Of a DNA stretch of 64,000 bases, positions 1 to 64,000 are shown piece after piece. The DNA is taken from the NCBI GenBank assembly GCA_964035545.1, contig OZ037767.1, positions 26,738,628 to 26,802,627 on the forward strand, in the 5' to 3' direction. Origin of the DNA: Bugula neritina (lineage: Eukaryota > Animalia > Bryozoa). The position numbers were made by a program, and so were the translations under genes. Positions within the stretch are counted from its first letter, which is position 1. The number at the start of each line of letters is the position of its first letter. The notes under the pieces were generated by a model. The model was not told where the DNA came from. It did not search any database and saw nothing but the letters and a program-made list of their open reading frames with translations.

Positions 1-3000
1 CTCACCCATACTCTGAAGGTACGTTTAGCTGAGAACTTTGACTGCTGGTTGTTATATCAAAGATTTGTTTCAAATTGCTTTAACTTGATTGAATAGTGAA
101 TTATACTACTTTTAGTCGGCATATTTTTTCTTTTTTCCATCTACTTTCTTGCCAGTTTAAAGCTGTTATTGGATGGTCCCTGAAGTAGTTCTAGTGTATT
201 TAGACGATCGAATGTGCTGCTAGGGAAATTTTTCTTCTTTCATAATAATCTGAATACTCCTACCTCCTTGCTTAGTCATAAAAATGCTGAATCTCTGTTT
301 TGACAAATATTATCTCATTTATTCTGGCCAAATATTTGTATTTGGAATTGTGATTTTAAGTCATAGAATATTGAAAAGCAAATTGAATGGGCCATCTAGC
401 GCTGGTAATCTCATACACTGCTCCTCAGTTCCTATAGGGTTATAATGCTCATCAGTTCTCATAGTCATAATTCTCAGAATGGTATTCTAATCAATCTTAA
501 GATAATTTTCAGATAAACTTAATTGATTATTTCACAACAGTTTACAAATTGTGAGTGTTTTTTGTAAAGGTCATGTAACAGCCATGCTTGCCCTCCTCCT
601 TTTCATAACTAAATACGCAGAATTCATGGAAGTTATTATATACTTCAGTCCAAATGAAATAGTTCAAGATGGTTTTTATAACCATGTCGATCCCAAATTA
701 GCTGAACACAACAATGACTGTGCAAAATTTAATTCAGTTTCCATGATGATCTTGCTATTTGTTCCTACAAGTTTTTGACTTTTATTGACTCAATTAAACA
801 GGCTTTTCCAAGAACTGTTCCATCATTTCTCAGAGGTGTCATTGAGCTACAATGGAGATAATGTTTAATGTTTAAACTTTCAAGCCAGCTCAGTGATCGG
901 GCTGTGTGTTACAGCAGCTAAAAATAAATGAAAGTCAGCAATATTTAGCGTTAGTTTTATAATACTGCATATGGACTTCAGGAGATAACATAAACTTTAT
1001 CAGCTTGAGTCCAAAATTTATTATAAAACAAAATTGTTTGAACATATAACGAAGTCTGAAGATTGCTAAGATCTGAGCCAGGGATTTTTCAATTAATTAA
1101 GATTATATACAATTTTGGACCCATTTAGAGCAAATGGAAGTTGCTCCCACCAATCTCTACAGTAAACATATTCATCAAATGCCTCGGGGATCCTGGCAGT
1201 TTCACAGGAGCTTAATGATTCTGTTTAAAAGGACTCGAAACTTTTTAAACAAATCACCTGCTTTATAAACAAGATAACCTTTCTTTAGGGATAGTTGAGT
1301 CTGTCAATATTTTGCCAACCTGATGAATTTGACAATTAAGCTGGGTTGGCCTGTTTACAGTTGAGCCCTGTTTACAAGTTAACCCCCCCCCCCCCCTTTG
1401 GAGTTTATTCTTTGTCATTGAATATATCTAATTTATCATACTTCAAGAAATGAATTTTGGTGTAGGATTGCATTTGAAGGAGAAAAGTTTGTATTATCAA
1501 TTTATCTCAGCTGCATTTGAATCAATTTCAACCCCTATGAGTTGCAATGCTGTTGCATAACTACTTTTAAAGGTATGCTATTATATTAATAAGTATAGAT
1601 ATAATATATAGTTATTAAACGATCTCATTTCAGCTACATTCCAAGTTAAGCTGAACACTGGTTTAGAATTTTTCTCAGTATTTCTTGTTCTAGTTTCATA
1701 GCAAAATTACTGGCATGCAATTAAGCTGTAGTATAAACATAAGTCTTTGTGTAACATGTGAAGAATGAAGAGACTGGAAATAGGTTAGATATAATTTATT
1801 TCTATTTTTAATTGCATTTTGTTTCTGGGAGTGTTTTATGAATGAAAGTTAATTCCTGTTACTGAACAATACTCTTCCCTGGTGAGCAGAATAGGAAGTC
1901 TAAAAATATGACCAAAAGAAGCATGAGATTTGTTGCTATTGACACTTTCTCTGCAGTTGGTATTATTTTATTTTATCTTGATGAGATTTGAGAGTCGCTC
2001 GTCACTTAGTCTCAAAAATATTGATCAAGTCTTGGGCGACTGAATTCTTTCAAACTCACTGAGGGAGCTTATATCTGACCTAGTTCTCCTGTATAATGTC
2101 ATCTGGATATGTGAGATGAGTATTTCTCAAGTTTGGGAACTTGTAGAGCAAGTGGAAGTTAAATTCAAGCCTTCAACGAAAAGAAAAAGTTTATTTTAGA
2201 TAAGAATATAAATTCTGTAGTTTAGACTGGTGTTCACTGGACAGTCTCGTGATATTCATCTCCTGTCAATGCTTTCAGTTTACCTCTCAGTATCAGTCAC
2301 CCCATCTAAATGGAATCCTCAACACTACCAATTCTAGAGGTGTTGACCAGAATAATTGGCTAGTTAATCAGTGGGTGCACGACTCTCATGCTAGCTTATC
2401 ACTTTGCATTCCAAAAGATTCCATTGAATTTGAGTTCAATTCGATCAATAAATGAGCCAACCACACCTATAACTTGCCTGATGTGTTTGTTTGCTGACGG
2501 AAGCAATTGCCACAGAACGAAAACTATCCCGGGAGACTGTTTCTGATAACGGCACAACTTCTCAAACGGGAGATACAACTTCCAGACGGCAATACGCCCA
2601 GTTTCTATTCGTGGAACAAATTATGACTATAATTCAAATCTAAATTCATGTATTTTTCTCTAATGAGATGGTATGATTTCTGGGAATTATTTTTAAAATA
2701 ATGGTTTGAAATTTTCTTACGATGTTTATCCGAAAATTTGGTATCTGATTTTCTTTTTGGCAGCTACCTAGTTGGAGGTATTACGCAGGTTTCATGATTT
2801 TTTAAGGCACCCAATATTCAACACTCTGCAGTTTTACCAAAGCACCCCTTTAAATAAAAAAAAGTGTGAGTAATAAATCAGCACATATTAGACAAATTTC
2901 TTTAAATTCACCAATGCAACAACAGTGGTGAAAGGTAGGGGTACAAAGTTCCACAACCATTTTTCTTTTGGACCCCCCCCCCACCATAACATCCCATTGC

Positions 3001-5278
3001 ATTCAGCCTCAGTGAAATTATTGATTAAATAATAAGTGGTTTGATTCGAAACCTGTGATAGAGCTCCATAAAATTTTTCTTAAGTGTCGTGCATATTTTA
3101 TTTGTGGAAATCTGATATTTTATATAAATTATTTTAACAGATGTATGACAATAGTCACTTTCTTTGTAAAATTTCAACAATAACCTGACTTATGCTTATA
3201 CAGATGCAACACACAAGTGAAATACTGCATATTTATACTTCATTTTTAAAAATTGACAGGTAATTAAATAGTCCATATCTATTTTGCTAGCTTATTTAGC
3301 TCTAAAAATGTTGGAAATAGGAGTCTGGAATAAGAGAATAAATTCAGAATTTTTTGACTTGGCAAGAAAGTGACTGTGCAAAGGAGGACTTGCTGTTTTA
3401 TTCCTGGCATCCAACTGTGTTGAACTGCACAATTTGGTGCCTAGCTCAGGTCATTTGAAACATTAAAGTTATAGTTTATTTTTAGGGTACCCGCCATTTT
3501 CTCCAAGCTTTGAATGCAGAGTATTAAATAGATCACGAAGTGTGATTTACTTTTGGGCACAACGTGTTTAGTTCACGTACAACGCATTGAAAATAGCTAC
3601 TGTCAATTGGTCCATCAATTCTGCTAACTGATTGGCTGTTGGTTAGTTCCGGAGGTTGAAGGTCGTACGATTCTATGGACGTCATTAGCGAACAAACAAT
3701 CTTTTTTAAACACTAGATAACTACGGTACCGAAATAAATACTGTAATACAACAGTATACAAGAATTTAGATGTTTCAACCACAGATATGTGTGTCCTCCT
3801 TGTATTGTGTTATTAGTGTCTGCCCGAATCCCAAGTTGATTCCGAGTAGAATAACAATAGCTACGCAGCATAATAGATGAGTAGACTTCTTAGTGTTGCA
3901 CATCTTGTACTTATGCAGTTTTGCACTGCGAGGTCATTTATCCTCCTCTAGTGCTTCTTACTGCAAAATATGTTTCTATATTTCCCTTCTATTTATCAAA
4001 CTAGGCTTAAAGATTGGTTCCTCTTGCAAATGGTCCTGCATCTTCTGTTATTTTGTAACCCTTTTATCATTTATTAAATCCTTAAAGCCTATCTCATGTC
4101 TAGCCAACAGTGAGGAGGTTATTTGTTTTCAATTTGTAAAAATTAGCATATTTTACAGATTTGTCTTCTGCGAGATTACAAAGAGAGAGCTAGTATTTAC
4201 GACTTACTAGACCATCCGTACGTCAGGTAAACGCTTCATTTATTTTTTTCAACTGCTTTGTACATTTTTTTTGAGAAAATTAACCTTATTTGGTACATCA
4301 TATAAAGGTATATAAATTATATTATTTTCATCACATTTATTACTTTTCATAACTTAACTATTTTAACTCCTTTTTAGATGACCTTGACATGGAAATAGAT
4401 GTTCATCGGTTTTACTATCTACTGGATCACAAGTCATAGCCAGTCAAGCTGGACCACTCTCCAGCACCTGTTCTAATATAGTATATTTCTGTATGTTTTA
4501 CAACAATTTAAAAATTATTGTATTTTTATATAACTATTTAGTTGGCATAGTTTATACTATGCATACAGAAGATCACCCATGTTATTTTTTAAGTATTTTC
4601 TGTCAATTTATTTAAATACATATTATATGTCTGGCTTGCTCTATTATGTTGGTTATGTGTTGACTTTATAGTTTCTTAATAACGATTTGGCATGTGAGAA
4701 GCAGCTAGCATAAAATTTCAGTCAACTGGTTGGTGTTAGTGATGAAACCACATGTTATGATGGCCAAATAAAAGAATTCTTCTCTAACCACTAAGAAACC
4801 ACTGCTTCCTGTTGTAATTACTACTACTACTTAGCTGATGTGTTTGTATGGCACAACCATTAAGAGAGCGATAAACACTCTTAGTAGAGGTGTATTCAAT
4901 CATCTTTGTGGTGGCCCAATATTTACCACAAGGACTTGTAACGGCAGAAGAATATTTTATATCAATTCGCTCTTCTTTTATCTTCTCTCTTAAACAGATT
5001 TCTATTCTTTCTTTCCTCCAGCAGAGAAGTTTCTGACATCATATTTCCTCTGTGTTAACTCTTGAGCAACCAATTGCCCCGAGGATATGCCTTTCTAAAC
5101 AGCCATATCAGAATAATCAAACTCAGATAGTAATTTAATTCCCTTTTAGCCCTGAATATTGGGTCAATGCTCTTTCTACACCCAGCAGGGAGCTTATATG
5201 CTCTACTCTAATCACTTTTAGCTCTTCATTTTTACTAAACGTGTTCAAAAACTTTTCCATTTATAAGTAAATAGTCAC

Positions 5279-6208
5279 ATTATTTGAGGTAGGTGCAGTA
5301 ATGGAGAAATAGAGAAAAGCCTGTTTTCTAAATTAGAAATGTAGCAAAAGAAGTTATGTTCTTGTAAGAATTTCAACCTGTGCCCAAACTGAAATTTATC
5401 AAGAAAATCAAAGAACTAAATTATCCCAATTTTTCCACTAATGCTTCTAAATGATTTATTTATAGGTTTCAGGTGCTAGCCTTATAAATTGTAGTACTCA
5501 TATCTGTCAGATTTATCCCACCCTCTTTTTACATTTTCTAATCTAATAGCTTAAGCATTGTTACCTCCAATTCCCTCTTTGTTGGCCATGAGCTACAGAA
5601 AAATTTAAGAAGCATCTAGTTTGAGGAGTAAAATTTTTATATTCTACCACCACTAGAGCCAAGTACACTAGCATAAACATCTCATGTCTGTCTGTGTTTG
5701 TAAACTATTTGGTGTTGATGTCTTATTCTGAATGAAAGTTTTTTCCCATTGTTTTCCCAAATAAAACTCATGGTTTTTTTTTCTAATAATCAAAAAACCA
5801 TTGATGTTTACAACTCAAAGTGACCATAAATTAATGAATATGTCAGCTTGAATAACCAATAAATGCAAAACCAGAGAAAATTGTGGGATTATGGTTTAGT
5901 GAAATGGTAGCTGCATCAATTTGTTGTTTTTATAGTGTCAAAATACTTCAAAACTAGACTAATGACCAATATGTAATAAGTTTTAACAAACACTCCCATG
6001 AATATAATAATTGTGAATAATAATTATAAATAATACATTTAGGAACAGTTATAGTGGAGAAATGGAGATAAATTCTTTAGTATATTATTAAATTTTGGTT
6101 TGAGGCTTGGGCTGAGTTCTGGTGAGAGCATAACTCCTTTGCTACGATTCTAATCTAGAACATAGGCTTTTCTCAATTTCTCCATTACTGCACCTAAACT
6201 CAAATAAT
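5279..6208. mobile_element. Non-autonomous foldback/MITE-like element with ~180-bp imperfect terminal inverted repeats
   Basis: 5279-~5457 (attatttgaggtaggtgcagtaatggagaaatagagaaaagcctg...) is the reverse complement of ~6030-6208 (...ggcttttctcaatttctccattactgcacctaaactcaaataat). No ORF inside. TSD not clear. Confidence 0.75.
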
Positions 6209-6975
6209 AAGCAGTATCGGCTTTTTATAGTTGTTTGTTTAATGAAAATTTATTGAGACATCACAGCCTCTTAAACTACTGCCAAAGCTGTATTTAAGAA
6301 GCTATTAGTTAGTATTTCAGCTTACTTTTCACCACAAATAAGTTTAACCTTTTCATTTAATTCAATTGGTTGTGAATGATTCTGGTACTTAGCCTTTTAA
6401 ATGACTATTTCTAAGAAGTTGATACATGACTTCAGTTATAATTCTTGATTTGACTCTAAAGCTCAACTGGTGAACAAGCTAAAATGTATCAACATATTTT
6501 TAATTTAAATATTAATCGCCTAAGCCCTAAAGCAATCTTAATCAGATTTAATATAATATGTTGAAGAGAAACCTCAAATATTAGTTTCACTTTGCAATCA
6601 ATCCATGGGAAATGCTATTTGAAGTGAGTTCATTCATGCGAGTATGAAACAACCGGATCCCTACAGTACCGCAAGTTTTCGTATAAAAAGCGTGGTCTGA
6701 GCTTGAAACCGCAATTGAGTGTCTTTTACCACAGCTGAGTTTTGCTATTCATTAATTAACTTTCTTATTTGTTGCACCTCAACGATTGACTAAAGTTGTT
6801 GACGCAAGAATCCTAGTACTACTAACACTATTACACAGCGAATAGCAATTTCTTCGGAACTAAAACCTTTCTTTAAAAAAGTGGCAGTTCAACATTGACT
6901 TTATTTCAACATTCTACAAATATGAAGCTTTGGTGTCCTCAGAATTTGAACAGCGTGCAGACATCCTGGGTGCCA

Positions 6976-9900
6976 ATGTTGGCTCTGTATCTCACTCTAA
7001 CACTGTGTGTCAGCTACACATCAAGCTCGCCAGTGTACTCTACACCTTGTCTAGACTACCCAGAATGCTCTCAAATACCACTAGAAAGGGTAAGTATAAA
7101 TGTTAACTACTGCATAGTTATGGTGATAAACTGATAGTGACTTAAATGTTAATTTGAATGCAAAATTAGTACGTAAACGTTTCTGTGGATTCCATTAAAA
7201 ATTATTTTATTTTTTGGTCACGTGTTATTTTATGATGAAATGAACATAGTCATATCTCTATTGGAACTTTTTTCTTGACAATTTCTAGTTTGAGTAATTT
7301 TTTCATGTTGATGTTTTCTAGAGAACTTTACTTAATCTAGTAGCAAATTCACGGCTTTAGTGCTCTTCTGGTTGACTTAATTGATGATTTAGACCTTTTA
7401 ATTTTATCTACCCAAAAAATTATTTGTTTGAATTTCTTGCAAATCTGCTTTCCTAAAATATTGTTTTAATTCTTTGTGTTATCTGTCTAGTAGTATTATT
7501 GTATCAGTTTTAAATGGATATTTTTATATCATCTTGAAGGCAAAAAACTCATGTATTAAGTGCATATTTGCTTAATAGGTGGGAATTCAATGGCTTTTTG
7601 CCTGAAGTTTAAAACTCAATTGCTTTGTTTCTCATGCTAAAAAATTCTAATTTATAAAAGCTGCACCTACCTTAAATATATACAATTTTACAGCAATGAA
7701 CTTTATTTAGTGAGTGTTTTTTAAAATTTGGTTCGTACTACACATTGGATTCACAAAGAGTTTTCATTCTCTTCCAAACCATAGCAGCAGTGCCTAAGGC
7801 TACCAGGGCCATGATAGCAACTGAGGCTAAAGGCCTTGTTGATTACTTTGGTATTAATTTGTTAATCTGTTTGCCAAGGTACTGTTGTGTAACTTAATTA
7901 CCTGCACTTAGATTCACATTTGGCTCTTTACCTGTTATTGGTCTGCTTGTTAAATGAGTAATTAATGATTATTTAAGAAGGGTAAAGTGTTTGTTATTGT
8001 TGCCTTATGACTAGTTCTTGGCTCGTCTAGGCACTTAACTGTAAGGAGCTAACTTGATCTCATTTTAACCCCAGTTCAATCATCAAACTTGTTTATAATT
8101 ATATCACCACTTCCTATATTTCATACTTTGCTTGCAAATTCACCTTGAAAGGCTGCTGCCTTAGTTACCAAGTGCTGTATGATTCAGATACCTTTTCAGT
8201 TTTGCTGACCTTTTAGTAGTGAATCATAAACTTACCTTACAGTATGCTCGCGGTATAAATAGCCCAGAAAGCTTAAATGCATTTAATCATGAAATCTCAT
8301 AAATGCTGTAAAGGTACACGAGACACCCGCTGTGTACAAGCAAAGATTCTGCTTATAATAATGTGCATTGTTTATAAACTTGTGGTGGGTGGCCACTGAA
8401 AATCAACTAATTAAATTGCTCTGTAAGGCATATATATAAAAAATGAAAAAGATTGCGACAGAGATATGAAATGGTATCACAGCCATTCCACTGATTAGCT
8501 GTGTGTAATCTAAAACCTTGCAAGTTGATTTCTTGTTGAGTACACAATTTTTTCTCTTTGTTTTACTTGCAGTGACTCATAGCTAGATGTCATTTTATAC
8601 TATAAAAATAACTCCAACCGCTAACACTTTCAATGTGCGTAAAATAATTTCATTTGAAAGAAACACTGGCGTATTATTCATGATAATTATATTAAAATCT
8701 AAAATTAGCATTCTGTCACAATGCTTCAGATTCTGCACGGTCTTGAGCATTGTCAGTTTTTATTTCAGAGATTAGTAAAGTAATACAATTAATATTTATA
8801 TTCATCTATACATGGCACAATGCGGTCTCTGCCATTGAATTGATGTTGGGTTCTTAGCTTCTATCTGCAGTTAAATTGATCAAATGTGGTGTAGCCTGGG
8901 TTCATAAGTCGCATGATCTCGGGTCACTAGCACGTTGACCCACACCAGTAGCCCCAGGTCCTCAGAACTCCTGTCCTGACCAACTGCTGTAATCTCTAAA
9001 ACTGCTGACCGCAGCATATTTTATACAGATAGTAGTAGTAACAGAACTTATATTAAGGCTTCCAGTGTCCCGCATGAATGCAGCCTTTCTAAGGGTAACT
9101 GGCAACATTGAAATACAGAATTTCACGATTTTTTACTCTATTAGTCAAAGTGTTGGTAAAACTATCTTATAACCCCCCCCCATAAGCTTTGTAGTTTAAC
9201 ACTGGTTAGTGTAGTTAAATTTTTGGCCTATTATACAAATAACTGTAATGAAACATTTTCAATGTATATCTTGTAGCTGGCGATGGAAGAATGCAGTTTC
9301 TTGTAAAAATAAGTCATTGTATATAGTTTGCTATATAATTTGTGTTTAATTTACTCCAAGTTGCTAATTTTACATTATCATGTGTCTATTTTAGCCTCGA
9401 TGTGAGCATCTAAGTTCACTATTTGACCCGGAGAAACCCAGCTGCTCTAACGTAGAGTGTGGTCTAGACATATGTAATGATTACTGGTGTTATACCGCAT
9501 GCTCCACTAGGTGAGTCCATCTTCTTGCTTTATGTTTGCCATTACTACGGAGTAGTCACCAGATACTAAATGCTCCATAATTGAACATTGCTTATATTAC
9601 TACATATAACAGATATTCTCATTAAACTGTTTTACTATTAGTGTTGCAATCTACCAAAGCTATCTAACAGATTGCTGAGCAGTTTGACTTGTAATAAATA
9701 GCAAACTAACAATTTAACATAGGAAGCAGTTCTAGGCTTCCATTAGCTCAACGTTTCTTATTAAATCGAAGCATCTTTCTTTCATTAATGCTTAAGCACT
9801 TAACATTGGAGTTGTTCACCCTGTGTAATACAGAGTAGGTAACTTTCATTTGCATATATTCCGCTCGTTACAGCTGCCCCTGTGGTGTTGGGTACGTTTG

Positions 9901-10051
9901 CAAACGGGCAGAGGAGCCCCGTTATTTGGCGACATATGGGCAGTTCTCTGTTGATGAGTACACCGTTATTCGTTACAAGTATACAATAGGCAGGAAGTGT
10001 GTGGAGATGTCGCAAGAGGATGCCGAGCAGCTCCAATTGGTCCGGCCATAG
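6976..10051 (+). CDS. Small secreted cysteine-rich protein, 135 aa (signal peptide plus 12 mature Cys)
   Basis: Exons 6976-7089, 9395-9510, 9874-10051. Introns are GT-AG, phases 0 and 2, total 408 nt with the frame kept. Protein: MLALYLTLTLCVSYTSSSPVYSTPCLDYPECSQIPLERPRCEHLSSLFDPEKPSCSNVECGLDICNDYWCYTACSTSCPCGVGYVCKRAEEPRYLATYGQFSVDEYTVIRYKYTIGRKCVEMSQEDAEQLQLVRP*. An in-frame upstream ATG at 6922 is possible. Confidence 0.8.
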
Positions 10052-11225
10052 AACGGAACTTCTACCACTGTTAATTTGGCATATCATAAAGATCTATTTA
10101 TTTTTGTGAATCTATTATTTAACTTTCATCATTTATTCCGGTTTGTGTTGCAATTAAAGTTAGCATTGTTGATGTACAGATGCTATCAGGATATATTATA
10201 TTCATATATATAATTTTTATATCTCTTGTAATGCCAATCCACAATCACCATGGCAATATTATTGTGTTTTTCAAATTATTACTTTCTCTTGTTATGGTCC
10301 ATGGCTTATTATTTGGCTTATTTTATAATATTAACAATTATAGTATTATGTAAAATAAAGTTAAAACTTGGCTCCATCTAATTTTTTTCTCAAAAAACTG
10401 CATGTTGCAATCTTTGTCACAGCCTCATTTAAATGGACACAAACAGAATTTTCATTATTTTATATCCTGAAAGGATTTCACTTATCTTCATATAAACTAG
10501 GCTAAAAGAGTTGCAATGAAGATGGTCAGCCACAAAAAGATTGAGTAAATTATTCAGCCAGTCTGTACAACTTGTTTATTTCATTTCATGTTATCTTCAT
10601 TGATTCATCAGAACCAAAAAATATTAAACTTTGTGAGTGCAAAGCATTCTGGTACAGCTTTACATGCATGGAGCTATAATATGCTATCAGTTGTATATAC
10701 AACTGTGATAAACAGATTCATATTAGAAGCCAATTTTCATTTAATATTGACTTCCGGGTAAAGCCTTGTGACATCAACAGAATAAATCTGATGCATAACA
10801 TGATTTGTTCTAATTGACATGTTTAATTGTACAACACCATGTTGCTGTCAATCATAAAACACAAGTTTTTCTAATTAAACTAGTTTTATTGTTCAACTTG
10901 CCCACTTCTTTATTAAATATTGAGATACATCACTAGTTAACCAATTTAAGCTTGACTCTACACTTCTGGTGCTGATGGAATGCTTTTATTTTGACTTGTA
11001 TTGTAATTTTGAAGGAATGCAATGATCAACATTGAGCAGTATGATATAATGTTTTCATTACAAATACATTGGTTTGTTTTGACACGTTAGGTACATTCAT
11101 GAATACCCATTGAGACAAAGTGGATAGGATACAATAATTGGTTGAGGTTGGTGCTATTTCCGGAGAATTTTTTCCTCAATGCATACATTGATTTAATAGT
11201 TGATATATAATTCATATTATATCAA

Positions 11226-11272
11226 TCTGGGGACAGCAGCTGTTTCGGGATTTGTCCTCTCATCAGCACAGA
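11226..11272 (-). ncRNA. Minimal type I hammerhead ribozyme motif
   Basis: Minus strand reads UCUGUG-CUGAUGA-GAGG-ACAAAU-CCC-GAAA-CAG-CUG-CUG-UC/CCCAGA. Both catalytic core boxes, stem III and a GUC cleavage triplet are present. Stem I and stem II each carry one mismatch. Confidence 0.7.
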
Positions 11273-11457
11273 GTAGAGTATCATGGCCCAGACCTTCACA
11301 ATAGTACAAACTTATGCTGGCATTATACAAGGCTCATCATTCCTAGATCTAGATTTACTTAAGCTCTCCGGCTTGGGTTTACACACCTTTTAAATACGCT
11401 TTAGTAAACACATAAATTTCTTCTATTGCTAAGAAGGTGTGGGCTACAGTACTCTGT

Positions 11458-11499
11458 TCTGTGCTGATGAGGGGACAAATCCCGAAAAGGCTCGCGAAC
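11458..11499 (+). ncRNA. Second, degenerate hammerhead motif (inverted copy)
   Basis: UCUGUG-CUGAUGA-GGGG-ACAAAU-CCC-GAAA at 11458-11487 matches the minus-strand copy at 29/30 positions. Stem III and the 3' strand of stem I are degenerate. Confidence 0.55.
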
Positions 11500-11653
11500 A
11501 CACCCACAACACACAACACACACACAACACACATAATTATGCTGAATCCCACCACTGATACAGATATGTTGGCACCAACTGTGCCTGTGCTGTTTTCACC
11601 CTGGCAGCGTCTAGTCATTAGGTAGCACCAGTTGCACATGATGTTTTCACGAA

Positions 11654-11797
11654 GTAGGTGCAGTAACGGAGAAATTGAGAAAAACCTGCGTTCTAGATTA
11701 AAAATGTAGAAAAGGAAGTTATGTTCTTGCAAGAATTACAATAAAATTAAAGAACTTTGGCTATCTTAATTTCTCCACTACTACTCCTGAGTGATTT
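11654..11797 (+). mobile_element. Solo arm of the foldback/MITE family found at 5279-6208
   Basis: gtaggtgcagtaacggagaaattgagaaaaacctgcgttctagatta... aligns with the TIR starting at 5290, with an internal deletion. Confidence 0.7.
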
Positions 11798-14700
11798 TCA
11801 CAAATATACTGAACAACCAGGTCTCTTTCTTTGCTAGCTGCTATGTAGAAATATGATTGAGGGCTGATATAGGGTAAACCTCAATATACCTACTCATTTT
11901 GTTAAGACCTGAGGCTTAGAAACTAGAACTATTGTTAGTTCTGCCTATAAAGCTCGGTGTTTGGTTTGTTACAAGTGAAGTTATATACACATTGCAGTTT
12001 ATTATTATTATTCACAACTGTGTAGTAAACCTAATCAGGTTTTGTTTTATCCTCTTAAATGCTCTTTCAATTTAAATTGATTTCAACTTCAAAGACAATT
12101 GTAAAACACTAAGTTGACACCCTGAGCTCAGTCTATGTTTCAGCTATTCTTTAAAAATTGTTCAACTGTAAGAAACACAAACTTGAAACCTTTGTTTATT
12201 ACATAAGGTTAGAATGAGCTTTTTAATTATGTACTTGGTTACGTATTGCACACTTTATATACTGTGTATTTTATTGCCAGTTGCCGTATTAATTGCAAGA
12301 GTCTAAAAACTCTACTTAGGTGTAACACAGAGGTAAACAGTTGTGAGTATACTAGTATAATGGTTCCTATCACCTTTATTAATCCACTTCTAGTAAAATA
12401 TTGAACAATCTTATTTACTTTAAGTATATATCATTATTAGTAACTGCTTTTAAAACATGCATAATTGATGACCAATTACTGTTATGCAAGTAGTTTTACT
12501 AAGCAATTATTCATTTATATGTTTCATTAAAACATATGATATAAAATTATATAGCAAAAAGTGTTCTAGAAAAATATTGCAATTCTTCTCAAACTTCTGC
12601 TTTTCATACAATGTGTTGAATCCTTTTTTACTTTCGACTAGATGCCAACACCAACACCTTTTAAAACATTGCAGACAGTATTGCATATTATCTTTTCACA
12701 ATGATACAGGATTTCAGCTGTTCTCAATTCTGTTCTAATATGGTCAATAGTGTATTTAGAGGTTACAGTTGTTTTGTGAATGCTGACATTATTAGTTGTA
12801 TTCGTAATTTCTTTAAACCAGTTCAACCAGGACCCCTCTACAAGTCTTGCTGAAAACCTCTTGTAATAATATTCATTCATATTAAGTAATCTGTTTGCTG
12901 TGCTGACTTCTATTGCTCCAGCTGATAGCTACAGCCGCATGTGAATAGGTTTCTACTTGCATGAGAGTGTCTTAAGGTATCTGAAGGTGTCTTGGGGCTG
13001 ACTGAGACTGTCTGAGAGTGGAAGCATTGCATCTGAATTCATAACTCTTGACCAACCGTTATAAAACTGATCAGAAAGAAAATGGCGTGTATTTGACTGC
13101 ACTACTTAGACAATTTACTTTTAAATTTATAACAATTAAACAATATGTATTGTTTTGGAAAATTAGTTTCAGTTTGGTGATGAAATAGCCTTATCCATGT
13201 GTCTTTTAGGGTCATTATGTAAATTTACAGTTTGCTTCATCAAAAATTGAATTGAATTCTTTAAAAACCTGAATTTTATAAAAAGTGAACCTTATGAAGA
13301 TAGTTGTATACTGAGATTCTTACAGTTCACTAACTTAATGGACATAGCCAAATGCATAAAGTCACATATTTTGAAACTCAACGTACATTATATGCAGCAA
13401 CACATTAAGCTTTTAGACCACCAAATGACAGTTTCTTATGATTAGTAGTAACACTGTTAGATGCCTAACTTGCTGCCTCTACTTAGTTTTTATGTAAACT
13501 AAAACACATGTTCGGGAGCCATCACATAGCTCATTGTAAAATAGTGGGTATTGGCTGATCATTTATTTGATACTAATAAACAAGAATTGTGTTACACTAG
13601 CAGCTAGCTATTGTCTTAACCATGAATTCAATATAAATCTAAAACTGCATTGATAAGCAATCAAGCTTTAAGATTTTAGCACCTAACACATGTTGCCATT
13701 CTCCACCTTATCTTTGACATTAAATACAAGGTTCTTGAAGATGAAACAAACATTCTTATAAAATATTTTCAAACAAAAACTTATTCATTAACTTATCATT
13801 AAATTGTTATAATCAACGGATAGCTACACGTTTTAGTCTTTATATATTATTCAATTAAAACCAATATTTGCTTTAGTCTTGTTTTAAGATATTGTTAGCA
13901 AAATGTTCAAACATTGGCATATAAGAGGTGGCATTGCTGATGGATTTGCACAGGGTTAGAGACATGCTTCTCAGCCATTTTACAGATTTTTATTTTATGC
14001 GCTAGTACTAGGCATTGTGGGTGTGCTCTATTTGAAGATGGTTTCTCGAGCAAGGTAAAGCAGTTCTTTGTAGATAATATTCATTTTTAGTCAATTAAAA
14101 AACTGCAGCAAAACATACATCTGACAAGAGAGAAATTTAGGCACATGATACATGTTTATCAAATCTTGTTTGTTGATTTGTGTTGGCTGAGTTGTGGTGA
14201 TTAAAAGACAGAAGAGTGAGAGCTTGTTATGCACTTTGGACAACTTTTTGGGGCTATGAATAACACTTTAGTTATTTAAACTTATTTCTTCATTGAAATC
14301 TGGCCAGTTTTATGTACAATGAACTTTTTTTCAATTTTATTTCTTTTTAACAAAACAATTTTCGTCTGCAGTTTGTGTTATAAGTGACAACATCAAATAC
14401 TGAACTCAAAGTTGAATTGTTAAATATGCATAAAGCAATTATTTTGCAATAAGTTACTTATTTATAAGAAATCTAATCAAACTGTATTATATGTGTACGT
14501 GTGTGGGTGATGCCAACAGTTTTTTGGAAACCTTCCCAGTAGATTAAATGAGCCTTCTTTGATGATGATTTTCAACAGCATGAGTACTATTGCTGGATTT
14601 TCATTTAACTCTAAACAGCCTTGAACTAAATTTTTCTGTAAGCTCTTCTCTGTGGTTTATGGTTATTATAATGATCTGATAACTCCTTATTCCTACATGA

Positions 14701-16344
14701 AAAGTGAATTTGGACAAAAAATATTTTAATGAAATGGTCAAGCTCAAAATTGTTTAATTGAATGGTAATATTTTACACTAGTACCCTTGACTACGCATAT
14801 ATTTTTGCTGTAATAAAGAGTGGTTAGTTTTAATCAACTATCAGCCACAAGGAGGTGTGTTTTGTCATTTCATAAAACTAATGAGATACAAGAGCATATT
14901 AACAAAATATATCGGCATAAAACTACATTGCATGTTATACCTTCTTGCACTTTAATGACTGCAAAATCAGTTATAGAATCCTACATAGAAAAGATAGAGC
15001 TATTGTAGATAGTAGCGCATTTCCTAAACCCTTAGTGCACACAACTTCTTTTCACAGGTCAGTTTTGTTGGCATAATTTGTGTTCCCACATCACAGCCTA
15101 TTGTAATTTAGTTACCATAAAATGCATATAGCTATAATAAACGAAAACTGAGCTGTTATTGTAATTAATTCAGTAAAGATTTTCAAACAAATTATCACAC
15201 CTTGATAATTCTACTTTGTAAATGTTACACTAGCTTTACAAAAATGATTATGTAAGTATATGAGTGCAATGGAGTAATAATGAGTGTACAAGTATTAGGC
15301 AGTATAAACATATTGTAATTTATATTTGTGTATTTAGTATTTACTTTGTCTAATTATAATAACAACTAACTTTTGCAAAAAACAAACCCAATTCTTTACC
15401 TACAGCAACCTGTATTTCAGAGTTGTCTATTCTTAAAATGTACTCGCTTATTGTATTGGATTGGAAAATTATATAAGGGTTGAACGTTGTAATTTGTATT
15501 ATAATTAAAGCTGCACATTCTATTAAAACTGATTATTTGACATTAGTAATGACTTTCAAGTAAGACTTAATCTGTCACAAATTACAAAATGTTACAAATT
15601 TCTGGCCTAGAAGTTCGGAATATTGAAACCCTGTCGTCTCTAAAGGGATAGGGTGCTAATTTTATATCTCATATAATGTATTTTACTAGTTGTCCATAAA
15701 CTGAAGTTTAATTTAAAAGGTATAAACTGTTTATCTGATAAGTATTATAGCTGTGTGCTAAATCTAAACATGTATCATTTGAAGAAATATCTTTTTGTGT
15801 TGTAACTATGGAGTCATTGCCCCAAAACGCCATGATTTAACTATATATATATTTTTTTTATCTTTTAATTATATGTTGTATGGTTTTATTCATAGAAACA
15901 AGTTTCCACTTGATTTGTATAATCTAAAGCTCATTTCACCCACTCCATGTCATTAGTAACAGTTGCTATTATTTTATTGAACTGTCTACCAGGCAATTAT
16001 GAAGTTTTGAGCACCCAGAGAGAAAATTCTATAAAATTAATTTAAATGTATAGTAAATTGTAGCTTGAAATTATTTACATTCAATGTATAATCAGCTGAT
16101 TGTAAGTAGCTAGCATTCTGAAAACATGTGAACTTTGTGTTTGAATCTAGAAGTGGCGAAGGTGTAGAGGTAAGAGGGGCTGCAGGGTTTACAGCTGACC
16201 TTTCACTCATGCCTTCATCTGAAGTGCCTGGACACAACTCTCTCAGAGTTCAAAAGGCATACAGGTAGGCTTTGACTTTATTTCTTACAAACTCATAGTA
16301 AGGTTAGGTATACTAATGTTAGAAATTCTATTAGGTGTGTGAAA

Positions 16345-16472
16345 ATCATTTGATGCAGCACAAAGCATGGGGTTCCTGAGTTCGGTAAATGTGAGTTTGG
16401 GGCTTGAAACTTTTACAATGATATGTAAACAAACACTCCATGACCTCAAACTTTGTGCTGCATCTAACGAAT
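16345..16472. repeat. Small inverted-repeat element (possible MITE remnant)
   Basis: gatgcagcacaaag (16352-16365) and ctttgtgctgcatc (16451-16464) form a perfect 14-bp inverted repeat, with imperfect extension on both sides. Confidence 0.5.
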
Positions 16473-17989
16473 TGTCTATAGGTGCGCTGGTATGTAGATT
16501 TTTACTTACTTAGATTTTCTAAATTGATTTACTTAGTTGAACTAAGAGTGCATTTGGTTCATTTGAAGCTGACAGACAACTCTTTATTTTTGTCATTCAA
16601 TAGCACTAAGGCTATACAAAGTCTGCATACTGTGTATAACAATTTACCCTCTAAGAGATGCTTTAGCATGGTATATAAATTGACTGTATGTCCAGTAACC
16701 CACATCAATACTTACCTGTAAATTCAGCTATTTGGAGTTGCTATATTTTTCACATTGGACTGATGCATTCTGGTCCAATGTTTGATTTGACCATCTGATC
16801 TTAAAAACCAAGTGTAGGATAGCCCAGGGCACGTATGTCTGTGAATGTTCCCATAACTCCAATATATTTGTAACTGCTTCATACAGTAGTATACTATAAT
16901 AAGCTGGTTCGGCTATATAAACTGATATACAACATATGTTCAAATATACACATATCGTATATATGCCAATATATAATATATTCTCATATAAGATTTACAC
17001 ATATACACAAGTATACATAGAATATATTTTAATTGCATTCACATGTAATATATTACAGTCATATACACTTAGAGTTTATGAACATATAAAATATTACAGT
17101 CATATACACATACAGTTTATGAACATATATGCTCATTGCACATAATATATTAAAAATGACATGTAGTCATATATGTTATTGGAAACATTTATTTGAGTGT
17201 CATACTAATGTCATGAGTCACATAACAAAAACATGCTGACTAGGAGGAGCATCTGATTTAACTGATTGTTTTGGACAAACAGAGGGACTTTCAATTTTAA
17301 TCCTATAAATATTGACTGTTGATTCAACCAACAAGTTTGATTAGTTAAATATACGAGAACTAAGGCTCTCATAGCCTCAAATTTAATTCTCAAGAAATTC
17401 TATTTACATCCCCAGCCATATACTTAAACATAAGCAGTAAGGACAATATTTGCATGGCTGATTAAAAGTAGAAGAAAATGGGAGATTAAATGGTATTTAA
17501 CTTCTTTAGCATAACAAATTTTATTGAGTTATTGAAATCATATAATGAATGACCTTTGCAGCTCCACAATAAATGTACATACAGTCTGTCATCCTGAACT
17601 GCATATACCACACATATTGCACATGTACATGTAACCTCACATATTCACACACATGTAGCAGTTATGGAACTTATGCCACATGCAGTCAAAGAGAGAAATT
17701 TTGCTAAGAGAGTTCGTAGAACATATCTTGGTATTTGGACAAGAACGTAAGTTGAGAAGAATTTGTGGTGCACCATTTCTTACAATGTGGATAAATATAT
17801 TTGATATTTTATTGCCTTCATATCAGATAGTTTTCCTTCTAGAATTGAGTTTTAAGTAATTTATAATAAGTTTATTAATTAATGCAATAGTTTTCTCAAC
17901 TGCAGCATACCTAACAATCAGACACCTTTGCTACTTGTGATTTCAATTTTCGCATGCGAAAATACGCACAGTGTGGCCCTAGGCTTAGT

Positions 17990-18062
17990 CTCTCTGTCTG
18001 TCTGTCTGTCTGTCTGTCTGCATATTTGTCTGTCTGTATGTCTGTTTGTCTGTCTGACTGTT
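17990..18062. repeat. (TCTG)n microsatellite
   Basis: Direct reading; imperfect array. Confidence 0.85.
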
Positions 18063-18658
18063 AGTCTATGGTCTATCAATCTACTGCCTTACATTACAAT
18101 GCACTTGTAAGCACTATAGGAGTTGAAGCCACCAAAATATTTAACTGCATGCAGTCTTATGCAACTGCTTTAGTTTACTGTAATCTTACTCAAGAACATC
18201 TCAACTTTAAGAAGGAAAGTTTTACTAATGTTAATATGTTTGCTTTTATATAACAACCTTAATTTCTTTGAGAAGAGGTCAACATAAGGTCAAGTTACGT
18301 TGAGTTTCTATTTGGATATTATCATATTATCTTTTATTTATCTAAACTGAATATTGCAGATATATCATAATGCAAGTGGCACTGTGTATATTGACACTCA
18401 ACTATAATTACAAATTGTATCAATTTAAAAAGGAAATTAAAATAATTGATTAACACAGATTGCATTGAATTATTACCTCACAATAACCAAATGATGCCGG
18501 TTTACCTGCCAGGGTGGCAGCTCTGTGAGTAGTCAGCGCTATAGTAATCACTAAAACTGTCAGTATACCTGCTCAGACAGGTTAGACAGGTGTATACAGG
18601 TGTATATAGGTCAGACAGGTGTACAGAGGTTTGACAGGTGTATTAAGGTTATACAGCA

Positions 18659-21600
18659 ATGAAATACAGATTCTATCAGTTGGAAAGAAACTTTCGTTGG
18701 GTGCTACAAACGTAAGTGACTCTAGTGTGGGTGCGCGGTGTGTGCTGTGTGTGCGTTACATTCTGTCATTACATATGTATATTTATATAGTTATATGACT
18801 GTATTTGATATAATGTGCTGCAGAATCAATGGCATTGAGTCAGGCAGACTAGACAGGCAACTACAACTGTTAGAGAGACAAAAGCTGCACACAGTACGAC
18901 TGGTGAATAATAACATCAGACTGACGAGAGTCACTTTGGACCACATAGAGGCTTGCAGTGGACACAGCATCAACCAACTAGGTGAGTGTTACCATAGAAA
19001 CATTTTTCTTGTGAGTTTTAAATATATAACAAACACTAGTGGGGGGTGAAAAGGAGTGGAGTGTGCGGTTACTAACCTCAAAGAAAATGTCAAATCTAAT
19101 TAGTAGCCATTATTTCAGAATGATTATGTAATAATATATTATTATGGGGCTAAATTACCGAAAATAAAACAAAATTGTTATGTGACAACAGCATAATATT
19201 ATCAATGAGAAATTTTACTTTCTTTTTCTACTATTGTTTTAGTCAGTTGTATTCACTCAAGTTCTTACAGTTTGATACTCTTTTATCATTGAAGCATTCA
19301 ATGTAGTTCTTCTTTTTATAATAGGTTGTAATTTCATTAATTAACTGAAGGTTATGGCAAACAAAGAATTATAAAAAATTAATAAATTGGGATATGAGCT
19401 TTGTAGCCTTCAATTCATAGCTACTTCTAGATTAAAACAGCACATACAGAATTTCACATGTGATGACTTTACAGAATATAGTATGAGTCTTTAGGAATTA
19501 AAGATCGGTAAATGCAGCACTAAACTGGTAGTCACTGAATGCATTGGCTGAGGGGTCTCAAGTTTGTAGTTGAGGGTTTGGAGACCGATGTGCAAACAAA
19601 AATTCAATACCGTACGCAATCACCCCCCACTTGGTGCTGCTTCTATCAATGTTCTCAAGACTTGCCTATATAATATGTTTCTAAAGCACCAACTCTGGAG
19701 ATCTCTGATATTCTAGCTCTGTTATTCTCTTTGTTGAAGGGTTCCTTGGCAGCAGTGCTGATGACTCACTGAGTAACTTGGCACTGGCTGGAGATGAATC
19801 CACTGACAAACCCATGTTTCTGTACGGAGAGAGACAAGTGAGTCGTAGAGTCAGCAGGTTTAGGAGAATTCAGTCAGCAATGGGCAAAGGTGAGGAAATC
19901 AGCCTTCACTATTCTAGCATCTCACAAGTTGTCTTTTTTCTTTTTGCAAATGCTGCTTTCAATCTGGTATAAATTTTTCCTGTAAGCCATACTACACAGC
20001 ATTTTTATGTATTTTATATACTCCTAGAAAAGGCACTGCAAATTAATACAATCACAACTTTGAAATGTGTTGTAAATCTAAAAAGATGCATTATAATTGA
20101 ACAATAAACACAATATGATGATTTCAATATTGAACTACCTGCCCTTTATGGCAACCAAGGCTCAACAAATGGTGCATAAAATATATTAAATGGTGAGCCG
20201 GTAGTGACAAGTCATTTGTAATGAAGCAGTGGGTATGCAACTGGGGGCACAACTGGGAGCCCAAAACTGTGACCTATAGCTTCCTTGATTTGAGAACTTT
20301 AAGCTCACAAATAGCTTCTATATAATTATTTTAGGTACTCCTAGTCTAATGCACAGATAAAAGTAATATGTTATTGTCTTTATATTAAAGTATAAATAAG
20401 CTCAAAGCAGCTTACAGAAATTCAATTAAGCTGCAATAAGCACCTTTTAGTATGAGTGTAAGCAGAATTGTTGTAAGTCAAATTACATGGTTTATAGTAA
20501 ATATATGAATGTAAGTCTGTGCAGTGTTTTTACTCTCACAGGTCGAAGTTCATCAACATCATCAGGACTTCCTCTGTCAGATCTACAAAATAGGCCAAAG
20601 AGCTCTATACCTACCTTTAGAGAGATCAAAGTAAGAGTGAAACGGCAATTAGAGCTAAAACCAGACTGGGATCCTAACACTGAGTTGCCCTATGACTCTG
20701 GAGAAGAAGGTGGCAAAGAAGAGGTCTCCCAAAAAGTCACAAATGCTTGGGAATCTGAAGACAGAATATTGTCAGCCAAGTATACATACTTTTTTATTTG
20801 GGAGACAACATTTTCAAACAATCATTAAGTTTAAATATAGTTAAATTTCTTAGAAATTGTTGCATCCTTTTTATTAACAGTGTGTTGGGTGTATCAAAAT
20901 AATAATTATACTTTATTTGTGTGATTTATGTTAATACAGGGTTGACAGAACCAAATCAGGAAAAAGATCAAACGTAAGTTGGCATTTAGCCAAATCTCCA
21001 CCAGCAAGCGCCACAGAAAAAGAGAGTGAGGTTATCACAATGATTGAAAAAGAAAACATTAGTAATAGAGATCATGACATTGAAGCCAATAACAAAATCA
21101 ATATGTAAGTTATTTTAATGGCACGATGTCATAAATTTCTCTGTCAAAATGAAACTGAATAATAAGCAAAAAAATTAGCCTAAATAACTTTAATTAGCAA
21201 AATAATACACAGTTAACTGAAAATCTCAAAACATTTTTATATCCATTGAATTAGGAAAAACTCCAGAATTACGTCACAGAGAAGTAGAAGTGCCACGTCA
21301 AAACTGCAAAGTGAAACAAAATTAGATGGTGATGAAACAGCAGAAGTTAATCAAAAGGATGAAAGTCCATTACTAGCAGAACGAAAGAAAAATGTGAAAT
21401 CTGCTTCTGCAAGATTAGAAAGAACACAAAACTTAGCTCCTAAACCTAGAAACCCTCGAGATCATCCAATGGTAAAGTTGGTAGGTAGAACTAGAGCTGC
21501 TATTAGCAAGGCTAAAAAGGTCCAAGCCTCATCTGCTTTTGTTGATCCTGAAAAAAGTCAATTGGGTACAATTAAGGAAAGGCAGATAAAAGCTAAAGCT

Positions 21601-21813
21601 GAAAAGCTAGAAAAAAACCGAGCTATGCATAAGTTAGAGGCAGTTAGCACTGAATCTAAAGTAACTGATTATTTGTTAAATAACCCCATAACTGCTAACA
21701 AAGTTGATGAAAGTGAAAATGCTGTAGTCAATTATGATGTGGTTAGAGAAGTTTTAATAGAGAGACAAATTTCACTAGTGTCAAAAAATGATCCAATCCA
21801 TGACGGTGATTAG
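18659..21813 (+). CDS. Uncharacterised 440-aa protein with N-terminal coiled-coil-like segment and long charged, probably disordered, body
   Basis: Exons 18659-18711, 18824-18981, 19740-19889, 20542-20779, 20940-21104, 21255-21813. All introns GT-AG, phases 2,1,1,2,2, total 1323 nt open. Begins MKYRFYQLERNFRWVLQTINGIESGRLDRQLQLLERQKLHTVRLVNNNIRLTRVTLDHIE. Confidence 0.8.
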
Positions 21814-23817
21814 ATTTAGATAGGAGCAGTGATAGGAAATTGAAAAAAGTCTGTGCTATAACTAATACCAGTTTCTCTAACTATGAGAGATTTGCTTGCA
21901 AAATACTTTCAATAGTCAGACCTTCACATTTTTCTTTTTAATATTTATTTTGATGTGCCATTTGAATATAGTTTGATTTGCAATGCTGTATTTCTAACAA
22001 CATATCAGAAACTCATTGTGCAGCAGTTGGTGTGCTTTGTTGACTACTTTACTGACATATAACCAGCTGTGAACAGCATTTAAAGTAATGTTATACAGTA
22101 ATCCAATGGCTAAGGAATAAGCTCTGATTTGTTAGTGTCTCCAGAGCTTGAGCCCAGATAAAACTTCATTATTGCCAAATATTTAGCATAGGAGCTTTTC
22201 CTTCTGTAATCATCTGATCAATGTGATAAATCAAACCATGCAGCTTATTAACTATTAGCTGATATGACATTAGACAATATATCTCTTCAGTAGGAAGAGA
22301 TATAAATGAATCATTCAATCTTGTTAATAAACAATATAATATAATGAAAAACCATGCTGGAAGAAAACCTGGCTGACTCACTACATAGTGTCTGTCTGTC
22401 TGTCCTGCGAGCATGCTCACTGCTGTGCAATAGATGAGAGCTGTTCGAGTTGATTTGTATGATTTGGTTAAAATTCACTGCATGTGGTGTGTTTGCAGGG
22501 TGCTTCAGCGTGCTCTACTCTAAACTAAATGCAAAGGTTGCTGTGCTGTTAACTGCTAAGCTTGTGGTACACTCTGAGAGATGAGAAGATAACTCCCATT
22601 TTTAAGCAGATGCTGCTATTAATGCTGAGGATACAAGTTAATCCAGTATTATTGCTGTATAACACTGGTGGTATATGCTTTACATAGGATATTAAGGTCT
22701 TGCATATAATCATGTCAGTACATATAAGTGTGACACATTTATATTAGCTTGAAAGATTTTTAGTGACTAAAATAATCCTACGACTATCCAGCCATGTTCA
22801 TGCCATTAGCAAGTTACGATGTATAAAGCTGTCCAATAATTTGCTATATCCTCTTTGTGCATTTGTTATTGTTGCTTTCACTATGGTGTTGAAATGTTGG
22901 ACTTTTCCAATTTTATCAATTATTGTTACTGCATGATTTATTACACATTTTTAAAAATAAAACCAGTTTACAAACCATGAAAATTGACTATTTACAAAAT
23001 AAAATTCAAGTGTTCACAATTAACAGTTGCAGATAATAATAGTACTTATTATATAATTACATTTAATAATTACAATATAATCATTATAGTTTCTTGTTTA
23101 GCAACACCAGATAAATGCAACTTGCATGTAAATGAACCAACATAAACAGATAATCTATAATACAGAATTCAATAACTAATTATAACATTGGCCATTATGT
23201 AGACACAGTTACAGTAGGTGTCAGACATTAGTATAGCTAAAGAGGAGACATTTTTTTGTATTTCAAGTCAAAATATCAATTAGACTACAGAAAAATATAC
23301 CACAAAAATATTTGAAGGCTAGAAAAATATTCAAATTGCACATAAATATCATACAACAGACTTGGTCCACAATGTAAGGTAACAAGAGATTAATAAAATA
23401 TATATTTCTAAAATACTTCAATAGAAAGCAATTGGCAGCAATACAAAATTAACCATATCGAGAACACAGATTTCAACAATTCCAAATTATAAGTTGGCTC
23501 CCCTGACAAAGTGAGTGCAAAACTATAATCCTATTATATACAGTGTAATATCTAAGTTACCACAACACAATCTTGGCTTAACAATTTTCACTTCAATCTA
23601 AAATTTTAAAACTCACTTACAATTAATATATAACTTGACAATAAAGAGACACTATTAATCAGCACATATATACTATCAAATGAGCATCTGAGGAATATGT
23701 GACTGAAACTCAATGAAATAATGTTCAGCCAATATATAAACTTTTCTCAGACGACACACCGGATTCATAGACTGAAGGGGACAGGAAGCAGCGTGCATTC
23801 TGGTAAGAGCCGAGTAG

Positions 23818-26800
23818 TTACAACCCTGCTATACCCTCGCAATGATCATCACCACTGCACTTTTCTCCCAGAGCCATTTCATCTGGCAGCCATACAAACT
23901 GTCGAGTTTCATGTTCATTGGAAGGTGCGCAGTGGTCTCGCACTGTAAACAAATATGAGTTACAGATGCAGTATGATACTTACACTGTGTTATACACTTA
24001 CACTGTGACATACGCATACACTGTGACATACACAGTGTATACACTTACAGTGTGTTGTAGACTTACACCATGTTATACACTTACACTATGCTATACACAT
24101 ACCAATGTGATAAGAACTTAGAGAATATGATTAAATACGTACCATGTTCAGTCATAGTCTGCCGAACTTGGTTCATCTTGGAGTTACAGTCTTTAGCGCT
24201 AGAATTGTGATCATTGAGTCTTTCCGGATAATCTTTACCCACAATGCAGTTAGCATCTTCCTGTACCTGAATTTAAACAAGGCAGCAGCAAGTGAGCTGA
24301 AGCAGCAAACATGAGTTACATAACTTGGCAATTAGCCAGTATCTTCCCAACACGCAATCCCTTGGGATTAATCTCCTGATTTTTAGCTTAACATATTTAG
24401 TAACTCTACATATTCGTTTACAGTTAATTTGTGTTAGTCCTGCCCATCAGCTTAAGTAAACTAAACTCCCTTTAGAGTCCAGCAATACTTGGCTAAATGC
24501 AGACAGAAGCATACAGTTGGAAGCTGCCATACAAATCTAAGCAGTTTCAAACTTGAAACAACTGCTAAATAAATTAAGGAAACTGGTTGGCAAACTTTAC
24601 TTAGTTTCCCACATTGAGCATTTTCCTTTCCAATTTCCTCGGCATTCACAGCTAACAGACTTTACTTTTGAGGGTGAAAGGAGTCCATTTTTGTTTCTAG
24701 TTCAACTATTTTAGTTATACTGTTATAGGACTAAATACTATAACCAGTAAACTACCACTGTTAGCAATTAGTAGACTCTCTTATTGAATGATTAAATTGC
24801 AATCACACAGTATTAACTAATAAACCATGTCAAGTATATATGTGTGAAATGCATCTTATCATGGCAAGTATATACATTTAGATGAGTTACGAAATAACTA
24901 AAAGCCTGGTACTAGAGTCTAGACAGTATGTGTATTGCACAACAACAGTATAAGAAATTGTACCTTTCGTGGCGCCAGCCATGGCTGGAAGAGGTACTTC
25001 AATGGCATCTTCTTCAACACAGGAACGTACCTCCTAGTACAAAGATACTTTAGTTACACACTGCAGTGATGGGAAATTAAATTTGGCATTATTGCCAAAC
25101 CTCAGGGCGTGGAGATAGTGAAAAATTATTTCAAGAAATACTAAGTGTCAGAACTTAGAGGCGAGAATAGAGGTTTGGAGGCTTAGTAGAGGTGGTGAAG
25201 TATAGTATATTAGTAGAGGTAGTGAAGTATAGTATATTAGTAGAGGTAGTGAAGTATAGTATATTAGTAGAGGTGGTGAAGTATAGTATATTAGTAGAGG
25301 TAGTGAAGTATAGTATATTAGTAGAGGTAGTGAAGTATAGTATATTAGTAGAGGTAGTGAAGTACAGTATATTAGTAGAGGTAGAGAAGTATAGTATATT
25401 AGTAGAGGTAGAGAAGTATAGTATATTAGTAGAGGTAGAGAAGTATAGTATATTAGTAGAGGTAGATAAGTATAGTATATTAGTAGAAGTAGAGAAGTAT
25501 AGTATATTAGTAGAGGTAGAGAAGTATAGTATATTAGTAGAGGTAGAGAAGTATAGTATATTAGTAGAGGTAGTGAAGTATAGTATATTAGTAGAGGTAG
25601 TGAAGTATAGTATATTAGTAGAGGTAGAGAAGTATAGTATATTAGTAGAGGTAGAGAAATATAGTATATTAGTAGAAGTAGTGAAGTATAGTATATTAGT
25701 AGAGGTAGAGAAATATAGTATATTAGTAGAGGTAGTGAAGTATAGTATATTAGTAGAGGCGGTGAAGTATAGTATATTGTGTATGATATGATAGTAATAG
25801 AGATAGTGATAAGACAATGTAGTAAAAATATTTCATGCAGCTCTAATGCGGATAAAGTTGAAGCCTGCAACCAAATCACCACATCTGTATATCACTGCAT
25901 ATCCTAACAGGTAACACACCTGACATACAAGCCATATGGATCCATGCGGCGGCCATACTTCACCGGATCAAAACATCTTGGACAATCTAGAGCTTTCTCG
26001 AAAGCAGACGACGAAACCCACATCCAATTACCTGCACATATCGACCAATCATAATCAAGTAAATACTTCCGGAACATCTGGAAAAAAACAAATACAGAAT
26101 GCAAGCAATGAAATAGCTAAATTGTAAAATGAGATCTTCCCGTGCAAAACATCCAGTATAAGAAGTTTTCTATGTCAATAAACTACTTTTCTCATAGAAT
26201 AGGTTGCTATCTAGCCTAGCCATTGTAGCTGCATTAAACTACTTAAGCTACAAAACCTGGAAACCCTTGCTTCTTTGGTCTATATATTACACAAGCCCAT
26301 CTATTGGTCACCCTAACACTATACACGTTAAAGCTTTACAGCGAGACATGACATATTTACAGATTTATAGCTATTAAAAATCACAAGAGATGAAGCTTCA
26401 CAATCTTAAACTTAATAAACTAATATTCAAGAATAATTATTAAGGATTTATCCTGTCTATATACACAAGACTAATCTACGAATCAATAAGAAGAATCACA
26501 TAATTTGGGTACCTCGACGCCAACCTCCCAGCTGAGCCAGAGATCTCCCCTCGTTAGATATGACGCTATCATGTGTCTACCAACGTGGTGGATCCAGCCC
26601 TCCAGTCTCATCTGGTTCATTATGGCATCAACAAACGGGTAGCCAGTCTGGCCCTGTGTGTGTAGAGGGAGAGAAAGGATTCTACCATTATACCACAGGA
26701 TGGAATTTGACACAATGGTGTTTTCTGTATAACACTAAGAAGTTGTATATATGGTGGTAAATATTTTACAGACAGCTTGAGGTGCTGTGCTATACTTCTT

Positions 26801-29800
26801 CAAAAGGGGTTATGATTCAGAAAACAAATGTCCAAGTTTGTCTTTTGATTCTTGACGTTTTTACAAAACAGCAAATAATACTGTTTCCATATGCATGGTT
26901 GTACAAGAAAGGAAGTACCCTAACAGGAGCTTAGTTAGCCTAAAAGAGTTAAGAAATTATGAGATTATTCAGTGACCAGTTATTAGGTTAATTACCAGAA
27001 AGATGATGAAATGTCAAGCAAGCATTCTATAAATTGAGATAAACATACCATCTCGACTTTCAGGGCAATCTCTCCATTAGTGTACCAGGGTATGGGCAGA
27101 CATATTGGGTTATCGGCTATCTGTCCGTAGTTGACATTTTGGGCAGACATTGTGTAGAAATACTCTCTCCATATTAGCTGTGCTACGATACCAATGCTAA
27201 TGTCATCAGTCATCACTCCCACTTTCTGTAAACACAATAAACGCATTGCTATATATCATTTTTAGTATTTTCCAAATTTTTAGCAGAGTTCCATTTTCAG
27301 CCATCATAATAATTATTTACAACATACTGATTCACACATTGTAAAATTATAACACTAAGATAGAGGACTGCTTTTTGGTTGATTATCTTCACTCTAGAAG
27401 CTAACCACTGCATATCTATCATTAAACCAGGCAGGATGCTGTCATCAAAAGAGTAGAAAAAATCGAATACCTTGACATACGTCTCCTGTATGGCCCAATA
27501 CAACCTTCGCACAGAAACACAACCAAACTTGAGGTGAGAGCTCATACTCTTGGGTATTCCACACAGATCTGGGATGTACTGGTTGGGCAGCATGTAACCA
27601 GAACTGAATGCCTGTAAAATATCGAGTGGATAGAGAATGAGACAAAGTAGGGCTGACTACCACCACAAAGAGTACAAACTTCTCCCTCACACTATAGAGT
27701 GCAGGAGTGAGCATTGAGCCTCACACTATAGTGTAGTGCAGGAGTGAAGAAACATACCAAGCTTTCCTCCGCAATCCTGAGCTCCATGAGCCGTAGGGCT
27801 TCCTCTTCACCACCCAACCACTTGTTGTATCTCAGGTCAGGTTCAGAGGCTTCTTTGCCAAATCCTTCAACAGCCATTAACACAGCTAATACTGCTGATA
27901 CATTAAACTACCAAGCACTACTAGTACTTCTAGTACAATTACCTTTACCACTGCTACAAGTATTGTAATACCACTGATACAAGTATTGTACTATCACTGC
28001 TACCAGTATTGTACTATCACTGCTACCAGAATTGTACTATCACTGCTACAAGTATTGTACTATCACTGTTACAAGTATTGTACTATCACTGTTACAAGTA
28101 TTGTACTATCACTGTTACAAGTATTGTACTATCACTGCTACAAGTATTGTACTATCACTGTTACAAGTACTGTACTATCACTGCTACCAGTATTGTACTA
28201 TCACTGCTACCAGTATTGTACTATCACTGCTACAAGTACTGTACTATCACTGCTACAAGTATTGTACTATCACTGCTACAAGTACTGTACTATCACTGTT
28301 ACAAGTACTGTACTATAACTGCTACCAGTATTGTACTATCACTGTTACAAGTATTGTACTATCACTGCTACAAGTATTGTACTATCACTATTACAAGTAT
28401 TGTGGTTGTTGATTAAACACTTGGTCCTTACCTAAAGCCTCAAAGGAAGGAGGTGAATATTTCTCTTCATAATCGTCAGAGATGTTGAGAATGCCGGAGA
28501 AATCTGGTACATCTAATGGCTTGTTTGGCCTCCCCATAGTCTTGGTAACATGGTTAAATATTGCGTATGTCAGAGGGGGTAGTGACCCATTCTTTTTTAT
28601 AATCCTGAAGTGAGAAATTATAACCAACAAGTTTTCCCATTTTTGAATAATTTCAACAATACTTTACCATGGGACCTTGTTTGTAAAACTTAATTTCACC
28701 ATAGAGCTAGTTAGTACTAAAGTAATTATGAGTAATCAACTGACCAAATTCTAAAATCAATATTTTAAAATCTTATAAAATTTATTTTGAAATTCCAACT
28801 CGCCATAAAAAGGTAGAAAAACTAATATTCTAACAATATAATACAATTATTAAACTAAAAATACCAATTATTATTTTACAAGTAATGACAAAAGCTAAAT
28901 AATCTCAACATTACAAGAACACATTAAATAATGAGATTAGGAAAGCTGTATGAAGTACATTAAACACTGAATACATACTCATGTGGGTCCCACAAAGTAT
29001 GTCCCGTCCTACTTATCTGCTCGACGTCCAGCTGCTTGCACAACTCCTTGACAGCGTCATCTCGCTCTCTCCATATCGCCTCAGGTTCCTCTTGGTAAGC
29101 AAGTCTGGTTACTCCCCACTCCTGTAAAATATTAATTCCTAGCTGATTTATGTCACAGTCATCACTCAATGCAAGCAAAGACTCCAGAAAGGTTATACAT
29201 TATCTTTAGAAAAACTATAGAATAACATATTTGATTTTCGCTCCCTGTTGCATAAAGAACATTAAGATACTTTAAAGTTTAAGAGATAAAAACCCTCCAT
29301 CTCGTACCTTTATTAATGCTTTTAAAGTAGGCACTGTATCCCCCTCCACACAATACAACCGTCCACCACTGGCCTGGAATGTTCTGTCCAAACAACTCAG
29401 ACTCTCCATCAAAAACCTCATCCTAAGAAACGTTGCGTCTTCAGAGCCTGAAACAATTAGACTGTGATATGTATGCATTGTCAGAGTATTCTTTATCATC
29501 ACTATAAGTTCTAAAACAGCTTAAAACAGCATTACAAGGCATTGCATAGCAATTTATTTGCTTTCATATGCCTCAAAATTATCACAGTTCTAGTTTCTTT
29601 ATGAACGTAACTCTCTACTTAAGTTCCAACACTCCTGGCAAACCTAACGCTTCAAGTTGTGACATCACCAAGTTTAACAGTTTTTATATAATCTTTTTGG
29701 GACATTATTATGAGCTCTTAACTAAACCTTCAAGGCAATCTATAAGTACAAGTTTAATGACATAGTTACCAGTTATGGCTGAAAACTATTTTTTTCAAAT

Positions 29801-30904
29801 CAATTTTGTCACAAGTTCAGAAGGAAAGAAAACGCATAGAACAAACACACTTAGTGAAGCTATAGTAGTTGAACTGTGATGGAACCAAATCTTTGCTACC
29901 AGATGTAATGGCAAATTCGAATAAATGCAAATTAGTTTACCAACTTTCCTCACCAAATTTGTCATCAACTTAAAATGTAAATGCACAGATTAATTCCAAG
30001 TTAGAAACAAACTCCTCTTCCTAGTAAAAAAAGAGTTTCCGGCCAGATTGCCAAAAGACAAAAACCCAACTTTACAAAAAATTGTTCTATAGAAGGGATG
30101 TAAAAATAACATCTTAGAGTTTTTCATTACTTTTGGACTCTGGTCAATAACCTGAAGTTGAAACGGAACCTTCTCAGAAGTCAAAGTCAACTATAAATAC
30201 AAATGACAGGAACTCAGGGCTTCCATTCTTCAGTTACAATATAATTGGCACCTCCACAATAAAACCGCCCAACTTATAAAAAATTCAACTTCCTAAATAT
30301 TTAAAACATGTAGCTACACACAAAATGGTGATTAATGACGGAGCAGTAGCAGTATTATGTAAGCTGACATTGTGATGTTTGAAGTCATTGGAAAATTTGG
30401 CTACTGAAATTATACTATAGAAAATACTCTACAGGTCAATATAACTAAAACTCTGCAGGTCAACAAGAGTAATAATCTACAGATAAACACAAGTATCAAT
30501 CTACAGATAAACACAAGTATCAATCTACAGATAAACACAAGTAATAATCTACAGGTTGCTATCAACTGCTTCAACTATCAAATGATATTTTATACAATAC
30601 CAAGTTTAAAGACTGAGCCAGTAAAACAATCCAAAACTGATGAAACATGAATTAGGAGCACTTCTCCAAAATCACCGTTTCTTGAATGAGCAACTTTGGA
30701 AGTTGAAGTTCAAGCAGATGAGCGTAACAATTGGAACAAGTAATAATGAAACTCATACTCACTGGCGACTTTGCCGTCAAATATGAAAACAGGGTAAAGC
30801 CGATCAGCTCCGGCAGCGGCTGCCATCAAGGCAGCATTATCATGAACTCTGAGGTCCTGTCTAAACCAGTGCAGAGATATCACCTTGTCTTTGTTGTCAA
30901 TCAT
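23818..30904 (-). CDS. cry: Type-1 (Drosophila-type / L-CRY) light-sensitive cryptochrome, 546 aa
   Basis: Exons 30904-30763, 29447-29308, 29121-28979, 28604-28432, 27864-27758, 27611-27471, 27225-27049, 26653-26513, 26077-25920, 25033-24964, 24266-24143, 23942-23818, total 1641 nt. Motifs: [72 protein letters not shown] (Cys at the dCRY C416 position). Tail [15 protein letters not shown] resembles dCRY HCRPSNEEEVRQFFW. Confidence 0.96.
23970..24102. repeat. Degenerate ~16-bp tandem repeat in the last cry intron
   Basis: tacacttacactgtg-like units. Confidence 0.7.
25183..25778. repeat. 27-bp minisatellite, ~22 copies, in a cry intron
   Basis: Unit ttagtagaggtagtgaagtatagtata. It produces the repetitive ORFs 25148-25882, 25155-25817 and 25192-25791. 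Confidence 0.97.
27949..28402. repeat. 23-bp minisatellite, ~19-20 copies, in a cry intron
   Basis: Unit gtattgtactatcactgctacaa. Confidence 0.97.
30465..30555. repeat. 23-bp tandem repeat, ~3-4 copies
   Basis: Unit aatctacagataaacacaagtat. Confidence 0.85.
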
Positions 30905-31061
30905 GTCTACCCTCAGCTGGCAATCAGACAGGTAAAAATCAGACTCATCAGCAGAACAACAGCAACCGACTGACAGCAATGAATTGACAGTAATGGACAA
31001 TTGGAAATACTGAAGCTAATTATACAGCATTAGAATCAACACCCTCATTATGCTATGCCAA

Positions 31062-31067
31062 CACGTG
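31062..31067. promoter_or_regulatory. Canonical E-box CACGTG ~160 bp upstream of the cry ATG
   Basis: The motif is present. A CLOCK/BMAL role is inferred only from the gene context. Confidence 0.35.
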
Positions 31068-34000
31068 CATTACTAGTTTAACTACAGTTTAACTACGTAG
31101 CTCCTCTCATGCGCAACGTAACTATATTTCACCATAGCTATCTAATAATCAATAGCCGCAGGAAGGTGTGACACGTAAAGTGTTAATTCTATATTATTTA
31201 TACTTAAATTTTTTTGTACCTTATTGGGCAACATCAGACGCAAGCCAGACGGCTGTCTTTAAAAGAGTTTTACAAACAGATCTTTTCCTAAACTATATCA
31301 AAAATAAAATATTCAGCAAACAATGTATACTACCTACTGACAAGAAAAGCCTTAGCTTTATAAGAAGGTTAGGAGAAACTAGAGTTTCCAAACCAGAAGT
31401 TGCCAACTAAAAAATTCAAATGCTCTTCTCAATAAAAGTATTTCAATTCCAGTGCGCATGTACCCGATGAGTTGGTTGGCTTATTGGTAATACCATGTAA
31501 TGAAGTGACATTTCTATGAGTTTTTATACCAACAACTACGGAATTATTTTGACTGTAACTGCAGTGTCTTTTTAAAATTAGAAACAAGTATTGCCCGCTG
31601 AAATAATCAAAGCGGTCATGGCATTAGAATCTCAAACCCAACATCTATCTAAAGCATACCTACAGGGCATGGCATTTACACCTCAAACACTCTCCACTGC
31701 TTTAAAGAGTAAATAGAATAAAAATTATATGGCTGCTTTGCTGTTGAATTGCAATGCAAGTATATGAGAAGCAAAGTTTATTTAAGTTTGCTTTGGGTTG
31801 AAAATAAAATATAAAAAATTAATAGTTTAGCAGACCACAAGTTTGCATCTTACAAAGCTTTTTAGGAACTATTAACAATTTTAAAATAAAATTAAGCATT
31901 ATATTGAGAAAAAAATAAAACACAGACTTCCAAAACAACGTCTAATTGTTATAATATGAAATAATAATTAAATTGGTATTTTAAAACATAATTTTGTGAT
32001 TATTTTGAATTAATTATGCTACAGAATTATTAGCATGTATTAGTTGTAGGTTATCTGATTATTTTTCTCAGGCAGTTGTGACTAAATTAGGTCAAGTGAA
32101 TTGACCTAATTTAAAACATTTCTAAAAGCTTAGACATTAGTAAATGTTGCAACCGATAATAAAGGTTTCCAATATTCACCTAATCTTTCCACCAAATTGC
32201 ATTTCAGTTTCACCTAGAGTTGTCCTGGCTACTCTGTAGTCTCTCAACTGCATGGGTTGTCTAGCAAATGTACCAGACAGCAAACGACTTCTGAAATCTA
32301 CATAATTATTATTACTGCATAAAAATCACCATTTATTTAGGGCTATTAATTTTGAATTTGATTAAAATGACATATGTAATAAAAGATAATGATTAAAATG
32401 TACTCAAGGAGGCAGACAAGTATAAACAATATTAGACTGTAAATACCACAAAGAATATAAAAATAACAAAGTTTATGGAATTCAATGAGTAAACACATAG
32501 AAATGTTGTTTGTCAACAAAAGCTGCTATTAACTAAAAATATGAGTAATGCTGAATACAGTGAGCCAATAGTTGTTGAAAAAAATAGGTCTACCATATTT
32601 CATTATGAGGAAATCCTAAAAATAGTTCAACATATAGACTACTTGTTCTGTTGGAAAGAGGGGGAATTAGTGATCAGGTGCTTCAACTGCATTGCATCAT
32701 AAAAATTGTTGGGCAAATTTTCATGAATAACTTTTTACCACTCTATAGATGATAAATAACAGATTGGCTGGAAAGCACAATGAATTTATTATTTTGTAAT
32801 TAGACAGCAACTATAACTTTCTAAAATTGTAGCACTGAGTTGGCATTAAGGGCATGCAAAATGTAAGCAAACACTTGTATATGCTATATTTCCCTTTGTA
32901 GATATTGGCCTACTTGAGTGTGATAATTTGAATAAGTTCATATTTTTAGTGACCTACATTTTATTTAGACATTAACAATTTTACATGAAATTGCTCTAAC
33001 AAAGCTTACGAAAATAAAGACTTTTAGAGTTTAGACTTATATCAGTAGGTTTATAATAATGAATACACTATACAATAGACTAAATCCCTACGATGAAATA
33101 AAATTGAAAACATTTTGGGCAGATGGGTTAGGAAAAACCAGGTTTTTACCCAGAAAGTAATCGATACTAATAATTAGAATATTAGTAACAATATTACGCT
33201 TTTGAATATTATAGTAGTAATGTTATTAAAAATAACAGTAAGAAAACACAATTAGTTTTGTAATGTGCTAAACAAATGGAAAGTTTAAAGACCAAAAAAG
33301 CAAGTATAGCTTTGAAATCAGAAAACTATGTAGATAAACCTAAGAACCTGTGGACATAAATAATCAAAACACAACAGAGTTGACTGATGGATGCAAGTAC
33401 ATTTAAAGGTTGAAAACCTCTATCAATATTAGATAAAGATAAACCGGGGCTAAAAGCATATTGGTTCTGCTAATCAAAATCCAATAATGCCATGGCACAC
33501 TCATTTACTAGTTAGTCACACCGGTATTTTCCAAAACAGATCAAAAACTACAAAATCTTATTTCAATATATTCATGTTCTAGTGCATTTCACAACAGTGC
33601 GTTCCCAAAACAATAGTGATGTAAGAATACCACCAAAAAATCACTAACATCAAACAGCTGCATGATTAGCATTATGATTATAAACATAGCTATATTACTA
33701 GGCTACTTATAATATTATTAAAAACAGTAGCAGTAGCAACACATCAGTTTTAACTTTTAAGTTATTAATTGAGGCTTTACTATTACATACTATTACTATA
33801 ACATCTACTACTATAGTAAAACTAAATGTAAAACCATTTCTATTTGCTTAAATAATTTTAATTTCAATTTGGCAAATACTAAGTCTAAGCAAAAATCAAA
33901 CTAAGTAAGATTATTATTAATTAAATTGATATTAATATTATTAACTGATAAAAAAGTTAGAATCATTATTCATTTTAATAATAATTTTTATCATTATTAT

Positions 34001-34284
34001 AAATTATTATCATCATAAAAATATAAATTAAAATTATAAACTTAGTAACTTTATCTTTGACTTTAGGTTTAGGCCTTAAGCTTAGCGTTAGGGTCAATTC
34101 ATTACTGATTACTGAGTCTGATTAGTGATTACCATAAAAATTCTATCAAAATACTGTCACATAGAAAAAGTTTTAGCTGCACGCAAAAAACTGAATATAT
34201 CAATTTCTAAAGAAATATAACCGTATTACTAATTATTATTGTGATTATCTCGATGAGTAGGACAGTTACAATTTTGCAAAGCCT

Positions 34285-34294
34285 GTTATGTAAC
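34285..34294. promoter_or_regulatory. Consensus D-box (GTTATGTAAC) between the divergent cry and SF3A3 genes
   Basis: Matches the PAR-bZIP consensus RTTAYGTAAY. Confidence 0.4.
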
Positions 34295-34617
34295 TAAAAG
34301 CCATAAGGTATAAGTATAACTATTAGGAATCTGTGCAAGTCCCGATGCCCTTGACATGGTGAGAATAGCAAAACCGGAAATATTAGAAATCTTTTAAATA
34401 TTTTGCCGCCTGTGATACCGAAACCCTACCCAACAGCCTTGCGATTTTATAATTATTGATTGACCAAGAAAAGAAACTTTTAGGGCTATACTTAAGGGTC
34501 TTTGTGTAAATGTAGCGATTACGTTTTATTATTCTGTCATTCTCAGTTCCATTGAATCTTTTGGTTCTAAAAATTGTTATTCAGTTTTTATATTCAAGAT
34601 TTTGAGCTCTAAATAAA

Positions 34618-37600
34618 ATGGAAACAATTCTAGAACAGCAACGAAGAATACACGAGGAGCGAGAAAGAATAATTGATTCAATGGTTAAAGAAACTCTGCA
34701 CACTGCCAAATCGGTATGTGAAACTCTAAAAGTAAAAGTGAAAGTCACTTTGCAATGTCCACCACCACTCGCTCAGAGTCAGGGCCCGTCCGAGTCTTGC
34801 TCTCAGCCTCACCACTCACCGCTGTGTCTAATAAATTATACATATTTTTAGGAGTGCTAATTTTATTAGGCAGCTATAAGTATGATCATAATCAATATCA
34901 TAATGCCTGTTAATAATTATAATGGCAATTGAAAATACATGATTAATATTAATTTATTATGAAGATAGCGAGTAAAATTTTAATTCATTATGATTATGAT
35001 ATTTCATATGAGTATTTTATTAAGATTAGGATTATTCAATGTATAATATATTATTGCAATACAATTTAATACTATATAAGTAGGAAATACTAATGGGATC
35101 AATCACAATTAAGATTATTATAATCTATATCATAATAATTTTTAATATTACTAATACTATTAGTATTAGAGACAGACCCATTATGATTTTAATTACACCA
35201 TGGCCATCAAATTCAATAACTTCAAGACAAAATAATTATTAAAAGTATTTATGACTTTAAGCACATATTAAGTTTAATATTTATTATTATAATGATGCTA
35301 AAATAAAATTTAAATACAAATATAAAATAATTATACGTGTTTGTAGTCAGGTGTTTGTGTTAATTATTGTTGTAATGGTCTTGATTCGGTCATGCTATTT
35401 TAATGCTTGATTTATTATTATTCAAATAATCATAATGTTAATGTGGGATTTAGTCCTAGTGAATGCTAATATATTGTGGCTTTAGAGCAAAAGCTGGAAT
35501 ATATAGTTTAACACCAAACAATTCCAGTGACTTTGAAATTGAAAAAGTTTTAATATACAGATATATGTGTTCATCTTATTAGATTATAATAGAAGCCACT
35601 TTTACAGTGAAAGCGTTAGTTGCAACTGCTTCATTTCAGTGTTTGTCAGATTAATATTTATTTCTAATTTATGATGGTCAATTGAGGAGGTATTTTTGTA
35701 GAGTATGCACACAAGCCTATTATAATATCAGTTGTTGTGAATGAAAAGTTATAACCAATGTTTTATTAGCTGTTGGATTACTCAGAAAAAAAAATGAAAA
35801 ATGGTTCTTACTTATTACAATTTGAGCTTTTAAGTCTGAAATTCTCTTAAAACTAAACTATGATTTTAAACTTATGTACCTTTGATGAATCATTATATTT
35901 AGGTTATTGTCATGTTATCGTCCTTGAGAGAAACTTAAAATAAAGATAATTTTGTAGCAGAGAGAGCAGATTAACAAGGATACAAGACTGAAGCTGTTAC
36001 TAGATGTATGTATATAAGTTTTCTATTTTGTCAAGAAATTTCTTTATAATAAACTTAGTCCTAGATTTTTATTACTTAACATACTGTATCACTTAAAATT
36101 TGATTTGCGTTACAGCTTATTAGTTTATATACAAAGATTTTTTCTTGTATCACGAAAGCTTAAGACATACTAATAAAAACTTTGTATAAATATATTCTGC
36201 AATGAAAGAAGAGGAAAATGCTCATTTAACGCTACAGAGTGCGATCATAACACACAAAGACTCTCTTATGTTATAAAGTTTTTCTTCTGTTGCATCTATC
36301 TTTTAACTAAACAAGGGCCAGGTAGAAAAACACCTCCTGATAAATGTTTCAACTTTTACTCAGGCAGATATTGAATCAAATGGCTTGTTTGTGATGATAG
36401 AAGTGTAGTATTTGTTGTTATTCATAGTTTGTAATTTACTGTGCTAGAGGTCAACTCAGGGGGCTGCAGAGCTTCTTGAGTTGTATGAAGACCGAGATGG
36501 ACAGCGTCTAGATGAAATGCAGGCTTTGCACGGACCCAATGCTTTCAATGAGTTCTATTACAGACTTAAAGGAGTTCGAGAGTTCCACAAGAAACACCCA
36601 AATGAGGTTAGTTTGTTTGCGTGTGCAATATCATGTAATCTGCATTTATGTTTGGGTATAAGCTTGTCATATTGAGGCTATTCTTTGTACTAATTTGAGA
36701 TATTCTACTGTCAGAGGTGTGTTGCCTGTTTCCCAGTGCTATTTTTTAGTCATTATATTGCAGGTGGTTCATTGGACTTTTAAAATTCGTAAAACTGTTA
36801 CATGTTTCAGACATTTCTCTAGCATATTTTCATAATGCTATGTGTACACATACATGCATAGCCTACATACATACACACACAGTACGTAGACACACTCAAA
36901 CATGCGAATACATATATTAACTAAACAATACTGATTTGGAGTGTTTCGCTCACAACTACACACATTTTTATATGCAACCATACAATGTGTATCAACTACA
37001 AAATCTTTCTAGCCTAGCAGCTCATTGTAAAATTAAATGAACTGAAAATACATTGTGGGTTTGTAAGTTAAATTTCAGCTTTAGGTTCTGTTCATATGTT
37101 ATTTTGTATAATTAAAGATATACGCTGATTTAGATAACTGTCCCAATGTCTATTGAATTTGAAGAGCTGGACAAGGCGAGGGAAGCAGCTGATGACAGGG
37201 CAGGTGAGAAAGAGTTTAGTATTTCAGATAATATCATAGTGTGTGTTGAAGGATACTAAGAAGCTACTTGGCATTGCAAGTTATAATATCTATAGCAGCA
37301 AGAATATCTTACATCTTTAATACATTATATTTTAAGGAGTGTGTACATCATTTAACAGCTGTGTTTTGTGTAACAATTTGCATCATGACTTTTTTATCAA
37401 CAGCCTAGTAGACTATAGCCACACAGTGTATTTTGAAAGAGCTATTTCATTGATTTGTGGTTTCACTCTAATTAACAGCTTCCACAACTGCGCTGTGTTG
37501 TCTGTGAGTTGGCTATAGTATATAATCATGTTATGTAACTGTGTTGTGTAACTGTGTTATGTAAGTGTGTTATGTAAGTGTGTTATGTAAGTGTGTTATG

Positions 37601-40600
37601 TAAGGGTAAGTATAACTGTGGTACGGGCCTGTAGTGTATAATGTGTATTGGTTACACTGACTCATCTCTCATACTGATATGTTTAGTTCTGGTGGATTTT
37701 ACCGATGAAGAAGGATATGGAAAGTATCTTGATCTCCACAAATGCTATGAAAGTTTCATTAATCTCAAAGGCATTCCTAAAATGGACTATATTACCTATT
37801 TGACTACCTTTGATAAGATGTTTGATATTCCTAAAGAGCGAAAGAATGTCAAATACAAAGAGTAAGTAAATTTATATTCTCACAGGCTACAATACATGAC
37901 TTACTTCTTGCACCCTCGCTACTTTCATGTGTATTATTCCTCATTAATATACTCACATATTCATACTTATTTTATTCTTATTTATACACTTTTGTAGCAT
38001 ATAATAATGTATTTATAGTATACATTCTATTTATGTAATGTATGACAGTATATGTATCTTTTGTTTATTTCCCACTGTATTTAACAGATATCTTCACAAT
38101 CTTGTGGAGTATATGGAAAGCTACATATCTAGAGTCAAACCCCTTCTGGATTTACACGAGGAAATGTCTAAGGTACTAATTATAACTGGTATAATACAAC
38201 TCATACATAGCGAGAACTCATACATAGCTGTATATTCTATCTCATAGTTATATGCACAGTGACTGCCAACATTGCTGTACATGTAGGTACTACTCTACTA
38301 CCACTGCTACTGCTACTCTACTACCACTGCTACTGCTAAAGCTACTGCTAACGCTACTGCTAATGATACTGCTAACGCTACTGCTAATGATACTACTGCT
38401 AGTAACACTGTGTGAATGTATAGTAAATAGTAACACTTATAAATGTACAGTAACTGATGGTAAACACTTGTCTCATGGACAGGTACTGGAAGATTTTAGC
38501 AAACAGTGGGAGAGTGGCAACTTCCCAGGATGGCCTAAAGAGACATCTGGGGCTCTGGCACACACGGGTGCGTACTTGGATTTGTCTGCCTTCAGTTCTG
38601 CCGAGGAGTTGGCATCTCTTGGTTTAGATAGACTCAAGTCTGCTCTGATGGCACTCAACTTAAAGTGTGGAGGGTGAGCTTTCCTTCCCTTATCAGTTAC
38701 CAAATTTGGTTTAGCTAATTAAAAGAGTTGTTTTTTAAACTGTATTGTTCTTTTGCCATAATCAATATGTTTGATGCAATTCTTGTACATTTACATTGTC
38801 TTTCCATGCCTTAAATTTTCAAAATTAAAAAATCTAACAAACTCAAGACTAGTTGTGACATTAGCTAGCTGTTAATACTTTCTGTCTCACACTCAGTAAT
38901 ACTGACTAACTTATCATTAGCACTTTCAATTAGTTTTTGTTATTTTTATGGTTCAAATATGTATAAGTTTTCTCTGAGGTATCCATGGTTACCTAGTCTG
39001 TGTTCCATGTTTTAGAACTCTTGACGAGAGAGCTATGAGGCTATACAATACTAAAGGTAAACAGATTGAAGAGCTTGATCCCAGCATGTTCACTAAACAG
39101 AAAGCTGACAAATCAACAAAGGGAAAGTAAGTGATTGAACCACCTACTAGATACTCAGTTCCTACGTTGTTTAGATTAGCCTAACATCACTGTGATTGAC
39201 TAATGTCTTGTTCAGCATATTTTACGATTAGACTAGTAACTATCACTCGTCAGCTATAGTTGGCTAATGTCATATTTTTATTCAGCATTTTTATTGGTGC
39301 AACTGTTTGCGTATATGTTTGCAATTTGCATAGCCATATGTTATGAAGAGAAGATAATCATTTAACTGTTGTACTATTAGGGAGGCAGAGAAGCAGAAGG
39401 ACATCGCAGAGTTAGAGTCGTGGGCGTACAAACTGATAGAAATGCTGAGTGAGCAGAGAGCATCTACTAGAGACAACATACAGCGCAAACAAGCTAGAAC
39501 AGGTGGGCACTCTCTTTCTATGATATAATAATTGTAAGAAATAATGTGGACATGGTAATATATGTGGGATATATACCTTCTCTACATGCTAGTGGGTATT
39601 CTGTTTACATTATAGTGGGTTTTAGCAATTATGTGTCGGCGTACTTATATATTATGCCCATTATATTAGAATTTATACTGGTTTTATGTTGTACAGCTCT
39701 TATTCAGTAAACTTACCCATATATATTAGATGTTTCGCTTTTAGTATATTTTCTCTGTAAGGTGTAAATAATAGTTATACGCCTTTTATGTACTGTTCAA
39801 TTCAATTAGTATCTATAACCTGCGGTGTAATATACTCTGTTCTAAAGAATCTATATTATACCTACTATACACTCTGTGCTATACATATTTTACACTGTAT
39901 TATACATACTGTACACTCTGTATTATATATACTGTACACTCTGTACTCTACATATTATACACTCTGTATTATACATACTATACACTGTATTATACATACT
40001 ATACTCTCTGTATTATACACACTATACACTGTATTATACATACTATACTCTCTGTATTATACATACTATACTCTCTGTATTATACATACTATACTCTCTG
40101 TGTATTAACAGGAGATGAAAGAGATGACTCAGACGATGAGAATGCGCTGTCTGATGACAGTGATGACGACGACGATGATGTCCCATATAACCCTAAAAAC
40201 CTGCCACTGGGTTGGGATGGCAAGCCTATACCCTACTGGCTTTATAAATTACACGGGCTAAATCTTTACTATTCATGTGAGATTTGTGGTAATCAAACCT
40301 ATAGAGGACCAAAAGCTTTTCAAAGGCACTTTGCTGTAAGTTTTTTTTTCTAATATATGCAGAGTTTTTATGTAATATAATATTTTTATGCGCTGTAATT
40401 CTAATGTATTTTTGGTATCACAACTTTTTGATAGCATAGAATGATCACTTTATATAGCAAGTCAGGAATTAAATACCTGTGAATGCCAATAAAATATGCA
40501 CTGGTAGTTTTCTTGTAACATTAACATTTATATGCATCAATTATGGACATGTGATGTTGGAAGCATGAAAAATTCAAATGACTTATGGCTTGATTTTGGC

Positions 40601-41484
40601 GAATGAAACTGATATTTTAAAATCTAAAGAAATGAAGAAATTTTGCTAAATAACATGTAATTCAGCAGATTGTTGTAGCCAGTTGTTATAGTGTGGGCTG
40701 TATTTACTATTTAGACCCATAGCTATATTGTAATTGTGAATATATTGTGGTAATAATGCTGTAGGAGTGGAGACATGCTCACGGAATGCGTTGTCTCGGT
40801 ATACCTAACACGGCTCACTTTGCTAACGTTACAAGCATTAAGGACGCACAAACCTGTATGTATCTGTGACATATCTAATGTTATGTCTGTTTCTGGGACA
40901 TCTAATTTATTAATAGTGACATTACGTGTCTTGCCAGTCAGTTCTGAGTTTTTATCAAAGTTGTTAGCAATGGTGCCATCTGGTATATAACAAGACAATG
41001 GTAAATATTGTTCTATATCTTTTGAGTTATATAAACCTTGCTTAATTTAAGAAAAAAAGCTATTTATAAAATATTAAATTGGTGACGCCACATAGAAATG
41101 ACAAAAATTCGAAAACTAAAATGATTTGTATTTGCATATGCAGTGTGGGAAAGAATTAAAGCTGGGAAGGACAGTGAGAGATGGAGACCAGATGCAGAGG
41201 TGAGTACCGTGTGTTTGTATCCATGAATATTCTGGCGCATCAAATACCTCAGGATATGTTGGCATCTAATGACTGCTGAAGCTTACAGCAGTTGTCAACT
41301 TCAAACTAGGGTTTTTATATCCTACCCTAGTCATTGCATGTACCTGAACTCAATTCTGTAAACAAATGAAATTATATAAATAGCTGTATTATGAATGTGT
41401 TTACAGGAGGAATATGAAGATTCAGCAGGCAATGTTATCAACAAGAAAGTCTATGAGGATCTGAAGCGTCAAGATTTGCTCTAG
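34618..41484 (+). CDS. SF3A3: Splicing factor 3A subunit 3 (SF3a60/Prp9), 501 aa
   Basis: Exons 34618-34713, 35958-36005, 36448-36606, 37134-37203, 37687-37861, 38088-38172, 38483-38673, 39016-39126, 39381-39502, 40112-40335, 40765-40855, 41144-41199, 41407-41484, total 1506 nt. Motifs: [61 protein letters not shown], zinc finger [26 protein letters not shown]. Confidence 0.98.
37530..37604. repeat. 13-bp tandem repeat, each unit carrying a D-box-like GTTATGTAA
   Basis: Exact GTTATGTAA at 37530, 37556, 37569, 37582 and 37595, with a variant at 37543. Confidence 0.85.
38288..38403. repeat. Low-complexity CTA/CTG triplet repeat in an SF3A3 intron
   Basis: ctactgcta units. Confidence 0.75.
39850..40107. 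repeat. 23-bp minisatellite ending at the SF3A3 exon 10 acceptor
   Basis: Unit tatacatactatactctctgtat. The acceptor AG is at 40110-40111. Confidence 0.92.
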
Positions 41485-42398
41485 GGCTATATGTTCACAC
41501 TTTGACATTTTAAACCTTTGTACATGTTGTATGTGTTCTACTGTAATAATCCTTTTAAGTAAATAAATGAATTAATGCTCTATATTACTTTATAATGTTC
41601 AAATAGGCAAATATGCTAAATAGTAATTAAAAGCTTTCATGACCATTTTCAACAAAAATAATTCATGCACCATTTATTCTAGAGTAATATAGCAATGAAG
41701 TTTTAGGTTTAGGCTGCTGGCTAACTCAGTAATAGCTGCAATGGGCACAAAAAGTGATTTTAGCGCTCACACTTCCAACACTAAGTGTTGATGCACTGAT
41801 TTGTGTAAATTATGTTCCTTATTGCAATATTTTGCTATGGCAGTAGCACATGCAACTAGTCTTATATCAAAGTTTATAATTGGCATAGCTGAATTGACTC
41901 TATAACTGGGTTTTTTAATTTCATGTTAAAAAAAATTAATATTTTCACCTAAAAATCTTAACATAACCATCAAGATCATTCAAATTTTTATCATTTATCA
42001 TATATTTTATGAAATTATGAAACTGAGAATATAAATTATGAAACTAAAGAAACCAATTTGAGAAATTACAAGACCTGTGACAATATAGGAACTACAATCA
42101 TGACATGACTATTGAATAATGCTAAGAAAATCTCTTTTTAAAGAGACACAATGTAAACCGAGAAAAAAAAACAGTGTAACAAATTACAGGGCATGATAGT
42201 AGCCACATAGCATAGCTTCTGTGATTTTGGTTATGGCATGATGACAGTACAACATAAATTAGTAGTAATACAAACATTGCACTTTGGCTCAGTAGCAGAT
42301 AATGAGGTAAGATAACTCCTGGTGTCCGAAAGCTTTGACGTACATTATCTGCTGACCTCTACAGACGCGTATGAAGTATAGTAACTCTGTATTTTCCA

Positions 42399-45300
42399 TC
42401 AGAGGTTTCCAAATGGATCCTGCGGTTGATTAGTGTTTGTAGTTTGAGGTTGCATTGTCATTGGCTGTTGTGTCATTGGCTGCTGTAATCTCATTGGTTG
42501 ATACATTGGCGGAGCCATGCCCATCATGGCTGGATTCTACATTTCAACAAATATACCAACTGATCCATTATTGTAACGTTGAAGTATCAATAATCATCAA
42601 TTCTTTACGATTATTTACCAAAATAAATCCTCTAAAAATTATATTGTGATATAAGTTGCAACTATATTGTAAATATACAATACTAAAATATTAGAAAACT
42701 TTTTTAATGTTTGTTTAATTCAAGAAAACTTCACACTTCACTTCTTGAATTAAAAAGCAGCTCATCAAAATTAAGATCATCTTGCAATAACTTTTTAAGC
42801 ACATTTTCAGCTTACCGTCAACTGAAGTTTAAGGTATTAATTATCACTTTCGATACAAACTCAAAACGAGTTAAATAAAGCATCAGCGATACAAGAAACA
42901 TTTCTAATTTGCGGATAGAAATACTTCTGTGGGTTGGGCTACACAGAGACCGATAGTTACACAGTCCAGTACATAGTTAAACTTCAATACGAGATAGAGT
43001 GACATGGGCAAGTCACAAGGCGCCACACTTACGTTGCTATACATGTTAAATTGTGGTTGGACTGCTGGCTGCTGGTACATACTGGTATTATAGGGCATCT
43101 GTGACGTTACGTTATAACCATAAGGTTGCTGGGGAACAAATTGCTGCTGAGGTGCGGATGTCTATAAATTATAATATTACTACACAAATACAGACACAAC
43201 ATATATAGAAATAAAGTTGAAACAAATAGCGATTGGGTGGAAAAGTGTACGGTGTCAATTGCTGAACGAAAAACATGAATATCTATGGTGAGAAGAAGCA
43301 GATGGCAGTTTGGGCGAAAGAAGAGGGTAGAATTCAAGTGGTAGAAGACAAGATGGCGAGACAAATATGAGTAGATCTGTAAGATTGTAACTAAACAGCT
43401 GATGGAGCGCTCTGAAGGATTGACAGACAGCATAAGGCTAAGTAATACAAAATATAAAGTGTACAACAATATATAATCTATAAATCACATCAAACAAAAT
43501 TACAACAATTAGCCGACTATTTAGCCCGTGTTCTCACCATGCCCATGGGCTGCTGCGGCTGGGTCCAAGTGCTGTTAGCTGGCCGAATTCCTGCGAAATT
43601 GTTACCTCCGGTTAATTTCTTTTCTGTTGGTGCGGTCCATTGCAGGTTGGCTCTACATGAAATATTGAAATTATAACCTAACTGTTGTTAAAACATAAAT
43701 CTAAGTGAATATAAGTAAATGTTCAATACTTCACAAAAGCTTCAGAATGGCAAGCATGTCTGACTGGGGGAGCACAACTCTAAATGTTATTGTGCAACAT
43801 GCTATAATACTCCCACCTTTATCATACATCCAACTGTGTAAACTCTACACTATATAGAACAATCAATAAGTACAAGCATGATCTTTACCAACACACTTCA
43901 CAGCTCCTTACAAAACGAGTGAATTTGATCCTTTCAGAAAAAGAACAATAATAAAATTTGAGGTATGAACTCACCTGTTGCCAGCTCCTGGATTGACAGA
44001 TAAGTTACCAGCCAAGGACGCCAGACTGGTATCTAAATCCTGGTTAAGTAGTTTGGCGTTGGCAGCACCTCCATGAGACATGTTTTGTGGCTGTAGCAGC
44101 TGCGCTTGCATTTCACCTATCAACAAATATCTTATATACACATTACAGCTCATATATACATTATATATAAAGTTTATATACACATTACAGCTCATATATA
44201 TCATCATATATAAAGTTTATATACATATTACAGCTCATATATACATCATATATAGTTTATATACACATTACAGCTCATATATACATCATATATAGTTTAT
44301 ATACACATTACAGCTCATATATACCTCATATAAAGCCCGTATACACATTACAGCTCATATATACATCATATATATAGTTTATATACACATTACAGCTCAT
44401 ATATAAAGTTTATATACACATTACAGCTCATATATACCTCATATAAAGCCCGTAAACACATTACAGCTAGTATAAAGTTTGTATACACATACATTCGGCA
44501 GAATATACTCAATACTCACATGTTTAAAAAAAAAATCTTTTGACAAAACACATCATTTAAGATATTCATTGTGGAGATAACTTGATTAATGTTAGAGAGA
44601 ACTCGTAAAATAGGACATAATGAGTCGTTTTATAGAAGCTGTTACTGTAGGTTACAGCCTTACTGTAAATGCATTTTGCTAATTACAATATGCATTGAAA
44701 TCATACTAAAATAAGTGTAATTATTTAAACAAATTATTCTAAGACTAGACTGTGACACAACGAAGAGTTGTGCGCCCAGTAACTAATAGCTATGAGAATA
44801 GAAAACTGAATTGAAAATAAATTCACAGAAAGTTGTTCAATAAAACTACTCTATTTTTAGTTCTTAACCTCAAACATTGCATAGTTTGAGAAAAATATTA
44901 AAAATTGGCTAAAATGAGCCAGATTTGAATGTCTGTTGTCAAATTGTGGAAGGTGAAGAACATAAGAAATAATATAACTAAACAGCAGAGCACAAAGAAG
45001 TGTCCAAAGAGAAACCAAACATTCAACTCTATAAACAATCAAGTTACTGCAGTGCTAGCAAGAATGAGCGTGCATGCTTGAAAAATGGCAGCTTTTTTTT
45101 ATTAATTTCGTATTTGATAACAAAACTCTCAATCATTCAATTGGCCAGAGTAATGGCAATGTATTTGCTAAAATTCCTTATACTGGGGACTGAAATATTT
45201 GCATCATTTAATATTTATTTTATTGTTTGATAAATCTTGTAATTATAGTATAACTTGTTTTAAAAAGACAACCGGAAAGTAGTTATAATGTAAATACACA

Positions 45301-48300
45301 GATATTGCAATTATGTGTTATCAGCTATTGATGAGCTTATATATCTAAAATATATTGTGATAGCAATGAACACACACAGAACTTCTCACTCATTCTTGCT
45401 GAGAATATAGAATGAAGAATATTAAACAGAATATGTGCTAACATAAACCAATCACAATAGAATATGCCAAGCCAATGTAATACAATGCTGTTACAATGTG
45501 CCTAAACAAACCTGACTCTGATCCCGTTTGACTTTCTCGACGTGCTACAATCGGTGAGGCAGCAGAACTGGCAGCGGGCAACTTAGTATTACACTCGGCT
45601 TGCATTTGGGCCAAAGACTTTTTAACTGCAACTTTTGGAGCTTCGGGGAAAAGTTGCTTAAACATGGCTGCATCCAGCGGATTACTCGGAGGTTGGGGAG
45701 GTTTGGTAACCTTAGCAGGAGATTTAGGAGATGGCTTCGGTATAGAAGGAGTATTTGCGGCATCGGCAGGAATGGCAGCAAGTAGTACAGGAGATGGCTC
45801 AATCTCTCTAGAATCCAAGTCTATCTCTTCATCTTTCAATTCTCCAGCAGACAACAAAGCTTCACTGAGCTGAGTTACTGCTTGAGAGAGTAGACACCAT
45901 ATGAGAAACCAAGATGTCAAAACGAGAACAGCAAAGATACGAGACAACAGGCTGGGAAAACCAAAATACAACACAGTTACAGAGGACAGGCAACAGACTG
46001 TGTGAATAACTACGATTCACCAGAAATAGAGTGAGAGAAGACAATTACCTGAGTCATTGGGGTTCAGAACGCTTGGAGAAGGAGTGATACTACGCTCTGT
46101 AACAGCCAATTTAACAGATTATTGCTTGACCTAATCTTATCAACTTTTAAATTGATCAAAAGTACAAACAGCAAAAGTCAACCAACCTGTAGTTGGAAGT
46201 AGCATAACACCAGGTTGTGGAGAACTACGCTCCAGAGCAACTACATCTGTAGCACAATAGGAAGGTAGAATGTAATACATATTTAACAGTGTAAAGCTTG
46301 TACACGGAATACATTTCATCACAACTGACATCTTCAAAGTCTTAGAAGTTATGACCTACTTACCAGCTGAACAGCGTATGACCTCATTTCCAGACGAGCA
46401 AATCAAGATTGTGCATTGCGACTATCATGAGATTAACAAAACACAGAAAGTGCAAGCTACAACAACGTGTACAACAGATATATGCAAGGCAAATAAATAT
46501 TGTTGATGATGGATGAAGTTTTTTATATGACGCGACACGGTTGCGTATCCAACGCAGTTGTACTGAGAATTTTGTTTAAAAATATGCAAAGACGATAAAC
46601 CAAAACCACGAATCAACGAGTCTCGAATCCACCATCATTAAGCAAATTAGCAAGCAAACAATTCTAAGAAACAAACTAGAAGAACAAATACAACACAAAA
46701 ACAAATAAAGAGTGAAATAAACTTCTAGAAGGCTCCGACACATGAAGCTACAACAGATTCACTGCACACTACTGTCAATTTACCGATACCACCAACAGAC
46801 GACGGCTCAGAAAGGGTAGAGGGGTGATCAGCAGGAGCAGCCAATGTGTCTACGCTGCCCTCCAGTCCACCGAGCAAATCCATGATGTCGGTGTTGGTTA
46901 CAGGAGCAGGAACCACAGAGCTGGTGGGAGCCACAGAGCTGTCGGGAGCCGAGAAGTCAGCGAGTAGATCTACTTCCGGCAGCACGACTTCAGCTATTTC
47001 CTGTTTATCACTAACTGCCTCGTCTAGATCACAGAGAGCGGACTCTCTACCCTCGCCAGCACTCTGTTCGCTGCCTTCAGGGCTACTTGATTGGGCAGAA
47101 GTAGTTGCAGCAGCAGCAGCAGTAGTTTTTATGGCCACTGATTGCCCACCAATAGTGACATGCAAGATGTTTGGCTGAGGAGCCAAGACATCCTCTGCTG
47201 CCTCATCAACCTTCACGTTATTGGCTGAAGTCTCAATGGCTGCCAGCTCTAGTTCTTCTCCTAATGCTGACTTTTCTGAATAAGAGAGGAGTCAGGATGA
47301 AATCAAGAGTGGAGCGGTGCGGGTGATTAACCATTAAAAAAATATGTGCGTTTCAGCTAAAAGGATGTAGGGGGAGCACCTGTAGGCTCGACGGAATTGA
47401 CTAACTCCGCCTCTTTAGCAGAATCCTTGCCAACAGGGTCCACAGGTGAGACCTCGCCTTCACTTCCCGCAATAACACCAATATCAAGATCTAGAAGGTC
47501 AGCTAAAATGCAACCTTATTCTTATTATTGTACGTAGTAGTGTTGTAGACAGCATTGAGTATACATTGGCTTGGCATATAAGAGAATGTAGCAGCTGTAC
47601 ACGTGAGGAAGAAATCACAGAGAATGAACTAGCGTTAAACAAAGCAACATCTCTTAGCTTAGCAGTGCAAAATTCAAATGCAAATCAAACATTGTGGAAG
47701 TTATTTCTATTTTAAAAAAATCAAACCTTTACTTTGCTGTTGAGTGACATTCATTGGTTGGAGAAGACCACCTTATAAACATTGTAGATGAATGAGTTAC
47801 TACACTGTATTAACGTTATAGTGTACAGTGTGCGAGTATGTACATCACATGCTACTTACAGACAACACAAATGCATTAAGCAGGACAAATGTTACCAAAC
47901 ACAACACAAGTAACTGAAAATACAACTCGTTCAAGCATAGCTAATACAACATTGTTAGAAGCTTTTAGTAAACCAATAAGCTACAATTAATGTACACATA
48001 GTCATAGTGTGTGAGTGGAGATTATACTGCAGATAGTGTGACACACTACAGATAGTGTGACATACTGCAGATGGTGACACATACTGCAGAAGGCGTGACA
48101 CACTGCAGATAGTGTGACATACTGCAGATGATGTGACATACTGCAGATGGTGTGACACACTGCAGATGGCGTGACACACTGCAGATAGTGTGACACATAC
48201 TGCAGATGGCGTGACACACTGCAGATAGTGTGACACATACTGCAGATGGCGTGACACATACTGCAGATGGTGTGACAAATCATTATATCCTATCACACAC

Positions 48301-51300
48301 ATACACACGACTGCCCCACTTACCTGTTGCAGAAGTCGGCTGATTTCCACCAAAGGCTGAGGCAAATCCAGTTTCTGAGATGAAACTTCCTGGAGGAGGC
48401 TGACTAACTGGTGCTGGTGATAGGGCTAAAGCAAGACAGGTCTGTTGTATATATGTCTGTTATATGTATGTCTATTATATATGCAGCATGTCTGTTATAT
48501 ATGTATGTCTATTATATATGTATGTTTACTGAATGTATGTCTATTGAATGTATGTCTATTACATATGTATGTCTATTAAATATGTATGTCTAGTGTCTAC
48601 TATATGTATGTCTATCATATATGTATGTCTATTATATATGTATACAAGCACGCACTCACAAAGTAGTTAATGGTATAATGTACAATGCAATGTAATATAA
48701 AATAATACAATGCAATGTACACTGTCAACAATAAGCAACTCACACATGGGGTCCAGTATGTTCTGATTGGACCAGAGCTGACTGTTGTTCTGCTGTGCTG
48801 CCGAGATAGACAGTACGTTGTCAGCCTTTGCTTGGAATGGATTAGCATCTAGAGCCAGGAGGTCGTCGCTGGCTGACGGCGCAGACTGAGGGGCCGGCTG
48901 AGGTGGTATCACCTCCGTAGTCTGCTGCGTCGGAATATTTGAAGCCGACTCCATGCTAGCTGCAGCCGCCTGAGCCTCTCTTTGGGCTTTTTCTTTCTTC
49001 TCCTAATTCAACACAAGCAACACTCAGCGACACGTACACAAGTCCTGTAGAAGTTATTCAACTGATAACTAGTATAAATGACAAATAAAAGTAAACAGTT
49101 GTATTGAACACGGAGAACTAAGATTACAAAGTAACAAGACCGGATAAGAATGAACTACAGAAATGTTACAGAGTGTAAGATGTCTGTAGTTGAAGAGATG
49201 AGATGAGTCATACATTACCCTTTTCTTCTTCTTAGCCTTTTTAGGCTGATCCCCTGAGCTCTAATACAGTCACATTATAATATAGTAGGCATTTATATAA
49301 TATAATATACATTAATATATTATACAATTATATAGCATTTCAATGCATGCATTTACACGTATATTGTAGGTATACACAAGAAACTATTGCAATGCAACAA
49401 CAACTACTGTTACATAATCTAGAGAGGAAGTACAGAATGGTAAGACAACTTCTGTACCTTCATCTTCTGCAGTTCTTTCTCCTCGTCTAGTAATATTTTC
49501 TTCTTCTCTTCATCGGTCAAGGTTGATGAGCCACCTTTTGCAGCTCCTTTCGATTGTCTGAAGAAATAAATAAACAGAAAATGTTTGACGTTCCACCCGA
49601 TGCACTCAGCGCCAAAAGTTGAAGTTAGTGTTACTTAAGCAACTGCTACAAAATAATTATATTGCAGGTAATCTGAAATTAATAGACAAGCTGCAATAGG
49701 CACAAGGTCAAATACTTTTGTATGATATGGCATTCATGCGACACCATTATTCACATTACTGATAATCTTTCATTATATAAGCACTTTTTGCTGAATATTA
49801 CTCAGATTTCCGTGACTAGTATCTGACATCTATGGAGAAATTGTTTAGACTAAATCAATGAAAATAAATAAATCTATAGAAAAAATACGCATTATTGGCA
49901 CTGGGAATTACTGAATTATTGATGTAATATAGTGTCTGTCAACTTACAGTTTGGATGTCTTTTTCCCTTCTAAGGTGGCCAGATGGGCTTCTAACGCCTC
50001 CAGAAGGCTGGCTGGAGCCTGTAAACAAGATGGAATGCTAGTACGTTGTATTGTTGGCTACACTCCTAACAGAGTATACGTCATTATAGCTGTAACCATG
50101 TTGCATACATGCCATAGCAATGCAATAGTTGAAACAAAACAGTCTCAATAGAATAAAAGTGGGCATGAGAGACAATAAGAAAACCAAACCAGTAGACACG
50201 AAACACAGCCAGGCAAGTTCATTGGTTAATGTGATTGTTGGTCACACACACAGCTGAATTAGTAATGTAAGATTGATGCTGGTTGGGTGAATCTGCAAAG
50301 CTGCTAAAGGCAGATATTATAGCTAGTAGATTACTGTTAGAACTCAATGAATGATACCAAATGTTAGAATCAACAGGTTAAGTAAGAACATGCATGACTG
50401 CAAAGTAAAAGCTTCATCACCTGTCAACCAACTAGCCATGTGTTGCAAACAAGAGCAGACAATCACCAACAGGTGAGAGTGAAAATAGCAGTCACTAGAA
50501 GAGCAGTGAGTATTTGCTAGTAGTCATGAGTAGCGCTAGTGAGAACAAAGTAGCTGATAGGAGTGAGAGTACAAGGTAGTAGTAAGAGTACTAAGTAGTA
50601 GTGAGTACTAAGTAGTAGTGAGAACAAAGTAGCTGATAGGAGTGAGTGTACTAGGTAGTAGTGAGAGTACTAGGTAGTAGTGAGAGTACCTGGCGATAGT
50701 GAAAGTACCAAGTATTAGTAGGAGTACTAGGTAGCAGTAAGAGTACTAGGTAGCAGTGAGAGTACTAAGTAGTAGTGAGAGTACTAGGTAGCAGTGAGAG
50801 TACTAGGTAGTAGTGAGAGTACTAGGTAGCAGTGAGAGTACTAGGTAGCAGTGACTATTAGATGATTAGCAAGAGTAATTGTAATCAACAGGCCGTTATA
50901 GCTGGTAGCCATGACCGTATACTGGGTTCTAGCAGTAAAGAGTGAAGTTGACAAGATGTACAGGTAAATGTGTTGGTAGAGTTGGTACTGTGAGCAGAAG
51001 TGAGGTGCTAGAAGACAAATTGAGTTACGGAAGGAGAAGGAATAAGCCAAGGCATAGACTCACACCAGTGGAGTTAACTTGTATCATCTACAGCAGATAA
51101 AGGAGAAAGCGACATATTAGGACAGCGTAGCAGATATTAGTATAGTTGGGCTAACAGAGTAGATCTCACATGTACATACAGAAGTACAACAGTACATACA
51201 ACACACATGATATATAGTTATATACTATATTTACCTTTGTCAGGTCTGGAATGTCACCTTTATCTATACCAACATTCTAAAAAGATATAAAAGAAGCTCA

Positions 51301-54300
51301 AGACATGCACTATAATATATGCAGACAAAGTAATAGAGACACGAGTGAAGTATCAACCCAACAGATGAACACAGTACGCAGTACGTGTAATATACAGAAA
51401 CTCACATTGTATATACATGACATGTGCAATGCGTATGTATATACAATGTAGAGGACACAAATATATAGCAGTGTAAATGTGCCAAACCTGTTTCTTAGAC
51501 CAGGGCTACAACGATATAAACATAACAGCAATTAATTTACACCAACATATTTCTATTTATTCTACCAGAAGTGAAAATATCATTCTAGCTTGCTAACTCC
51601 TGAGTAAGATAGACATTCTCATAATCTGTAACATAATGATGGTGGTTCAGCCATTTTGTATCGTATGTTTTTAAAAAATAAGAAACGAAAAAGCTTTGTA
51701 ATCTTTTCAGCAAAAACACTTCCGACAAGAGTCTAGTAGAAATAGAGAGTAAAACAGTCAACTGAGAAATGACCAGCGACTTGAGAGTGAGTAGTACTCA
51801 GAGTAGTACTAAGAGTGAGTAGTACTAAGAGTGAGTAGTACTGAGAGTAGTACTAAGAGTGAGTAGTACTAAGAGTGAGCAGTACTAAGAGGGAGCAGTA
51901 CTAGGAGTGAGTAGTACTCAGAGTGAGTAGTACTAAGAGTGAGTAGTACTAAGAGGGAGTAGTACTAAGAGTGAGTAGTACTCAGAGTAGTACTAAGAGT
52001 GAGTAGTACTAAGAGGGAGTAGTACTAAGAGTGAGTAGTACTAGGAGTGAGTAGTACTAGGAGTGAGTAGTACTAGGAGTGAGCAGTACTAGGAGTGAGC
52101 AGTACTAAGAGTGAGCAGTACTAAGAGTGAGTAGTACTAAGAGTGAGCAGTACTCAGAGTGAGCAGTACTAAGAGTGAGCAGTACTAAGAGGGAGCAGTA
52201 CTAGGAGTGAGTAGTACTCAGAGTGAGTAGTACTAAGAGTGAGCAGTACTAAGAGGGAGCAGTACTAGGAGTGAGCAGTACTAAGAGTTGAGTGAGTAGT
52301 ACTCAGAGTGAGCAGTACTAGAGGTATGAATAGTTCAGTGAGCGGTACTAGCACTGAGGCGAAAAACAAACCTCTGCTACTTTCAAGAACTCCGCAGTTA
52401 GATCCATTCTAACAAGAAACTTCTTATATATGTCAAGTGCTTCTTTACATTGCTTTCTGTTCATGTCAAAAAACTTTTCTACAATAAGTAGAAATTTAGT
52501 TGTAACCATAGCTGTCAATATTGCTGACTACAGAAAATTGTGCTCATAGTAACAATACTATGTAGCAACTGCTCTGTTTCCATCACCATCAGAAGATGAA
52601 CAATAATGGTAACTATTAGATATTTCAAGCAACATTATTAAATTACTGGAAAATGTTTCAACTCAAAATATCAACTGTGCTGAACTAACAAAACTTGACT
52701 TTGAGATGTTGTTTTGCTAGTGATTGTTGAGAGCATCACAACACCAAGTTTGTATCAGTCGACCAGATAGACTTATTGAACTCAATTTCTGGTTTAGTGA
52801 TTTTTGATCTTTACAAGTGAACTAGAAGACTGAACAAAAAATGAGCCTTACCTAATAGGTTTATAATTCCATCATTATAACAAGCAAACAATCTAATCAG
52901 GTCCTTGAATAGTAGAAGGAAAGCAGCATTGATAACTCCATTATTGAGTTCGTTGAGGGATGGCTAAAACACATAAGCATCGAATTACTATTTCGACATA
53001 CATATATACATAATAGAACTACATACATATATACATAACAGGACTACATACATGTATACATAATAGAACTACATACATATATACATAATAGAACTACATA
53101 CATATATACATAACATAATAAAACTAGAAGATTCCAACATTATGTTTGGTAAGTAAAACATTGAACATATTTCAAAAGTAAAATATTTATCTTTATTTAC
53201 CAAAGTTAAAAGTCAGTTTTACTCATTTGTTAGAATTTATCAGTCTAAATGTTAAACCAGCTTATAATTAATTTTGATATTAGAATGTATAAATAGTAGA
53301 ATAAAGGTTTACAAATAGTGATATGGGATATACTCACATCAAACTCCAATAGAGAGTCTATCTGTGCTTGTAAAACTGGCAAAGCCTTCAACAGCTGCAG
53401 GAAAAGAAAAAACATAAAATTATTACTGAGTACACTAGAATATTGCAGACACAACAACATTATTACAGTTTACTATATTGTATAGACAACTCCTATATGC
53501 AATAGATATAATTGTTATATGAACAATTGATGTTCCATTAGTAGTAAATACTTCATTCACATAAACAGCTACTGAATAAACATATCAATACATCACAATT
53601 ATAACAATATGATATAAACTGCTACCAGTATATCAATAATAGACTATGCAAACAAATTAGACACACAACTGACACAATTACATACCACTAAACAACCCTT
53701 ATCATTGGGTAGAAAGCACTCCAGTTATTAATAACATGCCTCGACAACTACAGTGCATTACATTTGTAGGAAACTTGTATACAGAACTGGCAGAAACCGC
53801 CACACAGAGACCACCACACAGAGACCGCCACACAGAGACCACCACACAGAGATCACCACACAGAGACCACCACACAGAGACCACCACACAGAGAAACACT
53901 ACGAGTAACCAACATTGTACAGAACTGATATTTTCCATACACATAACATGGTAACAAATGGACTACTTCGATCATCTACCTTTTCAGGAACCATTGTGCG
54001 GAGCAAACCATCGTCTTTGCCTCGTTTGACTTTGCAGAAATCAAAGGCCATAACTCGATATGCTACGGCCTTCTCATTGATGTACTTGGCATATTTTCTA
54101 ATGTATGTTGACATATCATACCCTAGAACAGTAGACATTCAAAAAGTAGTATATTCTCAACAGTTTGGCCTTACAAAACATATAGCAAATCAACTTCTAC
54201 ATGTGATATTAGAAAAACTCGCACCTTATATCATACTAATTCGAATAACCTAGTTAACTGTGTAGTTAGGAAAGTGACAAAGTCAATGCAGGCAATGAGA

Positions 54301-57300
54301 CAAATATATTGACTTTCCTTTATTAACTAAAGGCCAGAATTGGAAGAATAAAATCAATAAGTCATATACTAGATCAAGTATAGTAAGGACTAGCATTTGT
54401 ACTGGGACACTAACTACTATTGTAAATTAAACCCATCAGGTAATGTACCAGCACTGCAACATTTACCATATTTCTAGTAGTAGGTATAGTAGCAGAGGAA
54501 AGCTTAATAAACTTGTCATATAACATGAAAGGTCAAAACAGGTTAATAAATTTGGAAGATAAATGTTAAAATAATTTGGAAGTAAAAAAAAGGTTAAAGA
54601 AGAGCATAAATTATGGCAACTATTTGAGACAGGTGAAGGGAAGTTAAAGTTGAGGTTTTAGCTTCAATCAAAAATTTTAGGTAATATATTATATTATATT
54701 GACTATATTATCACTAAAAAGTTAGGCTTGTCTAAAAGGCAATTAAGAGCAGATGTTAGATAAGATATGTTCTCATAGGATATAAAATATATGATGCATG
54801 ACATCATATGTGAATGCCAGCTTTCACTTTCAACTTATAAGTCATTTGTTCAAATTAATTTCAGAGCAGTGAAATGATAGCCACAGTGGTTAGTATATAT
54901 GCAAGCTACATCAGAGTTTCGTGTGAATATCCTGCGGTTATACCAGTATCTGAAACCAAACTTTACACTTAAAGTTGTGGTAATATTACACACTGTACAT
55001 ACTCCAGTGTGGCTCAGGTCAAGCTGAGTTGATTGCATCTCATGCGTTGCCATGCATCATATAATATTATTATTAAAGCAAGTTTAAAGGCAGTTAATAA
55101 TATACTGAGTAGTGTTCGGAACATATAGCTGTTACAACAGAATAAACCATACCCTGTGGATGTGTCTTGTCAATAAAATTATCAAGATGGAAGGAGCAGT
55201 TATTTGAAGCGAGGTACTGGTAGAAACGCTATAGTAAAGAGACAGAAAGATAAGTTGTTAATTAATCTAATAATACGGCTAGTAACAACCACCACCCCAA
55301 TGTATTATTATATTTCACGTGTAACTACCAGGCTAGCCAGCCAGTGCACCCAGAGCTCACACACAGCCACATACTTCCGACAAGTCACCAGATAGAATCG
55401 GTTACTGAATGAAATTACTCACACAACCGTTATGCACGTGTGATAGTTCAAAGAATTTTGTATCAGCATTTACTAAACTAGAGCTCTGGATGACTTTGTC
55501 ACTAGTTTAGAGATGTGGATATGAGAGATCAGATAGGTTTGAGGGGGTTAAAAGAGAGGTAACTCTCATCACTGTTAAAACCGAGCAGCTTGAGCAATGA
55601 GCAGGTAGAATCGACAGACAGTCTTATCACACTGATAATAGTTACCCTGGGGACTGGATTTATCCACAAAGTTATCCAAATTGTAGCAAACAGTATTTGA
55701 AGCCATGTACTGTTGATATCTCTGAAATACCATATCTCATACAATATAACAATTACGGCACACAACATATCATATCTCAACTATTTCATCAATAAGATAA
55801 CAATTCAATTATATGATATATTAATATAATTTTTGTATAGGTCACAGCTACAGAGCAACTTTTAGACTTTGCAAATTGATAAATATACAAATGGTTGCCC
55901 AGAATTTAATTTTTGGAAAATGATCCTAAATCTCTCCCCAACACCAACACCTGTACAACAGATTTCCCTAATTAAATCCAACATTTACGCTATAAGATCA
56001 AGCAAGTTAATGAGAAAATTGGAATCTATACTAGAATTCTCTGAATGAATTACTAGGTTGAAAAAGATTCCCGAAATTTGCTTGCAGAACTATCAAGTTA
56101 AGCAAATTTAACACAGATAATAAATACAGGTAATAAACACAACGTCACCTCATTGCCATAGTTCATAATATTATGCACAGTTATAAGAGATTTGAATACG
56201 ACGACCCAGTTTGTACTTTGAGTTCTCTGTATAAGAAGGTCTGCTAGTTGGGGCACCGACACATTCGCCTCGTGTGTACATTGCAGCAGATCTAAAAGAA
56301 CATGGAAGATTCAAATAGACTCAACCTGCTAGAAGTTATTACTAGTAGCCTATAGAAATCATAGCTATGTATAAATACAGAGTATATCAACTCAAATGTT
56401 TTGAAGACTAAAATTTATTGCGGTATAAAATTATTTATACAATAAAAAGATTCTATTATGTTTTGAGCACCTTCAAATGCTGACAATATTATCCTAATAC
56501 AATATGCTATTAGATGCAATAAACATGTGTGTATATTACATATATTCCAAGCATTAATAAAAATAGCAAATAAATAATGGAGTAGATATAACATATCATT
56601 TAGCCAGAATAGTCAGCTATTTGTAGTCACAATTTATACCCATTTTTCTATGAAAAAATATAATAATATGAGGTGAAGCCAGCTACTTGAATAAGAAAAC
56701 AGTCATGTCTTGAATGCTGAATTTATATTGAATAAAAAAGTTTTACAAATATTGACCGATGCCAAAAATTTAGCTGTGTTTGAATATGAACTTTCTGTTG
56801 GAGAAAATGAGGTAAATATTCACAACTGAGTAGATGATTATGTATTAATAAAACTGTTTTACAGCAAGAAAAGAAAAGTTAAATGCAGTTTATAATCTAA
56901 TTTAGAGTTCGACACATGTATTTCATTTTGATGCATTGCTTTTTTTAAACCCAACACATTACTCGAAATCCCCTCAATTCAAAAACTGAAATTACACATT
57001 TTTAAAGTCTTACTTATTTATTATTTAAAAAAGTATCCACTCCAACATGAAAAATTATCTAGTCAGCCATTTGCATACTGTGGGAAATGCTTATAGGCTT
57101 ATAAAGGCAATAAAGTAAGATATTGACAAAGGGGGCCAATATAATGAAGAAATTATTGTTATTCTAAGGATTGTAGTTAAAAGTTTTTACTCAGTTCCCG
57201 GGACTGAAAGGCAGTGTAAGAGTGGAACGCAGCGTAACGCTAATCAATAAGCATTATAAATGGTAGATATTGATCATTTCAATAGCCGTGCAAGACGTGC

Positions 57301-59660
57301 ACATAATCATATAATGTTTTAAGCTTATACTTAGGATCAGAGAATATTGACTAACAATGTGTAGCAGATGATTAATTATACTACACGAAGAAAGCTATGT
57401 GTACTAGAGAATCACTATAATTAAGTTCATAGTAGGTTTACAGCAAGACAAAAGTTACTTTTAGTTGCAAATGGTAGTAAGCATTGTTTAATAAGATCTA
57501 TTGATACTTGATAACCTGTTAGAACAAATGCCATGGGCGATTTCATATTTTAAATCAGCCTATTAAATTTGGGTAAATCTTTAGCCTGAACTGCTAAGAG
57601 GCATTGCTGATTAACAGAAAATTGAACATTACTTAAAAACAAAGTATAACCAACAACAACTTCTTGACTTTAATTGCAGGTACAGCTGTGCCAGTAGAAC
57701 TACCTGTGACCAACACTGCTACAGAATGCAAGAATTTAAAACAAACTTGCAAAAAAATATTGCCAACTTGTATTGTCACAACTAGCTTTAAATAACATTT
57801 TGTTTTTGATGCAAACTACTTAAAGCGACCTGAATGAGTAACAGTCCAGCTTAAATCTTATAGCCATCTACCAGAGATGACTTGCTTTAAAAACCTTATG
57901 GCTTTCTTTGCACAATTGAATTGCAGCAAAGCATGTTGAAAAATTTTAAAACCTACAACCTACTAGGGGTTCACGTAGATATTTTACTTTAAAAAATAAG
58001 GTAGTACAAAAACCTTAAATTTGGGAGCAAAACACATTAAAATATAGTCAACAATATTAGTGTCAGAATGCTGTATTACTTGCTATGTTAGTATGATATT
58101 AGTACCATGGCTATTAGATAGATACTCTAAAAACACATCTTCTAACATTACTTAATGAGCTAAAATATCAACTTCAATGAATTTTTAGGTTAACCTTTAC
58201 ATTTAAAAGTGTTCCAAAAAGTAAATCAATTACAGTTAGCTGATTAAGTCATTTTATGCTTCTTATGAATGAAGTGAGTTTACTAAATATCTATAAACTC
58301 CAATAGCAACACAGAAGCTAGCAGTAAAAATATAATGTCATATTCTCTAAACTACAGAAAATGTTCATCTGTAACTAAGTCTGTTTAAAAGATCAACTGA
58401 AACATAAATGCTTGCATTTCGTGATAATATAAGCACATGATTAGTAGATGAGTCAAAACTAGAAACTTTAGTTGGCATACGAAAATAAAATAGCTGTTAA
58501 TTTAAGTTAAATAAAGACCAGTATGACTTTCATTATCACCCATTATTACAAGAGTTTAATAGTAAATACTAATTTAAACTGTACTATATATAAGTAATTT
58601 AATTTTGGAGCAGCTGTGGTCTAGGGGTTCGAGCCTGGACAAAGGCCATTGGTGATGTTAAGAAGAGCTCCTGTGCCTCATTTAAATAAGTCCTTAGCCT
58701 ACTTTAACAAAAACCCTTTCCACCAGGGGTTTCTCAAAGGGATAGCGACTATAAAGTTCCGTGAGTTTTTTTTATATATAAGTAATTTAATTGACTGAAA
58801 ACATTAATTAGCAACATTTTTTTATCTAAGTACTAAATTATTATGCTTGAATAGATCTATCTTCCTAATTTTATTTCTTTAGAACTATATATTACATTAA
58901 TATTAGGTAACATAATCAAGATATTCTGCAACATCAAAATAAATATTTATATTCATTTTGTTATATGTTAAACTTAATGTCATATTTAAGTGAGATTCGA
59001 CCTTGCAGTTGTAGTAGCAATTAGGAACAAGCTCATTTTTATTATGATTTTCTATTGATGAACATGACCACTAAAATATCACTATGACTAAGAAATTGAA
59101 CACCATCACTTATCACTATGAGTGATTCTGACTCACAATGACAATGCCACTCAATAACTTCAAGAGTGATACTTACACACAGACTAAAAGTATAACTGTA
59201 AGTGTAAGCATGACCCACACCAGTAATTACTTACTCTAACCCAAATTAGTACTACTAGTATTACTACTAGGGCTAGTAGTAGCACTACTAGTATTACTAT
59301 TGATATTAATATTAAAATTATTATAATTTTATTATATTTATAAATAATAATAATTAAAAATATTATAAATGACAGACACAGACAAAAAGATAGCTGATAC
59401 TAGAAGTATTACTATTAGTAAATAAGCATAGGCATAAATTTAACTTTCAGAATAAGTTTAACTAAGTCTAACTCTACCTCTAAGAGTAACAATAAGTTTT
59501 AGTTTAACTTCAAGTTTTAGTTTAACTCACAATCTAAATGCTTTCTTTTGGGTCCTGTTACTTCTTCAGTGGTTGCTTTGCAGACCGCTTTAGCCAGTCC
59601 CTGACCTGCTAAGCTGTGTTTGGCTGCATTTAATCTATCTACTACACTCTGTCCCGACAT
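42399..59660 (-). CDS. PICALM: Phosphatidylinositol-binding clathrin assembly protein (PICALM/AP180/LAP/UNC-11), up to ~1000 aa
   Basis: Exons 59660-59531, 56291-56149, [55721-55646 or 55228-55153], 54122-53980, 53394-53338, 52963-52852, 52478-52372, 51276-51235, 50018-49948, 49557-49458, 49260-49219, 49002-48744, 48425-48324, 47502-47380, 47275-46784, 46246-46187, 46096-46049, 45880-45512, 44116-43975, 43652-43538, 43161-43033, 42536-42399, total 3000 nt in frame. ANTH motifs: [49 protein letters not shown]. Also DLL, NPF and DPF motifs, DLDTSLASL and EKKLTGG. Central exons are probably alternative and less certain. Confidence 0.95.
44130..44490. repeat. ~35-40-bp minisatellite next to the PICALM acceptor at 44117
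   Basis: Core tttatatacacattacagctcatatata, ~10 copies. Confidence 0.9.
48025..48277. repeat. 19-21-bp minisatellite
   Basis: Unit actgcagatggtgtgacacat. Confidence 0.92.
48440..48645. repeat. ~15-bp degenerate tandem repeat
   Basis: tatatgtatgtctat units. Confidence 0.85.
49219..49260 (-). CDS. PICALM: PICALM 42-nt phase 0-0 exon encoding [14 protein letters not shown]
   Basis: tattag|agc...agg|gtaatg. The exon is symmetric and in frame. Confidence 0.7.
50505..50855. repeat. ~19-bp minisatellite
   Basis: Unit tagcagtgagagtactagg. Confidence 0.88.
51064..51087 (-). CDS. PICALM: Candidate 24-nt PICALM microexon (MIQVNSTG)
   Basis: ctttctcctttatctgctgtag|atgatacaagttaactccactggt|gtgagt, lying in a phase 0 intron. 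Confidence 0.55.
51781..52322. repeat. 16-bp minisatellite, >30 copies
   Basis: Unit aagagtgagtagtact. Confidence 0.95.
52996..53115. repeat. 25-bp tandem repeat, ~4.5 copies
   Basis: Unit acatacatatatacataatagaact. Confidence 0.88.
53793..53895. repeat. 14-bp tandem repeat, ~7 copies
   Basis: Unit gagaccaccacaca. Confidence 0.9.
55153..55228 (-). CDS. PICALM: PICALM exon 3b (mutually exclusive), [25 protein letters not shown](G)
   Basis: 76 nt, tatag|cgt...cagg|gtatgg, phase 0 to 1. Confidence 0.9.
55646..55721 (-). CDS. PICALM: PICALM exon 3a (mutually exclusive), [25 protein letters not shown](G)
   Basis: 76 nt, ttcag|aga...cagg|gtaact, phase 0 to 1. Confidence 0.9.
58585..58792 (+). 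mobile_element. Short tRNA-derived SINE (58605-58772) with 20-bp target-site duplication
   Basis: TSD tatatataagtaatttaatt at 58585-58604 and 58773-58792. A-box-like tggtctagggg runs straight into B-box ggttcgagcc. Oligo-T at the 3' end. Confidence 0.8.
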
Positions 59661-59699
59661 TTTGTGGTTTGTCGGTGGAAAAAATCCTACACAGAGGCC

Positions 59700-60010
59700 T
59701 AGGGTCAGGGTGTGGGGGTTTCCTAGTTGATTTACTAAGTTAATCTTTTTATTTCTATTAGACAGGAAAACAAGGCCGGTTATCACAATATTATACCTTT
59801 AGCATTGACGTACAATTATTTGTTAAATAATGAACTGCTATGTTAAATTGATGTCTATTGCCATAACCAATGTATGTTTCAATAAGTTGCAGTTATCACG
59901 TGATTTGACTAATTTCTTGGGTTGATAGTAGAACGGTCTACCACAACCGACGTAAACAGCGTCTTTAGGCGTATGTAGATTAACATAAGTCGACAACTCC
60001 CAATCAATAT
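59700..60010. promoter_or_regulatory. Probable bidirectional promoter region for PICALM and MDN1
   Basis: Lies between the divergent genes and is locally CpG-richer. Contains TCACGTGA (59896-59903) and TGACGT/GACGTA half-sites. Confidence 0.4.
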
Positions 60011-61000
60011 ATACAAATCATTCTCTAATGTCAAACACAGTATGTGCATTTATTATTTCGTTTCATCTAAAATAGAAACTACTTGATATTACCACAATAT
60101 TATATAAGCTGCTGCTGATCCTGTTTCTATATAAGTTTTAAAAGCTATTAATTACTATTTTTATATGCCTTTTAAAGGTCGAAGATGCTCCAAGGGCTTG
60201 AGTAAAAATACATGGTGTTGATTTTATCATCATTTAAATGTGCTTTCTATATTCATTTAGGCAGATGTATAGTTAGGCTAGCACTATAGTGCTAATCGAG
60301 TTACTAAAGCACACCATATGTCATGGGTACATCAAGTTGCATATAGGACACATATTATTGTCCTATATCACTATTCAAAAGTTGTAAATGATAATAATGA
60401 ATTACAATCATATAATATTGAGTATTTTTATGTTATTATTATTGTGCTAATTCTAGGACATATGTGCATTAAAAAAATGTGGGATATACAATTGTAAAGT
60501 TATAGTTACAACTTATATATATATTTGATGTATACTCGCATGCTGAAAAATTACAAAAACATCTTACAAAACAAAAATGCTATACTCTTTCATTTTCTGT
60601 AAGCAGTTTGCATTTCAAAAAATATTATTTCTATTTGCAGCAATATTTGTCTGTTGAAAATAATTTTTTAAAATGCTTACAATACAACAATATTTAAATG
60701 TTGATTATACCTGCATATTATAAATAAGTTTGTGTGTATATTTATAAATTTATGTACTTAATAAAATTTGCTCCCAATGGTATGTAAAGCAATTTGCAAG
60801 CAAGTGCATGTATTTGCATTCATAGGTATCTATAATTACAAAATTTGCATGTATGTTGTGTTCTTTACTAACAAAACTGATAAGGGAATGCTAGCTCTCA
60901 AAAAGCTCAACAACAAATCATTAGTGTTTGATAATTTAAATTGAAAACTTGTAAATATGTTTGCATCAAAAATGAAAAAGACAAGTAAAATGGTAGATCG

Positions 61001-61160
<160 letters not shown>

Positions 61161-62176
61161 GACATTGCGCTTTATTTCTATTAATAAGTCAGAGTTGCCT
61201 TCTTTATACATAATCTCTTGAACTTAAATATTAGCCTTGTTCTTTCAAAACACCTTGAGCCATTTTACCTATGTTAAGTGACGCCAACCGCATTACAAAA
61301 TAACGGTACTCTCTGCCAAGCCGACAATTTACCAAGGTCTTTCCACATGTGTGTAATAACATAATACATTACAATACCAATGTGAATCAGAATGTGTTAA
61401 TGTTAATTATAATTAATTTATTTATTTATCATAATCATAATAGTAATCATTAGTCGTATGTAATTGTGCAATTATCTTATTAAAATAGAAATGTTTTAGC
61501 TAATGATTTAAAATTGAACAAATTTTTTACTACAGCTAAACTTAAAGTAAAAGTTAAACTACAAGTAAATCTTGTTGAACTTGAACTTCAAGTTCAAGTT
61601 GAAATTGATGTTCATCATCGTCATGATCTGAAAGTAGAAGTTCCAAGTTAAACTAAAACCAAAATCAAGGCCTAACAATAACCGTAACAGTCACTGCTAC
61701 TGTCAGTTTTAGACCTTGATTTTTGTTTTAGTGTTACTTTAACTTAATTTTAGTTTTACTCTAATGTAATTTTAGTTTTGCTTTTAGTTTCCAAGTTGAA
61801 GTTGAAGTTAAAGTTTTACTCGAACTCGTGCTCATAGTCATACTGACAGTATCAGTATGTTGTAATTTGTCATTACGGTTATTATTGTATTTTATTAACT
61901 GAGACTAAAGAATAATATTAAAATAGTTGTTAAAAATAAATCATTAAATGCAGTTGATATTCATGTTGTACTAAAACTAATTAATAGATTTCACAAGCGC
62001 CTCCTTTTTATAATTATACTTTCATTATAAATTCATGGGGTTCTGCAGTTACTCAAAGTCATTGGCTCTGTATCTAACTGTGACTTTGATTTGTTGAAGC
62101 TATATTATATTATTTACAGAAGCATCTGCAGCTACAGTGAATGATATTTTCAATCACTTCAGGGATAGATTTTTGA

Positions 62177-63710
62177 ATGGCAGTAGAATTTTGCTTCTGT
62201 TTGGACAACTGTATACAATTTCTTAATCAGCTCAGTACTTCCGAAAGTGACTCTTCTACCCTGCACAATGTTTTTGTGAAAAGCAAAGCCAAAGATGGCA
62301 AGGAACGGCAAAATTTGGTAAGTTTAAATTGATTTCATCTGGATTTTCACTAAGCTCAAATTTAAATGAAATGGTAGCTTGCTATGTCATACAGTAAGAA
62401 ATTGATATGTAGTATTCCTAATTTGTTTGCATGTATTCTGTTATTGTTTCTGAATATTTCTGTACTCAAATTAAATAAATTTTGAGTTTAGATGTTTCAG
62501 AAATATTTAGTATTCAATTTAAAAATGCTGTTAATTTGTTAACCAGTTATGATTAATATTCTTACTAAATCTATTAATCCATCATTGAAGGTTGTTATCT
62601 AGTCTATATAGAAAAGGAAATTTGCATAACCCTATTTATGCAATAATTAGTTTAAACTAAAATCATCAATTACTTTATATACTTATATTTACATTATAAA
62701 TAGTGGCATGAGGCACAACCTATTTTAAAGTTATATGTATTAGTGTTATAAAAAATAGTATTCTATCCTAAACCAAATGATAGATGGATGTTTGATTTTA
62801 TTGGCTTCTCAAAAGCTAGCTATTGTTACTTTCCATTCACTATAATGACTAGTTTGTTTGTTCTACCATACATATAAGCTAGACCAGCTCTGCACACGAA
62901 GTGTTAGGTATCATTATTGCATTAGTTATGTGTGAAATGCTGTTTAAGCAGGGTAATCTTAACTGCTCTGGCAGCACTTAACTGCTCTGGCAGCACTACA
63001 GAATGGAATTGATATGAATACAAACACGTTCAGATTAAACTATTATTAAAGTATATACTATTTCTAATAGATTCTTAAGTTTCTAGTAATAAATTATCTT
63101 GTTTGCTTATGTGCGAGTTGTATTAAAATTAAGAACTTTACACACTATAGAGAAAATGGAGTGCCAGTGACCGAAAGGCTGTGCTGCAGGAACTCTCCAA
63201 GTTCATTCTAAAGCCAAGATATACCTTGGAGTTATCTGCCCGATGCACACCATTGCTGCTACAACTACTTCATGGGTTTGTTAAATTATTTTATTTATAG
63301 TCCATGTTATAATGTTAGGGTCTAATTCAGTGGCACTTCAAACAAAGTTATTGTTATTCTTGATGTGAATTGTTTTTGTTGTAAAGTTAACCTGTTAGTA
63401 GCAGTGGGGCTTCTTGGTTCAAGATTTAAAGTGGTGGAAGATTGAACTGAGTTTATAAGAAGATTGTGTTTTCAACTCCAATTGTGGAAATGGTTTTTGA
63501 AGTAGATTTTGTGATTTATGTTGCAGAGCTGCAGACGTTGTGAGGGGAAGTTTTGAATTGCACCAACAATTTTGTGTAGCATTAGCAAAGATAGTGTTTG
63601 TCTACCCCCAATGTATCTCCTTTGCAATTCAATACCTGAGTTCTTACACGCCATTTGGAGGGAATGAGTCAAACACATATGAACCTCCTCATAAGAAACC
63701 TTGTAAAAAG
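62177..63710 (+). CDS. MDN1: Midasin (Rea1 AAA ATPase) N-terminal exons; gene continues beyond the window
   Basis: Exons 62177-62317, 63151-63275, 63527-63710, with consistent phases 0, 2, 0. KWSASDRKAVLQELSKFIL..CTPLLLQLL..ELHQQFCVALAKIVFVYPQCISFAIQYL resembles the human MDN1 N-terminus as I recall it (VWTPQDRQCVLSTLAQLLL..LRPLLLDLL..DLHERLCVSMSKLIGNHPDVLPFALRYF). Confidence 0.82.
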
Positions 63711-64000
63711 GTAAGCTCTTGCTATTGAATTATGGTTTCTTTCATAGGAAGTGCCTTATCTTCATGCTGACAGAAAAGTTGAGGGATCAATCCTATTAGA
63801 CTAATTTTTTACACATCTAATCTAGTTTTGTTTATTCAAATAATAGTCTGATACTTTACCAATAAAGTCTTCAGTTAATCTGTCAACTAATGAAGTGTCT
63901 ACCAATTGAATAAGATCAAAAATGTAATTAAAAAACCTTAACCTTTTTTTATAACTTTTTTGCAACGCATCTGCCGGTAAATGATATAACTGCAAGTGCT

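What the first reader, a model, noticed from the sequence alone, without database searches (positions are those of the whole stretch)
54269..55721. Duplicated mutually exclusive exon 3 in the PICALM ANTH domain with a candidate docking/selector RNA switch
Seen: two paralogous 76-nt exons (55721-55646 and 55228-55153) with the same phases and intact splice sites. Including both or neither shifts the frame. The intron between them holds tgactttgtcact (55491-55503), the perfect 13-nt reverse complement of agtgacaaagtca (54273-54285) in the intron downstream of 3b. That pairing would loop out exon 3b. A second segment just downstream of 3b (55033-55057) can pair, with bulges, to the adjoining 54286-54303. 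Established: competing pairings to a downstream docking site control mutually exclusive exons in insect 14-3-3zeta and Mhc. Inference: an independently evolved switch giving two ANTH-domain variants. I know of no such arrangement reported for PICALM, but cannot search.
Basis: partly seen in the sequence, partly recalled or inferred. Interest (0 to 1): 0.85.

Follow-up and report, generated by a model that had tools for sequence, protein, structure and literature searches.

The report
Swappable ANTH exon in bryozoan PICALM
The clathrin-adaptor gene PICALM of this invertebrate (probably a bryozoan) carries two old, interchangeable copies of one ANTH-domain exon, both seen spliced in RNA and kept in three relatives, but the RNA-pairing switch proposed to choose between them is only weakly above chance and is not conserved.

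Summary
The exon pair is real. Exons 3a and 3b (76 nt each, 48/76 identical, GT-AG) lie in the single PICALM/LAP gene, minus strand. RNA contigs from four runs show exon2-3a and 3a-exon4 joints in every run, exon2-3b and 3b-exon4 joints at much lower depth (never both in one run), and no 3a-3b or skip-both joint. Three related species keep both copies in the same order under purifying selection; a fourth relative and all outgroups have one 3b-like exon. 3a is the derived copy: it changes near-invariant F93, L97, N101 and F104, yet seems to be the main form. The exon lies away from the known PIP2, VAMP and ubiquitin sites. The 13-nt complement exists, but chance gives it 1-9% of the time; it is absent from relatives, has 20% or less predicted occupancy, and the second 'selector' prefers a stronger local hairpin. 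Best reading: an ordinary tandem-duplicated mutually exclusive exon pair, backed by frameshift and nonsense-mediated decay; docking/selector switch about 20%. I found no paper on this in PICALM. The scan already noted many such exon pairs in other genes of this genome.

The parts
59531..59660 (-). PICALM/LAP coding exon 1 (130 nt from ATG)
   Evidence: RNA loose ends at exon 2 run into it
56149..56291 (-). constitutive exon 2 (143 nt, ends in phase 0)
55646..55721 (-). exon 3a, derived copy (CALM residues 92-117); joined to exons 2 and 4 in all four RNA runs
55584..55603 (-). cluster of three YGCY (Muscleblind-type) motifs just downstream of 3a; 3-4 such motifs in the first 90 nt in all four species (weak, combined P=0.02)
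55491..55503 (-). 13-mer 'selector a' in the 417-nt intron between 3a and 3b; not conserved in relatives
55153..55228 (-). exon 3b, ancestral-like copy; joints to exon 2 (two runs) and exon 4 (two other runs)
54788..54813 (-). partner arm of a 16-bp intra-intron helix with 55063-55048 (-31.3 kcal/mol, pairing probability about 0.87)
54273..54303 (-). candidate docking region: 13-mer 54285-54273 plus adjoining 54303-54286; also complementary to exon 4 (54035-54014)
53980..54122 (-). constitutive exon 4 (143 nt; starts in phase 1)

Best explanation
One tandem duplication of PICALM exon 3, before four sampled (probably bryozoan) lineages split, gave a mutually exclusive pair. 3b kept the ancestral sequence. 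3a diverged and appears to be the common form in whole-animal RNA; 3b is a minor, probably tissue- or stage-restricted form (inferred). The exon encodes the short helix 91-99 and the long loop 100-114 of the ANTH domain, so the isoforms differ in that loop's packing and surface, not in the known ligand sites. Exclusivity is enforced by splice-site competition steered by RNA-binding proteins (inferred; weak YGCY cluster after 3a), with frameshift and nonsense-mediated decay removing double inclusion and double skipping (frameshift shown, decay inferred). The 13-nt complement is chance or at most a minor, lineage-specific bias against 3b. Shown: exons, frames, joints, conservation, selection. 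Inferred: tissue specificity, regulators, decay, functional difference.
For: RNA joints 2-3a and 3a-4 in 4/4 runs (contig depth 283-495), 2-3b in X1 and X3 (59, 8), 3b-4 in X4 and X5 (16.5, 24.5), none for 3a-3b or 2-4. A spliced 2-3a-4 mRNA contig from a relative (L010). Both copies in L002/L004/L005, L006 and L003/L014/L078. pN 0.11-0.29 (3a) and 0.03-0.11 (3b) against pS 0.5-0.95. 3a copies form one clade, 100/99. Early stops on both/neither. 13-mers absent in relatives. Two-selector architecture at background, Fisher P=0.42. In C. elegans the fidelity of 14 of 29 such clusters relies at least partly on NMD, and several are steered by RBFOX/CELF-type proteins (PMC4165533).
Against: No single contig spans exon2-3b-exon4, and 3b contigs run on into flanking introns. 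Contigs drop rare variants, so missing 3a-3b joints are weak evidence, and contig depth is a poor measure of level. No regulator was tested, and the YGCY cluster is not significant in any one species by shuffling. Helices that would loop out 3b are slightly stronger than background in three of four species (Fisher P=0.045).
Confidence: 0.6

Rival explanations
1. Docking/selector switch: the downstream site 54303-54273 pairs either with the 13-mer upstream of 3b (looping 3b out, giving 3a) or with the segment just downstream of 3b (giving 3b), as in insect 14-3-3zeta and Mhc.
For: Perfect 13-bp helix, the best between these introns (-18.6 kcal/mol). The 13-mer is rare in the genome (15 copies) and not in a detected repeat. 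The second duplex next to it has P about 0.01-0.02; the combined, after-the-fact statistic gives P=0.027. The stronger helix would favour 3a, which looks like the main form.
Against: Neither arm is conserved in three relatives that keep the exon pair, whereas the described systems were found through conserved intronic elements (PMC4691838, PMC6071210). The selectors bind adjacent bases and share no sequence. Global fold: 13-bp helix probability 0.2 at 37 C and 0 at 20 C; the dock pairs with exon 4 (0.76-0.96) and selector b with 54788-54816 (0.6-0.9). Relatives alone: P=0.16, and shared-site test P=0.42.
Confidence: 0.2
2. Single loop-out helix with turnover: each lineage keeps some 13-14 bp helix between the middle of the 3a/3b intron and the intron after 3b, which represses 3b by default, with no competing selector and no conserved sequence.
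For: Best helices of -23.7, -24.7 and -25.2 kcal/mol (stacking only) in the window, L004 and L003, each from mid-intron; shuffle P 0.06, 0.09, 0.03; empirical Fisher P=0.045.
Against: L006 has no such helix (P 0.26-0.56). No species is significant against real sequence. Partner positions differ (868, 205, 285 nt after 3b) and sequences are unrelated. Several intron pairs were tested.
Confidence: 0.15
3. 3b is not used in full-length mRNA now; it appears only in splicing intermediates, retained-intron RNA or a short transcript ending in the intron after 3b.
For: No run shows both 3b joints. 3b contigs continue into the 3a/3b intron or about 450 nt into the next intron and end near 54700, while intron 2 has no coverage.
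Against: 3b is 88-96% identical in protein across species with saturated synonymous sites, keeps the near-invariant residues, and the in-frame 3b-exon4 joint exists in two runs of two studies.
Confidence: 0.05

Closest known systems
Tandem exon duplication-derived mutually exclusive exons (class catalogued in PMC8373072, PMC9741552; C. elegans set in PMC4165533)
   Same: Two homologous exons of equal length and phase, one used per mRNA, both under purifying selection, length 3n+1 so that errors shift the frame.
   Different: No such pair found reported for PICALM/SNAP91/lap/unc-11. Here the derived copy that lost near-invariant residues seems to be the main form.
Downstream docking-site systems: insect 14-3-3zeta, Mhc, MRP1, Dscam exons 4/9 (PMC6071210, PMC4691838)
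   Same: Layout: a complement between the inter-exon intron and the intron after the last variable exon, plus a second possible partner just after that exon.
   Different: No conservation or covariation; the two selectors do not share a site or a sequence; stronger competing helices are predicted; no experiment.
CALM/PICALM and Drosophila LAP ANTH domains (PDB 1hf8, 3zyk, 1hx8)
   Same: Same fold: a relative's 3a-containing ANTH model matches at TM 0.88 and 67% identity; exon 3 = CALM residues 92-117.
   Different: The solved proteins have one fixed version of this segment; 3a changes F93 to Y, L97 to M, N101 to T in all four species and F104 to Y/A/S/K.

Membership tests
PICALM/AP180 (ANTH) gene | ANTH domain with sequence and fold of CALM/LAP, KKKH-type PIP2 motif in exon 1 | tested here: met
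   E=1e-45 to CALM chains (relative's exons 2-4); Foldseek TM 0.88; KRKH in exon 1; nearest named proteins are LAP-like PICALM
Tandem-duplicated mutually exclusive exons | Adjacent homologous exons, same length and phase, intact splice sites | tested here: met
Tandem-duplicated mutually exclusive exons | Each exon spliced to both flanking constitutive exons | tested here: met
   all four joints seen; 3b's two joints are in different runs
Tandem-duplicated mutually exclusive exons | No stable mRNA with both or neither exon | tested here: inconclusive
   no such joint in four runs, but contigs cannot show absence; both forms carry early stops
Tandem-duplicated mutually exclusive exons | Both copies under purifying selection | tested here: met
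   pN far below pS for both copies in four species
Docking/selector RNA switch | Complementary element downstream able to pair with the intron before the last variable exon | tested here: met
   13-bp helix, borderline against chance
Docking/selector RNA switch | One selector per exon competing for the same docking bases | tested here: not met
   selectors bind adjacent stretches, overlapping by about 5 nt only in an extended duplex; shared-site test P=0.29 here, 0.42 over four species
Docking/selector RNA switch | Conservation or compensatory change of docking and selector sequences | tested here: not met
   best matches in relatives have 3-5 mismatches in 13, at chance level; caveat: relatives are distant and no close congener was reachable
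Docking/selector RNA switch | Disruptive and compensatory mutations change and restore exon choice | not testable with these tools
   needs a minigene
Steric-hindrance mutually exclusive exons | Intervening intron too short, or branch point close to the upstream donor with no AG before the acceptor | tested here: not met
   intron 207-417 nt with several internal AGs in all four species
U2/U12 incompatibility exons | Mixed major and minor spliceosome sites | tested here: not met
   all donors are ordinary GT sites, none GTATCC-type

The most novel reading that the evidence does not exclude
A lineage-specific competing-RNA-structure switch, arisen independently in a bryozoan, selects between an ancestral and a remodelled ANTH loop of PICALM. 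It would extend docking/selector control to a lophotrochozoan gene and show the pairing sequences turning over completely while the exon pair persists.
Probability: 0.2. Interest if true: 0.65.

Novelty: new member of a known kind. Interest (0 to 1): 0.4.

Why it matters
It gives a natural pair of ANTH domains that differ only in helix 91-99 and loop 100-114, a segment with near-invariant residues (F93, F104, L106, F109, D111) and, in the papers read here, no assigned ligand. Comparing the two isoforms could show what that segment does. It may also be how an animal with one PICALM gene (one exon-4 match in the genome) gets CALM-like and AP180-like specialisation (inference). The splicing arrangement itself is a well-known class, and this genome has many such pairs, so general surprise is modest unless the RNA switch proves real.

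Tried and rejected
Transposon origin of the 13-mers or hairpin arms: no second match in the genome for three intron stretches, 13-mer at background copy number; not supported, though the tool warns that no match is weak evidence. Gene duplicate or processed copy: exon 4 has one match. Steric hindrance and U12 incompatibility: rejected. Conserved intronic blocks between the window and relatives: none above shuffles; only a short GCTCTG/CTGCTG-rich block is shared among the three relatives (P about 0.02). RBFOX motifs just after 3b: present here, not at that place in relatives. Polymorphism in the 13-mers from RNA contigs: dock not covered, and the rows for the selector stretch were cut from the output. 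Closer relatives: protein searches with exon 2, exon 4 and a full-length relative, and one metagenome scan, found none close enough to align introns. Searches were slips (frame, query length, term format) that I corrected. Vertebrate-like loci returned by the metagenome scan (about L060, L065-L075) went through one bulk exon mapping; I did not establish their source, cannot exclude that some are human, and did not use, compare or search them further.
Full report
Gene and organism. The finding lies in a PICALM/LAP gene on the minus strand: exon 1 59660-59531, exon 2 56291-56149, exon 3a 55721-55646, exon 3b 55228-55153, exon 4 54122-53980. Exon 4 has one match in the 216-Mb genome. The nearest named proteins are LAP-like PICALM of a snail, a tubeworm and Lingula. 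Genome size, symbiont-metagenome RNA runs and earlier scan notes point to the bryozoan Bugula neritina; I did not verify this.

Observation. 3a and 3b are both 76 nt, 48/76 identical, bounded by AG and GT, and each gives an open 25-codon frame. With both exons a stop follows after 8 codons of 3b; with neither, after 19 codons of exon 4. The 13-mers are exact complements.

RNA evidence. Contigs of four runs from three studies were laid on 53925-56400. Exon2-3a and 3a-exon4 joints occur in all four (depth 283-495). Exon2-3b occurs in X1 (59) and X3 (8), and 3b-exon4 in X4 (16.5) and X5 (24.5). No 3a-3b or exon2-exon4 joint appears. Limits: the runs are RNA by the tool's guess (spliced joints make that likely), contigs show presence only, depth is a poor measure of level, and no contig spans 2-3b-4. 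3b contigs extend into the 3a/3b intron or the first 450 nt of the next intron, while intron 2 has no coverage; this suggests slow splicing around 3b (inference). A spliced mRNA contig of a relative, L010, also uses 3a.

Conservation. Genomic contigs of three other species (L002/L004/L005; L006; L003/L014/L078) carry both copies, 76 nt each, in the same order with intact sites. A fourth close relative (L007) has a single 3b-type exon, with an intron 2 too short to hide 3a, and the other animal loci that span exons 2-4 also have one copy. The four 3a copies form one clade (100/99) on a long branch; the 3b copies sit with the single-copy exons (25 columns only). Synonymous sites are saturated (pS 0.5-0.95) while pN is 0.11-0.29 for 3a and 0.03-0.11 for 3b. 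So this is one old duplication with both copies maintained. Whether L007 split before the duplication or lost 3a is not resolved.

Protein. Exon 3 encodes CALM residues 92-117. In an AlphaFold model of the relative's 3a-containing domain (mean pLDDT 87) this is helix 91-99 and loop 100-114, with the loop the least confident part of the core (80). The model matches CALM and Drosophila LAP at TM 0.85-0.88; the alignment used holds mostly 3b-like rows, so this shows compatibility, not proof. Against 39 other PICALM proteins, 3a changes F93 (37/39) to Y, L97 (35/39) to M and N101 (34/39) to T in all four species, and F104 (36/39) to Y, A, S or K, while keeping A98, L106, F109, D111 and K112. Known ligand sites lie elsewhere: PIP2 at helices 1-2 (PMC4194041), VAMP at L219, F240, M244, I247, L251 (PMC3267021), ubiquitin at F223, D224, L274, D276 (10.1101/2021.07.27.454047). 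The functional difference between the isoforms is therefore open; a change in loop packing or in an unassigned surface is the inference.

Is the pairing more than chance? A perfect helix of 13 bp or more arises in 0.9% of shuffles of this intron pair, 4% for any of the three intron pairs, and 3.8% of real window segments of the same sizes. By stacking energy with G-U allowed, P is 0.06-0.09. These are after-the-fact statistics in a scan of many windows, so they are a hint only.

Against a docking switch. Neither 13-mer is present in the relatives, and no intronic block is shared with the window above shuffles. The two proposed selectors share no sequence and bind adjacent stretches. A test for two partners at the same docking bases is at background in all four species (P 0.16-0.64, Fisher 0.42). 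Selector b has a much better local partner, a 16-bp helix with 54803-54788 (-31.3 against -20.5 kcal/mol), and the dock is also complementary to exon 4 (-27.3 against -24.9). In a partition-function fold of 1.8 kb the 13-bp helix has probability 0.2 at 37 C and 0 at 20 C; long-range predictions of this kind are unreliable, and co-transcriptional folding could favour the 13-bp helix before exon 4 is made. The described systems were recognised by conserved elements and compensatory changes (PMC6071210, PMC4691838).

What remains open. The relatives are too distant to test a young element. Three of four species have some 13-14 bp helix that would loop out 3b (empirical P 0.09-0.14 each, Fisher 0.045 with L006), which keeps a weak loop-out model alive.

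Mechanism. Steric hindrance is excluded by 207-417 nt introns with internal AGs, and U12 incompatibility by the donor sequences. The 3n+1 length makes nonsense-mediated decay a natural filter, as for 14 of 29 clusters in C. elegans (PMC4165533). The 3a acceptor is weaker than that of 3b here (10 against 16 pyrimidines in 20 nt), so something must favour 3a. Candidates are a protein activator (3-4 YGCY motifs in the first 90 nt after 3a in all four species, 13 against 7.4 expected, P=0.02) or the loop-out helix. I put regulated splice-site competition with NMD backup at 0.6, the docking/selector switch at 0.2, a lone loop-out helix at 0.15 and non-productive 3b at 0.05. That the exons are a genuine mutually exclusive pair I put at about 0.9.

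Comparison and novelty. It is a member of the tandem-duplicated mutually exclusive exon class. It looks like, but fails two tested membership features of, the downstream docking-site class. Searches of the held literature found no report of such a pair in PICALM, SNAP91, lap or unc-11, or of mutually exclusive exons in bryozoan genes; the library is incomplete. Verdict: new member of a known kind, interest 0.4.

Handling notes. The window's spliced model was searched exon by exon by reference; the joined step was left out. Vertebrate-like metagenome loci of unknown source were not used after the bulk mapping.

Noticed in passing
window 55063-55038 with 54813-54788: 16-bp intra-intron helix (one G-U), stronger than all 150 shuffles, covering a UGCAUG motif. 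In RNA run X1 two internal substitutions keep the pairing (G-U to G-C, C-G to U-G) and one breaks the terminal pair; too few to be significant.
   Followed up: partly
window 54298-54277 with 54035-54014: The proposed docking region is also complementary to exon 4 (17 of 21 nt) and this is the preferred pairing in the global fold; it would loop the exon 4 acceptor.
   Followed up: partly
window 55645-54700: RNA contigs cover the 3a/3b intron and the first 450 nt after 3b, but not intron 2 or the rest of the intron before exon 4: retained-intron intermediates or an intronic 3' end near 54700.
   Followed up: partly
window 47291-46728 and 46016-45441: Two long open frames (188 and 192 codons, acidic or proline-rich, two DLL motifs in the first) inside the gene's C-terminal region. 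They seem absent from the relative's mRNA L010, so they are probably long cassette exons that give an AP180-like long isoform.
   Followed up: no
window 54122-53980: Exon 4 is 143 nt because the intron found after the KRG codons in most other animal loci fetched is absent; shared with all close relatives (L002-L009, L077) and L017.
   Followed up: partly
L006 upstream of 3a (about -35 to -20) with 72-86 nt after 3b: 15-bp G-U-containing helix (-23.4 kcal/mol, shuffle P=0.013) that would cover the 3a branch-point region in that species; no counterpart in the others.
   Followed up: no
window 53980-55500: All four RNA runs differ from the assembly at shared exon 4 sites and by about 5% plus indels in introns: they come from a different population or cryptic species than the assembly.
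   Followed up: no
window 52000-52351, 52971-53120, 53777-53908, 61160-61000: Intronic minisatellites (16-, 25- and 14-nt units) and a long (TG)n upstream of the gene; ordinary.
   Followed up: no
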